From assembly GCF_902459465.1 (NCBI RefSeq), contig NC_047074.1, positions 7,316,001 to 7,380,000 of the forward strand: DNA of 64,000 nucleotides. Direction: 5' to 3'. The notes beneath the pieces are model-generated. The model saw only the letters and a list, made by a program, of their open reading frames with translations. It ran no database searches and was not told the origin of the DNA. Both the position numbers and the translations under genes were made by a program. Below are positions 1 to 64,000 of this stretch, in pieces; positions within the stretch are counted from its first letter, which is position 1; every line of letters begins with the position of its first letter. The stretch comes from Asterias rubens (taxonomy: Eukaryota).

Positions 1-355
1 GGATCAACCGAACCCTAAACTGCAATGCTCAGACTCTTTTCAGAAGTTGGTATACAATGCCGGTAAAATCCACAAGGTAATAGTGCATCATGCATTCCAG
101 CCGCGGAACACAATACTCCAGGTATTGAACAGCTACACGTTTTGACACCTGAAAGGTCTCGTGTACCCCCGCCGCCGTCCAGCCAAATTAAGTAATAATG
201 AGTGACATTTGTGAACAATTGCAGCTTATTTTCTTTGTCATCCAAGGCGTGGGAAGTGAAACAAATTTAAGCCGTCTCTCCATCAACTCTCAAAGTGAAG
301 TTGTTCACCTCACCTGTCCCCAAAAATATATCAAGTCTTACAGTTTCTCGTCGGC

Positions 356-715
356 AGACACTGGACATTAAAGACAAGTCTTCTCACTTGGTGTATCTCA
401 ACATATGCATAAAATAACAAACCTGGGAAAATTTGAGCTCAATCGGGCGTCGAAGTTAAGAGACAATAATGAAAGAAAAAAACACCCTTGTTATACGAAG
501 TTGTGCAGTTTCAGATGCTTGATTTCGAGACCTCAAAATCTAATTCTGAGGTCTTGAAATCAAATTCATGGAAAAATACTTCTTTCTCGAAAACTACGTT
601 ACTTCAGATGGAGCCGTTTCTCACAATGTTTTATACATGTATCAACCTCTCCCCTTTACTCGTTACCAAGTAAGTTTTTATGCTAATAATTACCAAAAAT
701 GTTTACTGCCTTTAA
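356..715. mobile_element. Kolobok-type MITE family A, left end damaged
   Basis: Homologous to the other family A copies. Ends ACTGCCT-TTAA. Confidence 0.8.
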
Positions 716-845
716 GAAGGTATTGCCCTGAGCAATGCATACAAGCTTGTGTTTAACACTATTGATATTAATTTAGTGAATACAAATATAAGTACTAAAT
801 AGTAAACTCTCAGGTCCAACCGTGTATAATTTTATAATATCTCTT

Positions 846-935
846 TTGAGGGAGTGTTGGTTCTGAAAAGAGCCGATGGTCTCGCTGTTTCGAACAGTAT
901 ACTCTGCTCGTCTTCAGGAGCCAACACTCCCTCAA
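846..935 (-). ncRNA. Degenerate type I hammerhead-ribozyme motif (Penelope-like element type)
   Basis: Minus strand reads CUC-CUGAAGA-C-GAGCAG-AGUAUA-CUGUUC-GAAAC-AGC-GAG, enclosed by a perfect 15-bp inverted repeat (846-860/921-935). The cleavage triplet is AGC rather than GUC. Confidence 0.6.
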
Positions 936-1164
936 TTAAGAGATACTGTCCATGGTTATATAACCGCAAGTTTACTTTGTAGTATTTACATTTATAGTAA
1001 AACTTCTTATCTTTCACACCATGCAAAGCTTCAAACACCATTTTATTTGAATTGTTAAAAAATGTTCAAATCTTATAAGTGTATCAAGATTTCAGAGTTT
1101 TCAATCACAGGCGATTGGTCCTCATTTACTGCGCTGTCACTACAATTACATGCATAGACACATA

Positions 1165-1293
1165 GGCTGTGTCCGAAACGACGACTTCGGCTACAGCTAC
1201 GTCTAGATCAGCGCGTCTACCAGTGTTGAAGAATAGGCAGACGCGCGCGATCTAGCCGTAGCTGTAGCCGAAGTCGCCGTTTCGGACACGGCC
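1165..1293. mobile_element. 129-bp foldback MITE, Harbinger-like
   Basis: About 54-bp arms (GGCTGTGTCCGAAACG.../...CGTTTCGGACACGGCC), 20-nt loop, ATA on both flanks (3-bp TSD). Confidence 0.75.
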
Positions 1294-1340
1294 ATACTAA
1301 CTTCTATTCAAAGTGAAGCTGATTGCATACAATCTCATCT

Positions 1341-1517
1341 CAGGCCCGTATGCTTCGTTTTTTGAACGGGCAAGGGAACCAAGGCATTTTCTCCTTAGTA
1401 AAGGGCACCCTAACTGCAAATTATAAATTTCTACTGGAACAATTCTAGGGCACCAAGGCAATGACCAGGGGGCACACAGGCAATCGCCTTTGTTGCCTCC
1501 ATGGAGTATCAGGCCTG
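1341..1517. mobile_element. hAT-like non-autonomous element (CAGGCC termini)
   Basis: CAGGCCCGTATGCT / AGTATCAGGCCTG ends. Flanks TCTCATCT/TGACATCT resemble a decayed 8-bp TSD. Confidence 0.5.
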
Positions 1518-4500
1518 TGACATCTTATTTTCCCAACAACACTAAACAATAATAATGAAGTACAGAGTTCAAATTAAGAGCATGTTATATCACAAACATG
1601 ATCAATGTTGAAGAACACTCACACAAACTTACAAGTTTGAAAATGCCCTTAAAAAGTCTTCAGTAAGATGGAGATTGATGAGACTGAGAGCAAGTTGGGT
1701 TGACCTTCGTCTCAAACTATTGGGAACTAAAAAGGAAGGCAACATGATCAGCCATCTGGGATAAGGTTAAAGGTAAGTTTTACTTCTTTCAAAAGTGAAA
1801 CAGAACAGGAAATTGATTTTAATAGAGCAGTTATTCCCCCAATAAACCAGCCCCAACATCTGAACCGAAACTATGAAGTAACAATTTAGATTTTAAAACA
1901 AAACTTACAACCAGTCTTTCATTGTTGTAGTTAACTATTTAGCGACAACCACACCATGCAGAAAAGTTTTGTAGAATAGAAACCGTTTCACAGCTGCATT
2001 CCAGTTTTCCACTTTTAACTAGTTGAGCAATGTGACAGGTCACCAGTTGACCGTGTTCTCCAGGAGAGGCTGTCACTACCGCTAAACCTCAAACTGAGGG
2101 CTTGGCACAGACCAGCTCATGTAACCTGAACATTACCGCAATGCTTACAAGCAAACTCCCTGCCTCCTGAATCTGAGCAAGTGTTCCCCCAATGGAGTAG
2201 CTTCGTCACCCCCTTCAAACAATCCCACTCATCCACAAAGAGAAGGGGTAGAACTTAGAGAAGTGTCAGCAAAATACACATCAACATCCATCCTGGCCTC
2301 CCATCATAACAATATCCCCCTCACCAACAACAATGCTGTCCTACAACCATGTTGTTCTTATTGCCAAAGTCTTCTTTTCATTTAGTTCCCCTCAATAAAC
2401 AAAACTGTGAAAACAACAACACAAATTTCAGGGAAGTATTTGCATTGGAGAGCACCTTGTCCTTTGTGTCGTTTTCCATCAAGAAAAATTATCCTCTTGG
2501 GATTGGAGGGGTTTGGGTGACACTACAGGGACAAGAATCTTGGGTTTAGTCTCTACAAGTGTATGACGCTACCCCACAGCTTCAAATACTTTAACGGCAT
2601 AAATCTAAGGGAATAGAAAAACAATTTCTCATTAAAGAAGTTTTTAAATTTTTACCATTCTTGTGGAAGAAGCAGAGTTCAATGTAATAAGATCTAGCTA
2701 GTACTTGAATACAAAACAACTCGTTTGTAAATGTGCTAATAATGTTGTCTTCTCCCAGTCAGTAGGCTCACTAATAAGCTTGATGTCATCATGCCTTAAA
2801 TCTTTCTAAAGAGAAATTACAGACGACAAGAATGATGCAAACCATCCTTTACACATTCACTAACTTAAATTCAAGACAGATTGTACCAATGTAGTGAATT
2901 CTTGTAACTTTCACTGGGACGTTTAAACCGTTACTTAAAAGCGAAACTTGTTCCCCAACCCACCACCCCTCCGGACAGATGATAATGTCGGTCACGAGGG
3001 GCGAGAAACCAGGTCATTTTATCAGGCTGACCCACTTTGCCAGACAGTTAAAGCTGTCAAGTGCTACATAATCCACCAACCCTTCCAACAATGTCCTGGA
3101 CAAAGAGACAGAGCGAGAGAAACTTACAAGGGGGAAGAAAAAAAACCGAATGTAAAATGAAACGTGGCTTAATCCCTGGTGCGGAATATTCATGAAGTGA
3201 GAACATAATCTGGAACACCTGCCATGTGGTACTACGGTGGGTCTGGGGCATGCTACTATGGGCTACAGACAGACCACTGATCTTAACAAACAAGGAGTCC
3301 TCCTCAACTACCCCCCCCCTCCCCGCCAACCAATCGCAAAAAATGTGACCTGTTTCTGAGATTGTTCAATTTGTAATCACACCATCCAGGTGAGACCAGG
3401 GTCTTTGACTATTTTCTAGAATATTGTGCACTCTTTTTGTTTTTTTATCAAGATGTTCAAACAAAATTACTGCAGTATGCTCTTTGACAATCTTTCTAGA
3501 ATATTGTGCAGGCTTTTTTGTGTTTTATCAAGTCGATTAAAAAAGAATTACCGTTGTTTATCATTGTAATCAGCTCAATGGTGGGTGAGTTTGATCATTC
3601 AGAGAGATTTCAGCATACCATGGCAGATTATCGGCCGAGGCTTATGGCTGAGGTTCTGCGATTCGTCGTGAGTGCCTACTCGTATTTTCTCAAACGACAA
3701 CTTTGAATCCTGGTGCTAATTATGAGAACCTTTGTTGGCTTTCCTTAACAAGTCCGGGTTTTTGTTGTGAAAATGTTTTCTCTGAAAAAGTTTATTTCTC
3801 CACAGGCCAATCAATCTATAACGCGAAAGGAATGGCTTGGAAATGAATGTGCATACTTAACTCACAATACAATCCAATTAACAGCCTGTAGTCATTTACA
3901 GTGAAATTGATCTTTAATCGTTTCAAAGTTTGAGGAACTCTTCTTTGGTAAATACCAACTTGTAATTGGTATTGTGAAAGTAGGAAGTATCACATGGAAG
4001 TACTGTACAGTTAGCTATTGTAGTTGTGTACCATGTACCTTTGTTAAGACTCTTTTCTATACATATATTAGCTAAATAAAAGGCATCAGTCCAATTGTAC
4101 ATGAAGCCTTTTTGTGGACAAGTTTAACAGTGTAGAATGTGGATGGCTTTTTCCACAAAACAACCAAAGACCATGGTTTTGGAATGTTTGATGCGAAAAC
4201 AAACTTGACTGAAGAAGTAGTATAAACCTGGGGAAAGATTGAAATAATACAAACATTTGCATTGAAAAATGAAAGGCTTCATGTTTGTGTGTGGTATTGG
4301 AGGTTTAAGCAAGCCCAAGAACTATCCTGGAATTCTGCAAACACGACTTATTGATCTATTTTTGTGAATGCTGAGTTGCCATCCTTATCAAAACATCTCA
4401 AAATGGCCACGTCAGGCCAATTACCACCAACAATCTCCAAGGTCACCCAATGTCAATCACTACAAACTAATTTATGAAAGAGAAAGCAAAACTCTTGAAA

Positions 4501-5105
4501 ATTCCTTTATGAAGTGTCTCCGGGTCGGGCGTACAAGAAGGGGATATCTGGAAGCTTTCGCTCAGGACCAAGGAACAAACAAATTCAACAATTACCTTAA
4601 CTTCACACACATCCAACTTCATCAATTACAGAGAAACCCACAAACTGCCCTGTGATTTTTATATATATATTTTTTTTAAAATTTATTTGGGGGGGGGGGG
4701 CTAGGAGGCCCGACCGTGATAACTGCTGTGGCTACAAGTATTTTTAGAGCGGGAAAATAAAAGATGGCTTCCACCCTTCACCTTGTCCTTTCAACAACCA
4801 GATGTCCCTGGCTCACAACAAAACATGATTTAAATCTCTACACCCAAGGAAGCACCTTGACCTTGGGTAGAAATATTGCCTCCTAGTCTAGACAGATTAT
4901 TAGCGACTACGTCCTGGGGGAACTCAGCGACAGAGCTTCTTGGGTCCCAAACAGGAACCCTGGGGGTTAAGGGGGTCAGGCGAAACAACAAGTGAGAAAT
5001 TGCTAATAGGAAGCTTATTGGATGTCTAGTAAAACAAGTCAAAAAGACAATCTGTAAACTGGTAGTCATATGTCTTTACAACAATGAAATTGACCCAAAT
5101 TTCAC

Positions 5106-5321
5106 AAACGTGCAATTTCCACGTCTTCTCCTACTCTTTGGAACAAACTCCCCCGTAACATCAAAGACGCACAAACTCTGGATTTATTCAAACGCCTTCT
5201 CAAAACTTACTTGTTAAAGTCTATCTAATTTTATTTGTTTTTCTATTTTGACTTTGTACAGCGCATTGGGACTCCATGTGTAATGCGCTTTATAAGAACG
5301 GTTTGTTATTATTATTATTAA
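5106..5321 (+). mobile_element. 5'-truncated L2/CR1-group LINE 3' end
   Basis: KRAISTSSPTLWNKLPRNIKDAQTLDLFKRLLKTYLLKSI* (5106-5228) matches the ORF2 C-terminal motif RAFS..AP.LWN.LP..FK..LKT.L. It is followed by the GCGC...GCGCTTTATAA hairpin and an (ATT)n tail. Confidence 0.8.
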
Positions 5322-6424
5322 TATTGTTTTAAAAAAGAAACTGAAATATTTTTAGCGAAAAACAGTTAAGGTTTAATTAAACATTGAGTAATTATTCTGT
5401 TGTACAGTGACTTACGATTAAAAGAAAGCAAATGTGGATACTTATTTATTGTTACATGAAACATAATAACATGGTTAAATATCCGTGCACTGTACACCAC
5501 CTTTCAGTGTCAGAGCTCAGCTTCCAGATTTTAAAACTAAAAATTTCTGCCCATCCACAAATTTTAAATGTTGTTTAAACATTACACAATTTGATTTTCA
5601 TCATTAATCAAAACAGGTATCTGCTTCAAAAACAAATTGTAAATGGCATTGTGAGTTAACACTTAAAACACAACAATTACAACTACAGTACAGTATAAAC
5701 AAAATCCACATTTCTAAGAATCTTTGATGATCTCCTAAACTTTGACAAAATCCTTGGGACTAAAAATAAAACTGAATTCCCCTGATGGTTAAACAGTTCC
5801 TGATACAAGTTACTAATGCAAATCCTTGATCTTTGTCTCTAACAGTGCAGCCATGAAAAGAAAAAACCTTCACATCCACTTTGAGCAAGTCATTCACCTA
5901 TGGTATTCACGTCAGCATAGAGATTAATCTCAGAGACATATTTGTTATTGTGTGCAATTTAGGACGATCTTAAGACACCTGTGAATCTATCTTCAAAGCA
6001 AAGCGTAAAAAACAAATTCTATACCGTCGAATCCCCCCTTGTTTTCGTCGTCATCATCCCCAGTACGCTGTTTAGCACTAACGGACGATATCAAACCAAA
6101 GTGTTCGCTCACTCAACCAGACAACGCTCGCTTGGACCCCGGCACGGCCGAGAAGGCCCAGGGGCAATCAGCGATGGTTGTGTCCGCTCCGATACTTTCC
6201 GCAACTTCCCCCTACCTTCTAAGCTCAGGTTGCTTAACGCTCCAGATGACTCCGGACTAAAGATACCTAAAACAAATGAGGCATGCGGAAACTGCACAAT
6301 TAAGTTCCCTGATCAGTCTCAAATGTGAGATTTCCTTCTCTCTCCTCATCTACTCCAATCCTCCCTTCCGAAAATAACAAATCTGAGGGAGGGGGACCAT
6401 CATGACTGCGAGCTGCGAACTGCA

Positions 6425-6486
6425 GCAGCATTGCCGGGGCAGCATTGCCGGGGCAGCATTGCCGAGACGGCATTGCCGAGACGGCA
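6425..6486. repeat. 14-bp GC-rich minisatellite (about 4.4 units)
   Basis: GCAGCATTGCCGGG x2, GCAGCATTGCCGAG, ACGGCATTGCCGAG, ACGGCA. Confidence 0.95.
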
Positions 6487-8164
6487 GGGAGGGACTTTGT
6501 CACTGCGGTTATTTACCCAGGCCGGTGGGGAATTTTGTTTGTAGCAAACTACACAGATTACAAGATGACAATTGGTGTTGGGTTAGTTGTTTGCCTCTCT
6601 GCCATCGACCTCAGGAGCTAGAGATCTCTTTCTGATTAACGCTTTTTTCATGAGTCAGTGAAGATCAGCGCTTTTGCGATGCAGATGGTGAATATTGTTC
6701 AATTAACATCACACAGAATTTGTCCTATTTTTTCTCAGAGTTCATAAAAACCACAACTTCAAAACAGAGACAAAACAATGTGGAATCTTGAGTTCTTATG
6801 AGACATCAAAGCCCCTCAAGAAAAGATAAGATGAGATGAGTAATGTGATATTTTAGCCGGTAATACCCAAATTTCCATCAGTGAATCATCACAAACATAA
6901 ACCTCTCTTGGAAACTTATTACAAGAAGAACTTCTATAGAGTGAAAATGATGAACCGTCTCTTTCTTCTGCAGTATACAATTATATTGTTAAGAAAAATG
7001 CTGTTGACAAATTCACTGTCAAAAGTTAAAGCTGAAAGGAAGTCTGTCGCATGCCAAATCATGAATTTAATTGACTCTTTATGAGGAATAATCTGAGGGG
7101 AAAAAAATCAATTCAAACAACCAATCTGTGTCCTGAAAGATATTTACCTGAAAATTCTGTGAGAACTCCGGACATAATGGAACATTGTGGAAGTTATAAG
7201 CGACTCTTGAAGACGGGGGCTGCAAGCCTGACATTTTGAAAAGAAATTGTCCAACAACTTGGAACAATTTTCCTTGACTAGCTTCTGATGAACACTCTGT
7301 TATAAATCCAGTGTAACAAAGACTGTGGTACATGAATAACTGATCCATGGTTATCATACCATTTTAAATCATCTCTAAACAAAACACAATATTCTATTGA
7401 TGAAACGGGTGAATCGATTATATTAAATACGGACAAGTTCATATATATCTTGTTTTCCTGATGCAACAGGTACCAAGTCTCAACAACTGCAATTTTCAAC
7501 AGTATCACAGACATGAAATTTTCCTTAATGTGGCTTTTTGTCCTCTTTTTTAGGTTTCTACCTTGAAAATTTTCCCCCACTTTACATCTTAACCCCCTAA
7601 AATATTGAACAAGTGTTGGTTTGGAAGGTCCCATACAAGGAAATATAATCAGCTACTAATGGACTGCGGATGAACAGAAACTAAAACAACTTGGATTCCA
7701 ATTTACACATACAGCTCTCCATTCATTAAGGTTGGACTGATACTAGGCCAATGCCCTTATGACACTGGCTCATTTGGTATTTATTATAAAGAGCAGTTCC
7801 TCAAATAATACCACTAAACCGAGACAAAAACTAGCTCTGAAATGAAATTCACACATCCTGTTTCCTTTTTTGAAAGGGCCAGAAATATAAACAAGAGAAT
7901 TTATACATATAGATATGGCGGACACAATGCTCAACACTATAAGGTTTGGGTAAATTTGTGCGTATTGACTATAGAAATAGAACGTGTGTTTTTTAGTGAA
8001 GTGCGCATTTTTTTTAGGCGACACAGCGTTTACACGTAAACCTTTTGACCACCAACGTTTATGGTGAGCGTAACATCAGTCACCACGTGTGACGCGCGTA
8101 TCAGGTCCGCCATACCTCAAAAATGCTTATTGGGATGATGGGGTGGCAAATAGAAATAGTACAA

Positions 8165-8350
8165 CAGGCCGGGAATTACATGGATGCCTATGGAGGTCAC
8201 GACCTCCATTGTGACCTCCATTGCCCTGGTCTTGGCGCCCTGTCAAAATATTCCCAAAGGCTTCAAGATTTTCCAACGGAAGTGTCCTTTGTCACCCCCC
8301 CCCCCAGAAAAAAATTGCCTTGCCCTATCAAAGATGAAATTCAAATCCTG
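8165..8350. mobile_element. hAT-like non-autonomous element, reverse orientation
   Basis: CAGGCCGGGAATTACATGG is the reverse complement of the end of 15686-15829. Confidence 0.5.
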
Positions 8351-10018
8351 CAATGAGTGATTGATGAAATATCCCATGGGTTTGATTGAACATTGATTTA
8401 TTTATTACTTTGAGTTTGAACATCATGATAATACATACAATGAATCTTGTATCTGATAGTAATATTAAGAAGGCCGGTGATTTTTGGTGTAGTATTTATT
8501 GCTAATAGCCAAAGGGCATGATCAAACCCACAAGGCGTTGAACGATTGGTTAGTTTTATAACAACACAATTTAAAGCAAATTAATTTTGAGGAAAATGAA
8601 GAAGGGATATAGGCAAGGAAAGTACTAAAACATCTAAATAAAGAAACCTTTTACATATGAGAGTCTCTGACAACAGAAACTCATAAAAACACAAAGGCTT
8701 TGAAACACCTAAAATCCATTATCACAAACACAATACCATCAGTTTGTAATGTGTTACAAGATACACAACCACAACAAAAATTAAACAGTCAAAATGCAAA
8801 ATCAAAATCAGAAAAAGCTACAGCTTCTAGTGAAAGCATTGAAGTATACCCTCTCTAAAGTTGACATCTCTGCAATCAAACGTTACAGAAATGTATCATC
8901 CTCAACATGTACTCAATTCCAAGTATTAGAAATCAAATTGGGTAAAACAATATTGTAAACAAAATATAAAACACAAACAACTATATTTTTTATTTTGTTT
9001 TTCTTTTCTTTATTTTTTTCACAAAAAAAAGAGAAAGACTTCACATTCACTTATTTATTCAGACCACCATCTCTCCATTACAAAGCACTTGATTTGATAA
9101 TAACATCGCTCCGTAAAAAAAAAATCCCAGTTTACAGAGTTCACTTCAGGACACCCGGCAACAGCCAAGAAAAGGAAATGTTGGGGGGGGGGGGGGGGGG
9201 AGACTAAAAGTGAAAAAAACCAAAAAGGGAATAAAAGGATTTCTTTTGAGAAGTCTTTAGGTGAACTCTCAATCAAAGTGACAGCTTTCTGAGCTCAAGG
9301 GAGAGCGCTGGTAATTCCCCAACGACTCTACTCCAATATTCCCACAGGGGGTGTCCGGACAAATCAGTTACATTTTACTCCTTTTTTCTCTCTCTTTGCC
9401 CTCCCTTGCAGTGGATTGGACATCAGGTTTCTTATTAATATTTCAAGATTATCGGAGATGGGACCATGCACAGACTCAACCAGGTGGGAACGGAATCATG
9501 AGGACATTCGCCACCGACAGAAAACACAGAGAGAAAAAATTATTAAGAAAAATCAGGATGAATGTAGAAAAATATCCCCGAGGAGTTTACGGTCGATTGA
9601 AAAACTCTCCTGCCAGAAAGGAACATGAAGTTACAGCGGAAACAAAACTGACACAACAAGCTGGACAGTACGAACGTCATCCAATGTTGAAAGTCACTTT
9701 GTTAAACAAATTTCATGATTTCAAAATGAATATTGAATAATGTTTGAAATCAAAATCGTTCATTCATGCAGACTATTCTCAAATCTGGAATAACCTTAAA
9801 ATTTGAGGTCAGAGCTTCAAACCCCACTCTAATCAATTCTTTGTTCAACCCCTATTAAAAATTTACCCAGTCAGTTTCCCTTGTTGTTTATACTGGAATG
9901 GAATGGACTTTTTAATAGAAAAATTTTCTCACAGGAGGTGCATTAACTTGTCACAGCTTTTGAATGTCACATCAATAGACGTAATATCCAGATTGATCCA
10001 ATTCAATTCATAAATCCA

Positions 10019-10180
10019 GCAAATGCGAAGCAAATTTGACGTGAATTTGACGTCACACCCTCCTTTCGCAGCGATTATTCGCAAGAGAGTAGAGCAGAGG
10101 GCAACTGCTGCGAATTGTTCGTTGCGAATTTGTGACGTCAAGATTCGCTTCGCATTCGCAGGAAGTATGAACCGGGCTTA
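10019..10180. mobile_element. Partial MITE ending TTCGCTTCGCATTCGCAGGAAGTATGAACCGGGCTTA (relatives at 12311-12465 and 17447-17544)
   Basis: Three homologous fragments share the GCGAATTTGTGACGTC and TATGAACCRGGCT motifs. Confidence 0.6.
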
Positions 10181-10413
10181 ACCCCTGTTCACTAAAGCCT
10201 GCAATTTCCAGCCATGTCAATGCTGACCCAAGGTATAGCCAGCATCATTTTTATTTTTCATATTGGGATTTTGTTCCCGTCTTCTTAATGAAGTGATTTT
10301 GGGGGATTGATTTTTTCGTGTGATCCCTGGCTACACGGCAGTTAACGGTTGTATGGCTTCTGACTGGCACCCCCGAACAAAGATATTGACAAAATAGGAA
10401 CACCGCCAATATA

Positions 10414-10550
10414 GGGCTAGATAGCTCAGTTGGTAGAGCGCCGGCACGTTAATCCGGAGGTCGTTGGTTCGAATCCCACTCTAGTAAATTCTTTGTTCAA
10501 CCCCAAAAATCATTTCAATGTTTACCCAGTCAGTCTCGCTTATGTTTTAT
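10414..10550 (+). mobile_element. tRNA-derived SINE (truncated relatives at about 9805-9890 and 58259-58310)
   Basis: A box TAGCTCAGTTGG, B box GTTCGAATCC, near-cloverleaf head at 10415-10486, followed by a body shared with 9805-9890. Confidence 0.8.
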
Positions 10551-10745
10551 ATTGATTTCTTAATGAAGTGATACAAACAGGTTTGGGAGGAATGCTGACC
10601 ATCGGTGAATAAAGAAAATTCCAATACACCAGTCATCTGTTTATGTCAATCACTAGTGGTATGCATTGATTCCATCAGACATTCATCTAAAAAAACAAAT
10701 AATGAAAATGTCTCTATTAATATTTGCACGAATTCCCTTCAATTA

Positions 10746-11120
10746 CACTGGACACCTTTTGGTAATTGTCAAAGAACAATCTTCTCACTTGGTGTATCTC
10801 AACATTGTGCACAAAATAACAAACCTGTGAAAATTTGAACTCAATTGGTTGTCAAGTTGCGAGAGAATAATGGAAGAAAAAACACCCTTGTCGCACAAGC
10901 TTTGGATTTTAGATGCCTTGAATTCTAGACCTCAGCTGAGGTCTCGTACTCAATTAAAATATTCTAGTGAGAAATTACTTCTTTCTAAAAAAAACTACGT
11001 TACTTCAGAGGGAGCCGTTTCTCACAATGTTTTATACCATCAACAGCTCTCCATTGCTTATTGCCAAGTGCGTTTTTTTTTGCTAACAATTATTGTAAGT
11101 AATTAATTACCAATATTGTC
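10746..11120. mobile_element. Kolobok-type MITE family A, degraded termini
   Basis: CACTGGACAC...GGTAATTGTCAAAG and the family A body are recognisable. Confidence 0.8.
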
Positions 11121-14100
11121 ATCGTGTTTATTCAGAATTTGTGTTTTTTTCTTTCAAGAATGACTTGACAAGTTTTTCAAAAGTTGTCTCACTTTAACAA
11201 CATTTTTCCATCAAACAAAATATAAATTTCTACTTTTCGGACTCCTGGCTCAATATTTACTGATTGCATTCTCATAGTTTTTCCTTTTGACATTTTGATG
11301 AATCACAACGATTCTTTCCGGTGACTGTGTAGATGTTCTTTACTCTGTTGCTATAGCACAGACTGATGAATGTATGTATGCAATCACTTCTGTCAACTGA
11401 ATTCAACTTTCCCATTTGGATGACAGGTAAATATTATTATGCACATTTTAAAAATGATATCATTGAATTATTCATCTTGTAATCACAGTGTCCCTAGAAA
11501 CATAAATAGGAAGATGTTATGAACTCTCACTGAGAAGAGTAAAACCAGGTTAAAGACCCTCACCTTTTGTGTCGCTTGACGCTAAGCAATGTGATGTCAA
11601 GCATCAAATTGGGAATCATGCATACATTCAGGGTTGACTCAATCACCAATGAGTTTACATGCGGGGCATTGCCCCTGCCAGAACTTGACATCTATAGCTG
11701 TATTAAAGACACCTGGGCAGGATTTCACATGGATGTTTAGCACAGACATGTGGTAAGCACAAATCATTCGCTTAGCAAAGTTAAGTTACCGGCCAACTTG
11801 CCATTCAAAGCATTGCTTGTGACTGACTCTCAGCCAAATTTTGCCTCCATGATATATTTCGTAAGAATTAGTGCTTGCTCAAAACCTCTAAGAAATTTTA
11901 CAAGTGGCTAGAAATTCATTGGTACTGCCACTGGAATTGACAATTTTATGGGGATTTTGTTGAATGGAATATAAAGATAACTGCAATGGATGCCATCATA
12001 GCATACAACAGCAAAGTCTCAGAGCCATGTATATAACCCCTAATCGTAATTTGATACAATGATGGCTAGAAAACCTTGCCTGACATGTCAATGCTACTTT
12101 TACTTCCATTTAATGCGCACTTAAGAAAGGTATTTCCAAGGGATCCCAAAAGGTGACTTAAATTCCCCCATTTCTAGAAGCAAATTACATGTTTTTGACA
12201 TTGAGTCTTGTGTCTTGAACACAACTTTAAACATTTGTAATACATAATTTGTTGGCAAAATGGTGAATTTTAAAATTATTTCCCCGATATCATCTCCTCG
12301 AAAAGTTGTGTGAATGCGAATCGAATGTTGAGGTCACAAATTCACAACAAATAGTTTGCAACAGTTGAGGTGTTCTCAACTTACTTGGGAATTCGCAGTG
12401 AAAACAGAGTTGTGATATCAAATTCACACCAAACTCGCTTCGCATTCGCATTTATGAACCAGGCTTTTTTCTCATGTACGATGAAACTCAAGAACATTAT
12501 ACATGGGTACGTCTAGATGGTAACATCACCACCCTGGAGTTCTTGTGCTGTGCAAATATTAGTCCCATCAGGGAGATTGCTCATCTATGCAGCTAAAGGG
12601 TAGATGGACTCAAGATACATCTCTGCCTCATCTTGAAATATATCCTCCCCTAATCCAAGACAGGGTATTAAGAGAGGTTTAATAAGGCTGAGGTGTTGAT
12701 GAAACATTCCCTATAAGATGCTAGTGTCAACCATCTCATATCCTCGATCATAGACATTCCTCCCTGAGATGGACACAGCAACTGCTTGTCAAAGTTCAAT
12801 ACTAGCTCATCATATTACAGTTCAAAAGGTCTACAGACTTCGAAGGTAAACTTCATTCTTGGATCACTTTGTGTTTAGGGAGACAAGTATAAATAATCTA
12901 CTTCAACAACAAGTTCACAAACAGTGCCTATTACAAAACATGTAGCAGTATGACTACAAGACTTATTTGTGCCCCATCCAAAAAGTTTCCAGTACCAAAT
13001 ATCGCGGTAATTCGGCGACCGTGGATCCCAAAATAATAAAAATGACCAAGCTTATCACAATTTCACTGGTCCGATACTAAAATCACTGGTCTGCAGAACC
13101 CAGTAATTTGAAGCCCTGTTGACGCCTTAGTCAGTTAAGTCACAACCAGCACAACAACCAAGAGGCGTTTCCACAATGCCACCATAAATCTCTCCCAATA
13201 ACTGAATATCCAAACTGCGCTAAGCCAACTCCTTACCATTATCGTGTCTCTTTGTGACATCCGAGCCAATTTAGACAAGTATATAAAATATTGATAGCCA
13301 CTCATCCAGAATACTGCTCTCATATATTATAGTCATTTACCCAAATATTCCTGACGCCAAATTATATTGTGTTTGTTCTGCTCATGTACAGAAGAGTTAT
13401 GTTTGTAATTAGGAAGTTTAATCTGACATTTAAAATAAACAGTTGTCAAACAGGAAATTCATAAATAACAAAATTATATAACCAATTTTGTGAAATAAAG
13501 AATTACACATTAGAGAGTTACTCAAGCATAATGGATTGATGTCATTTGTTTGGAAAGTGAGAAAAGAGATGTTGAAATAAATCAGGGATAAAACAAACAA
13601 AAGCACAGAAGATAATATTCTTGGAACTGTTAGTTAGCTTTATCTGACCATTTCCCAATGTTTTAATTCAAACCCACAATCAGAAATAAAACCTTCCAGT
13701 TTGGTATTTTTCATGTGATATTTTAAACATTAAATCTCCCAAACCCCCGACAATCTACTCCGCAGTAGTAGAATAAAGAAAGACAGATCTCTAAGAACAA
13801 ACTCTACCTGGCAAGTAGGTACACACATGGTGTTACCGCAAACCAAATATATATTTTCCAAACAATTCAATCACTCTGAATCCTATAAAATGAATGACAT
13901 CCAGTGAGTATCCTCAACCAATGCTAGCCACAGCCCATCAAGAGACTGTCACAGACTATTTCCTTCAACAAAGTTCGCTTTGAGAGAAGAGCAGAAATAC
14001 CCCCCTGTAAGAATGACCTAAATCCTTGCTCCAGTTTCCCCCTCTCTCTAACACAGTACCCGATCCAACCATGGAGGAACAGCTGGAGGCACCAGTCTAA

Positions 14101-14680
14101 TATGTGCTTTATGAATGGGTAACTACTGGTCGCTACACAACTTTTGAAAACAAAACAATTTCAGGAGTCCGTGCCGAGTGTTGATCACATGCAAAGCCAT
14201 TGATTGGTGTAAGCAGGGGCTCACCTGGGTGCTGTAAATGCTGCTCGACCCATGCCCCAAAGAGTCAAGGAGAACCCCTGCTGTTTCTATGACAACTGTT
14301 ATGAAACAATATTTAAAGCGACCTGGGAGAGTGGACAAGACGTAGAAGCTGTCAGGATAGAGGTGGGAGGTCCGAGATCCGATTGCGCAAATCAACACCT
14401 CAGCTTTACGATATATGCAGGTTATCTATTGGTGGTGTTGGTATACTTAGAAGCTGTCAGGCCTCTCCCTGTGATGGCACAGTGGGATGGCTAAAAACTA
14501 AAGGCCTTGTATCTCATTAGAATTAAGGCAGTCAAATCAACAAGGTTCTGATCTGGGTTTTTTGGGATATCATTTTCCCTGAAAAAATAATAATAAAGAT
14601 TTATTTATAAGTACTTATTCTTTCATCATCATGGTTTATCTTGTTCCTCAAGGGGCATCTTGTTATTTTCGCATTTGATT

Positions 14681-14700
14681 GTTTGTTTGTTTGTTTGTTT
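14681..14700. repeat. (GTTT)5 microsatellite
   Basis: Read directly from sequence. Confidence 0.9.
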
Positions 14701-15685
14701 GGGTTCTGCGTTTGTTTACCGATCTCATTTTTTTATCTTACCATGGTCTGTTAAATATAAATTGTGCTGTTATTCTACTGTGCTGTTGTTCTTAAAGGAA
14801 TAACAAACTGATCCCCTCATTAGCGAAAATATACGAAATATCCCAGATAACAGATAAGTCTAACTCTGAAAAGGGTAGACAGGAAAACAAATTAAAAAGC
14901 AAGACAGAGGTGACAACAATAACAACTGTATTTATATAGCGCCTAACACCTTAAGGAGAAAGTCTCTCGCACCCAGGCAGGGGGCAGAGGGCAAATTATT
15001 TTTATCATCTTTAAACAAGTCTTTTAGGGTAAGCCAGAGGGGGGGGGGGTGGCTTCTTTTTGAAAAAGAAGTACTATATAGTGGAAACTTTGGGGAACTC
15101 CTGAAGAATAACAGTGAAAAAGACGGACCCCACAAAGACCACATCAAACATGACAGTAATTCGCTTCAGATGTGACCAACCCTTTTTAACTATTTTCCGT
15201 AAATTGGACTCCGGGTTTGGACAAAAGCTCAGAATGATTTCCCTTGAAACTAACGCTCCACGCATAACAGACAAACAACAAGAAACCTGACTTTGCTGTT
15301 TTGAGGAGTATGCACCGAGAAGTGTTGATGACGTCAATTTAAATTAAAGCTAGTCCTGTATCCCCACTTCGGAAGAGCAAAAACCCAAAACAGATTGCAG
15401 ACCATTGTGAAAGGATTTCTGTTTTGACCACTCCATATTGGACGTTTTTAATGAAGACGTCATTTGTTTCCTCCATCATGAACCAAAACTTACAAGCTCA
15501 AATGATAAATCTTTTGTCCAAAGAATATTGTTGACAGTGATTTCTGTAAGACACTTTTTCAATCTCCGGTTTGTGCTCTCAATAAGAGCCAATGAAGACG
15601 TCACTATACAGCAATACTGTCTTGAACCCCACTGGAGGGCCTGGAAGACTTGCAAAGGGGCATGGAGATGTGATCTCTGTTTGTA

Positions 15686-15829
15686 AAGGCCTGGAATTTC
15701 ACCTTTGAAAGGGCAAGGCCATTTTCATTTTGCAAAGGGCACTTCCATTGGAAAATCTGTAAGTCTATGAAGGGGCACCAAGGCCAAGACCAGGGGCAAT
15801 AAAGGCCATGCCATGTAATTCCAGGCCTG
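15686..15829. mobile_element. hAT-like non-autonomous element
   Basis: AGGCCTGGAATT / AATTCCAGGCCTG TIRs. Body GGGCACCAAGGC...GACCAGGGG is shared with 1341-1517. Confidence 0.5.
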
Positions 15830-18800
15830 TATGTATACAAGAACCTCAGATAGCTATGATGTTTATAAGATGTAAGATGCTGTATGTAGTCTTAGACATG
15901 CACTGTCCAATTTTGATAACACACCCTGTATTAAACAAATGTTGATGCCAGCGCCCACACAGAATGTCCACAAAATATACACTTTAGTTTTACTTACAAT
16001 GTATTGCTCAAGTCATAAAGCCAGAGGGGATACATTGCTTTCAAAAATAGATGCTATGAATCAACATGTATTTATGAATTAAAACAACAGTAGAAATAAG
16101 AACAAAAACAACAAACAAACCAACACCCAAACACTCAAACAATTGAAAAGAAAAAGAAAAATTGACAAACCTTGAAGAGCTTTATAATTTTACAAGTATA
16201 GTACAATTAGCAATACTTGTCAGTATTAACCATTAGTTGAATAATAACAAGTATTTTAAAATGTCTGCATTTTCATTGCATGTGCAAAAAACAAAACTTT
16301 CAAAGGTATACAACTCTTGAAACCCAAAGTATCCCACAGAAAGAAGCAAAGCCGCTCATATCACCTGTACTGTGATTGCATAAAATGAACCAAAAAGAAC
16401 ATTCCCACATCATAGTACAATAATGTCTGAAACAACGTTGATATAGTGTGTATAGACTATCAGACATTCCACTTAACGAAGGTTAAAAAAAAAAAAAAAA
16501 AAAATTATCTCTGTTATCGCTGATGAAACTATTTGGTCAACATGCGATTCCATTTATGTACTTTTCCACAGAAGTTTGCAAATAAAAAACCACTACATGG
16601 TACAAATACATAAAAGGACAAAGTAAATTATCTCAGTAAATACAGTACTTGGGCCAGGGCACTTTTTTCCCCACAGCCAAACTTCCAGAATATCAAGTAC
16701 ATTTTTGTGTTATGAATCATATCACTTGAACAAACTGCAGTTAATGCACGGCTAAGGACATTTGAAGGGAAGGTGATGCCGTTACAAAAATATACATTCA
16801 TTCCAATAAGAAACACATTAAATAGGATATTACATTAATATTTGTTTTCAAGAGAGCCTACATTTCTATCTTCAATTGTCAATTGCATACAATCAATCTT
16901 TGTTGTTTTAATTTTAAATATTGCTGAGAAAACATGTGGTTCATTTGGAAATTGAGAAATTTCAGGACTGCGCTTAAATTTCAACTCAAATGTGGCCGGG
17001 CACAGCTTCACAAGTGATTTGGGTCGGACAAAGCAGTCAACAACATCTAATTCTTGTGGGGGGTTTTTCAACTTGATTCACAATTAGTTTTATGATTAAA
17101 TTTAATGAAACTTAACTTGATACAAAACACTCGCCCAAAACATGAAATAAATGGCAACCCTTTAAGAACTACCAACCTCTCACCTTTAAGTTGGTTACGC
17201 ATCTGTTATTAATTTGCCACCTATGTCTGGCTGAATTAGTCTAGGGAATTACATGACATATTAATAGACTAATCAGCCCAACCATACATAACTGTCCTGT
17301 CCCATCTTTGTATAGTTAAAGGCACATTGGGGTTTTCAGAAGAGTAGCTTCAATCTAAGGTTCTATTCACACGAGAGCAATTTAACTGGGGTCCCATGCT
17401 TAATTTTAGCATGGTTGTCCCTACACATGAGGTATGTTTTGTAAAATGAGAATGCAAATGCGATGCAAATTTGACGTTATAACTCTGTCAACTGCTGTGA
17501 ATTCGTTGCGAATTTGTGACGTCGACATTTGTATGAACCGGGCTTTATTCAACAGAGCAATGTTTTATAGTCCTTTGGAATCTGCTCCACAGAGCTGCCA
17601 TTATAATGTTTTTTAGAAGCTTTATATCTTTTCTTGTCAGGCATCGATCTCATCAGGCTTTTATAATACGATTACGGCAATTCAAATAAGCTGAGTAAGA
17701 TTTGAATATATGAATTGTATAAAAGACAAAAATCTGTACAGGTTATTTAAACTGCGGATGGCTTAATTCGGACAAAATAGTGCTAATAATGTCGGATCTT
17801 CAGTTAGTTGAAATATTATCTCAACTCCACAATGCTGAGACTTTAAGGATTTCAAAAAAAGAGTTTGGTATCTAACTTTTTGGAGGTTTTTCCTTCCTAA
17901 ATCAAAGTACTTCAAATCAAGGCAAAGTCATCCTCAAGTGCACACAACGTCAATAACCCATCCTTTCTTTCTTTAGACAACCAGAAAAACAAGATGCAAT
18001 CATGATGAAATATGAAATGATGTTTTCCATTCAGAATATTACTGCAAAACAGTGCATCATGTAAGCAGATACGTACTGCTCCTAAACTGTTGTGTCAACA
18101 ACCGGCAAACAACTCTACGCAGAGTTTCACACTGCTAGGAGCGTGGGTCAAATGTCAATGCTGCGGCATGTAAGTGGCTCACTTGTAAAGCTATGAAGCT
18201 CAAAATGTTCCTGGCAATTACACATGTATACCCTGGAACTAACTTATCACAGCTGGGGCAGATGCACATTTATGCCTTGAATCCCTAAGAAGGGAGAAGC
18301 GAGGGGGAAACAAGAATGAAGCCAAAAAAACAACATACAGATGGAGGTTTTTTTGTGGACATTTTTTATTTTGTTAAGGGGAATCTGGGTATGTCTTGCT
18401 GTAAATAGTACGTGATGGAATGCCTTTAATTTGGCTTCGTCTTTGTTTGTCTAGGTTGAAAATGGCTGCGGTGGGCTCCCAAGTTCGCTTTGAAGCATGT
18501 TGTACAAGGTTTTTGAGCTGTTTGAAATTCAGCCATGTATATTTCCTATTTCGACAAGTAATTAGCCACCAAGCATAGTTATGAAAACATTTCAAAAATA
18601 ATGTTCTAAAAAGCCATTGTATACTGAATGGAATGGAAATATTTGTTAACCATTCATGAGGAAACCAGCCACCCAAAATATATGAGGGCTAAGTTTTGAC
18701 TCTTTTATAACCTGTTGTTGCAATGCAAACATTTTCTATGACTACATCATACGTTATTAAGGAATGCACTGACAACATTTAAAACAGGAACTCATTCATT

Positions 18801-20026
18801 TACATTGCTTTCATTTAGAACAATATTTAACAAATTCTTCAAGAAACATTTGCAACTCGAAGAGTTGGGGTGTCATTTTTGTTAAAAAAACACACAAGCT
18901 AATACAATTAAATACAATCGCCCCTTTGACAAATGATCTTGTAAATATAATGAAACATGCAAAGACAGATGTTACTTCCTCATTATAAAAGATTAAATGG
19001 TAAAGTGGTTTCTGGTTTGCATTTGTAACGGTGCTTTTTAAGTGCTTTTAATTGTGCTTATTCCCAGCGCACAAGCAGAGCTGTCCGTGTTGATTTTCAT
19101 CATCACTGGTCCACACCATGGTGGCAGCACACACAGTCTGCCATACTCAAATTATGACTGCATAAACAACATCAGCATAAATAGCAGACCCTTAACTTAC
19201 CAGATGTTTTTTACAACACAATGTACGTGAATCCAAGTTGCCGCCTAAAAAATGTACACCGTAGTCAGATAAAACCAGTTGTCCACATTATGTGCATAAT
19301 GACCTCCACGCAGAATGACACCAAACACAATGTTCTTTTTTCTCTCCTCTATTCGTTGGGAGAGAGATGCTGGAGCTCTTACTACAGACCGGCTATCTTA
19401 TGGCCCCGATCTAATCAGTTGACAATCAGTGGGCGGAATAGACCATTCATCAGGAGGCCGTGCTGACCCAGATCCATACTAATAAACTCTCTGTCAAATA
19501 AGGATGACGAGGGGGGGGGGGGGGAGGTGAGAGTCGTCTGATACTGACACAGATGATAGTGGTTATGGGCCAAAGTACTTGGTAACCATACAGGGGTATA
19601 GGCAAGAGCTCAGCACTCTCTGCAATAACAAACGCCAGTGATGTTTGTGAATGAAATGTGAATTTGATTTGATTTGTCTGGGGCACAAGGAGTATAGGAA
19701 CTTGTTACCAAGCCTTCAGGGTGAATTTCAAACCCCCTGCGTGTATGTAGTGTTAAAGCTTAATTCATTCTCCTTGTCGAGCCGCTGGACTTAGAGGTTA
19801 ATTTGCGACAGCATTTTCTTTACTTGTAATGTAAGGAGAAAAGTGTAATCTGAAAAAATATTCACAAAGTACAGGGCATGGAGGCGACTGCAATCCCACA
19901 CATCACATACAGAAAAAAGAAGAAAAAAAAACCTGTCACTACAAAGCATTTGGGCAATCTTTCAGCACCTCCCTTTAAAAACGAAAACCAGAATGTTCCA
20001 CTTCAACTGATTTCTACTTCCAAATG

Positions 20027-20100
20027 AATAATCATAATAATGAGAACTTATAAAGCGCACAAATCCATCCAAGTGCTCATGGCGCTAAATACAAAGAATA
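20027..20100 (-). mobile_element. L2-type LINE/SINE 3' tail fragment
   Basis: Minus strand GCGCCATGAGCAC...GTGCGCTTTATAAG followed by ATTATT. Confidence 0.5.
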
Positions 20101-22164
20101 ATATTTACATATACAATAACCAAAATTGAAACGTAAGCCTAAGCTAAGAAGAAATCCAGAACATGTTGAAGAGAAATACAATACAAAAAATACGTATAAA
20201 TAAAATCATATGTATTTTAAGTAACAGTGTTATAGGCCTACAATACTTATGACGTAAACAGTAGTAATATTATTCTCTCGTCGTCCAATATTTTGTGTCC
20301 TACAAAAATTTAGTGAAACATTGCTATAGTTCAGAGGAAAGTTCTTTGAATCTTGCAAACAACCGAGAATACGCTAGAATACCAGTTAATACAATATGTA
20401 TACATGCAACCTGCTGGCATGGTCAGTGGATAAACAGCCCCCAAAAGGGCACAATAGGTATTGTTATTCAAGGTGTTCCAATTTGACCATTTTCTCATGT
20501 TCTATATATTTTGTACAATAGTGAAGGACAGAGCTGTCGAAAACAACCAAATGAAATAGACGGGTTCCATTCAAGGCCATAGTGCCTTCCATTCAATTCT
20601 GTTTTGATTGGCCAGGGACCCAGACACTTTGGCTGCACAGTGGACAATTATTTTGGTATTATGATACACTATGGCAACCGCAATTTAAATATTATCCCAT
20701 GTAATACACACGTAGCTAAATTAAAAAAGCTATATTGGGAGACTGCAAAATATTAACAAGGTCAGATATGGACCTTGCCTCCAGTAATATACACAAGTAT
20801 CTCTACAAAGCTAGTGATGTACCATATATTTGGGTATAAGAGCGTTTACCCCATCAAGTCTATTTTAAAATGAAAAAGTCCTATGCTGAATTTCTATATC
20901 TCTCACAGCTTAACATACAACATGGCAACATTCCATAGAAATTTTTGGGTAAAGCGTGTGATGTGGAACGTGAACAAATTCCAACAATGAGTTTTTGCTC
21001 ACTCCAGTCAAGTTGGCACCTTCTTCCAACTGATTAACAATGATTTCAATAATAGACACACTTTCCATTCAATGGTGTGCATAAAATGTCAATTCAAGTC
21101 CAACTGTTGACTGATCTCCTAAAGCGTTATTTATAAAGAGACTGTTCACTCATGGGAAAAGGTATGGGATCAAATACATCATCCAGAAAAAAAGACATTT
21201 ACATCAGGGGAGACAAATCCCTAGACTTTTAAAGCTGGATTTGATTGATGTGTATTTGTGTATCGTGAAGAATAACAAAACTGATTTGATTGTTAAAAAA
21301 AACTGGCTGTTATTGGACAGTCAGTTAGTTTATAATTAAAAAAAAGTGGAGAGAAGCGCATTAGAACAGGGTTACCATAAGGAATTATACAGCATTTTGT
21401 GTTTTAGTTCAACTACATCCTTTATTTTGTAAGTAATATAGGTTTCCCTCTTCCCAAAACGGGGGGAAACAACTAACACAACCCAACAATTTCATTGCCA
21501 TTTTCAGCAAACCAAGAGAAAATATTGCCGTTTACACAGACAATGAGACAAAACTATTGACTGGTTAAAAAAAGTGTGTGAGATTCTCACACACCGAACG
21601 ACACAATCTATTTTTGCATCCCTGTGGAGACATCTATTGTTCTTTCCTTTGTCCCTGTATTTAGCATCCTCCCACATACTTAGTACACAACATTCCTGGT
21701 GGAGCATCCCAAAGACTAGAATTCAAAAGACCTTTGGTTTGTACCCTTTTTTTTTCCTTTTCCCTTTTTTTTCCCCAGTCGCCATGAGGTAGTAGTGAAT
21801 ATTAGAAAAAATCACAAAAAAATCTTCCTAAATTAGGTTCAAATTTAGTTCCATCTCCATAGCACTAGGACGCATTGATCCTAACTTTGGACGAGATAGG
21901 ATTAATCCTAGCGTTTTGTGAAAGTGGCTGCTGGTTTGCTCAAAAAGTGTTTGTGATTCACGAACATTAGGTCAAACATTTAACATCATTGGAAATAAGA
22001 TAACTGGATTCATACTCTAAGCGGACACGACAAGGATCAGAAACCTGAGTAACCTCTTTGGCAGAGTTTCCTTATCACATTTCTTTGTGCCGTCTCCCGA
22101 TTTTTCACCAAACACAAGTAATCAGAAAACTCAAATGCAAATTTCCAAACATGAGCAAAATATT

Positions 22165-22230
22165 CTCCTGAAGACAAGCAGAGTATACTGTTGGAAACTG
22201 TCCCTACCCGCTCTTCTCAGAGCCAATACT
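22165..22230 (+). ncRNA. Second degenerate hammerhead-like copy
   Basis: CTC-CTGAAGA-C-AAGCAG-AGTATA-CTGTTG-GAAAC-TGTC, homologous to 846-935. Confidence 0.5.
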
Positions 22231-23334
22231 CACACAATACACATGTTTGTACCCGCAAGTTGACTATTTATTTATACTTTCTTCCTAGTGAGCCAAAATC
22301 TCTGAAACTATTCCATGTTTGATCATCACTAAAAACAGAAACACTCTCGTGATCTGAGAGAGACACTCACCTGATCTGAGTAACAAATCGGCGGCTCATT
22401 CATATCCTGCATGAGTGGTGGCGGAGGATGATGGTGAGTATAGTCCAAAGGCATGGAATACATGACGAGTTTTATAACTTTGTTTGTTTTTAAATTTCAA
22501 ACCAATAATAGTTCTTTAGTGGAGTCTAGCTGTCCACAATGGGATTTGTTCTTTTCCAGTAAGCAAAGACGGGATCCTAAAAAAGGCAGTGTACTCTTGA
22601 GTTGCTATGATGTGGAGCTACCACCATGCGCTACTGTACAACCAAACAGTCCACTGTGTGGAGAGTTAACGAGCGACCGGCTCTTTGAACACGCATGAAA
22701 CCCCTGTTCACTGTAGACTCCACGTCTGGACTTGCCGACAACAATACCAAACAAAACCACCCACTAGGTCTCGCAGTTTGGTCTGCCTCTGACACACACA
22801 CACGCACACCTATCACACGTCCATGTATTCTATCACACAACTCTTCCCATAAAAAAAAGGCAGAGTCCTATTTTCTATTCTCCCAACCCTTTTTGATGGA
22901 TGGTGAAGACTAACGTATACATGAAGTCTCTTTGTTATCAGTTGGGGCTGTCTCACCCAGCAATGCTGAGAGGTGGCGACTCCAAACACCAATATAGAAA
23001 TAGACAATAAGGCCATCACTAAATAGAAAATACAAAATTCATAGAAATTCAAGTTTTATGTTTGTTTGTGAACACAACTGGGTCAGGGTATCCGTGGTGA
23101 AGAATCAGTGGCTATGAGTGCTGTCTGTCTCCCTCATGCATATCAAGACAAATTATCCCTGGTTAATCAAGGTTAGTTATCAATCCACCCAACCTCCTTC
23201 TCTACTCTGCTGCCAATCACCACAGACTAAATTAACAATCCAAGGTAAACATGGTTGTGACAATGGGCCAGTGATACACGGTGCTTTGTTCTTGGCATAC
23301 CCAATCATGGCAGAGCGATCATCAAGTGTCGAGA

Positions 23335-23731
23335 TTAAAGGCACTGGACACTACTGGTAATTACTCAAAATAATTGTTAGCATTTAAAACTGACTTGGTA
23401 ACAAGCAATGGAGAGCTGTTGATAGTGTAAAACATTGTGAGAAATGGCTCCCTCTGAAGTATTGTAGTTTTCGAGAAAGAAGTAAATTTCCACTAAAATA
23501 TTTGAATTTGATTTCGAGACCTCAGAATGGGATTTTGAGGTCTCGAAATCAAGCATCTGAAAGCACACAACTTCTGATGACAAGGGTGTTTTTTCTTCCA
23601 TTATTATCTTGCAACTTCGACGGCCAATCAAGTTCAAAATTTCACAGGTTTGTTACTTTATGCATATGTTGAGATACACCAAGTGAGAGGGCTGGCCTTT
23701 GACAATTACCAAAGGTGTCCAGTGTCTTTAA
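23335..23731. mobile_element. Kolobok-type MITE family A, complete (coordinates include TTAA TSDs)
   Basis: TTAA-AGGCACTGGACAC...GTGTCCAGTGTCT-TTAA. About 25-bp TIRs, AG..CT termini and a TTAA duplication, which is the Kolobok/T2 signature. Confidence 0.9.
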
Positions 23732-23965
23732 GCACTGTCTCCTTTGACAGAGAACTGTTTGCTGAGGGGCGGGGAGAGGGAGGGGCGATTTGATAGATAC
23801 AAGACTTTTAACTGGTGCCATCCTCAGTGGTTGAACCATTCAGTGGCGATGCAGTCATTTGTAGACAGCGTGTAAACACAACCTCAATGATTAACTATAA
23901 TTGAAGGTCCATGGTCAACACTTTGTATTATGTAAGTAGGGCAATATGAATTCCAACTGGGGCTT

Positions 23966-24268
23966 TTAAAGGAACAAGTTGCCTTGGATCGGTCGACTTG
24001 GTCTTTGAAAAGTGTTTGTAAGCGTTTGTTATAAAATGCATATGGGCAGAAAGATGTTTTAAAAGTAGTATACAATGATCCACACAAACATGCCTTGAAT
24101 TGCACGGTTTTCCTTTTACTTCGTCGATTAACACGGTCGGTACACTTGTGTGGATAATTATATTCTACTTTTACAACATCTTTCCAACCATATGCATTTT
24201 ATAACAAACGGTTACAAACGCTCTTTTATAGACCAACTCGTCCGATCCAAGGCAACGTGCCCCTTTAA
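23966..24268. mobile_element. Kolobok-type MITE family B with about 120-bp imperfect TIRs
   Basis: TTAA-AGGAACAAGTTGCCTTGGATCGG...CCGATCCAAGGCAACGTGCCCCT-TTAA. Confidence 0.85.
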
Positions 24269-26490
24269 AGTAACTTGCACAAGAAGGCAAAAACAAAACC
24301 AAGTAGTGGTGGACTAAATTTGAGATAAGAACCTGTATTACTAGCTTCAAATTAACCCTAGGAACCAGTGATAAAAGTTATGGGTGTCCCTTGCACCATC
24401 TGTACTGTACTGTTAGAATAAAAATTTACACTTTCCTCATAAAAGTGTCATTTGCCTTTGCCCTACAAGAGCAGAGTTCAAGACAGATGATGTACCCCCT
24501 ATTAATTTATTGACTGTTTACAGTTGCCATGGTTGCAAAAATGTTGCAAACAACCATGGCAACATGATGACAATAGTTTGACATTTCAACAAGGTCTCTG
24601 TGAACTTGTCTCTCGGTGGTATTTATACTGCAGTAGATACCAACGGCCTTCATTGGTCATTTAATGGTTTATGCAATGATCTGCTAGTGGTACATGTTGT
24701 GGTGCTCTAAAATTTGATCCAGATCCGGTGGGGTCTGACCAAGTTCAGGTCAGGCTGACCAGGAAACAGTTGAAAATAAAACTTTGCTTCGGATTCTGCA
24801 TCACATTGACCTGTTCCTGGGTCAAGCTGACATGGGTCAGGTTTACTGGGACCTGGGGTCGATTTCACACAGATTTAGGACTGGTCCTAACTTAGGAACA
24901 GTCCTAGAAGATATTTAAAACGTACCTTGCCTTAACCCGAGATAAGACTTGTCTTAACTCTTAGCGAATTCCAGCCTTGGGACCATTGACCTGGGTTTTT
25001 TAAGAGTGTGATACACAAGAGTTATAAGACAAGATCGTTCCCTCTTATTTTGAAGTATAGATCTTTTTATGCTGATGCAATAGACATGAACTCATTTTTT
25101 CAATCCTGACAATTTTCCCCGCCAACGTTTATTCGATTGGAAGTGTTCAAACAAGATGGTTAGAACATAGTCCAAATGAGAACATAGTTCTAATGTATTC
25201 AAAGTGAGTATAGTTCCAATACACATTGAAACTGGGACCTATAAACAAATAGGACGATTGGGTCCATGGATCGGGAAAGGTCCACAGTTGGAAAATGTGT
25301 GCAAAACCAATGGGGCTGTTGCAAAAAAAGTATAAACAAAAGAGGGACAATAGGAGGTCCACGGTTGCAGGCGTACACAAGCTTGTGTGAGTTTGGCAAT
25401 CTTCATAAGTCGAAAGGAGAATAAAACCCCCTAAAGCAGTACCCTGCATATTGCTACTCTGTTCCCACTTGATCTTTTGCTGAATCTCTGCCAAAGTCAC
25501 TGCTTGGTTTAGATTTCGTTGCAAGCTTGATTCTATGTCTGGACATTGTTCAAATGTCAAAGACATTAACGCAAAAAACAACTTTCAATTTTGACCTTTG
25601 AAAGTTTGAAGTATTTCCTTTTTCCAAATTACTTGTATTTTGTAGACAAGTTCCATGCGTGGTTTAATGTCTGTGAATAATAGGCTAGTGTTACAGTCAG
25701 GCAGAAACATAATTGTTTGTATGCAATTTGTAAATATTTCCTTTTCACCTTATATAAAAGAAACATAGGGGTATTGTGTATGCAAAAGTTTAGTCACTGT
25801 AGTTACTTTTAGCACTATTAGTACCACTCAAACAAACACATTTAAAAAAAAATAGATTTTTTGAGACTCACTTTTGGTCTTGAACAATTTAGTTGGGTCA
25901 CCAAACTTTTTCAAAAGCAGCAAGAACTATTGTCAACAAAAAATTGTATTGTTCCTTAAATTTTCCAGTTCAAAAATTTCAAATATTTATAAAAAAAAAA
26001 CAAAATGCCTCAAGAAATAGTAAGATTAGCCTCTTTTCATGATATTACCTCTACAGTAGGGAGTCCAATCAGGTATAGGTGGTGATCGTAGGATCCAGCG
26101 GTCACAGTCGAACACCTGAAATTTCACTCTGAATTGCCAGCCTAAAAGTTTGGAAACGGCTGTTCAATAGCATCAAACATACAAGGATTGCTGTAAAACA
26201 ATTTTCAATCTCTTGACTGAGGGGCTTTGACCTTTTGACAATTTTCAGACATGGAATAAGTTTCTCCCACTTAACCAGACAACCACAAGGCAGTCTAGGG
26301 GGGCCCCCAAATACTATAAATATCTCCCAATGAATCTGGTCTGACAAGGCTTAGCATATCCTTATATTGTTTCCATTTACACTGCTTATGTATTACTTAA
26401 CACCTTGACATGAAAACAAGGTTTTATACACAACAGAGTTTATTATCTGAACTCAAGAGTTATTTTAGTCAGCTCTGATGTTGATCTACA

Positions 26491-26777
26491 TTAAAAGCAC
26501 TGTACACTATAGGTAATAACTCAAAATAATTGTAAGCATAAAAACTGCTGAAGCTCCCTCTGAAGTTTTGTACTTTTTGTGAAAGAGGTTATTTCTCACT
26601 AAAATAATTGTATTGAATTTGGGTGATAGGAAAAACATGCAATTTCGAGGCATGTTTGTGTGGATAATTGTATTGTACTTTTAAAACATCTTTCTACCCA
26701 TGTGCATTGTATAACAAACGGTTACAGACGCTTTTCAAAGACCAACTCGACCGATCCAAGGCAACATGTTTCTTTAA
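26491..26777. mobile_element. Composite MITE: family A left arm plus family B arm
   Basis: 26491-26620 matches the family A end. 26636-26777 matches a family B arm. TTAA at both outer ends. Confidence 0.75.
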
Positions 26778-27505
26778 CTGCTTTAACAATCCTCGCGACT
26801 ACAGAGGACTGTTTTTGATGTATGTGGGCATATCAACACTTCTAATACGTCACATGCTCCTGCCTGCATTCCCGGAAAAACACTACTTGATCTTTTGAGG
26901 CCTGGTCCTATTTTTGAACAAACCATAAATTCCGGCGTACACACATGTAATGGACTACAGATTCCAGAAATTGTTATTGGTAATGCATATAGGTATGTAA
27001 AACACATGCGTTACATTAATGAGTGTAGATGTACTGCAAGAAAAGCCACTTCAGGCAAGATTGAATGTTATAGAGTACATCATTTTCAAAGCTAATAAGT
27101 AGTTCTACAAATTAGAAAGTCACTTTAGTCTGACAACTATTGAAATGTGGGAAATGTGTTCTTGTCACAATTTAAGCCTACCTAGTTATTTAGAATTAGT
27201 TAGGGTCATTATTGTGTTGCATGTGTTTACTTTAAGGTATAATGTACAGGTCTGTTATGTCTCATAAAAAATGCGCCCCTCAGAAAAAGTTTTGTTGTTA
27301 AAGTTCTTCAAATCATTTTTTTTTTAATAAAAAAGAAAACCCTTCAATAACATGACCACTTTCTCTGTATAATTCCTTGATTGCAATCATATTTACTCTT
27401 CAATAGTTTTATCACCTACAATCCTCAACTAGAAGATAGATGATAACTTAATTGTGTTGGTGTGCTATTTTATTTATTAATTTTTTTTTTTTTTTTGAAA
27501 AAGCA

Positions 27506-27734
27506 GGAAGACATCTTTTCAAACGTTAGTGTAGAAAAATAGAAATGTCTTTTAATCAAATCATAAAATCCCTGATTTGTCAAATAAAAACCCTCAATGT
27601 AGCACACCAACATTACCTTCGGAATTCTGTTGGTGTGCTACATTAAGGGTTTTTATTTGACAAATCAGGGATTTTATGATTTGATTAAAAGACATTTCTA
27701 TTTTTCTATACTAACGTTTGAAAAGATGTCTTCC
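27506..27734. repeat. 229-bp near-perfect palindrome (107-bp arms, 15-nt loop)
   Basis: 27506-27612 vs 27628-27734: 2 substitutions and 1 indel. Confidence 0.95.
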
Positions 27735-28036
27735 CTATTTGACGATTTCTCTCTCCCAACATTCATTGCCACCTACTATTAAGAGGAGGGTTTAGGACAC
27801 AACTCATGGGAGTATTTCTTCAGGATGTCGGGCGTTGAATGATTCCACGCTGGGCAATATTGATACAGACTTTACCCAACAGTGGAACGATTGCTGAACT
27901 GGGCTGATTCATTGTTTGGAACGATGCCAAATGTTCCATTGGCCCATATTTGGTCTGAACCAAACAACAATGCCCTACAACATTTGGGATTATCATAAAC
28001 TGGTTCATAGAAGCCCCAGCCTAAATGATGTGTGAA

Positions 28037-28425
28037 TTAAAGGCAGTGGACACTATTGGTAACTACTCAAATAATGATTATCATAAAACCTACTTGGTAA
28101 GGAGTAATGGGGAGAGGTTGATAGTATAAAACTTTGTGAGAATCGGCTCCCTCTGAAGTAATGTAGTTTTCGGGAAAGATTTGTTTTTCCACGAATTCGA
28201 TTTTGAGACCTCAGATTTAGAATTTGAGGTCTCAAAATCAAGCATCTGAAAGCACACAACTTCAGGTGACAAGGGTGTTCTTTTCTTCCATTATTATCTC
28301 GCAACTGCAATGACCAATTGAGCTCAAATTTTCACAGGTTTGGTATTTTATGCATATGTTGAGATACATCAAGTGAGAAGACTGGATTTTGACAACTACC
28401 ATTAATAGTGTCCAGTGTCTTTTAA
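28037..28425. mobile_element. Kolobok-type MITE family A
   Basis: TIRs with TTAA at both ends. Confidence 0.9.
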
Positions 28426-29242
28426 CAAAAGAAAAAAAACCTGTAAGTTTTGAAGGAATACTGATCAAGATCTTGGGAATTCCTTCAAGAAAAAAACTCA
28501 TATCTACCTAAAAAGTTCCTTATTATAACAACACTGCCTCAAATACATATAGCACATGAGCAAATCAAAATATATTCATTGGCAACTTGAAAAGTTGTCT
28601 TAACACATGTAGTTATATCACGTTCAAAAGCTTTCCCAAAGTTATAAAATGCTAGAAATTTCCTGGAAATGCGGACTGAAAAAAGAAAGAAAGGTGGATG
28701 ATAATAGTAGCATGTGTACAGACAAATAATAATATGGCTCGAACAAGTGAGCAAAGCAAAATGAGGGAGGGGGGAGGGACACGACATACATAATGAAAGA
28801 TTGTCAATGTCAGATGAGAATTAAGGATCTGGTAAAGCGATTTCATTCTGCAGTACCTAATACACCAATTACCTGTTAACCAGCTGTGCACCTTACTAAA
28901 TATGTGCAGCCTTACTGACCTCTGACCTCCAGGGGTCATATCCAAAGATGACAAGGTCGAGGTTAATATGAAAATGTCACTGACATCCAACAGAGATAAG
29001 TTCCTGGAATAGATGTTTACATGGTCCCTAACTGTCTCCGACCAAACAAAAAACATATTTGGTTGTATTTTTATTATTATTAAAACCAGTCTGAAACGAC
29101 ATAGGCGGAAGTCTCACTACCATCTACAGTGGAAAGAACTTGAAAGCTTTTTGCCAATAGATTATAAATCATTTCTATATTGCATCCTGTTGAAAATATG
29201 TTTAAAACTATTTTATAACAAACTCTCTTGGGAAAGGAATAC

Positions 29243-29589
29243 CTAAAGGCACTGTACCCTATTGGTAATTACTCATAATAAAGTTTAGAATAAAAACTTA
29301 CTTGGTTATGAGTAATGCAGAGCTGTTGATGGTATAAAACATTGTAAGAAACGGCTCCCTCTGAGGTAACAGTGTTTTTTAGAAAGTAGTAATTTCTCAC
29401 TAAAATATTTGCGTTGAATTTGAGAACTTAGTTGAGGTTTCGAATTCAATCATCTAAAAGCACACAACTTGTTTGACAAAGGTGTTGCTCTTCCATTATT
29501 CTCTTGCAACTTCACGACGACCAATTGAGCTCAAATTTTCACAGGTTTGTTATTTTTATGCATGTGTTGAGATACACCAGTGCCTTTAA
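29243..29589. mobile_element. Kolobok-type MITE family A with subterminal deletion
   Basis: CTAA-AGGCACTG...CAGTGCCT-TTAA. Shares its right TTAA with the next element. Confidence 0.85.
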
Positions 29590-29970
29590 AGGAACAACAG
29601 AATTGGTCAGACACAAAATCGTGAAGATCACAGATTTACATCAAACTTACGTGGTCTAATGATGATGATAGTAGAAAATAACCCTTGAAATATTTCTGTC
29701 TGAAATGTCATATTTGATGAGAAATAAATAATCTAATTTCACATTTGGAGTTTATTGCTCAGTGAGAGTTTTATTCATTTTTTTGTTTGCATCAATGTCA
29801 TAAAAAAAAGTGTAATTAGGTTTTTCACTATTTTCTCGTGACCCAGATGGCCGATTGATCTCAAACTTCTACAGGTGTGTCAGTTTATGAATATGGTGGA
29901 CTACATAAAGTGCTTACACTGCCAGCCACTTTTCTTTATTAGCAAAAACCAATTCTGTAATGTTCCTTAA
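29586..29970. mobile_element. Kolobok-type MITE family C
   Basis: TTAA-AGGAACAACAGAATTGG...CCAATTCTGTAATGTTCC-TTAA. Reverse complement of 36217-36587. Confidence 0.88.
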
Positions 29971-32900
29971 ACTACCAATAAACTCTCAGGAATGTAGCGG
30001 GTCCAAAGTAAAGTCCTAATTGTGTCAACTGAGCCATCATCACAACATAACTACAGTGTGTCTTATCAGATGAAAGTTGATTTCAAACATCAATGTTTCT
30101 CAATCAACTGATCAGCCTATCCATGATTTTGCAATTCATCTGTTCTGTCTTGCTTTCTACTCACCGACAATCAATTCACTTGTGCACTGGCCTCCCCACA
30201 ATCAAGAAACATTGTCTGCTTCTCTCAATTTAGTCTTCCAAGCTTCTAAAATGGATTTGACAATCTTCAGTATTTGAAACATAATATTGCCACCATGACC
30301 AAAACAGTTCTCACAGTACAGAAACGTTCTCCAAAAGGATAATCATTACGGCCCTCACCAACAGATCCATGCCCTTGAGCATTCACAAGCAACTTAGGCA
30401 CTAACGCGTGGGAAGGGCTTTTACTTCAACTTAAGGCAATATAACATCACAGACTGGGACAAAAGGCAGTCACAGACCAGCCACAGACGGAGAAAGAAAG
30501 AAAGAAATCCTTTGCTTTTTCACAGGAACTACAAAGGAACGTTGTTGCTTCTTTTGAAACGGCCTGGCACTCCTCTGGGACAATTAACAGCGTATATCTT
30601 TTATTTGTGTCTGGGCCAAGACTTGGACAGCACGGCCCGTGGGGTTTTCTCTAACAGAAACAGGATAGGTCTAACAGGTTTTTTGTACTTTTTTTTCCCG
30701 AAATCAAATTCTCACTCGTTCAGTTTCTCTTTATGAAAGTTCTTTCATCGTTTGCCATTCCCTCGGTTTAAGAGGGAACACTCTTGGCGATAAGCTGACC
30801 CGAGATTCAAAAACCTGTCAAATAGCATTTCACTGGTGCATCAATATTCAAACTCTGTTCTTCTCAATAGAAAAGCTTAGGGTCCGTATCTGACGTCTTG
30901 GTTACCCTGAAGCGTACAAAGCAGGAACAACAAGATTTGCCGTTGAAATTCCTGCGTGTGGGGGCCGTATAAAAACAAGCACAATGAGAAAGGAAAAAAA
31001 GGCATTGTGTAGTTTGTGGTAAACTTCTTTTTGCTTTCGTAAAGAGATTTAGAGTTTTCACTTTTAGCAGTGAACCTTGCAAGAATTCACACATTTGTTT
31101 GTATACCATGAAAATAATGTTTGTGTGCTGGGATAAATTTGTTTCAAATTCATGAAGAATTTTTCACAAATCTGGGTGAGTAGATTCTGATATATTCTGA
31201 TTCATTACTGTGGCTAAAAACTTAACCAAAACTGTGTCTAAGAAACTAACGAAAACTTTACAAAGAAACCCACATATACCCTAACTGATTTCTATGATAA
31301 ACAAGACATATATTTCTTCATTTTCTATGTTCGTTGTTTGATTATTGACAACAAAAATATTTGTCTCCAACTTCTGATCTACAAAGGTAATGGGAGAAAG
31401 CCTTCCAATTATTCAAACAAGCTGGTTACTATATGCTGAGAACAATCGTTCAAAACAATTTATAAATTGGAGGGGCCCAAAATCCCTTTCGCTCAGGTAT
31501 AAGGCCCAAAGAGGCTTAGAAAACTTCATCATGCACTGGGCAGCTGCCATAGGCGGTTTGAATAAGAACACTTGCCATTGGTCTCCTGTGCAGTAATAAG
31601 AATTAAACATCAATAAATTAAACAGCCAATGAAATAATTTGTTACTGCCGAGTTATCCGCTAAAACGAGCATAAGAAAAAAAACAAGGATTTAAAAGCAG
31701 GAAAAAGAAGTTTGTGTGAACTTTATTATGAGCTTTTCAGCATTTGGAATGTCCATGAGTTTTGTGCTTGCGTGTGTGGCTCTAAAAATGGCAGATAATG
31801 GGAAACTTCCACACCCTACATGCAGAGAATGTCCCCTAAACAACCTATTTCTGCAACCAAAATGTCACATAAGAATTTAGCTTACTGAAAACACTAAATT
31901 ATTCATTTTCCTCAACATTTCTTACCCAAACAAGCTAAAAATTACCAGTTGTGCTTTAGACCGGGACAAAAAAAGTTGTAAAAAAAATGTCTATGAAAGC
32001 ATGGCTAGCCATGTGCGACGACTTCACATGTTTCGTTTGTGTTTGGCTGTATGCAACTTAGCGCGGAGAAATCATAAAGCGTGGAAAATCTGCGCACCTG
32101 TGCACAGGTAAATCCCAAATGGTTGGGTAATCAGTGCTATCACGTAAAGCACCAATACATGCTTGACCTTTTACTATTGTACTCTGCAGAGATCAGACAT
32201 TCAAGTTTTCATTTGAACAAGTTATTATGTTTTCTGAGCAATATTACACCACTATGTTTTGATTGATAATGACATGAAATAAATGTATCTGAAATGAAAA
32301 AAATTCCCATCCATTGCATCTGGTATAGAAGACACCAAACAAACTTGGTGCATAAAGTAAAATTAAAAGTGGAACGTTCGCAAATAATGCACGTTTTAAT
32401 ATTAGCAGGTACAACTATATACTTATTTTCCTTTTTTGCCAGGACACTTTGTGTTTTAAGTACTCAGTACTTCCCCGAATCCCTGTAAACAAAGCCAACA
32501 CCTATCACTTTGATGTTACATTAGTTCAAAGAGCTGCTGAAGAATGGACCATTGATAAACGGAGTAAATTCCAACTGTTTTTCTTCCTAAAGAAACGGGT
32601 TAACAGACCAATGTATTGTAGAGTTGGTCCCCGGTCCCAGGTAACTGTTTTCTTTCAGAGGTTTGAAGTACATGTACAATCTAGTAGCGACGGCACAGTT
32701 GTACGGTTTAACATCAACACTTGAGCACATATTCAAAAGGGGGCCACTGGCCCAGATGATTGCTATCAACATTTAAACAAAATTTCATCATTTTGACCAA
32801 GAACTTGTCCAGGGGTCGGGAACACTGACCTACAAAAAGTGAAGATTTGATGGAAGTACTGAAAACACATCCACAGATGTTGTTTTTATTGACTGAGCAG

Positions 32901-33225
32901 ATGTCTCCCTAAGACTGTACCCATGCTGCAACCATCATCATATTATTCAATAATCATCAAAAGTGATTCTCAATTACCAGGAGAAAAAAAAAAAACCCAA
33001 GTTTGGTTTCATTGATTTGAAGAGAAAGAAGACAAAATAGCCGGTCATTGGATACAATTTATTACCACAACCCACGAGTTAACATAACAATGTTTACAAC
33101 TTTTCCAGTCACCATGATTGGACATTTTTTCACCAGAATATTCAACCTATTTCTAGAGACCAGCCATGACGGCTCAGACTAGAAGATGTCACTTGTCATA
33201 CTTCTGTCATATGTCTGATAAAGTA

Positions 33226-33435
33226 AAGCCCCTTTCACACAAACACAATTTAGCAAGGGTCCTTTGCTAAATTGTAACAATGTTGTACAATTTTACAAAA
33301 TGTACCTCGTGTAATAGGACAGCAATTTGTCTACCGTCCAAGTTCTTTTGCAAAAGCTGGTCAAACCTTGCTATATTTTACATCTATGCTAAAATTAAGC
33401 AAAGGACCCAAGTTAAATTGCTGCTGTGTGAATAT
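33226..33435. mobile_element. Degraded MITE (AAGCCCCTTTCACAC end); arm fragment also at 17358-17412
   Basis: Internal inverted match CAATTTAGCAAGGGTCCTTTGCT / AAGCAAAGGACCCAAGTTAAATTG. Confidence 0.5.
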
Positions 33436-34129
33436 TTATCATAAGCCCATGCTAAGTATAAAAAATACCTGTGGATCAAATACATCTAGCAAATAGTATG
33501 TTAATGTGAATGATCCTGAATGGTTAATTGCTTATAATGTAAAAGTTTCAGAAAACAAATGTTGTAATAACAAAATTATTAAAACAAAAACAATCACAAA
33601 TATTGATATATAAAATTTATGTGAATCACAATCTCTTATTGCGACACAATCCAAATCTTTACAAAAACCGCCCGAGGAAAAAAGCAAACAAACAAACTGA
33701 AAACCCGTAGATTGACGGTGGGAATCAGTTGATGAAAGCATTAAACATTCCATAGATATTGTTACTTCATCGGCATCAGGAATTCTCAGAGGTAAAAGGT
33801 TAAAGGTTATCAAACTGTATCTTGAAAACTCTCTAATCCAAAATGCAAATATCAAGCAGGAAAAAACAACATTCAGAAAAAAAAACGTTGTTTCAGTTTC
33901 AGGGGCAAATGTTGTCATGCATATTGAAAAAGATTACATTCAAGAAATCTGCGATGAACATTGAATGTAACACAGATTTGTTGATGATGGTCAACATGGA
34001 GCAAAACTTCTTCTTTCATTAACTACTTAAGCAGGTGAGCTGGGGGGGCGGGGAGAAACAACAAGTTGTTGGCTTGGCAAAATAACAAACAATGAACTCA
34101 AGAAATTGGAAACAAAAATGCGGACCTAC

Positions 34130-34291
34130 CTTGAGGGAATCAAAGCAAGCTGTGACCCGTCCGTTCTCCACCACGACTGACTTGGCCGGGTGCGCGTACT
34201 TGCACTCGGTGTCCGATCTCTTGCATGCACCACGCTGGAACTCACGACAGGCCTCGAGCATAAGCCACTGTGTGTCTCTGACTACAGCCAT
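34130..34291 (-). CDS. mbnl: Muscleblind-like protein, first coding exon (54 aa: CCCH zinc finger 1 plus start of zinc finger 2)
   Basis: Translation [54 protein letters not shown] matches the muscleblind N-terminus (RDxxWL.LE.CREFQRG.C.R.D.ECK.AHP...ENGRV.ACFDSLK). ATG at 34291-34289. Phase-0 donor AAG|GTAGGT at 34130/34129, the intron position conserved in fly and vertebrate orthologues. Confidence 0.95.
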
Positions 34292-35013
34292 AATGAAGCG
34301 GCAACAACCGCCACAGTCCAAGTTGGCTGGATCAGCTCAATAGTGAGGGAGTCTCAAGCACTAGGTTCGCTGGCACGTACTCACAATTCACGTGGTGTTT
34401 TCCACAAGGGGGGGGGGGGGGGTGGCAAGGGGGGTTCTAGAAGGGGGATTTATTGTTGTTATTGATGGCTGGCTTGGTTATGGGGCAGTGCTTTTTCTGT
34501 ACACTGGGGTCACAGGTCAACGCCAAGGCTTCCTTCTTGTGGCCGGGATTCCGAGTGAAGTTCAGTGAATGAGTGATTTCTGTCTGGCAACAATGCAGTG
34601 CACACCGGTACACAACAGTAGCAAGTGGTACACACTGTGCATGAGTGCTCTCTGTGTCACACCAGGCAAGTCTAAGGCAGCATGTAATTTAACGGGCTGG
34701 CAAGCTGACCACGCATAGGGGGTATAAGAAATATTGGAGGAAAAAAACAACACACGGCAAGAACAGTGAGTTTTGCTTGGGGTTGCCAAATACTAAAAAA
34801 AACTTCAAAGTTCAGAGGCCATCGATTGACAAATCTCAGGTGGCGGTGGGAACTTCATGAAGCAGGGTCGTCCACAGCGATGGTAATGGTGACGTCAACA
34901 ACATAGACAGGCAAAAAATACTGGTGATGCTAATGCTATAAAACCCAAATTATTTAGTCCATGAGCGCGGGCCGATTGGGTAAAGAAACTAGTAGCGGTT
35001 GGTAGCGTTGGTA

Positions 35014-35037
35014 GGCAGGCAAGCAGGCAGGCAGGCA
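35014..35037 (-). repeat. Six tandem UGCY units (CCUG-type tract) in the mbnl 5'UTR
   Basis: Plus strand GGCA GGCA AGCA GGCA GGCA GGCA. Confidence 0.95.
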
Positions 35038-36216
35038 AACCAGGGTTGTAGTGTGCAGTGTGTGGGTGGTGTGCTAAGAGAGAGCGGTAGGTTGTTGAAG
35101 GCAACGGCAGCGGGTGTTCGTTTCTACTGTCCTTGGACTTGGCCAGCCAGGAGCTAGAGTTTTATTTGTTTCCAGTCCTGTGGGGGAACACACAGACAAA
35201 AGACGGGCACAGGGGGAGAGGGAAAGAGACACAAGAGAAAGGAGAGAAAAAAAGAAAAGCATGCATGAGCTCAAGTGAGGTGAAACTAAATCAAAAACAG
35301 CAAGCAGCATTTTTTATCAATCCGTTACCAACCTTTGATGTTGCCCTTTTTTACAAGGTCAGAGGCAAAGCTTTTTGTATTGGCTTCAGCTTATAGACAG
35401 AGTTTGACACCTCTCTGGTCCAATAAAATCAAGGATAGCATTCTTTCTGTCAGGTATAAATGCACCGGTTGGGGCTTAAAATCTGACTTACATATTTTTA
35501 TACTTAGAACAACACAATCGTGGATTTAGTTTATCCAGTCAAATGGAATAACAAACCCAAAACACCTTGAATCTAAACATGAATTACTTCTGCTTGTTTT
35601 TCCGCATGCCCAAATGTTCCCCATCCAAAACCAATCATGAAAACAAATTCGAGAGACTTTTCCAACAAAGAATTGTTCAAAAGAAAAAGAAAACCCACCC
35701 TTGTACAACATTTTGCATTTTGTAAACCATGCATGATAAGAAATGAATGCAGGATCTGGAGTGGAGCACATGTAAAATAAACATGTTATCCAGGGAGACG
35801 TCCCCCTTACTACATGCATGATGAATTTAAACATGAAGTCTAGGTACTATACATCATCCAATGTTAGCAACAAACTATTTAAATAAGCTATGTATGAGAT
35901 GATAGCCCTAAGAAATACATTTCTAAAATGTGTGTTTCAAATGTTTAATAAACCGAATATGAAATTCTCTTTTTGAAATCTTGTTCTACTAAATTAACTT
36001 ATAAAAAAAAACAGAACATCTTTTCATTAGTTATTAAAGGGAAAATACTACAAATTTATTATGAATAGGCATTAGTCTTGATGGATCAATCTTTGACCTA
36101 GACCCCACGTGTACCAATCATCACTGCATGATTTTCATTACTTGGAAAAGAGGGCCAGGCTATATTTGTTCCCGCCAGCCTTGGTTTTCTCACAATGATT
36201 TGAAAAAAAAATAAAC

Positions 36217-36587
36217 TTAAAGGAACATTACAGAATTGGTTTTGCTTACAAAGCAGTTGCTGGCAGTGTAAGCACTCTATGTATTCCACCATATATACAC
36301 TGACAAACCTGTAGAAGTTTGAGATCGATCGGCCATCTGGGTCACAAGAACATAGTGAAAAACCGATCACACATTTTGCATGACATCGATGGAAGACAAA
36401 AAAATGAATAAAATGCTCCCTGAGCGATCAACTCCAAACGTGAAATTAGATTCAGATTTATGACATTTCAGTTATAAATATTTCAAGGGGTGTTTTCTAC
36501 TATCATCATCATTAGACGGCGTAAGTTTTAAGTAAATCTGTGATCTTCACGATTTTGTTTCTTACCAATTCTGTAACGTTCCTTTAA
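36217..36587. mobile_element. Kolobok-type MITE family C, opposite orientation to 29586-29970
   Basis: 20-bp TIR AGGAACATTACAGAATTGGT / ACCAATTCTGTAACGTTCCT with TTAA TSDs. Confidence 0.9.
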
Positions 36588-36851
36588 ACACCATGATAAC
36601 AACATCATTGTCACTTAAGACTACACGCCCTTCTAACCGGCAACATACTTTTTCCAGTAAAAAAAGTCGTATGCAATCCAATGGCTCCTGACAAGAAAAA
36701 AATGTCTGTTGCATTTTTGTTGCTAGAACTACACCAATGAGAAGTGTTCCCATTTCACAGGCAACATTTAACCCTCCTCTGATGACTAATGAATGGCAGA
36801 AAACCAAACAAACTTTCACACACAGTTATTCTTGAAACACACTTTTGAACA

Positions 36852-37219
36852 TTAAAGGGAAGGTACACGTTTGGCAATTACTCAAAACAAATAATAACTT
36901 AAAAACTGACTTAGTAACGAGCAGTGTAGAGCTGATGGTACATGTAGTATAATACATTGTGGGAAACGACTCCCTCTGAACTAACACAGTTTTTGAGAAA
37001 GAGGTAATTTCTCACAAAAAAAAAGAAGAAAATTCTAGCTAGAAGTCTTTTCTTCCTATCTGAAAGCACACAAATTCGTCCAACAAGGGTGTTTTTTCTC
37101 TCATCATTTTCTCACAAATTCAATGACCAATTGAGCCCAAGTTTCACATATGCTTGTTATTTTACACCAAGTGAGGACACTGGTCTTTGACAATTACCAA
37201 ACGTTTACAATGCCTTTAA
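36852..37219. mobile_element. Kolobok-type MITE family A, subfamily A2
   Basis: TTAA-AGGGAAGGTACACGTTTGG...CCAAACGTTTACAATGCCT-TTAA with a family A body. Confidence 0.85.
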
Positions 37220-38591
37220 TTGCTTATAAATGCACTTTCTATGGTAGCTTTGTTACATCCTTTCCACGCACACAAAGTCACGGTAGACTGCTACGCTTCT
37301 AGCAGATTTAAGACATTTTTTGGTGAAAAAAAAAAGACTAATCCAAAGCTTCTATTGAACCCAAAACAAGACAATCTAAACATCAGAAAGTAAATCTGAA
37401 CTGGGGAATTACCCATGATAAGAGACCAGTTTTCAATAATAATGTTTCTTTTCATCAAATAGACCAACCCACGACCAACTTGCATCTCAACATTTGATAG
37501 GACCTTATTGTCTAAATTGGACTTTGGAATACACTTTTAAAATAAATCAACAACTTACCCACTGTTTACCTATTATATTTAAAACAAATTTCATAACAAT
37601 AACAATAAACCTTAATTACAAAATTGAACAATCCTCTCTGCAACACCAGGAATAAAAAAATAAAATAAAAAAAATATTTCTATGATAAAAAAAAATAAAA
37701 AAACCACCAGCAGTGGCCAAAATAATGAATTAAGCAGGTAATTCAACAAGTATAGATTCTGATTATATAAATGTGTATCTATTCCAATCACTTAAACTAT
37801 TATAATATTATGAGCGCTGTGGTTGAATCTCTCTCCACAGTGGTCAAGTCTAGACAAGCTGACCTAACATTCAAATGAACCCGTTGCCATGGTTGCAGCC
37901 GGGTAGGGTAAGAAAAGAAGCAGCAAAGAAAACCTGGAGGCAGGTCAACCACCTGACCAGGGAAAAAAAACCTCAGGGGAAACCTCGGAAATACCCATCA
38001 AAACGGATCAAATTGAAGACACTATCTAATTTATCTTCTTTTTCTTTAAAGTCCACGAGTGTTGGAGCATACCCCAGGGTTGAAATACATGCAAAACCGA
38101 TTGTTTGCACGGACCAACCAACGGGATAGGGAAACTTGCTTTCAATTGTACAAAAGGAGAGAAAAATGCGGGGGGGGGGGGGGGGGGGGGAAATGTAATT
38201 AAGGGAGACCTGTGTGTACAGTGTCAAGCAAACTGAATACTTTGCCTATGAGTGCCCAGAGGCATTTGTGGCCATTGTGGCTGTTTAACATTGGATAGCA
38301 GCAATTCCTTGACCTTATGAGGACAATGACTAGACCACTTGGGGGCACAGACTACTACTGCTACTGCCAAAGTATCTAGCCACACAGTGCTAATAACTGC
38401 TTATTTACATGAGCAAAGTGGCCCCTTGATATGTTTAGAGAACTACTAGTCTATTCTTAATCACTTTTAGATCTTAGACTGTGGCCCAAGGTTCCTCAGG
38501 GGGTAAGCCCATATTGCTAGAAGACTTAGTGTCCTCCAAACATCAGCCCCTTCCAAGCCTTATCAAAACCCTGATCCAATCTTCAATGTCA

Positions 38592-38947
38592 TTAAAGACA
38601 CTGGACAAAGACCAGTCTTCTCACTTCTCAACATATGCATAAAAAAACATGTGACAATTTGAGATCAATTGGTCATCGAAGTTGCGAGAGAAAAATGAAA
38701 GAAAAAACACCCTTGTCACACGAAGTTGTGTGCTTTCAGATGCTTTATTTCGAGACCTTTAAATTCTAAATCTGGGGTATCAAAATCAAATTCGTGGAAA
38801 ATTACTTCTTTCTCGAAACATTACTTCAGAGGGAGCCGCTTCTCACAATGTTTTATACTATCAACCTCTCCCCATTACTTGTTACCAAGAAATGTTTTAT
38901 GCTAATAATTATTTTGAGTAATTACCAATAGTGTCCACTGCCTTTAA
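38592..38947. mobile_element. Kolobok-type MITE family A
   Basis: TIRs with TTAA TSDs. Confidence 0.9.
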
Positions 38948-39138
38948 TCTCAAACCACCAAATGTATTCACAAAGATAAAATAATCCTCACAACTTGTTG
39001 TGGCCAAGCTAGCAAGCCCTACAGTTACACAATACTATTCAACAAGTAATGTTTAATTTACCCTAGGAGTGTTTGAAAACAGGGTGGTTCCATATTCTTG
39101 TGCAGAGATGACAAGAACATTAAAAGGGTCCTCATCTG

Positions 39139-39380
39139 GGCCATATATCATAGAGGTGCTAAGCACAACAATTTGTTTAGCATGGAATTTGTGCCTTGAT
39201 AAAAACAGTATTACCAACAAAAATTCCATGTGATTTTCAGGATAAGCAAACAACAGCTGAATACCCGAGTAACAAGCAATATGCAACACATGGAAATTTG
39301 GTTGGTAATCCTGTTTTTATCAAGGAAAACATTTTATGCTAAGCAAATTTTTGTGCTTAGCAGCTCTATGAAATTGGGCC
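39139..39380. mobile_element. Harbinger-like MITE with about 95-bp imperfect arms
   Basis: GGCCATATATCATAGAGGTGCTAAGCACAA... / ...TTGTGCTTAGCAGCTCTATGAAATTGGGCC. Confidence 0.7.
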
Positions 39381-39743
39381 ATGTACAAATTACTATATTG
39401 AGCTCTAATTCAGTTTGTCAATAGAAACATTCCACACAAAAACAACATCAACAAGTCTCGAACTAGATTGGCTTGAAAGCAATATGTTCAACAATCGTCT
39501 TTTCTTTACAATAAGAAAATAGAACATAGGCCAATCAAAGATGGAACAAACAACAAAAAGTCAAGTCACGTTTTAAATATCTGAGACCAAATTCACATCT
39601 GAAACAGGATGATGTTGAAATGAGAATGAAAGTTTTTGGGGGTAGTTGATTAGCAGGGTGAGGACGTCGTTCGGTGTTAAAAACCACCAGGTAGAATCGT
39701 TATCTCTGTGCTTCATGACCGCTAAAGGCCAACATGTAGAGTT

Positions 39744-40068
39744 TTAAAGGCAGTGGACACTATTGGTAATTACTCCAAATAATTTTTAGCATAAAACCTC
39801 ACTTGGTAATGAGTAATGGGTAGATGCTGATGGTATAGAACATTGTGAGAAACGACTCCCTCAATGAAGTAATGCAGTTTTTAAGAAAGAAGTAATTGTT
39901 CATGAATTTGAATTCAAGACAAGGTGTTTTTTTCTTTCGTTATCATCTCGCAACTTCGACCACTGATTGAGCTCAAATTTTCACAGTTTTTTGTTTATGT
40001 ATACGTTGAGATACACCAAGTGAGAAGACTGGTCTTTGACAATTACCAATAGTGTCCAGTGTCTTTAA
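39744..40068. mobile_element. Kolobok-type MITE family A, central deletion
   Basis: TIRs with TTAA. Lacks the central palindrome. Confidence 0.9.
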
Positions 40069-40451
40069 GGTTTCTCAGATTGAACCACCAATCCCCATAA
40101 TCAAAGCTGTCTTTATTGGACCAAAGTGATCTGAAATTAAGCCCAGATGTTACACACGCACTTGCCCCTTGAACATTCTACTGTAACTCCCACATTACCA
40201 ACTCACTGACCTTCCCAACTAGGGTTAGGCTGCCCAGGGCAAACGGGTATCCTTACCCTATGATTGGTTCAAAGCACATCATGTGACTTGAGATGGAACT
40301 TCAATCGTAAAAACATCTGTGTGTTCTGATGGTCAGGCCAGTCGGGCCATCATCAGCTTTGTAATCCAGACCTATATTAGGCTTCAAACTAAGGGATGGG
40401 GCCATGGGGGTTAGAGTCCAACCACATTACAACTCCTGTCACTTCTCTTTC

Positions 40452-40839
40452 TTAAAGGCACTGGACACCTTTGGTAATTGTCAAAGACCAGTCTTCTCAC
40501 TTGGTGTGTCTAAACATATGCACAAAATAACAAACCTGTGAAAATTTGCGCTCAATTGGTCGTCAAAGTTGCAAGATAATAATGAAAGAAGAAAAAACTC
40601 TTGTCACACAAAGTTGTGTGCTTTCAGATGCATGATTTGGATACCTCAAAAATCTAATTCTGAGGTCTCGAAATCAAATCCGTGAAAAATTACTTCTTTC
40701 TCGAAAACTACTCCACTTCAGAGGGAGCCGTTTCTCACAATGTTTAATACTATCAACCTCTCCCCATTACTCTTTACCAAGAAAGGTTTTATGCTAATAA
40801 ATATTTTGAGTAAATACCAATAGTGTCCACTGCCTTTAA
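40452..40839. mobile_element. Kolobok-type MITE family A
   Basis: TIRs with TTAA TSDs. Confidence 0.9.
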
Positions 40840-42235
40840 AGTGCTGTCCTGTGAATAGGGCTTATGAGCTCATGTGTAACAAACTGAAGTCATATAACAA
40901 GTCAACAAAAGTCACTCTATTAACTTTACTGGAGTTTTAATCAATCTTAGTTAACGACCTAGCTCACAGTCAGGTAATGCATAGGTTTCTCTTGATTTCT
41001 GTTTTAGACGTGAGTGGTTAATAATAGCAGGTTTCCACACCTGTCCATTGACATAACAGAGACAACAAAAGTGCTTCATTTTAATGAGCCATGTTAATCC
41101 TTGCTATGGCAGCTGTTTTTAACAGGTTGTGTAAAAAGTGTGATATTCGGTCTTAAATGTTGAATAAAGCTTTATTGTCAGCCATTTCACAAAAGGTTTA
41201 TTCCAATACCTCTATAGACAGTTGAATGGTGGAGCAATCAGTGCTGATACACAATTACTAAGCACAGTCAAGTTTCAATTGGCTTTATTAGTAAAAAAAA
41301 ACCAGGGTCCCTTGTCAAAGCTTGTCCAACATTGCTACATTTTGTCAGTGGTCCGGACCTACGACAAATTCTTACACTAGCGGAAGTTTTGACCAAGGAC
41401 GTGGGCTACATCATCGTGTGAAAGGAACCCTTGTTTATTGAACGACGTCCTAGGTGAAAATGCCCATTCAGCGCATGCTATTGTTGGTGCTATCTTGTCC
41501 AACTATGGTGATCAGGATTACCAATTCGTCATATCACTCTCATGGCGCACAAGGGTTGTTAGTTTTTTTTTTAACTTTGCAGTGTGAAAGCTCACAAAAT
41601 CAGTCACACATAGTGATAACAAATAAACAATCCACGCTCATAAATTTTGTAGCAAGGGACACTGGCTACGTTTTTGCAGTCTGAAAAGGGCTTTACAGAT
41701 CTGCTAATCTCACACAACTTTTTTGTTCTTCCACAACAAAGAGCTAAACTAAACATCCAGACAATACATCATGAAGAAGGTGACAATAATTGAAGAAAGC
41801 CTTTCCACCAGACAAATAAAACCCACACATCACACCCTGCGAAGAAAGGGCGTGACAATTACCTATAAATCTCATCATAAGAGTCAGCAGGCTCGTAAAT
41901 ATCTCTCTCCCTAGTGCTTGGTCATGGTGTCCTTATTCAACATTCATTTCAAAAGATTTTGTTTTATGGGAGGTTAGTTCAAATTTACAAGAGGGGGGGG
42001 GGGATTCAGGGAAGTAGTAAACTAAATGTGAAAATTGAGACATAAGAGGTTGAGGGGTTGTTAGAAACGCTCGTGATTTGTAGCTCCTTTTTGCAATGAG
42101 AAGGAAATGACAAAGATATAAACCTAATGACTGCCTTGATGTCTTAGCTTTGTGCACTATTGGCCCCAAGAACCTTTCTTATTCTTTTTCTTTATTTGGC
42201 CATTAAACAATAACAAATACGAGCAGACAGTTTGC

Positions 42236-42620
42236 TTAAAGACACTGGACACTATTGGTAATTGTCAAAGACTAGTCTTCACAGTTGGTGTGTCTCAACA
42301 TATGCATAAAATAACAAACCTGTGAAAATTTGAGCTCAATTGGTCGTCGAAGTTGCGAGAGAATAATGGAAGACAAAAACACCCTTGTCGCACAAGGTGT
42401 GTGCTTTCAGATGCCTTGAATTCGAGACTTCATCTGAGGTCTCAAATTCAATTTGAATATTTTAGCGAAAAATTCCTTTTTCTCAAAACCCATGCAACTT
42501 CAGAGGGAGCCGTTTCTCACAATATTTTATACCATCAGCAGCGCTCCATTTTACGTTACTGAGTATTTTTTATACTGATAATTATTTTGAGTAACTATCA
42601 ATAGTGTTCAGTGCCTTCAA
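42236..42620. mobile_element. Kolobok-type MITE family A
   Basis: TTAA-AGACACTGGACAC...GTGTTCAGTGCCT-TCAA. Confidence 0.88.
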
Positions 42621-42979
42621 AATGATATATGGGTGAAAAACTATTTAATTTTTCTTTATTTTATTGGCAGAAGCCACCAAGGTATAAATTAAAGTTAACA
42701 AACACAATGCATCAACTGATGTGGCCTCCATCACCTAGAGGTTTACAAGAATTTATGTCTGATCAAAACTACCAAAAAAAACTTGTAAAAAAACAAACTG
42801 AGGAAACTAAAGTCAGGAAAGAGACACTTATTTGCTGAAAGGCAACATCGGTGTTGTTGACTGATGATAACTCAGAATAGGCTTCAGGCTGAGCTTTTCT
42901 GAGAAAATCGTAGCGTAAAAAAAACCTTGACATCACAGGGTATCAAGTTAAAATTAACTTTTTTTTATTTTGTATGTTT

Positions 42980-43250
42980 TTTTTTTTCTATCATGAAAAA
43001 ATGTGCGAAACAACAGGGACAAAAACATCTCACCTGGAAATTGATGTTTTTAGAGTAAAGGCTAATCTTGACGTGTCTTTGTTTGTCTCAGGTTGACTTC
43101 ATTATTATTATTTTTCTATCATGAAAAACGGTGAAAAACCGCAGGGAAAAACATCTCACATGAAAATTTGGGTTTTTTTTTCTTGTTTTTTTTTTTTTTT
43201 AGACCAAAGGCTGATCATGACATGTCTTTGTTTGCCTCGGGTTGATTTAA
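42980..43250. repeat. Degenerate tandem duplication of a roughly 130-bp unit
   Basis: TTTTCTATCATGAAAAA...AAAAACATCTCAC...AAAGGCT.ATC.TGAC.TGTCTTTGTTTG appears twice. Confidence 0.7.
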
Positions 43251-44381
43251 TTAGGAACTTTGATGTTAAATGAAGCCAGACAAGTAACACTTCATTCCAA
43301 GCAACTGTAATGACAGGGATCATAGACGTTCATCAAACTCTCACCATCTTTGTCAGGTTCCCTGCTTATACATGTGTTAATGCAATAATAAATTTGGAAT
43401 CTCTGTCTACTAAAATTGGATAGACTAATTTTTCCTTATATTACATATTGGCTGAATAGTGAGAATGGCCTCTTATTTGAGTGTTAACTGTATTGTAGGA
43501 TTGATAATCAAGAAAATTGACTTGAGTTATAATATAATAATAATATAAAAATAATTTATATAAATAATAAAAAAAAAAAAATAGCACCAAAAAATAGCAC
43601 CAAAAAACTAATTATTACGCAAGACTTTCTTTCATCGTTTGAAAAAATGTTGAAATGTATCATCAGCAAGTGAGTCATTTCATACATAAGAAACTGTACA
43701 AACTGACTTAAAAGTTTTTTTTTTTTTTTTACATAAATCCTCACCCATGCCCTGAACTGAAAATAACCATTCATAATAGTAAAATCTATGAAATTGTAGG
43801 CCTTTATGACTGTTGTTTTAAAGAATATGTGATTTAGTTCACAAGGTTTCAGTTCGTGGCACTAGTGATGAAATACCCCCAAAAAGTGTTAAACATTTTT
43901 TATTCTTCCCATATCTTAAGAGCCAAATGATGCAACAAATCCACAAATATTTTACCAAAGTTACGTGCACCATCAGCAAGCTCAAACTCATGCTATGTTA
44001 TGTTGTCCTCCATATTACTTGCGATTCATCATTTCTGTCAATGTCTATTGAAGCAGTCATCACAATAAACAAGCCAAATCAGAAAAAAAATCAACAAATC
44101 AGACTACATGTAGATCAATAGAACAATAACCCAATTGAGTTTCCCTTTACGGCAAAATAAGACAGTCAAAGGGCAATCCAGCGATGAATTCCAAAACACA
44201 CACAGACAAAAATGTGGATATTGGAAATAATACCTTCACAAAAACTGTCCCAACTTATTTATCAATTGATTTGGATTTGTCATTTTCAGCAGCACTCTAT
44301 AATGGCAGATGACAATCAACAAGAACGACCAAGACCAATCTGCCGTATGATCGAACAGTCAGCTGTATAGCATTATCACAG

Positions 44382-44794
44382 TTAAAGGCAGTGGACACTA
44401 TTGGTAATTGTCAAAGACCACAGTGGACACTATTGGTAATTGTCAAAAGTCTTCTTACTTGGTGTATCTCAACATATGCATAATAACAAACCTGTGAAAA
44501 TTTTAGCTCAATTGGTTGTCGTAGTTCCGAGATAACTATGAAAGAAAAAAACACCCTTGTCACACGAAGTTGTGTGCTTTCAGATGCTTGATTTCGAGAC
44601 CTTAAAATCTATTTCTGAGGTCTCAAGATCAAATTCATGGAAAATTACATCTTTCTCGAAAAATACGTTTTTTCAGAGGGAGCCGTTTCTCACAATGTTT
44701 TATACCATCAACCTCTCCCTATTACTTGTCACCAAGAAAGGTTTTATGCTACTAATTATTTTGAGTAATTACCAATAGTGTCCACTGCCTTTAA
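44382..44794. mobile_element. Kolobok-type MITE family A with duplicated left TIR
   Basis: TIRs with TTAA. CAGTGGACACTATTGGTAATTGTCAAA occurs twice (44389 and 44421). Confidence 0.9.
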
Positions 44795-44827
44795 AGTGCT
44801 AGGTGCAGACATGAGGCACAGTGAGGA

Positions 44828-45067
44828 CCCCAACTTCATAGCTCTGCTTAGAATCCGCGCTTGAGGAAGCAACGAATTCTGTGCTTGCGTCAAGCATATC
44901 TCACGGGTAAGCAGGGATTTTTGGCTTGTGCACGTGCGTACTACCCGCTACTATACTTGGCACTCTGCACTTACACAGCTAGTGCAGAAACGCAGCGCTT
45001 GCACGTAAGCAGAGAATGGTGATCGTATGTGCTGAATTCGGCGGTAAGCAGAGCCATGAAATTTGGC
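44828..45067. mobile_element. Harbinger-like MITE, related to 39139-39380
   Basis: CCAACTTCATAGCTCTGCTTA / TAAGCAGAGCCATGAAATTTGG terminal inverted match. Confidence 0.6.
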
Positions 45068-45535
45068 TATTTCCTACACTAATAAGAAACCAAAACTATT
45101 TGACAAAACGTCAAGTTATGCAGCTGTTTGATCTTAACAATTCATACCTACTACTTTCAAATAAATGTACCTTCCTCACTAATTTACCTGTCGGGGGTTT
45201 TCCCCTGAATGAGTGGGAATCTCTAATCATTAAATAAGTTCATCTGGTTTCTCTGTCATGGAGGTAGACATTTCTACCTCCATGGTCAAAGTATGTGAGG
45301 GTAGAGAACCCAGACTCTGACTGTTCACTTCATTATGATGATAGGGTAGAGACGCCAGACTCTTGACTACTCACACCGTAACGGTCAAAAGAATGTGCAG
45401 TCATTGCCAAATCAGTTTTTAAAACTCTGAAGAAAAAATTCCCGCTTGCGGTGTTCTCTTTATTAGAAAAGTGAACTGAAATTGCAAACGAATTGCAATC
45501 GACAACACTTGATCGAACGATAATGAGAAAGAACT

Positions 45536-45574
45536 TTGGTGTGCATTGGTGTGCATTGGTGTGCATTGAGTGCA
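45536..45574. repeat. 10-bp tandem repeat (TTGGTGTGCA) x about 3.5
   Basis: Read directly from sequence. Confidence 0.9.
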
Positions 45575-45962
45575 GAGGCGGTTAATGTCAATAGACTTTT
45601 GCAATTTTCTCTAGTACCCGACTGACGGAACCCCCCCCCCCCATTCATGTGGGCTGCAATGAATGCTTTATTACCTGTATTTAACCCTTCATTCTATCAA
45701 AAATTGCCACATGGACACTTTCAATCATCTGAAATTCATAAGTTTTTATGAAGTTTGGCGATCGCTTTATGATTATGATGGAATACCATGCAGACATGAG
45801 TTGACTCTGCAAAATACCAGCAGCAATAAGCTAAGTAAGCTCAACCACAAAGCACACAAAGCAACTTCATATAAAACACCTCAACAATCTTAACCATCTG
45901 TATCCACGTCACTAAAATGATCTGATTTCAGATTTCTTTACTGTAAACCCTTGGCTCAAGAG

Positions 45963-46245
45963 TTAAAGGCACTGGTCACTATTGGTAATACTATTAGCAT
46001 AAAAAACTTACTTGTTAAAGAACAATGGAGAGCTGTTGATAGTATAAAACATTGAAAGACACAGTTTTGGGGAAAGAAGTTATTTTCCACTAAAATATTT
46101 GAATTTGATTTTGAGACCTCAGAATTCGAAATCAAGCATCTGAAAGCACACAACTTCATGTGACAAGGGTGTTTTTTCTTTCATTATTATCTCGCAACTT
46201 CAAAACGACCAATTGACAATTATCAAAGGTGTCCAGTGTCTTTAA
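45963..46245. mobile_element. Kolobok-type MITE family A, several internal deletions
   Basis: TIRs with TTAA TSDs. Confidence 0.88.
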
Positions 46246-46427
46246 GAAAGAACCAACTATTTTATAATACAACCATTCCTATGCTTTTGAGAAAAAAAAC
46301 TGGTACATTTTCAAGATGGAAAGTCCACGAAAACATTTTGTTTTTAACCAGTTGTCTTTTAGGTTTGCATGTATAATATGATATGGAAAGGGTTGCACTA
46401 ACACCATGTAATGACTATCTCTAATGA

Positions 46428-46507
46428 GTTGGGGTGGTTCTGAAAAGAACTGTTAGTTTCAACTCAATGTTTCGATCGATCAGTATGCTCTGATCGTCTT
46501 CTTGAGA
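46428..46507 (-). ncRNA. Third, more decayed hammerhead-like copy
   Basis: CTC-AAGAAGA-CGATCAG-AGCATA-CTGATCGATC-GAAAC-ATT-GAG...TTTTCAGAACC, homologous to 846-935. Confidence 0.4.
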
Positions 46508-47894
46508 AAGAAGATGAATAATGTATAAACAAGTGTACACATGTGTATACATTATAAACAACAAAAATAAAATTTAAACAATTCAAATGCATTCTTGAAA
46601 TTAACATATTTTGTCCAAACAAGTGTTTTGCAAAAAATGAATCCATACTTGGTTTTAGATGAACAGCTCATTCTGGATTTGTACAAGTCTCTATTTTAGA
46701 CAATCACCAAACTACACTGTCTCTTGATGAAGAGACGCAAACCAGCAGCAGTATACTTTCAAATTTGTGCTTATTCTATCGAAGCACATTGACGTTACCC
46801 ACAGATGGCGCGTGCCCCCTTCGGACAGGGTACAACAACACTGTCTGATGAGTATTCTAATTAGGGTTAAGGCAAGTTCCAATTTTATCGTCATTACACC
46901 GGGAGCGTTAGCGCAAACGTGCTTAATGCTCAACACGGACCCAGTGAGTGCCTCCTATCGTCATGTCAGACAGATAAGGGCACCGAGAAAAAAAGAAAGG
47001 AAAAAAGGGCTAGAACCATCGGCCAGGTCTCTCTATTTTCATCTCTTTCCTTTTTCGGACTATGGCAGAGATTTTTGAGGGGATGACAAAAAATTTCGAG
47101 TGTTTTTGTTTTTGAGAACGAGCCAATGTGCCTTGTTTGTGGCACGTGAAGCAGATAGGGTTTGAATTAACGCCATCACCATACATGAAGGCCCCCCACG
47201 GTGGATCACTTTACACATTTTAATACTGACGCAGTGGCAAGAACGAACGTGGGATGAATGCTTGACACTGGGGCTGAGCTGTTTTAGATAGATCTAGCTC
47301 GACTATTTAGCGTAGGGTTTGGGAATATACAAAAGTGACTTGGTGTAATAATGTACGTGTACGTGGGTAGGCCTTACTTGGGGAGGTTTTTGTCCATTCA
47401 GGGAGTGGGATTTAAACTTGGATTGTCGGACTTGCTATATTCGACACCCCCTCAACTTCTATTTATGGCTTTTATAGGACCCTACCAACCTAAGAGTGTC
47501 TGCATGAGCATGCACTACATATCAAATGGGTAGTTAATGTATATTTGAATTCTCATTTTCGCTGGATATTTTGTGCTTGAAACTGATCTCACCTATGTAT
47601 TTTATAATATCCATAAACATCCTAATCACCATGGGAGCACCCGGGTTTAGCATGTTTCTGATGTTGTTTTCTATATTTTCTCATTGATGCGCCACTCAAA
47701 CAGACTAACTATATCAATTTATTATTTTTGTTTATCATTAACTGCATTGATCTGCATTGATAATAATAATAATTGTGGCATTTGATATAGCTCACATGTC
47801 CGTCACTCAGTGGCGCTCCTGGCGCTGTAACATACAGTATTTCCTGCAAGATGTGGGACTCTGTTTAAAATATGAGACCTAATTCTAATAGCAC

Positions 47895-48075
47895 CATGTA
47901 ATGTTTTACAAGGTAATGTTTTACAAGGTGCTGTGGCGAAATTTGCTGCCGATCGGACCAGGAACACCGGGGCGAACCCCTTCTCTTTTCGATAAGTGCA
48001 CTGGGTTCTTTTACATGCGTTACATAACACATGGGACCAGCCGCTTAAGGTCCCGTCCTAAGGACAAAGCATTGA
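47895..48075 (+). mobile_element. SINE relic with Deu/Nin-like central domain
   Basis: CTTCTCTTTTCGATAAGTGCACTGGGTTCTTTTAC...GGGACC...CTTAAGGTCCCGTCCTAAGGAC resembles, from memory, the conserved DeuSINE/Nin core. Not verified by alignment. Confidence 0.5.
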
Positions 48076-49752
48076 TAAGTTATGTAAATGTATACTTAGC
48101 AGCAGTATCAACTTGTTACTACCTTCTTATTTAAAATGGACAATTGCCACATTTCCAAATGAAATATATTGCAGTAAGTGCTTCAAAGCCTGCTCAATTC
48201 TACACTGGGAAAGACAGGTCCCAGCCTCTCAGATCCGGTGATTCCATTGGATACAATAATATTGGATAAACATGCACAGTGACATGAGCTTTCCATAGTT
48301 GCCCAAACAGTTCATTCCTGTCACGTCCGCAATAGAAAATGGACTGCGTATCTCTATCTGAAATGTATGGGGTCAAAGGTCAAAACACACACCGGTTTGC
48401 ATGCCGGTCTCTGGCGTTTTTCACGAGCCTCGAAGTGTGATGTCAGATGTTTAGGCTAACTCAATTCGTATTCACCTAAAAAAATAACTTGTTACCAATG
48501 TATTTTGCAAATTTGTATAAACGTTGCTGTTCACTTGTAAAATTTAATTAAATCTGATTGGTTATTAAATCACTATGACTGGCACCTGTCAATTGACCAA
48601 TTGTACACAACCTCAACGCTTTGAAATCTTGTTAAGTTCAACAACAATACCGTCATTGCTCTGTGAATTTGATCTTGTAACAGCACAAAGCTGTCAAGTG
48701 ACGGAGAAAAAAGAATTGAAATGCTCCTGGACAGACATAGACAGAGTTGAATGATTCAACAACGATTGTTTGCCTTGACGTGTACAAAACCAGATTCTCA
48801 CAATGCATACCTGGATTGGCTGCAGGCAATGTACAGTTTGCTACTTATAAACATGAGTACAAGGAAAGAAAAAAGAGTAAAAAGAAGACGAAGAGAAAGA
48901 AAACCTTGAAGCTTGAATAAACAACCCAAAAAATTCATATTTATTCTCAAACGACCTGACTCATCAATACAGGTTCACAACTAAACAGACGTTTTTGGTT
49001 ATTTGTTCTATTCCGGAGGGCTAATTCAAAACTCGTCTGAAAGCCTTTGATGCTTGGCAAGACGTCGATACGGCCGTAAGAAAACACGACTAAGAGCACA
49101 TTAAAGATGCAAAGTTTTCCTGCTCTCGAGTTCGGGACCGTAAAAAAAGGGACAAAAAAACAACAAGCACTCTCTGTGGTGAATAGATAATGCGACGGTT
49201 CAGTGTATGCCAGGCCAGTGGCCTCTACGTTGGCCAGCATCCATGCTATCCTTTTATCTCTCTGTCCCATGTGATGCCATTGACTCCCTTTCCCTTGTCG
49301 TATACACCTCTATCAGATTGGGCCATTCCCAAGGTACACTCTTCTCTTTTGGAAAGTCTTTGTGGTTGAGAGTGGGTGGACGGGTAAACTCAATAGCTCC
49401 CATGGACCACTGTCTGTCAACTGATCAGGTGTACAGATTTGAACCCGAGACGCGTCAGAGAAGATGTTGTTATTCCAAGGAAATGAAACCATGAAGTCAA
49501 CAAATTGTGTCATATTTCTTGAGGCACAGACATCCCACCATGAAGAAAAAAGTGTATAAAATCAGTGTTGGTCTAAAAAGTGAAATTTTCTAAAGCCCGT
49601 GATTGAATAAACCATGAATTGAACGGCGTCAATTGTTTCTGCGAAGGTGACCCAGATCTAACCTCAGTACCTGTACAAAATAAAATTTTGTGAGACCTGA
49701 AATAATCCCCCCCCCCCCCCCCACAGTAGTGTGGCTGGGGTCTACGAACGAA

Positions 49753-49874
49753 TACTTACCGGTAGAGTCGAATTACTAATTTGCATATTCCCTATGCCGC
49801 GAGGCAAAAACGCTAAGACTTTCACACACAATAGCGCCCTCCACCGCCCTACCCATAACGCCCGCGACATGCCC
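49753..49874 (+). repeat. DIRS 3' inverted terminal repeat
   Basis: Reverse complement of 53558-53680 with 2 substitutions and 1 indel in about 122 bp. Confidence 0.95.
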
Positions 49875-49957
49875 GTCACGGAGTCATCCTCTTTTCGATG
49901 AGCCCTACTAAATGTAAGCACCCAAGGACCGAGTATGTGGGGAAGGAGGGAGGGATA

Positions 49958-50070
49958 CTCTACTGGTAAGTATTCGTTCATAGACCCCATCCACACTACT
50001 GTGGGGGGGGGGGGGGGGGGGAGTCTACTTCACTCTACTTACCGGTAGAGTCGAATTACTAATTTGCATA
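49958..50070 (+). repeat. DIRS internal complementary region (ICR)
   Basis: First half is the reverse complement of the element's left end (49707-49767, 3 mismatches, poly-G vs poly-C). Second half is the reverse complement of the right end (53646-53693). Confidence 0.93.
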
Positions 50071-50279
50071 GACTCGCACCGAGGAAAAGGCGGTGGGTAT
50101 ACGCGGTGCTACTGCATGTCTTAAGGGGGGCGTAGGACCCCGGCGCGCTCAAAATTCAGAGAACGCTTCGCGGCCGTTAGGCCCGATAGTGGTCCATGCC
50201 CAAAACGTACAGGGGGTGTCGTCCCACGGGTGAGCAAAACATTATAAGTATTGTTAGCACTGTGCTACCGTGGAAAAAC

Positions 50280-51240
50280 TTACCTAAACACGTGACTGAC
50301 GAGGTGGAGCTTTGCAGCTTGGCTGGCCGCCTGTAACACCGCTCTACCCGCTCTCCCATCCTTCAGGTAGCAGTCAGAGAACGTGGACGGGCTCTTCCAG
50401 GAGGCCGCCCTTGTTATGTCACTCATGGAGACCCCCGTACCTCGTGGGCATGAACTGGACCATCGGTCGCTGGCCATCTGCCCGGCACCGAGCGGATGGC
50501 TGTAACAATCCAACCCGGGATTGACTTTGTGCGATCGATGTACCACTTTAGCGCCCGTACCGGGCACCAAAGTTTGTCCGCCGCAACCGCCGAAAAGGCT
50601 TTAAGGTCGGGAACAAAAATATCTGGAGGTTCGCAAGAACCAGATTGGTTCTTGGCCAAAAACCCCGCCGTAGGGATCAGGCGGACTCCTCCGGGTTCCC
50701 ACCGGATGTGCCCCGCCGCCACTGTAAGGGAGTGGAGCTCGCTACGTCGGCGAGACGTAGCGACCGCCACCAAAAAGGCCTCTTTGACCGTTAGGTGTAG
50801 CAACGTGGCCCCACTCAGTGGTTCGAACGGGGGTTTTGTTAGTGCCGACAGCACGCTAAAGAGGTCCCAGGATGGGACCAATTTGCGCACAGGGGGACGG
50901 GTGACAAACATCCCCCTTAGTCAGCTGCCCAATCGCCCGGTTATCCGAGACCGTCGAGCCGTCGGCGAATCCTCCGTGGACTGCTGCAATGGCCGACCAG
51001 TAATTTTTCACCGTGGCCGTTGCCAGTCCGCTATCAAAAAGATATAGGAGGAAATCCCCGACTTCCTCTACAGAAGTATCGGCGGGATGAATAGCTTGCC
51101 GCCTACACCATTTAAAGAAATGGCGTAGTCGGCAGTCATAAACTCTTCGGGTCGAGGCCCTTCGGGACTGGGCGGCAACTTCCGCAGCCCGTCTCGAAAG
51201 GCCCGCTGCTCTGAGGGATCTTGTGACAGCACCCAGCACG
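50280..51240 (-). pseudogene. DIRS tyrosine recombinase (phage-integrase family), frameshifted
   Basis: SAM-like N-domain (RASTRRVYDCRLRHFFKWC...VKNYWSAI), then WDLFSVLSALTKPPFEP, TSRRRSELHSL, CPVRALKWY, AHEVR and AASW..STFSDCYL (R, HxxR, W, Y catalytic set), spread across 3 ORF segments. Confidence 0.9.
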
Positions 51241-51345
51241 TCAGGTGCAGGTCCCTCGGAGTCGGATGAACCACTCCGGACCCGGGCTGGTATATGAGGT
51301 CTGGGCGTTGTGGGAGAACCACCGGCCTGTGCACCAGGAGCTTGG
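51195..51345 (-). pseudogene. C-terminal tail of DIRS pol (post-RNase H/methyltransferase region)
   Basis: KLLVHRPVVLPQRPDLIYQPGSGVVHPTPRDLHLTCWVLS fits the LL..P..LP...DL..Q....HP....L.L..W.L pattern at the end of DIRS pol. It is fused directly to the end of ORF1. Confidence 0.75.
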
Positions 51346-53452
51346 TCCTTGGTTCCCACGAAAACCGCCACGGGCGGGTCTCTGTGGGCGCCTATGTGAA
51401 ATCACAAAGGAGGCTTGCTTGCCTTTCCTTGCCGCCGGTACGGAGGTCCGCGGCTTCCTTAAGTTGATTTTATCTGTGGCCTTAAAGCGCCTGGCTCCGG
51501 CCTCCATAGACTCCTGGAATTTCCCTGCAAACAGGTCTCGTCCCATTAGGGGGAGCGCATCAAGTCGTTTGCGAGCCCCGACGGACGGGAGGAACAGAGC
51601 GTCTAGGACCTTTGCCCTACGGGCAGATGTTGCTAGGGTGGATACTCTCGTAAACTGATCCAGGACCGTGCGCAGGCCATTATCCAGGCAATGGAGGGCC
51701 GCCACCATCATGTCCGCTGGGATCGCCGAGTCCTCATCGCCGGCAAGCGTGAGGTACTCGGACAAGAGAAGCAAAAAAGATGATGTGCGCATGCCAAAGC
51801 GCGATGCTGAGTCTATCTTCCTGGCTACTTCCTCCATCTTCCCCGCGCTTTGTCGGTGAAGGGAGGTCTGGAAGAGGTTGACCCCCTGTCTGCGGTCAGC
51901 TTGTCTGCCGCGGAGTCCGGTAGGGCCGGGGTCGAAAAATATTTATCGAAATCCCCGGGGGGAAATCGGTAATATAAATCCGCCCGCTTGGGGTAGGCCG
52001 TCCAAGAGGATGCCGACATAATGCCCTCGATGCAGTCAGCGCATACCCGGTCGAGTGGCATAGCCGGGAAAATATTCCCACTCCTCGGAGCGGGGCCAGT
52101 CCTTCTCTTAAAAGACCGACGTTCAGAGGGGGCGTCCCCCGCTTCCTCGGCGGGGAGATCCAACACCCCGGCCATGTCCCTTTGGACAAGGCGCAATTCA
52201 GTTTCGGCAATTGAAAGCCGTTGAACTGCCGTGGCCAACTCGTCCTCTTCCGAGGATAATTCGCCGGACATGGGGGGGTCAGATATACTCACTGATTGTT
52301 CACCCAAAGGTAGGGCTGTGCCTAACAAATCATGGTGCTCTGCATCCCGATCGGATACAAAGGATCCCGAGGGGTGTATGCTAATCCCCGTCTGGGATTG
52401 TGGATGTGCACCCGTGCATGACCGCACATCACCCTGATCCATCACACCCCATGCAACCTCCTACGTGGTGACCGTGGGACTGTGGCTGGGAGGGGAGGCC
52501 GGTGGCCGGCTGACCGTGCACGGTACGCTGCCTCGATCCTGGCGCACCCAGCCATGACCGGACTGGTCGGGCTGGGTGTACGGTCCCGCAAACTGGATAA
52601 TTCCTGAACCTCGCGCTGGCCGGATATTGAGGCCGCTAAGGTCCGGAAAGCCATGAGGAATTCGTCTCGGGATAGCGGTTTGCTACCCCGATGATGTTTC
52701 CTATGGCTGTCAGGTGAGGAGTCATCAGACGACCGAAGATGACGGTCTTTTCTGGTCTTCTGCCGCTTATTCGGTACCCTTTCACGGGACGAATCCGAGG
52801 CTCTCTCTGAGGAAACTTGAGTGACAGGGATGCCCGAACAACGGGTGAAACCCGAAGACGAGGGCGGGCCCTGTGAGTGGGGTATCCCGGGGGAGTCCCA
52901 GGTACCCGACTCCGCACCCATAATCCTTCTCCCCATGGCCAGCGCCCCACAGCCTATGGCGTGGGCGGGTGCCTTGTGGGTCTTAAAACCTCGCAAAAGG
53001 CGATCACCAACCTTCGTGGGGGAATCCACGGTGTCGGTGCGGGCCGGGTATTCTGAGCCGTGCGGAGGGGGGATGCCCTCCGGCTTCAGAGACCCCGAGG
53101 CGGTGCTGGGAGAGTGGGCGGTGCGCTCCGGAACGGAGCCACCTTTCGCCCTTCCTCTCTTGGTCGCTGCCCCGGCACCGGCTTTCTTGGCCTTGCCGGG
53201 GCGCTTGACCTTCGACTGGGTCGACCCACGCACACTGACCGAGGAGGGGGAGCGGGAAGCAACCTCTCTTTGATCGGTGGGTCTTCCGGCCAACGCAGCC
53301 GACAGAGGCTGCGTAGGTCGGCTGGAGGACTGCAAGCCGGGCGACGGAGTGTCGCCGGCGTAGCCCCCCGAGAGCTCCGACTGTCCCGGGGAAACGGACG
53401 TAACCCCAGTAGTGACAGCCGAAGCCCTCCCCAGTTTCTTTACGCTACTCAT
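51345..53452 (-). pseudogene. DIRS ORF1 (gag-like), broken into three frames
   Basis: ATG at 53452 just inside the ITR. ORF-track segments 52442-53452, 51825-52445 and 51241-51837 lie in three different frames. GC-rich, with a low-complexity N-terminus and an Arg/Gly-rich C-terminus as in DIRS ORF1. Confidence 0.75.
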
Positions 53453-53557
53453 TATTTTATCACAGAATCAAACTATAGTTTATTTCACAACTCACTACAA
53501 CAACAACTAAAACTCTACAATTTTTCTAGTCTTTTTAAGCACTCTTAGCAAGGATAA

Positions 53558-53680
53558 GGGCATGTCGCGGGGCGTTATGGGTAGGACGGTGGAGGGCGCT
53601 ATTGTGTGTGAAAGTCTTAGCATTTTTGCCTCGCGGCATAGGGAATATGCAAATTAGTAATTCGACTCTACCGGTAAGTA
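53558..53680 (-). repeat. DIRS 5' inverted terminal repeat
   Basis: Reverse complement of 49753-49874. Confidence 0.95.
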
Positions 53681-54086
53681 GAGTGAAGTAGACATAATAT
53701 TTTAACTATACAACCAGAAAATGTTAACCAATGTTACTCTGTGACTGGCTGTATTGCATCCAATATGAAAATTTCGTTTGAACAAATAATCAAACATGTA
53801 GTTTAGTTAAATTATACCTGTTTTAAAATTGGTCCTGACCCCAACCCAAACCTTATACACTGATGATAACCATTTAACCAAAACCTTACCCTAAAACCAA
53901 TTACCCAAACCTGAAACCCAAACTCACCTTCTGATCAAAACGCAAACTGCCTGCAAATCCTGATTTTTCCAATAACCAAAATGTTTTCATCATAAATATT
54001 GTTCAAAAAGATTAGTTGACCTTCTCCCCTCCCCACATCCAAAGCAGATTGGTCAATTGCAACTTGTATATAAGTTCATCCCAGTT

Positions 54087-54256
54087 GGGCCTTTTCGAAA
54101 CGCGGACTTCGGCTTTGGATTCGGCTCAGGCTAGCTTGGCCCCGCCGATTGTTTTGACAATTGCGCGTGTTTTTTTATACGAGCTCAGGGCTTCAGACAA
54201 GGGAAAGGAGACTCAAGGCGAATCCAAAGCCGAAGCCGTGGTTTTCAAAAAGGGCC
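54087..54256. mobile_element. Harbinger-like MITE
   Basis: About 37-bp imperfect TIR containing CTTCGGCTTTGGATTCG / CGAATCCAAAGCCGAAG, with GGGCC/GGCC ends. Confidence 0.65.
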
Positions 54257-54960
54257 TTTGCAAATCAAACAACCCCATAAATACATGCAGCCACACGGCA
54301 AACAGAAAAAGCAAGAAATAAAAAACAAGAAGAGAAACTAGATCTGCAGGGAGGTTGATGAGTGAGAATTTCGATTTGCTGTCCATGAACACCTGAACCT
54401 AAAACATCGACTTCAAATCAACAAGAAATAGAGAGAGAGAGACAAAAAACATCCACAGGTTTTTGACCCGTCTGGATATCAGAAGAGAACATCTCAATAA
54501 TCCTTATCTCTCTTTGGGTAAATACTCTTTAGCAGGATTCACAATTTTGCCGTCAGGGGCAAGGGCTCATTTCGCCCTCTTGAAAACGTTTCCACAAAGT
54601 GAGACTTGGTGTTTCTTGAGGGACTGCGGGGGTAACACGATCCCCTGATTATCCTGCAAAGTGGACACGTCAGTGTATTCCCCCATTACAAAATAGAGAA
54701 TTAATGAGCAGAATGTCTGAATACATGAATTTCTGAAGCATGTGGTTTCATGAACTTTTAAGTTGATGAAATTTACTATCTTTTTTTTATATTTTTTTGT
54801 TTGGTTTGTGGGGAGTAGGGAAGATGATGATACAGTGAGTTCATTGATCGATCGTTTACATGGATGGGCAAATAGTCTATAAGACCTCAGGAAATCTGAA
54901 TGGACAACCTTACAGAAGAAAAACACCTGTTCCATAGGAGCTACATGTTGTATTGTTTAC

Positions 54961-55343
54961 TTAAAGACACTGGACACTAGTGGTAATTGTCTGAGACCAG
55001 CCTTCTCAATTTGTGTATTTCAACATATATGCATAAAATAACAAACCTGTGAAAATTTGAGCTCAATCGGTCGTCAAAGTTGCGAGAGAATATTGAAAGA
55101 AGAAAACGCCCTTGTCACACAAAGTCGTGTGCTTAGATGCATGGTTTCAAAACCTCAAATTCTAAATCTGAGATCTTGAAATCAAATTCATTGACAAATG
55201 TTTCTTTATCAAAACTACGTCATTTCAGAGGGAGCCGCTTCTCACAATGTTTTATACCATCAACCTCTCCCTATACTCGTTACCAAGAAAGGTTTTATGC
55301 TAATAACTGTTTTGAGTAATACCAATAGTGTCCACTGCCTTAA
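54961..55343. mobile_element. Kolobok-type MITE family A
   Basis: TTAA-AGACACTGGACAC...GTGTCCACTGCCT-TAA. Confidence 0.88.
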
Positions 55344-56563
55344 AAAATGTCCAGTTGATGTATTATAAAAAAAAAATTGTTTTAAACATACACCAAAAAA
55401 AGGAAAACAATATTTGTAGGGAAAATCTTACACAGACATCCTGTCCAAGTGGCAAACTCAACAGTTCAAAATTGTTGTGCCAAGTAAAGCAGGTTTTCAA
55501 AAAAAATCTAATCAAACCTGTTCGTTTGCCATGGATTTGCATTGTTACGTCATTCATTTTGATACAGTAAGTACCAGAAGGTTAAAGTCCTTTTCGTGTG
55601 TTTACTGTTAGCAGCACTATGAAATGGAACATCGCGCAGTGAGCACAAATAGGGCCTTCAAGCAGCTCTTTGACATTTGGCCCGGACGACCATAAATACA
55701 ATGGAATATTGTCGTGCAGCAATACAATGGAGCGCATTGAGCATGACATCCATTGATGCTCTGCTATGATGACACAAATGACTTTAAATAATACAAGATC
55801 CATCGACACCAATGACATTTACGCCAATTGTGTTAAAGTGACAATTTAAAACGATACCAAGGATAGTGTACACTATATTACTTTTTTTTTTTTACTTTAA
55901 TTCTTCGGACAAAACAATAAAACAAGCACAGGCTGTCCAGGGAAGGGCAAAAGTAAACAAAACTGTCATCAAAAAAGATGCGTCTTCCCAGACCTAGCTC
56001 ATAATCCATATGCGAAGAGGCAAAGAAGCACAACACATGGCACATGCTGCATACTTATTCTAATTCTATGGGTTTTTTTTCAAAAGGCACAATCAAATGA
56101 AAAAAACAACAACAGGGTGTCATTCCTAAATACATTTGAAACAGGCTACACAAGTAATTATCCAAAACTATTAGTAACATTCAAACACAACTCCAAACTG
56201 CTAAAGCGTAGCAGTCAATCGAAACTGACTCACTGATTCCTACACAGTACATGCAGTTTTAATCCAAAACTAACTCCAGGCAAACCAACAAGGTAGATAA
56301 CTCAGGATAAATCTTGATTACTAGCAGCATTTTAAGAAGCTCTCTTTAAAAGACCTAGTGTCCTAAATCATCTAGATAGCCATCATATCATCATTTTATG
56401 ACACCTAACAAGCAAGTTATTCTCAACAAGAGGAAATGCCATCTTTCCGATCCCACATCAAGCCAGCATTTCCGTGCTCGGCACACGCCACGGCCAAATG
56501 CCACAGGGGAAGAAAAACATCTTAAATGTAGCGCAACTTTTTAGCGCTAAATGCAGCACTCGG

Positions 56564-56601
56564 CTTTTATATCAGCGAGGGCGGGCTCTTTGGACTTCCT
56601 G
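56564..56601 (-). promoter_or_regulatory. Candidate TATA promoter, possibly mbnl upstream TSS (about 56540)
   Basis: Minus-strand TATAAAAG (56571-56564), GC box GGGCGGG (56579-56585), ETS motif CAGGAAGT (56601-56594), (GA)n at 56730-56740, all in a GC-elevated patch. Possible donor TCA|GTGAGT at 56234/56233. Confidence 0.35.
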
Positions 56602-57580
56602 TCCAGACAGTCGTGAAAGACAACTCCCGAACAGTGTCAACTTCTCATCAAAAATCAATATGCGTGCATATGAAATAGCGGAATAGCGGCCTGGACAGTT
56701 AGAGAGGACCGGAGGAAGAGTGAGCTGTGGAGAGAGAGAGTGGGCTGTTGCAGCAGCCGGGCTCCAACCCCCTTAGGCAATCATTTTAACTGTCTTCCAC
56801 GCCACATTATTAAAAGTACGATTTCCACTCTGCTTCTCCAAGACATTTTATGCATTACAAGAAGGTGAAGAAAAAAAAATGAAAGGCAAAGGGGACAAAA
56901 AAAGAAGAGTTTCTTCTCAGTTTTTATCTTGAACCAGGGAGACAGGATGATATTGCACATCCTGCATATTTCAACGGTTCTAAAGGGCTCGTTTGGCATT
57001 GGGTTTCACTCAATCCGTGTCAATGATATGCCCTGCATGTCTTGGGCTGTCTACAGCCTGAAAGACCAAGGTGTCCCATGTTGGGCTTCGTGTTGGCTGT
57101 GATCCTCTACTCGCTGGTGACCCAGATTCGCATGGAACAATTCAGCTATTCTGCCCAACCGGGGATGTATGTGACGAGCTCCGACGGTGAACATTAGAAG
57201 GCCGGTGCGTGAGGACAAGTCGCTACCAAGTCTTAACGCCACGCGCTCAATAATAAGATCTGTCTGGCAAATGGCCTAAGTACTGCATCATCCGTCTCAG
57301 GTTGGGTCAGCCGTACTTTACGCAAATATTAATCATGAAAATAATTAGGGCTCATAATCAATAGCCATGTCAGAAAACTACAACAGAAACCAGTGCTATT
57401 CATTCTGCGTTGAAGTCTCCAGTGTCGTTGAGAGAAGCTCATGTTCTAAAAGCCCGCTTATAAAATAATCTGACACTGACTTCTTGCAAGTAACGTAAAA
57501 CTTCTACAAGAGGGAATAATTAGTTTCATGGACATAATTTTGTTTTATTATCGATCATTGATAAATAGTCATAATGTACA

Positions 57581-58180
57581 AAGTATTGAGTATACAGTGC
57601 TGACACACATCGGTGTATGGGTAAAATCCAAAATGAATATTCTTTATCCCCAAAGCAAATTTAACATCTATATTATCGCTGCGGTACCCGCTGCCAAAAC
57701 AAAGGATTCGAACTGCCTCTAGCTACCGGGCAATCTCGGTAGTCTAGTTGGTAAGACACTGCTCTAGAGTTGCAAGGGTCGTGGGTTTGAATCCCACCCG
57801 AGTAATATGCCTGTGATATTTTTTCACAGGACTCGGAAAAGTACTGAGTATACAGTGCTAACACACATTGGTGTATGGGTAAAATCCAAAATTAATATTC
57901 TTTATCCCCGATGCAAATTTAACATCTATAATATCGTTGCGGTACCCGCTGCCAAAACAAAGGATTCGAACTGCCTCTAGCTACCGGGCAACCTCTGTAG
58001 TCTAGTTGGTAAGACACTGCTCTAGAGTTGCAAGGGTCGTGGGTGCGAATCCCACCCGAGTAATATGCCTGTGATATTTTTTCACAGGACTCGGAATAGT
58101 ACTGAGTATACAGTGCTAACACACATTGGTGTATGGGTAAAGTCCAAAATTAATATTCTTCATCCCCAATGCAAATTTAA
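57581..58180 (+). repeat. Tandem array of a 258-bp unit (about 2.3 copies) containing tRNA-like Pol III heads
   Basis: AGTA(T/C)TGAG recurs at 57582, 57840 and 58098, and GCGGTACCCG at 57681 and 57939 (period 258). tRNA-like heads at 57733-57804 and 57991-58062, each followed by a T6 run. Confidence 0.9.
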
Positions 58181-58504
58181 TTATATATCTATTATATACA
58201 TTGAGTTCATTATACATTGCACATGTCCCATTTACTAAATGATACAAAATTAATCTGGAGGACATAGGTTCAAATCCCACTCTATCTGTCTTAGTTCAAC
58301 ACCAATTCAAAAATTAATTGTTCTACACTTTTAAAGCTGTGTTGTTGAGCAAAAATAATTCAGAGCATCGAGCATCTTTTAAGCTGTAAGGGAAAAGGGC
58401 ATCAATGTTTTGGGAAGAGTAAGTTACTCCCATCATTGAGCCCAACTTTTGATTGTGGACATCAAAATAATCAAAACTGGTTTGTGGGGTCTTTATATTT
58501 TGTT

Positions 58505-58884
58505 TTAAAGGGAAGGCACACGTTTGGTAATTACTCAAAACAAACATTAAATTAAAACTGAACTTGGTAACGAGCATTGGAGAGCTGTTGATAGTATAAC
58601 ACATTGTGGGAAACGACTCCCTCTGAAGTAACGTAGTTTTTAAGAAAGAGGTAATTTCTCACTTAAATATTAAAAGACTTCTAGCTGGAAGTCTTTTACT
58701 CCTATCTGAAAGCACACAATTCGTCTGACAAGGGTTTTTTCTTTCATCATTTTCTCGCAACTTACATTGTAGATGACCGATTGAGCCCAAATTTTCACAG
58801 GCTTGTTATTTTATGCTTATGATGGGATACACCAAGTGAGAACACTGGTCTTTGACAAATACCGAACGTGTACAGTACCTTTAA
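58505..58884. mobile_element. Kolobok-type MITE family A, subfamily A2
   Basis: Same variant ends and body as 36852-37219. Confidence 0.88.
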
Positions 58885-59013
58885 TTTGTTTACATATTCA
58901 GTTTTCCCTGTCACAGTATTTCAGAGGAGTGGGTGTTATAGGCCTACTGTGGTATGAATTTGGGTATTGGAGCTGTTTTATTGGAATTAGCACCAAAAAA
59001 AAAAAAAAAAAAA

Positions 59014-59205
59014 AGTTCACAGATTTACAAATAACTTACATGAAATATTATTCCATGAAATGCTTTACTTTTTGAGAAAAAATTAAAACAATTATAAAAT
59101 CTCAGTATCGAAAATAACAGATTTATTTTAAACACATGTCATGACACGGAAAAACAGGCGGAAACAAGGGTGGGTTTTCCCTATTTTTTCTCCCGACTCG
59201 ATCGA
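59014..59205. mobile_element. Internal fragment of MITE family D
   Basis: Direct-orientation match to the interior of 59618-59992. Confidence 0.7.
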
Positions 59206-59617
59206 TGTTGTGCGATTGCTTTAATAACAATAAAAAGAGGCTGTCAACCAGTTAAAAGCAATGAACAATGTTTTTTAACTTTAAAAATGAGGCACATTTT
59301 TGGTGGATATTTTGTTTTCACAATCCCCCCCCCCCCCAAAAACAAAAAATAGAAAAAGAAAAGAAAATAAATTGTGCAAATGGCTTCCACGAATGATTCG
59401 AGCGACTGTACTGCCCCCATCCACAGGAATCAGCAGTAAAAGAACTCATTAATCTTCAGAGAACTAGTCACGCTTTAAGCTGTTACACAAGAACGACACA
59501 ATTGGCTTAAGAATACAATTAAGAAAGAGACTATTACATCCAAGAAGAACCACAGGCAACAAACGCAATTAAATTACCACTTTGTGTTGAAACCGCATTT
59601 GCGTCAGGGATTTTACT

Positions 59618-59992
59618 TTAAAGCCATTGGAAACTTTCGGAACATAGTTTTTTTTTTACAGTTCACATATTTACGAATAACTTACAGGGTTTACAGAAGG
59701 TAATGGTGAAAGACTTCTCTTACAAATATTATTCCATGAAATGCTTTACTTTTTGAGAAAACATTAAAACATTACCAATTCTCGATATCGTGAATTACAG
59801 ATTTATTTTAAACACATGTCATGACACGGCGAACATGCGGAAACAAGGGTGGGTTTTCCCGTTATTTTCTCCAGACTCTGATGACCAATTTAGCCTAAAT
59901 TTTCACAGATTTGTTATTTTATATATAAGTTGTGATACACGAAGTGTGGGCCTTGGACAATACTGTTTACTGAAAGTGTCCAATGGCTTTAA
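59618..59992. mobile_element. Kolobok-type MITE family D
   Basis: TTAA-AGCCATTGGAAACTTTC...GAAAGTGTCCAATGGCT-TTAA. Confidence 0.85.
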
Positions 59993-60220
59993 AGAAACAC
60001 TACAAACTGGACTTGGGGAACAGAATATTCATTTATTGGTGATGGTTTAAGGCACATATCAAAACCAACCTACAGGTATTTGGGGTACTTAAACTACAAT
60101 CTTCTCTTTTTCTCAGAAAAACAGATGCCTGTATTTTGCCAAAACTTGCCTGTAAACATTTATGAAAAAACATTTTTAAAAACATGTTTTTACAATTGAC
60201 CAAAACAAATGCCTTTCTGT

Positions 60221-60599
60221 TATAGACTCTGGACACTGTTGGCAATTGTCAAAGCCTAGTCTTCACAGTTGGTGTATCTCAACATATGCATAGAATAAAT
60301 AAAAAATTTAGCTCAATCGGACGTCGAAGTTGCGAGATATTAATGAAAGAAAAAAACACCCTTGTCACACGAGGTTGTGTGTTTTCAGATGTTTGATTTC
60401 GAGACCTCAAATTCTAAATCTGATCGGTCTCGAAATCAAATTCGTGGAAAATTATTTTTTCTCGAAAACTACATTACTTCAGAGGGAGCCATTTCTCACA
60501 ATGTTTTATACTGTCAACCTCTCCCCATAACTTGTTACCAAGTAAGATTTATGTTAATAATTATTTTGAGTAGTTACCAATAGTTTCCAGTGCCCTTAA
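60221..60599. mobile_element. Kolobok-type MITE family A
   Basis: Family A body, degenerate left end, right end TTAA. Confidence 0.85.
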
Positions 60600-60737
60600 G
60601 TTAACAAGTTTGTACATCAAAGCTTCTGTAGTTAAGTTCTTCAGAAACTGTTTCAATTGCTTTTGTTCAACTTCTGGATACACAAACAACCTGTGGATAA
60701 TCAAAGCGAATCACACAATTATGTTGGTCTGTGACCA

Positions 60738-60910
60738 GGGATCGATTTCACAAAGAGTTAGGACTTGTCCTATCTCGAGATAGGACGAGTAACTCGCATC
60801 TTAACTTAGAATTAATCTTAAGGTCCGCATGCTACAGTGCGGGTTTGGGACTCGTCCTAAGTTCTAAGATTATAGTCTTCAGTTAGGAAGAGTTTTGTGA
60901 AATTGACGGC
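60738..60910. mobile_element. Harbinger-like MITE (related degraded copies at 24855-24976 and about 21830-21935)
   Basis: GGGATCGATTTCACAAAGAG / GAGTTTTGTGAAATTGAC ends. Internal TAGGAC/GTCCTA repeats are shared with the other copies. Confidence 0.55.
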
Positions 60911-61468
60911 AGTCTCTTCAACACAAGAAAAGTTAATCAGATGCGGGGAACCAGACCAAAATAACATCAGCAGCTCTCCAATACAAGTCTAACATTTTAA
61001 CAAAGGTTAACCAAAGTGAAGCCACTGTGATCGGATGACCTATTTCCCCTTTAATCATTTTGCCACATCTAAACATGGTAAGCATCTTACATATATCTGA
61101 GGTGGTGACCTATTTAAAAAGTCATGTTTCTGTCAGAGTTGGGGTAAAGGAACCCCTTTTGATTGGATCGAAAGGCAAAGTCCAGGATGACTTCTCATTG
61201 CAAAAATCACTTCAGGGGAGAGTAACGTTTTATTGAAAAGGGCAAGGTTTTTGTCTCCAGACTATATCCCTGTTCTTTCTTGTATGCACCGTCCCCCAAC
61301 CCTAGGAGTAATGTGATATCCAGTTGTTGATTCCAGGGACGGCAATGCCATCTTCTCAAGTTCCAAAAAGCAGCGTTTGGGTTTCAAAAAAGTGTTTTTG
61401 TTTTCTTCCCCTTTTCAAAGAAAATTAAGTGACCCGTTTGGCTGGGCTCATGTGTTTTTACCTTTTAA

Positions 61469-61779
61469 TTAAAGGCACTGGACACTATTGGTAATTACTC
61501 AAAATAATTGTCAGCATACAAAACTTACTTGGTAATAAGCAATGGAGAGCTGTTGATAGTATAAAACATTGTGAGAAATGGCTCCCTCTGAAGTAATGTA
61601 GGTTTTGAGAAAGAAGTAGTTTCTCACTCAAATATTTGAGGTCTCAAATTCAATGCATCTAAAGGCTTACAACTGGTGGGACAAGGGTGTTTCTTCTTTT
61701 ATTATACTCTCACAACTTCGACGACCAATTGAGTTAAAATTTTCACAGGTTTGTATGCATATGTTGAGATACACCAAGT
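61469..61779. mobile_element. Kolobok-type MITE family A, right end truncated
   Basis: TTAA-AGGCACTGGACAC start. Homology stops after GATACACCAAG. Confidence 0.85.
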
Positions 61780-62274
61780 TTTGCACAGCAAGAAAAACAC
61801 AACAACCCATATTAAGACAAGGTGGTTAATATCACCGAATCCAGGGCATAGTCTCTACAAAAGACCCCCCCCCCTTAGCTCAGTGTATGCATGGAGCTAT
61901 AAAAAACAATCAGACCTCTTTTAGACCATGGAGGAAGGAATTGTGTCTGTTCCTCGTTGCAGCTTAATTGTGTTCATCATCTGGGAGCTGATGAGAGACA
62001 CATGCGTGTCTAGTCCTAATAATGGGGGCAATGTCACTCATAAAAATATAGGAAACAGACATAATGGAGAATGGAACCAGACCAGCGTATAAAAAAACAG
62101 AATTAGGGCAATAATATTAGCATTGCTGGACTGGTCTGAAGACAGCATGATATGATGCCGACAGCTACTCTAGTAAATTGCTAATAGTAAGGCTATAGAG
62201 AATGAAGAACAGGGAAAATGGGTCTAGTGAACATTTTTGGGGAAAGAATTATGTTAAACAGCTACTTCAGTGAC

Positions 62275-62828
62275 TTAAAGTCACCTGGAAGTGGTATTTT
62301 TTTCAAAAGAAAGCTTTTGTCACTAATATATGTGTTTTGATGAGTGGAATGTGAATAAACAGTTAACTAAGGTTCAAAAAAATAAGTTCTTATGTTATTT
62401 ACAAATTTAAGAGTAGACCTGACCCGAGAAGGCGCTGTTCGTGACGTCAATCGAGGCAGACTTTGCCTGTAATGCGTAGAGTAAACACAATTGCAAAGTA
62501 CATGTACGGACCACGTCGTGAGTTTGTACGTTTCAATGCCGACCAGGTGTATTGCTGCTGCATGCAGAAAAAAACTTTTTGAAATGTACCAACTCACGAC
62601 TTGGACGTACATGTACTTTGCACGTGTGTTTACTATACGCATTGCAGGCAAAGTATGCCTCGATTGACGTCACAAAAGGGGTAGGCGGAGTCAGCCTCCC
62701 AAACAACTTTATATATTTTTTAAACATAGAAATCGTGACAAAATATTATTAAAAAAATTGTTTTATTGTTCGTAAGCATATATTCTTACGTTTGAAAGAA
62801 AAAGAATTCTATTTCCAGGTGACTTTAA
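62275..62828. mobile_element. Kolobok-type MITE family E with internal 95-bp inverted repeat
   Basis: TTAA-AGTCACCTGGAA...TTCCAGGTGACT-TTAA. Confidence 0.85.
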
Positions 62829-62857
62829 ACTTGTTTATAGTGTGTTTGTTTATCATT

Positions 62858-63244
62858 TTAAAGGCAGTGGACACTATTGGTAATTACTCTAAATAAGTAT
62901 TAGCATAAAACTTCACTTGGTAGTGAGTAATGGGGAGAGGTTTGATGGTATAAAACATTGTGAGAAACGGCTTCCTCTGAAGTGCCATAGTTTTCGAGAA
63001 AGAAGTAATTTTCCCTGAATTTGATTTCGAGACCTCAGATTTAGAACTTGAAGTCTCGAAATCAACCATCTAAACGCACACAACTTCGTGTGACAAGGGT
63101 TATTTTTCTTTCATTATTATCTCGCAACTTTGATGACCGATTGAGCTCAAATTTTCACAGGTTTGTTATTTTATGCATATGTTGAGATACACCAACCGTG
63201 AAGGCTAGTCTTTGACAATTACCAATAGTGTCCACTGCCTTTAA
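62858..63244. mobile_element. Kolobok-type MITE family A, complete
   Basis: Perfect TIRs AGGCAGTGGACACTATTGGTAATT with TTAA TSDs. Confidence 0.92.
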
Positions 63245-64000
63245 TATGATTTTTATGTTTGTACGCTTCTGAATATTTGGGAATTATCAATCAGGAAAAA
63301 TTGCCCAACCTGAAGGCTTATAATAAAACAAAAAAACGACAATCATTCCGTTGACATTGACGTCAGACATAAAAAATGACAATACACTTTGGGTCATTTT
63401 GTGGGATGTTTCTTTGTTATACATGTACTTGAGTTTTTTGAGAATTGAGAACACAATTTCACGAAAATACGTTTTACATGCTAAAACAATTTTCGTCTTT
63501 AGAGATTGTTTTACTTATTTCTAAAAAACTTACAGCACCTCTATCAGCAAGTAATGTTTTAAAGGAAGCTTTCTACTATCATTATCTTCAAACTGTGTAG
63601 TTTAACGAAAGCTGATTGTGATTTGTGACATTGTTTTTTGTGTTACAGAAAGTACCAAGACCCTTCAACCAATAAAGAAAATTGACTTGTAGTCGCCTTT
63701 AACATTTGATTTTTAGGATGAGGGAGGGGGAAAACACCATCAAGAGCTTTGTATGTTTGAGACGTCTCTGGCCAGACTGATTTCCCTTAATAGATCAATG
63801 AGAAAACCAGTGCTAAATCTCTCACAGTAACACAGTACCCAACCAAGCTGAAAATCTAATATAGCATTGCCTCAGCAGATCATATACACACAACACAACT
63901 AAGTGAAATTACCCGCCGTCTCCTAACCCCAACATCTTTCCACCGTTATTAACCGATAAAATGACACAATTGTGTTGATGTAACTTTATTAAATAAATCC

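What the first reader, a model, noticed from the sequence alone, without database searches (positions are those of the whole stretch)
29586..36587. Inverted MITE pairs bracket the circMbl-homologous exon: possible MITE-driven back-splicing
Seen: family C copies at 29586-29970 and 36217-36587 are reverse complements and flank the exon, about 4.2 kb and 1 kb away. Family A copies on the low-coordinate side (23335, 26491, 28037, 29243) share one orientation, while 38592, 40452, 42236 and 44382 are opposite. Known: reverse-complementary intronic repeats (Alu in primates) promote exon circularisation, and the equivalent muscleblind exon circularises in fly and human. Inference: DNA-transposon MITEs may play the Alu role here. 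Intra-intron inverted pairs such as 38592/39744 could compete.
Basis: partly seen in the sequence, partly recalled or inferred. Interest (0 to 1): 0.7.

Follow-up and report, generated by a model that had tools for sequence, protein, structure and literature searches.

The report
Inverted transposon pair around muscleblind exon
Two mirror-image copies of a small jumping gene do flank the first coding exon of a sea-star muscleblind gene and could pair in the RNA, but such pairs are common in this transposon-filled genome and no RNA circle was seen, so this is an untested idea.

Summary
The sequence observation holds. Family C copies at 29585-29971 and 36217-36588 are reverse complements (84% over 390 nt). 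They flank a minus-strand muscleblind (mbnl) exon at 34130-35177. RNA contigs and homology to human MBNL1 zinc finger 1 (E 3e-26) confirm that exon. As RNA the arms could form about 330 bp (-474 kcal/mol). They are the closest complementary pair across the exon and have no same-intron competitor in the window.

The family A pattern was overstated. The high-coordinate side holds 4 minus and 3 plus copies, and each minus copy has a closer partner in its own intron.

The arrangement is not special:
- Both families occur at about genome-average density here.
- A random 1-kb segment has an equal or better flanking pair (≥300 nt) 8-10% of the time.
- Any pair ≥100 nt within 5 kb turns up 26-41% of the time.
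- Each arm resembles dozens of unlinked copies (85-90%) more than its partner, so there is no sign of selection for pairing.

Back-splicing was not shown. My single read-laying run was swamped by MITE reads and is inconclusive. MBNL-motif enrichment in the flanking introns was absent.

Verdict: these are real, ordinary MITE insertions around an exon likely to circularise. MITE-driven back-splicing is plausible and of a known kind, but untested.

The parts
34130..35177 (-). mbnl (muscleblind) first coding exon, 1048 nt. It holds an 886-nt 5'UTR, the ATG at 34291-34289 and 54 codons (zinc finger 1 plus the first half of zinc finger 2), ending in phase 0 after DSLK.
   Evidence: RNA contigs of X2 run through both boundaries into neighbouring exons (table 8).
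35178..35179 (-). 3' splice site (AG) of the upstream intron, preceded by a long pyrimidine tract.
   Evidence: Sequence read. The contig piece ends at 35178.
34128..34129 (-). 5' splice site (GT; AAG|GTAGGT) of the downstream intron.
   Evidence: Sequence read. The contig piece starts at 34129.
36217..36588 (-). Family C MITE, the arm in the upstream intron, 1040 nt from the acceptor. Flanked by TTAA.
29585..29971 (+). Family C MITE, the arm in the downstream intron, 4159 nt from the donor. It abuts the TTAA at the end of the family A copy 29244-29584.
23335..23732 (+). Family A MITE, full length, downstream intron.
26490..26620 (+). Family A MITE, partial copy.
28036..28422 (+). Family A MITE, full length.
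29244..29584 (+). Family A MITE with an internal deletion near its 3' end.
36851..37219 (+). Family A-like MITE, divergent (69%), in the upstream intron and in the same orientation as the low-side copies.
38606..38951 (-). Family A MITE.
39744..40069 (+). Family A MITE with an internal deletion. It is a within-intron partner for 38606 (gap 797) and 40451 (gap 382).
40451..40839 (-). Family A MITE.
42222..42620 (-). Family A MITE.
44420..44794 (-). Family A MITE.
45963..46246 (+). Family A MITE, partial.

Best explanation
This is the first coding exon of a sea-star muscleblind gene, the equivalent of fly mbl exon 2 and mammalian MBNL1/2 exon 2. Its introns are very long: the downstream one is about 53 kb. 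Like the rest of this genome, they are peppered with roughly 390-bp TTAA-flanked MITEs that have terminal inverted repeats.

The two family C copies are old, independent, neutral insertions that happen to lie in opposite orientation on either side of the exon. In the pre-mRNA they can form a stem of about 330 bp that would loop out the exon. Any help this gives to back-splicing would be an unselected by-product, as proposed for young transposons in mammals. The family A copies on the upstream side would mostly pair among themselves.

Shown here: the repeats, their pairing potential, the exon and its boundaries, and the chance expectation. Inferred: neutrality, and any effect on splicing.
For: - The repeat pair is real, and only two family C copies lie in the window.
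- The genome holds thousands of copies: at least 3909 and 3485 first-look candidates for family C, and at least 7422 for family A.
- An unbiased sample gives 35 A and 3 C copies per 180 kb, so the locus is only about 1.5-1.8 times denser than average.
- A flanking inverted pair of equal or better geometry occurs at 8-10% of random positions. Any pair of at least 100 nt within 5 kb occurs at 26-41%.
- Each arm is 85-90% identical to dozens of unlinked copies but only 84% identical to its partner. Neither arm appears among the other's 40 best genomic matches.
- Family A orientation is 10 plus to 8 minus in the window.
- The X2 contigs run straight through both exon boundaries into the neighbouring exons, which is the linear mRNA.
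- Sea-cucumber circRNAs show no bias for complementary flanks (PMC6614181).
Against: - The family C pair is the closest significant complementarity across the exon. It has no within-intron competitor in the window.
- It forms 331 bp in the minimum-energy fold of the 7.2-kb pre-mRNA segment.
- This geometry is the one that promotes circularisation in mammals (Zhang et al. 2014, as cited in PMC4647462 and PMC9352392).
- The orthologous exon is circularised in fly, mouse and human (PMC9352392).
- My read test could not exclude a circle.
- The null rests on only 244 kb of sequence and is very uneven between regions (0 to 0.97).
Confidence: 0.65

Rival explanations
1. MITE-driven back-splicing. The family C arms pair in the nascent transcript, possibly helped by family A pairs across the exon. 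Pairing brings the donor at 34130 next to the acceptor at 35177 and measurably raises production of a 1048-nt circMbl-like circle. The MITEs would play the role that Alu elements play in primates.
For: - The arms can form 330 bp at -473.7 kcal/mol, with a dimer-minus-monomers energy of -289 kcal/mol.
- The stem is present in the 7.2-kb minimum-energy fold.
- There is no competitor for family C in the window, and there are 13 family A pairs across the exon with loops up to 21 kb.
- The downstream intron is about 53 kb, so the forward splice partner is transcribed long after both arms.
- The orthologous exon circularises in fly and mammals (PMC9352392).
- Lineage-specific transposons form the dimers at circRNA loci shared between mammals (PMC8516420).
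Against: - No back-splice joint appeared among the joints listed, although that test was inconclusive.
- The arms lie 1.0 and 4.2 kb from the splice sites.
- The arrangement is expected by chance.
- There is no locus-specific conservation of complementarity.
- Reads show no excess of A>G or T>C changes. In X21, A>G 39 and T>C 26 stand against G>A 38 and C>T 43. Those reads come mostly from paralogous copies, so this is weak evidence.
- Fly circMbl does not depend on repeats.
- Sea-cucumber circRNAs are not enriched for complementary flanks (PMC6614181).
Confidence: 0.22
2. The exon is circularised as in Drosophila, through long flanking introns and muscleblind protein binding to its own transcript. 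The MITEs are bystanders.
For: - The exon is orthologous and has the same architecture: long 5'UTR, ATG and zinc finger 1.
- The downstream intron is about 53 kb.
- The exon has the highest sense-strand YGCY density in the window, 30.5 per kb against 9.9 overall. It includes a run spaced every 4 nt at exon positions 141-161.
- The fly mechanism is described in PMC9352392.
Against: - YGCY in the exon is only modestly above the dinucleotide expectation (32 observed, 25.6 expected, z 1.8).
- The flanking 500-1000 nt of intron are not enriched (z 0.3 to 1.5). In fly the flanking introns carry the binding sites.
- No circle has been observed here.
Confidence: 0.3
3. The exon is not circularised at any appreciable level in this animal. 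The intronic stem, if it forms at all, is only a substrate for ADAR editing or is removed with the introns.
For: - The X2 contigs pass unbranched through both exon boundaries into the neighbouring exons (table 8).
- Depth over the exon in X21 is about 10 and even.
- No junction-spanning protein entries were found.
Against: - Contigs drop rare variants.
- The libraries used may be poly(A)-selected.
- The protein database held no entry from this species at all, so that blank says nothing.
- The circle is conserved from fly to human (PMC9352392).
Confidence: 0.4

Closest known systems
Inverted Alu (IRAlu) and other reverse-complementary-match circRNA loci of mammals and nematodes (Jeck 2013, Zhang 2014, Ivanov 2015, as cited in PMC4647462 and PMC9352392; transposon dimers in PMC8516420)
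   Same: Copies of one high-copy repeat family lie in opposite orientation in the two introns flanking an internal exon. They can form a long RNA duplex, and within-intron pairs compete with across-exon pairs.
   Different: The repeats are TTAA-flanked DNA-transposon MITEs, not SINEs. The host is an echinoderm. No circle has been shown, and the arms lie 1.0 and 4.2 kb from the splice sites.
circMbl (Drosophila mbl exon 2) and circMBNL1/2 of mammals (Ashwal-Fluss 2014, via PMC9352392)
   Same: The exon is orthologous. It has a long 5'UTR, the start codon and the first CCCH zinc finger, ends at the conserved DS(L/I/M)K boundary, and lies in very long introns. It also contains a CCUG/YGCY-like tract.
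   Different: The fly circle is driven by MBL binding sites in the flanking introns, and I found no such enrichment here. The circular product itself was not observed.
Transposon-associated circRNAs in plants (reverse-complementary transposon pairs in maize, bioRxiv 10.1101/100578; MITE flanks in rice, PMC4647462)
   Same: Both propose that transposons, including MITEs, supply the complementary flanks.
   Different: In rice only 72 of 2354 circRNAs had MITEs on both flanks. That warns that co-occurrence alone is weak evidence. These are plants, not animals.

Membership tests
Repeat-paired (reverse-complementary-match) circRNA locus | A back-splice junction joining the exon's donor to its own acceptor exists in RNA. 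| tested here: inconclusive
   no 'goes back' joint between 34130 and 35177 was among the 15 joints shown. Another 238 joints were hidden because MITE reads flooded the table. Exon depth was about 10 in X21 and 0 in X22 and X23.
Repeat-paired (reverse-complementary-match) circRNA locus | Reverse-complementary sequences are present in both flanking introns. | tested here: met
   84% over 390 nt, 330 bp, -473.7 kcal/mol. The X2 contig shows the upstream exon lies beyond 37400 and the next coding exon lies 53 kb downstream, so both arms are intronic.
Repeat-paired (reverse-complementary-match) circRNA locus | Pairing across the exon is favoured over pairing within one intron. | tested here: met
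   It is met for family C, which has no other copy in 64 kb. It is not met for family A, where the upstream-side copies have same-side partners at gaps of 382-1417 nt against loops of at least 9 kb across the exon.
Repeat-paired (reverse-complementary-match) circRNA locus | Circularisation depends on the repeats. | not testable with these tools
   This needs deletion, minigene or natural-polymorphism experiments.
circMbl / circMBNL1 orthologue | The exon carries the 5'UTR, the start codon and zinc finger 1, with the conserved 3' boundary. | tested here: met
   The match to MBNL1 has E 2.9e-26, the ATG is at exon position 887 of 1048, and homologues from other animals all read through into the intron right after DS(L/I/M)K.
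circMbl / circMBNL1 orthologue | Muscleblind binding motifs are clustered in the flanking introns. | tested here: not met
   YGCY counts in 500-1000 nt of either flank fall within the shuffle expectation (z 0.3-1.5).
circMbl / circMBNL1 orthologue | The flanking introns are long. | tested here: met
   the next zinc-finger exon is at C14:7296635-7296718, about 53 kb downstream. The upstream intron is longer than 2.2 kb, but its full length is not known.
MITE (non-autonomous DNA transposon with terminal inverted repeats and a TTAA target) | Short length, terminal inverted repeats, flanking TTAA and high copy number. | tested here: met
   most copies start TTAAAGG and end CCTTTAA. Lengths are 372-400 bp. 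There are thousands of genomic copies. I did not assign a superfamily (piggyBac-like or Kolobok-like).

The most novel reading that the evidence does not exclude
In sea stars, TTAA-type MITEs act as the lineage's Alu equivalent. The ancient muscleblind exon-2 circle, known from flies to humans, would then be produced here through pairing of the family C MITE arms. That would be an invertebrate-deuterostome example of lineage-specific DNA transposons sustaining a deeply conserved circRNA locus.
Probability: 0.2. Interest if true: 0.55.

Novelty: new member of a known kind. Interest (0 to 1): 0.3.

Why it matters
If circles from this exon exist and depend on the MITE arms, an echinoderm and a DNA-transposon family would join the model in which each lineage's own repeats create circRNAs at the same host genes. 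It would also give a clean test case: one competitor-free pair next to a circRNA conserved from fly to human. As it stands, the locus shows only that this genome's MITE load makes such pairs common. Co-occurrence alone therefore carries little weight.

Tried and rejected
1. Read laying over 32400-37400 with three raw RNA runs and one contig run. Including the MITEs was a mistake. Depth on them was 500-2500, against about 10 on the exon, and the joint and loose-end tables filled with repeat artefacts.

2. Editing check from the same call. There was no excess of A>G or T>C changes, but the reads on the MITEs come from paralogous copies, so it says little.

3. Search for junction-spanning ORFs in the protein collection, using the exon peptide as query. 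It returned only intron read-through ORFs from other species and nothing from this genome, so the blank means nothing.

4. Orthologous locus through P0001, at 85% identity. No DNA was available.

5. A second batch of random genome regions for the null.

6. Short unique complementarity nearer the splice sites. The best match was 13 nt, equal to the best among shuffles, so I rejected it.

7. Muscleblind-site clusters in the flanking introns. They were not enriched.

8. Local enrichment of MITEs at this gene. It was only about 1.5-fold, so I rejected it as special.

9. Orientation bias of family A. The split was 10 plus to 8 minus, so I rejected it.

10. Literature on starfish circRNAs. None was found.
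Full report
**What is there**

The window is G000:C14:7316001-7380000 of a 417.6-Mb genome. Earlier follow-up notes of this scan call it a sea star, and I did not test that. From memory, the size fits the Asterias rubens assembly.

On the minus strand, 34130-35177 is an exon of 1048 nt:
- It has an 886-nt 5'UTR, an ATG at exon position 887, and 54 codons running from MAVVRDTQW to DSLK.
- The peptide matches human MBNL1 zinc finger 1 at E 2.9e-26 and Pfam zf-CCCH_10.
- In run X2, one RNA contig enters the exon at 35178 after 347 nt that lie elsewhere. Another leaves it at 34129 into 841 nt that lie elsewhere (table 8).
- These are the linear exon1-exon2 and exon2-exon3 junctions. They fix the boundaries at the AG and GT seen.
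- Homologues from other animals all read into the intron right after DS(L/I/M)K, so the boundary is conserved.
- The next zinc-finger exon lies at C14:7296635-7296718, which makes the downstream intron about 53 kb (no such exon lies in the window).

This is the exon that forms circMbl in flies and circMBNL1/2 in mammals (PMC9352392).

**The repeats**

Family C:
- 29585-29971 and 36217-36588 are reverse complements, 84.4% identical over 390 nt, and the only copies in the window.
- Both are flanked by TTAA and have terminal inverted repeats of about 20 nt.

Family A:
- It is an element of about 400 bp with TTAAAGGCACTGGACAC-type ends, present 18 times in the window.
- The upstream side also holds 36851-37219 (+), 39744-40069 (+) and 45963-46246 (+), so it is 4 minus to 3 plus.
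- The window overall is 10 plus to 8 minus.

**Pairing potential**

- In pre-mRNA sense the family C arms form 330 bp at -473.7 kcal/mol.
- In the minimum-energy fold of the 7.2-kb segment from 36700 down to 29500, 331 bp form between them.
- They are the closest across-exon pair: 1040 nt from the acceptor, 4159 nt from the donor, with a 6246-nt loop. They have no same-side partner.
- No shorter unique complementarity lies nearer the splice sites than shuffles give.
- Family A offers 13 across-exon pairs with loops of 9-21 kb.

**Is it more than chance?**

No.
- Nine random 20-kb regions hold 35 family A and 3 family C copies. That is 12.4 and 1.1 per 64 kb, against 18 and 2 here.
- Scaled up, this implies tens of thousands of A copies and several thousand C copies genome-wide. 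The first-look candidate counts of at least 7422 and at least 3909 are consistent with that.
- A random 1048-nt segment has an inverted pair of at least 300 nt in the same geometry at 7.7% of positions in random regions and 10.4% in this window.
- Within 5 kb on both sides the figures are 13% and 24%. For pairs of at least 100 nt they are 26% and 41%.
- Each family C arm is 85-90% identical to dozens of unlinked copies but 84% identical to its partner. Neither is in the other's top 40.
- They are therefore old, independent insertions, with no sign of gene conversion or selection for complementarity.

**Is the exon back-spliced?**

This remains unknown.
- My one read-laying run covered 32400-37400.
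- Reads from MITE paralogues gave depth of 500-2500, against about 10 on the exon in X21 and none in X22 and X23.
- They filled the joint and loose-end tables. No joint between 34130 and 35177 was among the 15 shown, and 238 were hidden.
- That the X2 contigs run unbranched through both exon ends is weak evidence against a dominant circle in that library.
- Changes in reads show no A>G or T>C excess, but those reads are mostly paralogous.
- A protein-database search for a junction-spanning ORF found nothing from this species at all.

**Rival mechanism**

Fly circMbl relies on MBL sites in the flanking introns.
- Here YGCY is densest in the exon itself: 30.5 per kb against 9.9 overall, with a tract spaced every 4 nt at exon positions 141-161.
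- That is only z 1.8 above the dinucleotide expectation, and the flanks are not enriched.

**Context from the literature**

- Complementary transposons in flanking introns are an established route to circRNAs.
- In mammals, even shared circRNA loci use lineage-specific young transposons (PMC8516420).
- MITE flanks were examined in rice and found at only 72 of 2354 circRNAs (PMC4647462).
- Sea-cucumber circRNAs showed no bias for complementary flanks: 321 of 3952 had them (PMC6614181).
- I found no paper on sea-star circRNAs.

**Verdict**

The arrangement is what this MITE-rich genome produces by chance, and nothing yet shows a circle, let alone that a circle depends on the MITEs.

My estimates:
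- About 0.6 that the exon circularises at some level.
- About 0.2 that the family C pair contributes materially to it.

Noticed in passing
window 27506-27734: A near-perfect hairpin: 107-nt arms, 98% complementary, 15 nt apart, inside the downstream mbnl intron. It could be a foldback element or a long-TIR MITE, and it would form intramolecular dsRNA.
   Followed up: no
window 33235-33425: A repeat of about 190 nt with inverted ends (TAGCAAGGGTCC ... GGACCC-type), 700 nt from the exon's donor. It is single-copy in the window but has very high depth in RNA contigs (X2 depth about 3600). It is probably another abundant MITE or SINE.
   Followed up: partly
window 10415-10487, 57733-57805, 57991-58063 (+): Three tRNA-like matches (Rfam RF00005, 37-47 bits). 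They lie inside or next to intra-window repeats (10457-10554, 57580-58180), so they are likely tRNA-derived SINE heads rather than tRNA genes.
   Followed up: no
window 34410-34430: A G run of about 13 or more (a C run in the mRNA) in the 5'UTR. Both RNA contigs of X2 end beside it (34370 and 34466), so it breaks assemblies.
   Followed up: no
window 29579-29585: The family C copy sits exactly at the terminal TTAA of a family A copy. Reads (table 5c, joint 37200 to 36217, 45 reads) suggest that A-end/C-start adjacency recurs elsewhere in the genome. That would fit repeated reuse of the TTAA at element ends.
   Followed up: partly
window 49753-49874 and 53558-53680: 123-nt inverted repeats at 97.6% identity bracket the GC-rich block at 50-54 kb.
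   Followed up: no
window 35150-35177 with 34130-34291: If the exon were circularised, the ORF from the ATG would run 7 codons past the junction and then stop, giving 61 aa in total. I read this from the sequence. It is the subject of a separate first-reader note.
   Followed up: no
G000:C14:7258111-7261175 (-): Further zf-CCCH_10 matches lie 20 kb beyond the zinc finger 3/4 exon on the same strand. They may be extra mbnl exons or a tandem paralogue.
   Followed up: no

Follow-up and report, generated by a model that had tools for sequence, protein, structure and literature searches.

The window analysed here is a stretch of 64,000 nt from the Asterias rubens genome (G000:C14:7316001-7380000), and all positions are given within it unless a contig is named. 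On its minus strand lies an internal exon of the muscleblind gene (mbnl), which is listed together with the surrounding features in Table 1. The exon contains most of the 5'UTR, the start codon, the first zinc finger (ZnF1) and the first Cys ligand of the second zinc finger (ZnF2), whose C-x7-C straddles the exon boundary. An initial annotation of this DNA had described a 1048-nt internal exon with a long 5'UTR, the start codon and ZnF1, ending in FDSLK. The sequence and the RNA contigs agree with this description, with the small correction that the coding content goes beyond ZnF1 to the first ligand of ZnF2. The acceptor at 35177 (...ttcccccacAG/GACTGG) is preceded by a pyrimidine tract of ~90 nt. 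The 886-nt leader has 7 upstream ATGs, every one of which opens a short ORF of 2-26 codons, and the main ATG at 34291 has an A at -3 and a G at +4.

Table 1 Features of the mbnl locus. Positions are those of the window. Column Strand denotes the strand of the feature. Column Evidence denotes the source of the assignment. A slash in a sequence denotes an exon boundary.
Feature	Position	Strand	Description	Evidence
Internal mbnl exon	34130..35177	minus	1048 nt	sequence and RNA contigs ending at both boundaries
Upstream intron, 3' end	35178..35320	minus	~90-nt pyrimidine tract, several YGCY motifs, AG acceptor	
5'UTR part of exon	34292..35177	minus	886 nt	
Coding part of exon	34130..34291	minus	162 nt = 54 aa, MAVVRDTQW...VTACFDSLK	
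ZnF1	34190..34249	minus	C-x7-C-x6-C-x3-H	
Donor	34124..34129	minus	GTAGGT (exon end ...TCC CTC AAG/GTAGGT), phase 0	RNA contigs leave the genome here
YGCY cluster	34913..35112	minus	13 motifs in 200 nt, exon nt 66-265	densest 200-nt bin of the 64-kb window
UGCY tract	35014..35040	minus	six consecutive UGCC/UGCU units (CCUG-type tract)	
Codons following FDSLK in a would-be circle	35154..35177	minus	DWKQIKL + TAG (TAG 35156-35154)	arithmetic only
Alternative 5' coding exon	7148..7357	minus	MITMDQ...SQNFQ/, donor CAG/GTAAAT	A. rubens RefSeq isoforms X2-X8; tblastn 100%
Alternative 5' coding exon	22371..22463	minus	MYSMP...YSDQ/, donor CAG/GTGAGT	A. amurensis RefSeq isoform X5; tblastn 97%
Nearest inverted pair, upstream arm	36217..36588	.	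390 nt aligned, 84% complementary to 29585-29971	
Nearest inverted pair, downstream arm	29585..29971	.		
RNA contig, run X1 record 1 (1258 nt)	34403-34129		983 nt more past the boundary	alignment
RNA contig, run X1 record 2 (1016 nt)	34535-35178		372 nt more past the boundary	alignment
RNA contig, run X2 record 9	34129-34370		841 nt more past the boundary	alignment
RNA contig, run X2 record 10	34466-35178		347 nt more past the boundary	alignment

The 54 residues encoded by the exon match the human MBNL1 and MBNL2 ZnF1/2 structures in the PDB with E values from 3e-26 to 4e-25, and the alignment ends exactly at ...CFDSLK. Pfam zf-CCCH_10 scores 36.7 bits versus a cut-off of 27, and Pfam zf-CCCH is also above its own cut-off. 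No other MBNL zinc finger is present in the 64-kb window; two further six-frame matches to the bare CCCH spacing pattern were rejected as non-coding sequence. When an echinoderm MBNL protein was searched against the genome (417.6-Mb assembly), every match fell at this one locus, and an Rfam search over 29000-41000 returned no match. Since RefSeq 'muscleblind-like protein' isoforms of Asterias rubens map to the same contig, the gene, and presumably the 1048-nt exon as well, is already annotated. Judged from these sequence comparisons, the exon is the sea-star orthologue of human MBNL1 exon e1 and of fly mbl exon 2, in a single muscleblind gene.

Logan RNA contigs from two studies of A. rubens (runs X1 and X2) were aligned to 32400-37900. 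Contigs match the exon with 0 or 1 mismatch and stop at 34129 and 35178, and RNA depth in both flanking introns is 0. The absence of intronic depth, together with contigs leaving the genome at both boundaries, indicates that the runs represent RNA, that both splice sites are used and that the exon is internal. The initial annotation had raised the case of transcription starting inside the exon; instead, the contigs continue past 35177/35178 for 347-372 nt of other sequence. By the same contigs, the upstream exon or exons comprise at least 347-372 nt in total and are more than 2.7 kb away. The gap between the contigs (34371-34534) falls on a poly-C tract and is covered by raw reads of A. amurensis, a species recognised in these runs by fixed differences that are those of its locus L020. 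A. amurensis expresses the exon at ~6-20x in run X21 and at ~0x in X22.

The next coding exon begins at G000:C14:7296715 (cttacgcag/GGTCGC..., GRCTREDCKYLHPP, GRCTREDCKYLHPPPHLK...) and reads GRCTRE, which gives a downstream intron of 53,414 nt. Very long introns had been proposed on both sides of the exon. The downstream intron bears this out by its length, while for the upstream one we can only give a value of at least 2.7 kb, its 5' exon not being located. The CpG observed/expected ratio over 179 kb upstream (extended coordinates 35178-214000) did not locate this 5'UTR exon; the best CpG peak is a ~450-nt repeat present in thousands of copies, and repeats also account for most of the other peaks. 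Separately, a high-copy expressed repeat is found at 36080-37367, upstream of the exon.

Both alternative 5' coding exons of Table 1 join GRCTRE of the next coding exon, and the Met at which two A. amurensis models begin lies within exon 3. None of these isoforms (A. rubens X2-X8, A. amurensis X5 and those starting within exon 3) includes the 1048-nt exon, an absence that may reflect internal promoters instead of regulated skipping.

Human MBNL1 e1 is 1049 bp long, contains most of the 5'UTR and the N-terminus and has exceptionally long flanking introns (Konieczny et al. 2017, PMC5389549). MBNL1 binds YGCY motifs in the 5'-most part of e1, as seen by CLIP; the exon is skipped at high MBNL and is bypassed from other promoters, the gene having three, and its circRNA occurs in small amounts as a minor product in muscle (PMC5389549). 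The sea-star exon shares with human and mouse e1 the bulk of the 5'UTR joined to the start codon and the N-terminal zinc-finger region, the very long flanking intron(s), the 5'-most position of the YGCY cluster, the presence of exon-less isoforms with several alternative 5' starts, and a donor placed after ...CFDSLK, where vertebrate genomic ORFs read FDSLK/V. The likeness to the human exon is in fact closer than the initial annotation knew (1048 versus 1049 nucleotides, a 53-kb intron and a YGCY cluster within the first 265 nt). The two differ in that the alternative coding exons of the sea-star bypass isoforms lie within the downstream intron. Moreover, CLIP, binding and skipping data exist for human e1, whereas the sea-star exon is known from its sequence and from RNA contigs.

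The position of the donor after DS(L/I/M)K is common to brittle star, sea urchin, vertebrate, and deuterostome-like as well as protostome-like sequences. In sea urchin (contig L002), only 15 nt separate the gene-model acceptor from the ATG, with a distinct UTR exon ~690 nt upstream. No sequence similarity was found between the sea-star and sea-urchin UTRs, and the CDS alone aligns. The shared donor and the differing 5' structure in sea urchin suggest an ancient donor and a long-leader exon that not all echinoderms have.

Conservation was assessed by comparison to A. amurensis (locus L020). The whole exon is 98.1% identical (20/1048 differences), its 5'UTR 98.0% (18/886) and its CDS 98.8% (2/162, both synonymous), so that the 54-aa protein is unchanged in the RefSeq MBNL of A. 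amurensis. Identity is 97.2% in the first 1 kb of the upstream intron (28/1000 differences) and 95.3% in the first 1 kb of the downstream intron (47/1000), with an intron median of 94.5% over 72 half-kb chunks. The 5'UTR is significantly less divergent than the downstream intron (18/886 versus 118/2130 differences; Fisher p=8e-6), and so is the upstream 1 kb of intron (p=5e-4); the divergence of the downstream intron is two to three times that of either. There are no differences in the 100 nt preceding the acceptor or in the first 100 nt of the exon. The lower divergence of the leader and of the upstream flank indicates that both are under constraint.

The exon contains 32 occurrences of YGCY, the MBNL motif. 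As with the 200-nt bins, the densest 500-nt bin of the 64 kb is at the 5' end of the exon, having 19 motifs versus a window mean of 4.95±3.06. Compared to dinucleotide shuffles, the count for the whole exon is 32 versus 25.5±3.6 (48/1000 shuffles reach 32) and the count for its first 300 nt is 14 versus 8.7±2.0 (11/1000 reach 14). This excess is modest and rests largely on one microsatellite-like tract, which in A. amurensis is a pure (UGCC)6.

Such values would also be expected from an ordinary first coding exon without self-regulation, in which the YGCY tract would be a neutral microsatellite of the C-rich leader, with internal promoters giving rise to the isoforms that lack the exon. The modest motif enrichment over shuffles, the simple-repeat nature of the tract with one unit-internal base differing between the two species, and a sea-urchin UTR that is built differently and unlike that of the sea star are all consistent with this explanation. 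However, a 5'UTR and upstream intron clearly better conserved than the downstream intron would not be expected from it, and the experimentally characterised human e1 is matched jointly in size, in the place of the motif cluster, in long introns and in isoforms that bypass the exon (PMC5389549). We consider an ordinary, unregulated exon unlikely. In the folding test, the first 280 nt of the exon were less stably folded than 200/200 shuffles (z=+2.63). The 5' end of the exon is thus predicted to be single-stranded to an unusual degree, as would suit a landing pad for protein.

In the fly, circMbl is produced from mbl exon 2 and accounts for >70% of the signal of that exon (PMC9352392, PMC5387669). 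Its translation has been reported, beginning at the shared start codon and ending at a stop directly past the junction (PMC5387669, PMC9352392). The sea-star exon resembles the circMbl exon in being internal and in carrying 5'UTR and start codon, and the ORF of a circle would likewise stop soon past the junction; alternative 5' exons are also present in both host genes. AUG circRNAs as a class have long flanking introns and show no evidence of translation (Stagsted et al. 2019, PMC6487579). With 53 kb, the intron of the sea-star start-codon exon is far above the 6.5-kb threshold for conserved repeat-independent circles, the class itself being defined by the back-splice.

These likenesses raise the possibility that the exon is efficiently back-spliced in the manner of circMbl, with a circle that is MBNL-promoted, autoregulatory, conserved in echinoderms and abundant relative to the mRNA. 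Homology to exons that circularise in fly and mammals (PMC9352392), an AUG exon with such a long downstream intron and the YGCY cluster in the exon would all agree with this, as would five inverted repeat pairs (340-400 nt, 76-86% complementary) that bracket the exon within 7 kb and also occur in A. amurensis. However, 13% of placements drawn at random in the window are bracketed by as many inverted pairs. The nearest pair is syntenic in A. amurensis, where it is 78% complementary versus 84% in A. rubens, and its complementarity is kept no better than its sequence. Furthermore, fly introns are rich in MBL sites, whereas the sea-star flanking introns do not show a comparable density and are only mildly enriched and near background: the first 500 nt on the two sides have 14 and 18 YGCY per kb, and stretches of 1-2 kb have 10-13 per kb, versus a window mean of 9.9.

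A joint of 34130 to 35177, as expected from back-splicing, is not found among the joints listed for 32400-37900, a list dominated by the repeat at 36080-37367 and beyond which there are 139 more joints and 1203 loose ends; exon junctions of low depth, linear as well as circular, fall outside it. In both runs the contig sets pass unbranched through the linear junctions, which suggests that circles do not predominate in these libraries, which may have been poly(A)-selected. Taking into account also that the e1 circle of human muscle is only a minor product (PMC5389549), we regard an abundant sea-star circle as doubtful. Back-splicing of the exon at some detectable level, by contrast, seems to us moderately probable, and circularisation is a reasonable prediction on the grounds of homology.

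Further searches for a circle or its translation were carried out in other collections. An exact scan of metagenome contigs contained neither the back-splice 22-mer nor a control 23-mer of the linear exon2-exon3 junction, and the latter implies that this collection holds no Asterias mbnl RNA. Using the 54 aa as a query for called short ORFs across the junction returned no sea-star short ORFs of any kind, so that this blank is uninformative on a junction-crossing ORF. A sea-urchin model in UniParc (P0056) has a tail FSWMILINL... after FDSLK that looked like back-splice read-through. The tail is absent from the urchin contig L002 and the model is an old gene prediction without a contig on record; it was dropped as a candidate. 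In the literature, we found no paper on starfish circular RNAs, and a sea-cucumber survey does not mention a muscleblind gene.

The initial annotation had further predicted that translation of the circle would cross the junction as ...FDSLK-DWKQIKL-TAG, giving 61 aa. This holds as arithmetic and is a property of the sequence only; 1048 not being a multiple of three, the circle has no endless ORF. That a circle is made and is translated from the shared ATG into the 61-aa MAVV...FDSLKDWKQIKL appears to us very improbable. Such a reading can draw on an ORF that continues through the junction to a stop 7 codons further on, on the reported translation of fly circMbl in the same way (PMC5387669) and on tail codons that are identical in A. 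amurensis. However, a stop within 7 codons is what chance sequence gives, and identity of the tail at 2% divergence says little. The ATG is preceded by the 7 upstream ATGs of the 886-nt leader, the systematic study of AUG circRNAs found no translation evidence (PMC6487579), and the product would consist of ZnF1 and an orphan ZnF2 ligand. The reading also presupposes a circle that is itself predicted.

Considering the above, we think it likely that the exon is an orthologue of e1 and mbl exon 2 whose 5' end acts as a predicted MBNL landing pad, whose usage is controlled and from which some circle arises as a non-coding by-product or decoy. MBNL itself would bind the 5' end of the exon, which is C-rich and unstructured and includes the tandem UGCY tract. 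High MBNL would then lead to less use of the exon, either via skipping or via a switch to the alternative 5' exons, as in human e1. At some level, back-splicing of the exon would yield a circular RNA of the AUG type, as it does in fly and mammals, and this circle, if made, would most likely be a non-coding by-product or decoy and not the template for a 61-aa peptide. Human-e1-like control of exon usage via a 5' YGCY platform may be taken as the best-supported mechanism, the circle likely being a side product. Speaking against parts of this explanation are the modest YGCY excess, the urchin gene model without a long-UTR exon, the possible origin of the exon-less isoforms from internal promoters and the unbranched linear contigs.

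Muscleblind proteins, the factors that are lost in myotonic dystrophy, control splicing during development, and the regulation of their level has been studied mainly in flies and mammals. The literature on echinoderm circular RNAs has so far been on sea cucumbers only. A broader proposal is that the whole MBNL self-regulation module, consisting of a ~1-kb AUG exon, a 5' landing pad, giant flanking introns, bypass isoforms and back-splicing, dates back to the echinoderm-vertebrate ancestor and is still circularising in sea stars. We put this forward tentatively, as somewhat less probable than its opposite; if true, circMbl/circMBNL1 would be among the oldest conserved circular RNAs, at ~600 million years. 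The sea-star likeness to human e1 in size, motif placement, long intron and bypass isoforms suggests that the autoregulatory design is ancient in deuterostomes. With a single gene and without the redundancy of MBNL1/2/3, the sea star offers a simple system for asking whether the conserved core of this design is skipping, alternative promoters or the circle.

The kilobase directly 5' of the acceptor of the mbnl start-codon exon (window 35178-36177) is 97.2% identical between Asterias rubens and A. amurensis, which is near the identity of the exon itself (98.1%), as against an intron median of 94.5% and a value of 95.3% for the downstream kilobase. Conservation at this level could mark a regulatory region within the intron. 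Within the 5'UTR of the exon, the poly-C tract varies in length between the species, being 3 nt shorter in A. amurensis, and in both A. rubens runs the RNA contig assembly is interrupted at it. Coordinates are collected in the table.

The upstream intron also carries an expressed repeat, which reaches a depth of 100 to more than 1200 in A. amurensis raw RNA reads and is covered far more heavily by the A. rubens contigs. Its 38-nt core is the sole stretch common to thousands of reads, with both flanks diverging. This pattern resembles that of a SINE- or MITE-like family, expressed and very abundant, in which the core alone is conserved; a search of Rfam returned no match for the repeat. The top upstream CpG observed/expected peak (1.26), at G000:C14:7475100-7477000 on the A. 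rubens contig (5100-7000 of the upstream stretch L012), is not a promoter but a young multicopy repeat of about 450 nt; its copies are 90-92% identical and are spread over many chromosomes, with more than 16,000 candidates at first look.

In the sea-urchin Logan contig L002, the acceptor of the muscleblind ATG exon (ttttttaag/ATAAAAGGGGACCACATG) lies 15 nt ahead of the ATG, and a 5'UTR exon with the donor TCATCC/GTGAGT is found about 690 nt upstream. The YGCY peak within this contig falls at its first 300 nt.

Features around mbnl (window positions unless prefixed)
Feature	Position	Context
Poly-C tract	34409-34425	5'UTR of start-codon exon
Repeat with RNA coverage	36080-37367 (core 37163-37200)	upstream intron
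Urchin muscleblind ATG exon and 5'UTR exon	L002 822-1803	sea-urchin Logan contig
Alternative 5' coding exon	7148-7357 (minus)	53-kb intron
Alternative 5' coding exon	22371-22463 (minus)	53-kb intron
Exon-like MBNL zinc-finger-pair match	G000:C14:7280364-7280561	
Exon-like MBNL zinc-finger-pair match	G000:C14:7260987-7261193	contains stops
Exon-like MBNL zinc-finger-pair match	G000:C14:7260121-7260291	
Exon-like MBNL zinc-finger-pair match	G000:C14:7258042-7258206	

Several separate exon-like matches to MBNL zinc-finger pairs were observed downstream (G000:C14:7258042-7280561); they may represent ZnF3/4 cassettes that are alternative or have been duplicated. Two distinct C-termini occur among RefSeq MBNL isoforms.

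Both alternative 5' coding exons are spliced onto the ZnF2 exon, and the MBNL isoforms that they yield lack ZnF1. Because each supplies a cysteine before the next one, 10 residues ahead in ...LCPEFSQNFQ/GRC (7148-7357) and 6 in ...ICYSDQ/GRC (22371-22463), either exon might restore a finger that resembles ZnF2 but differs from it in spacing.
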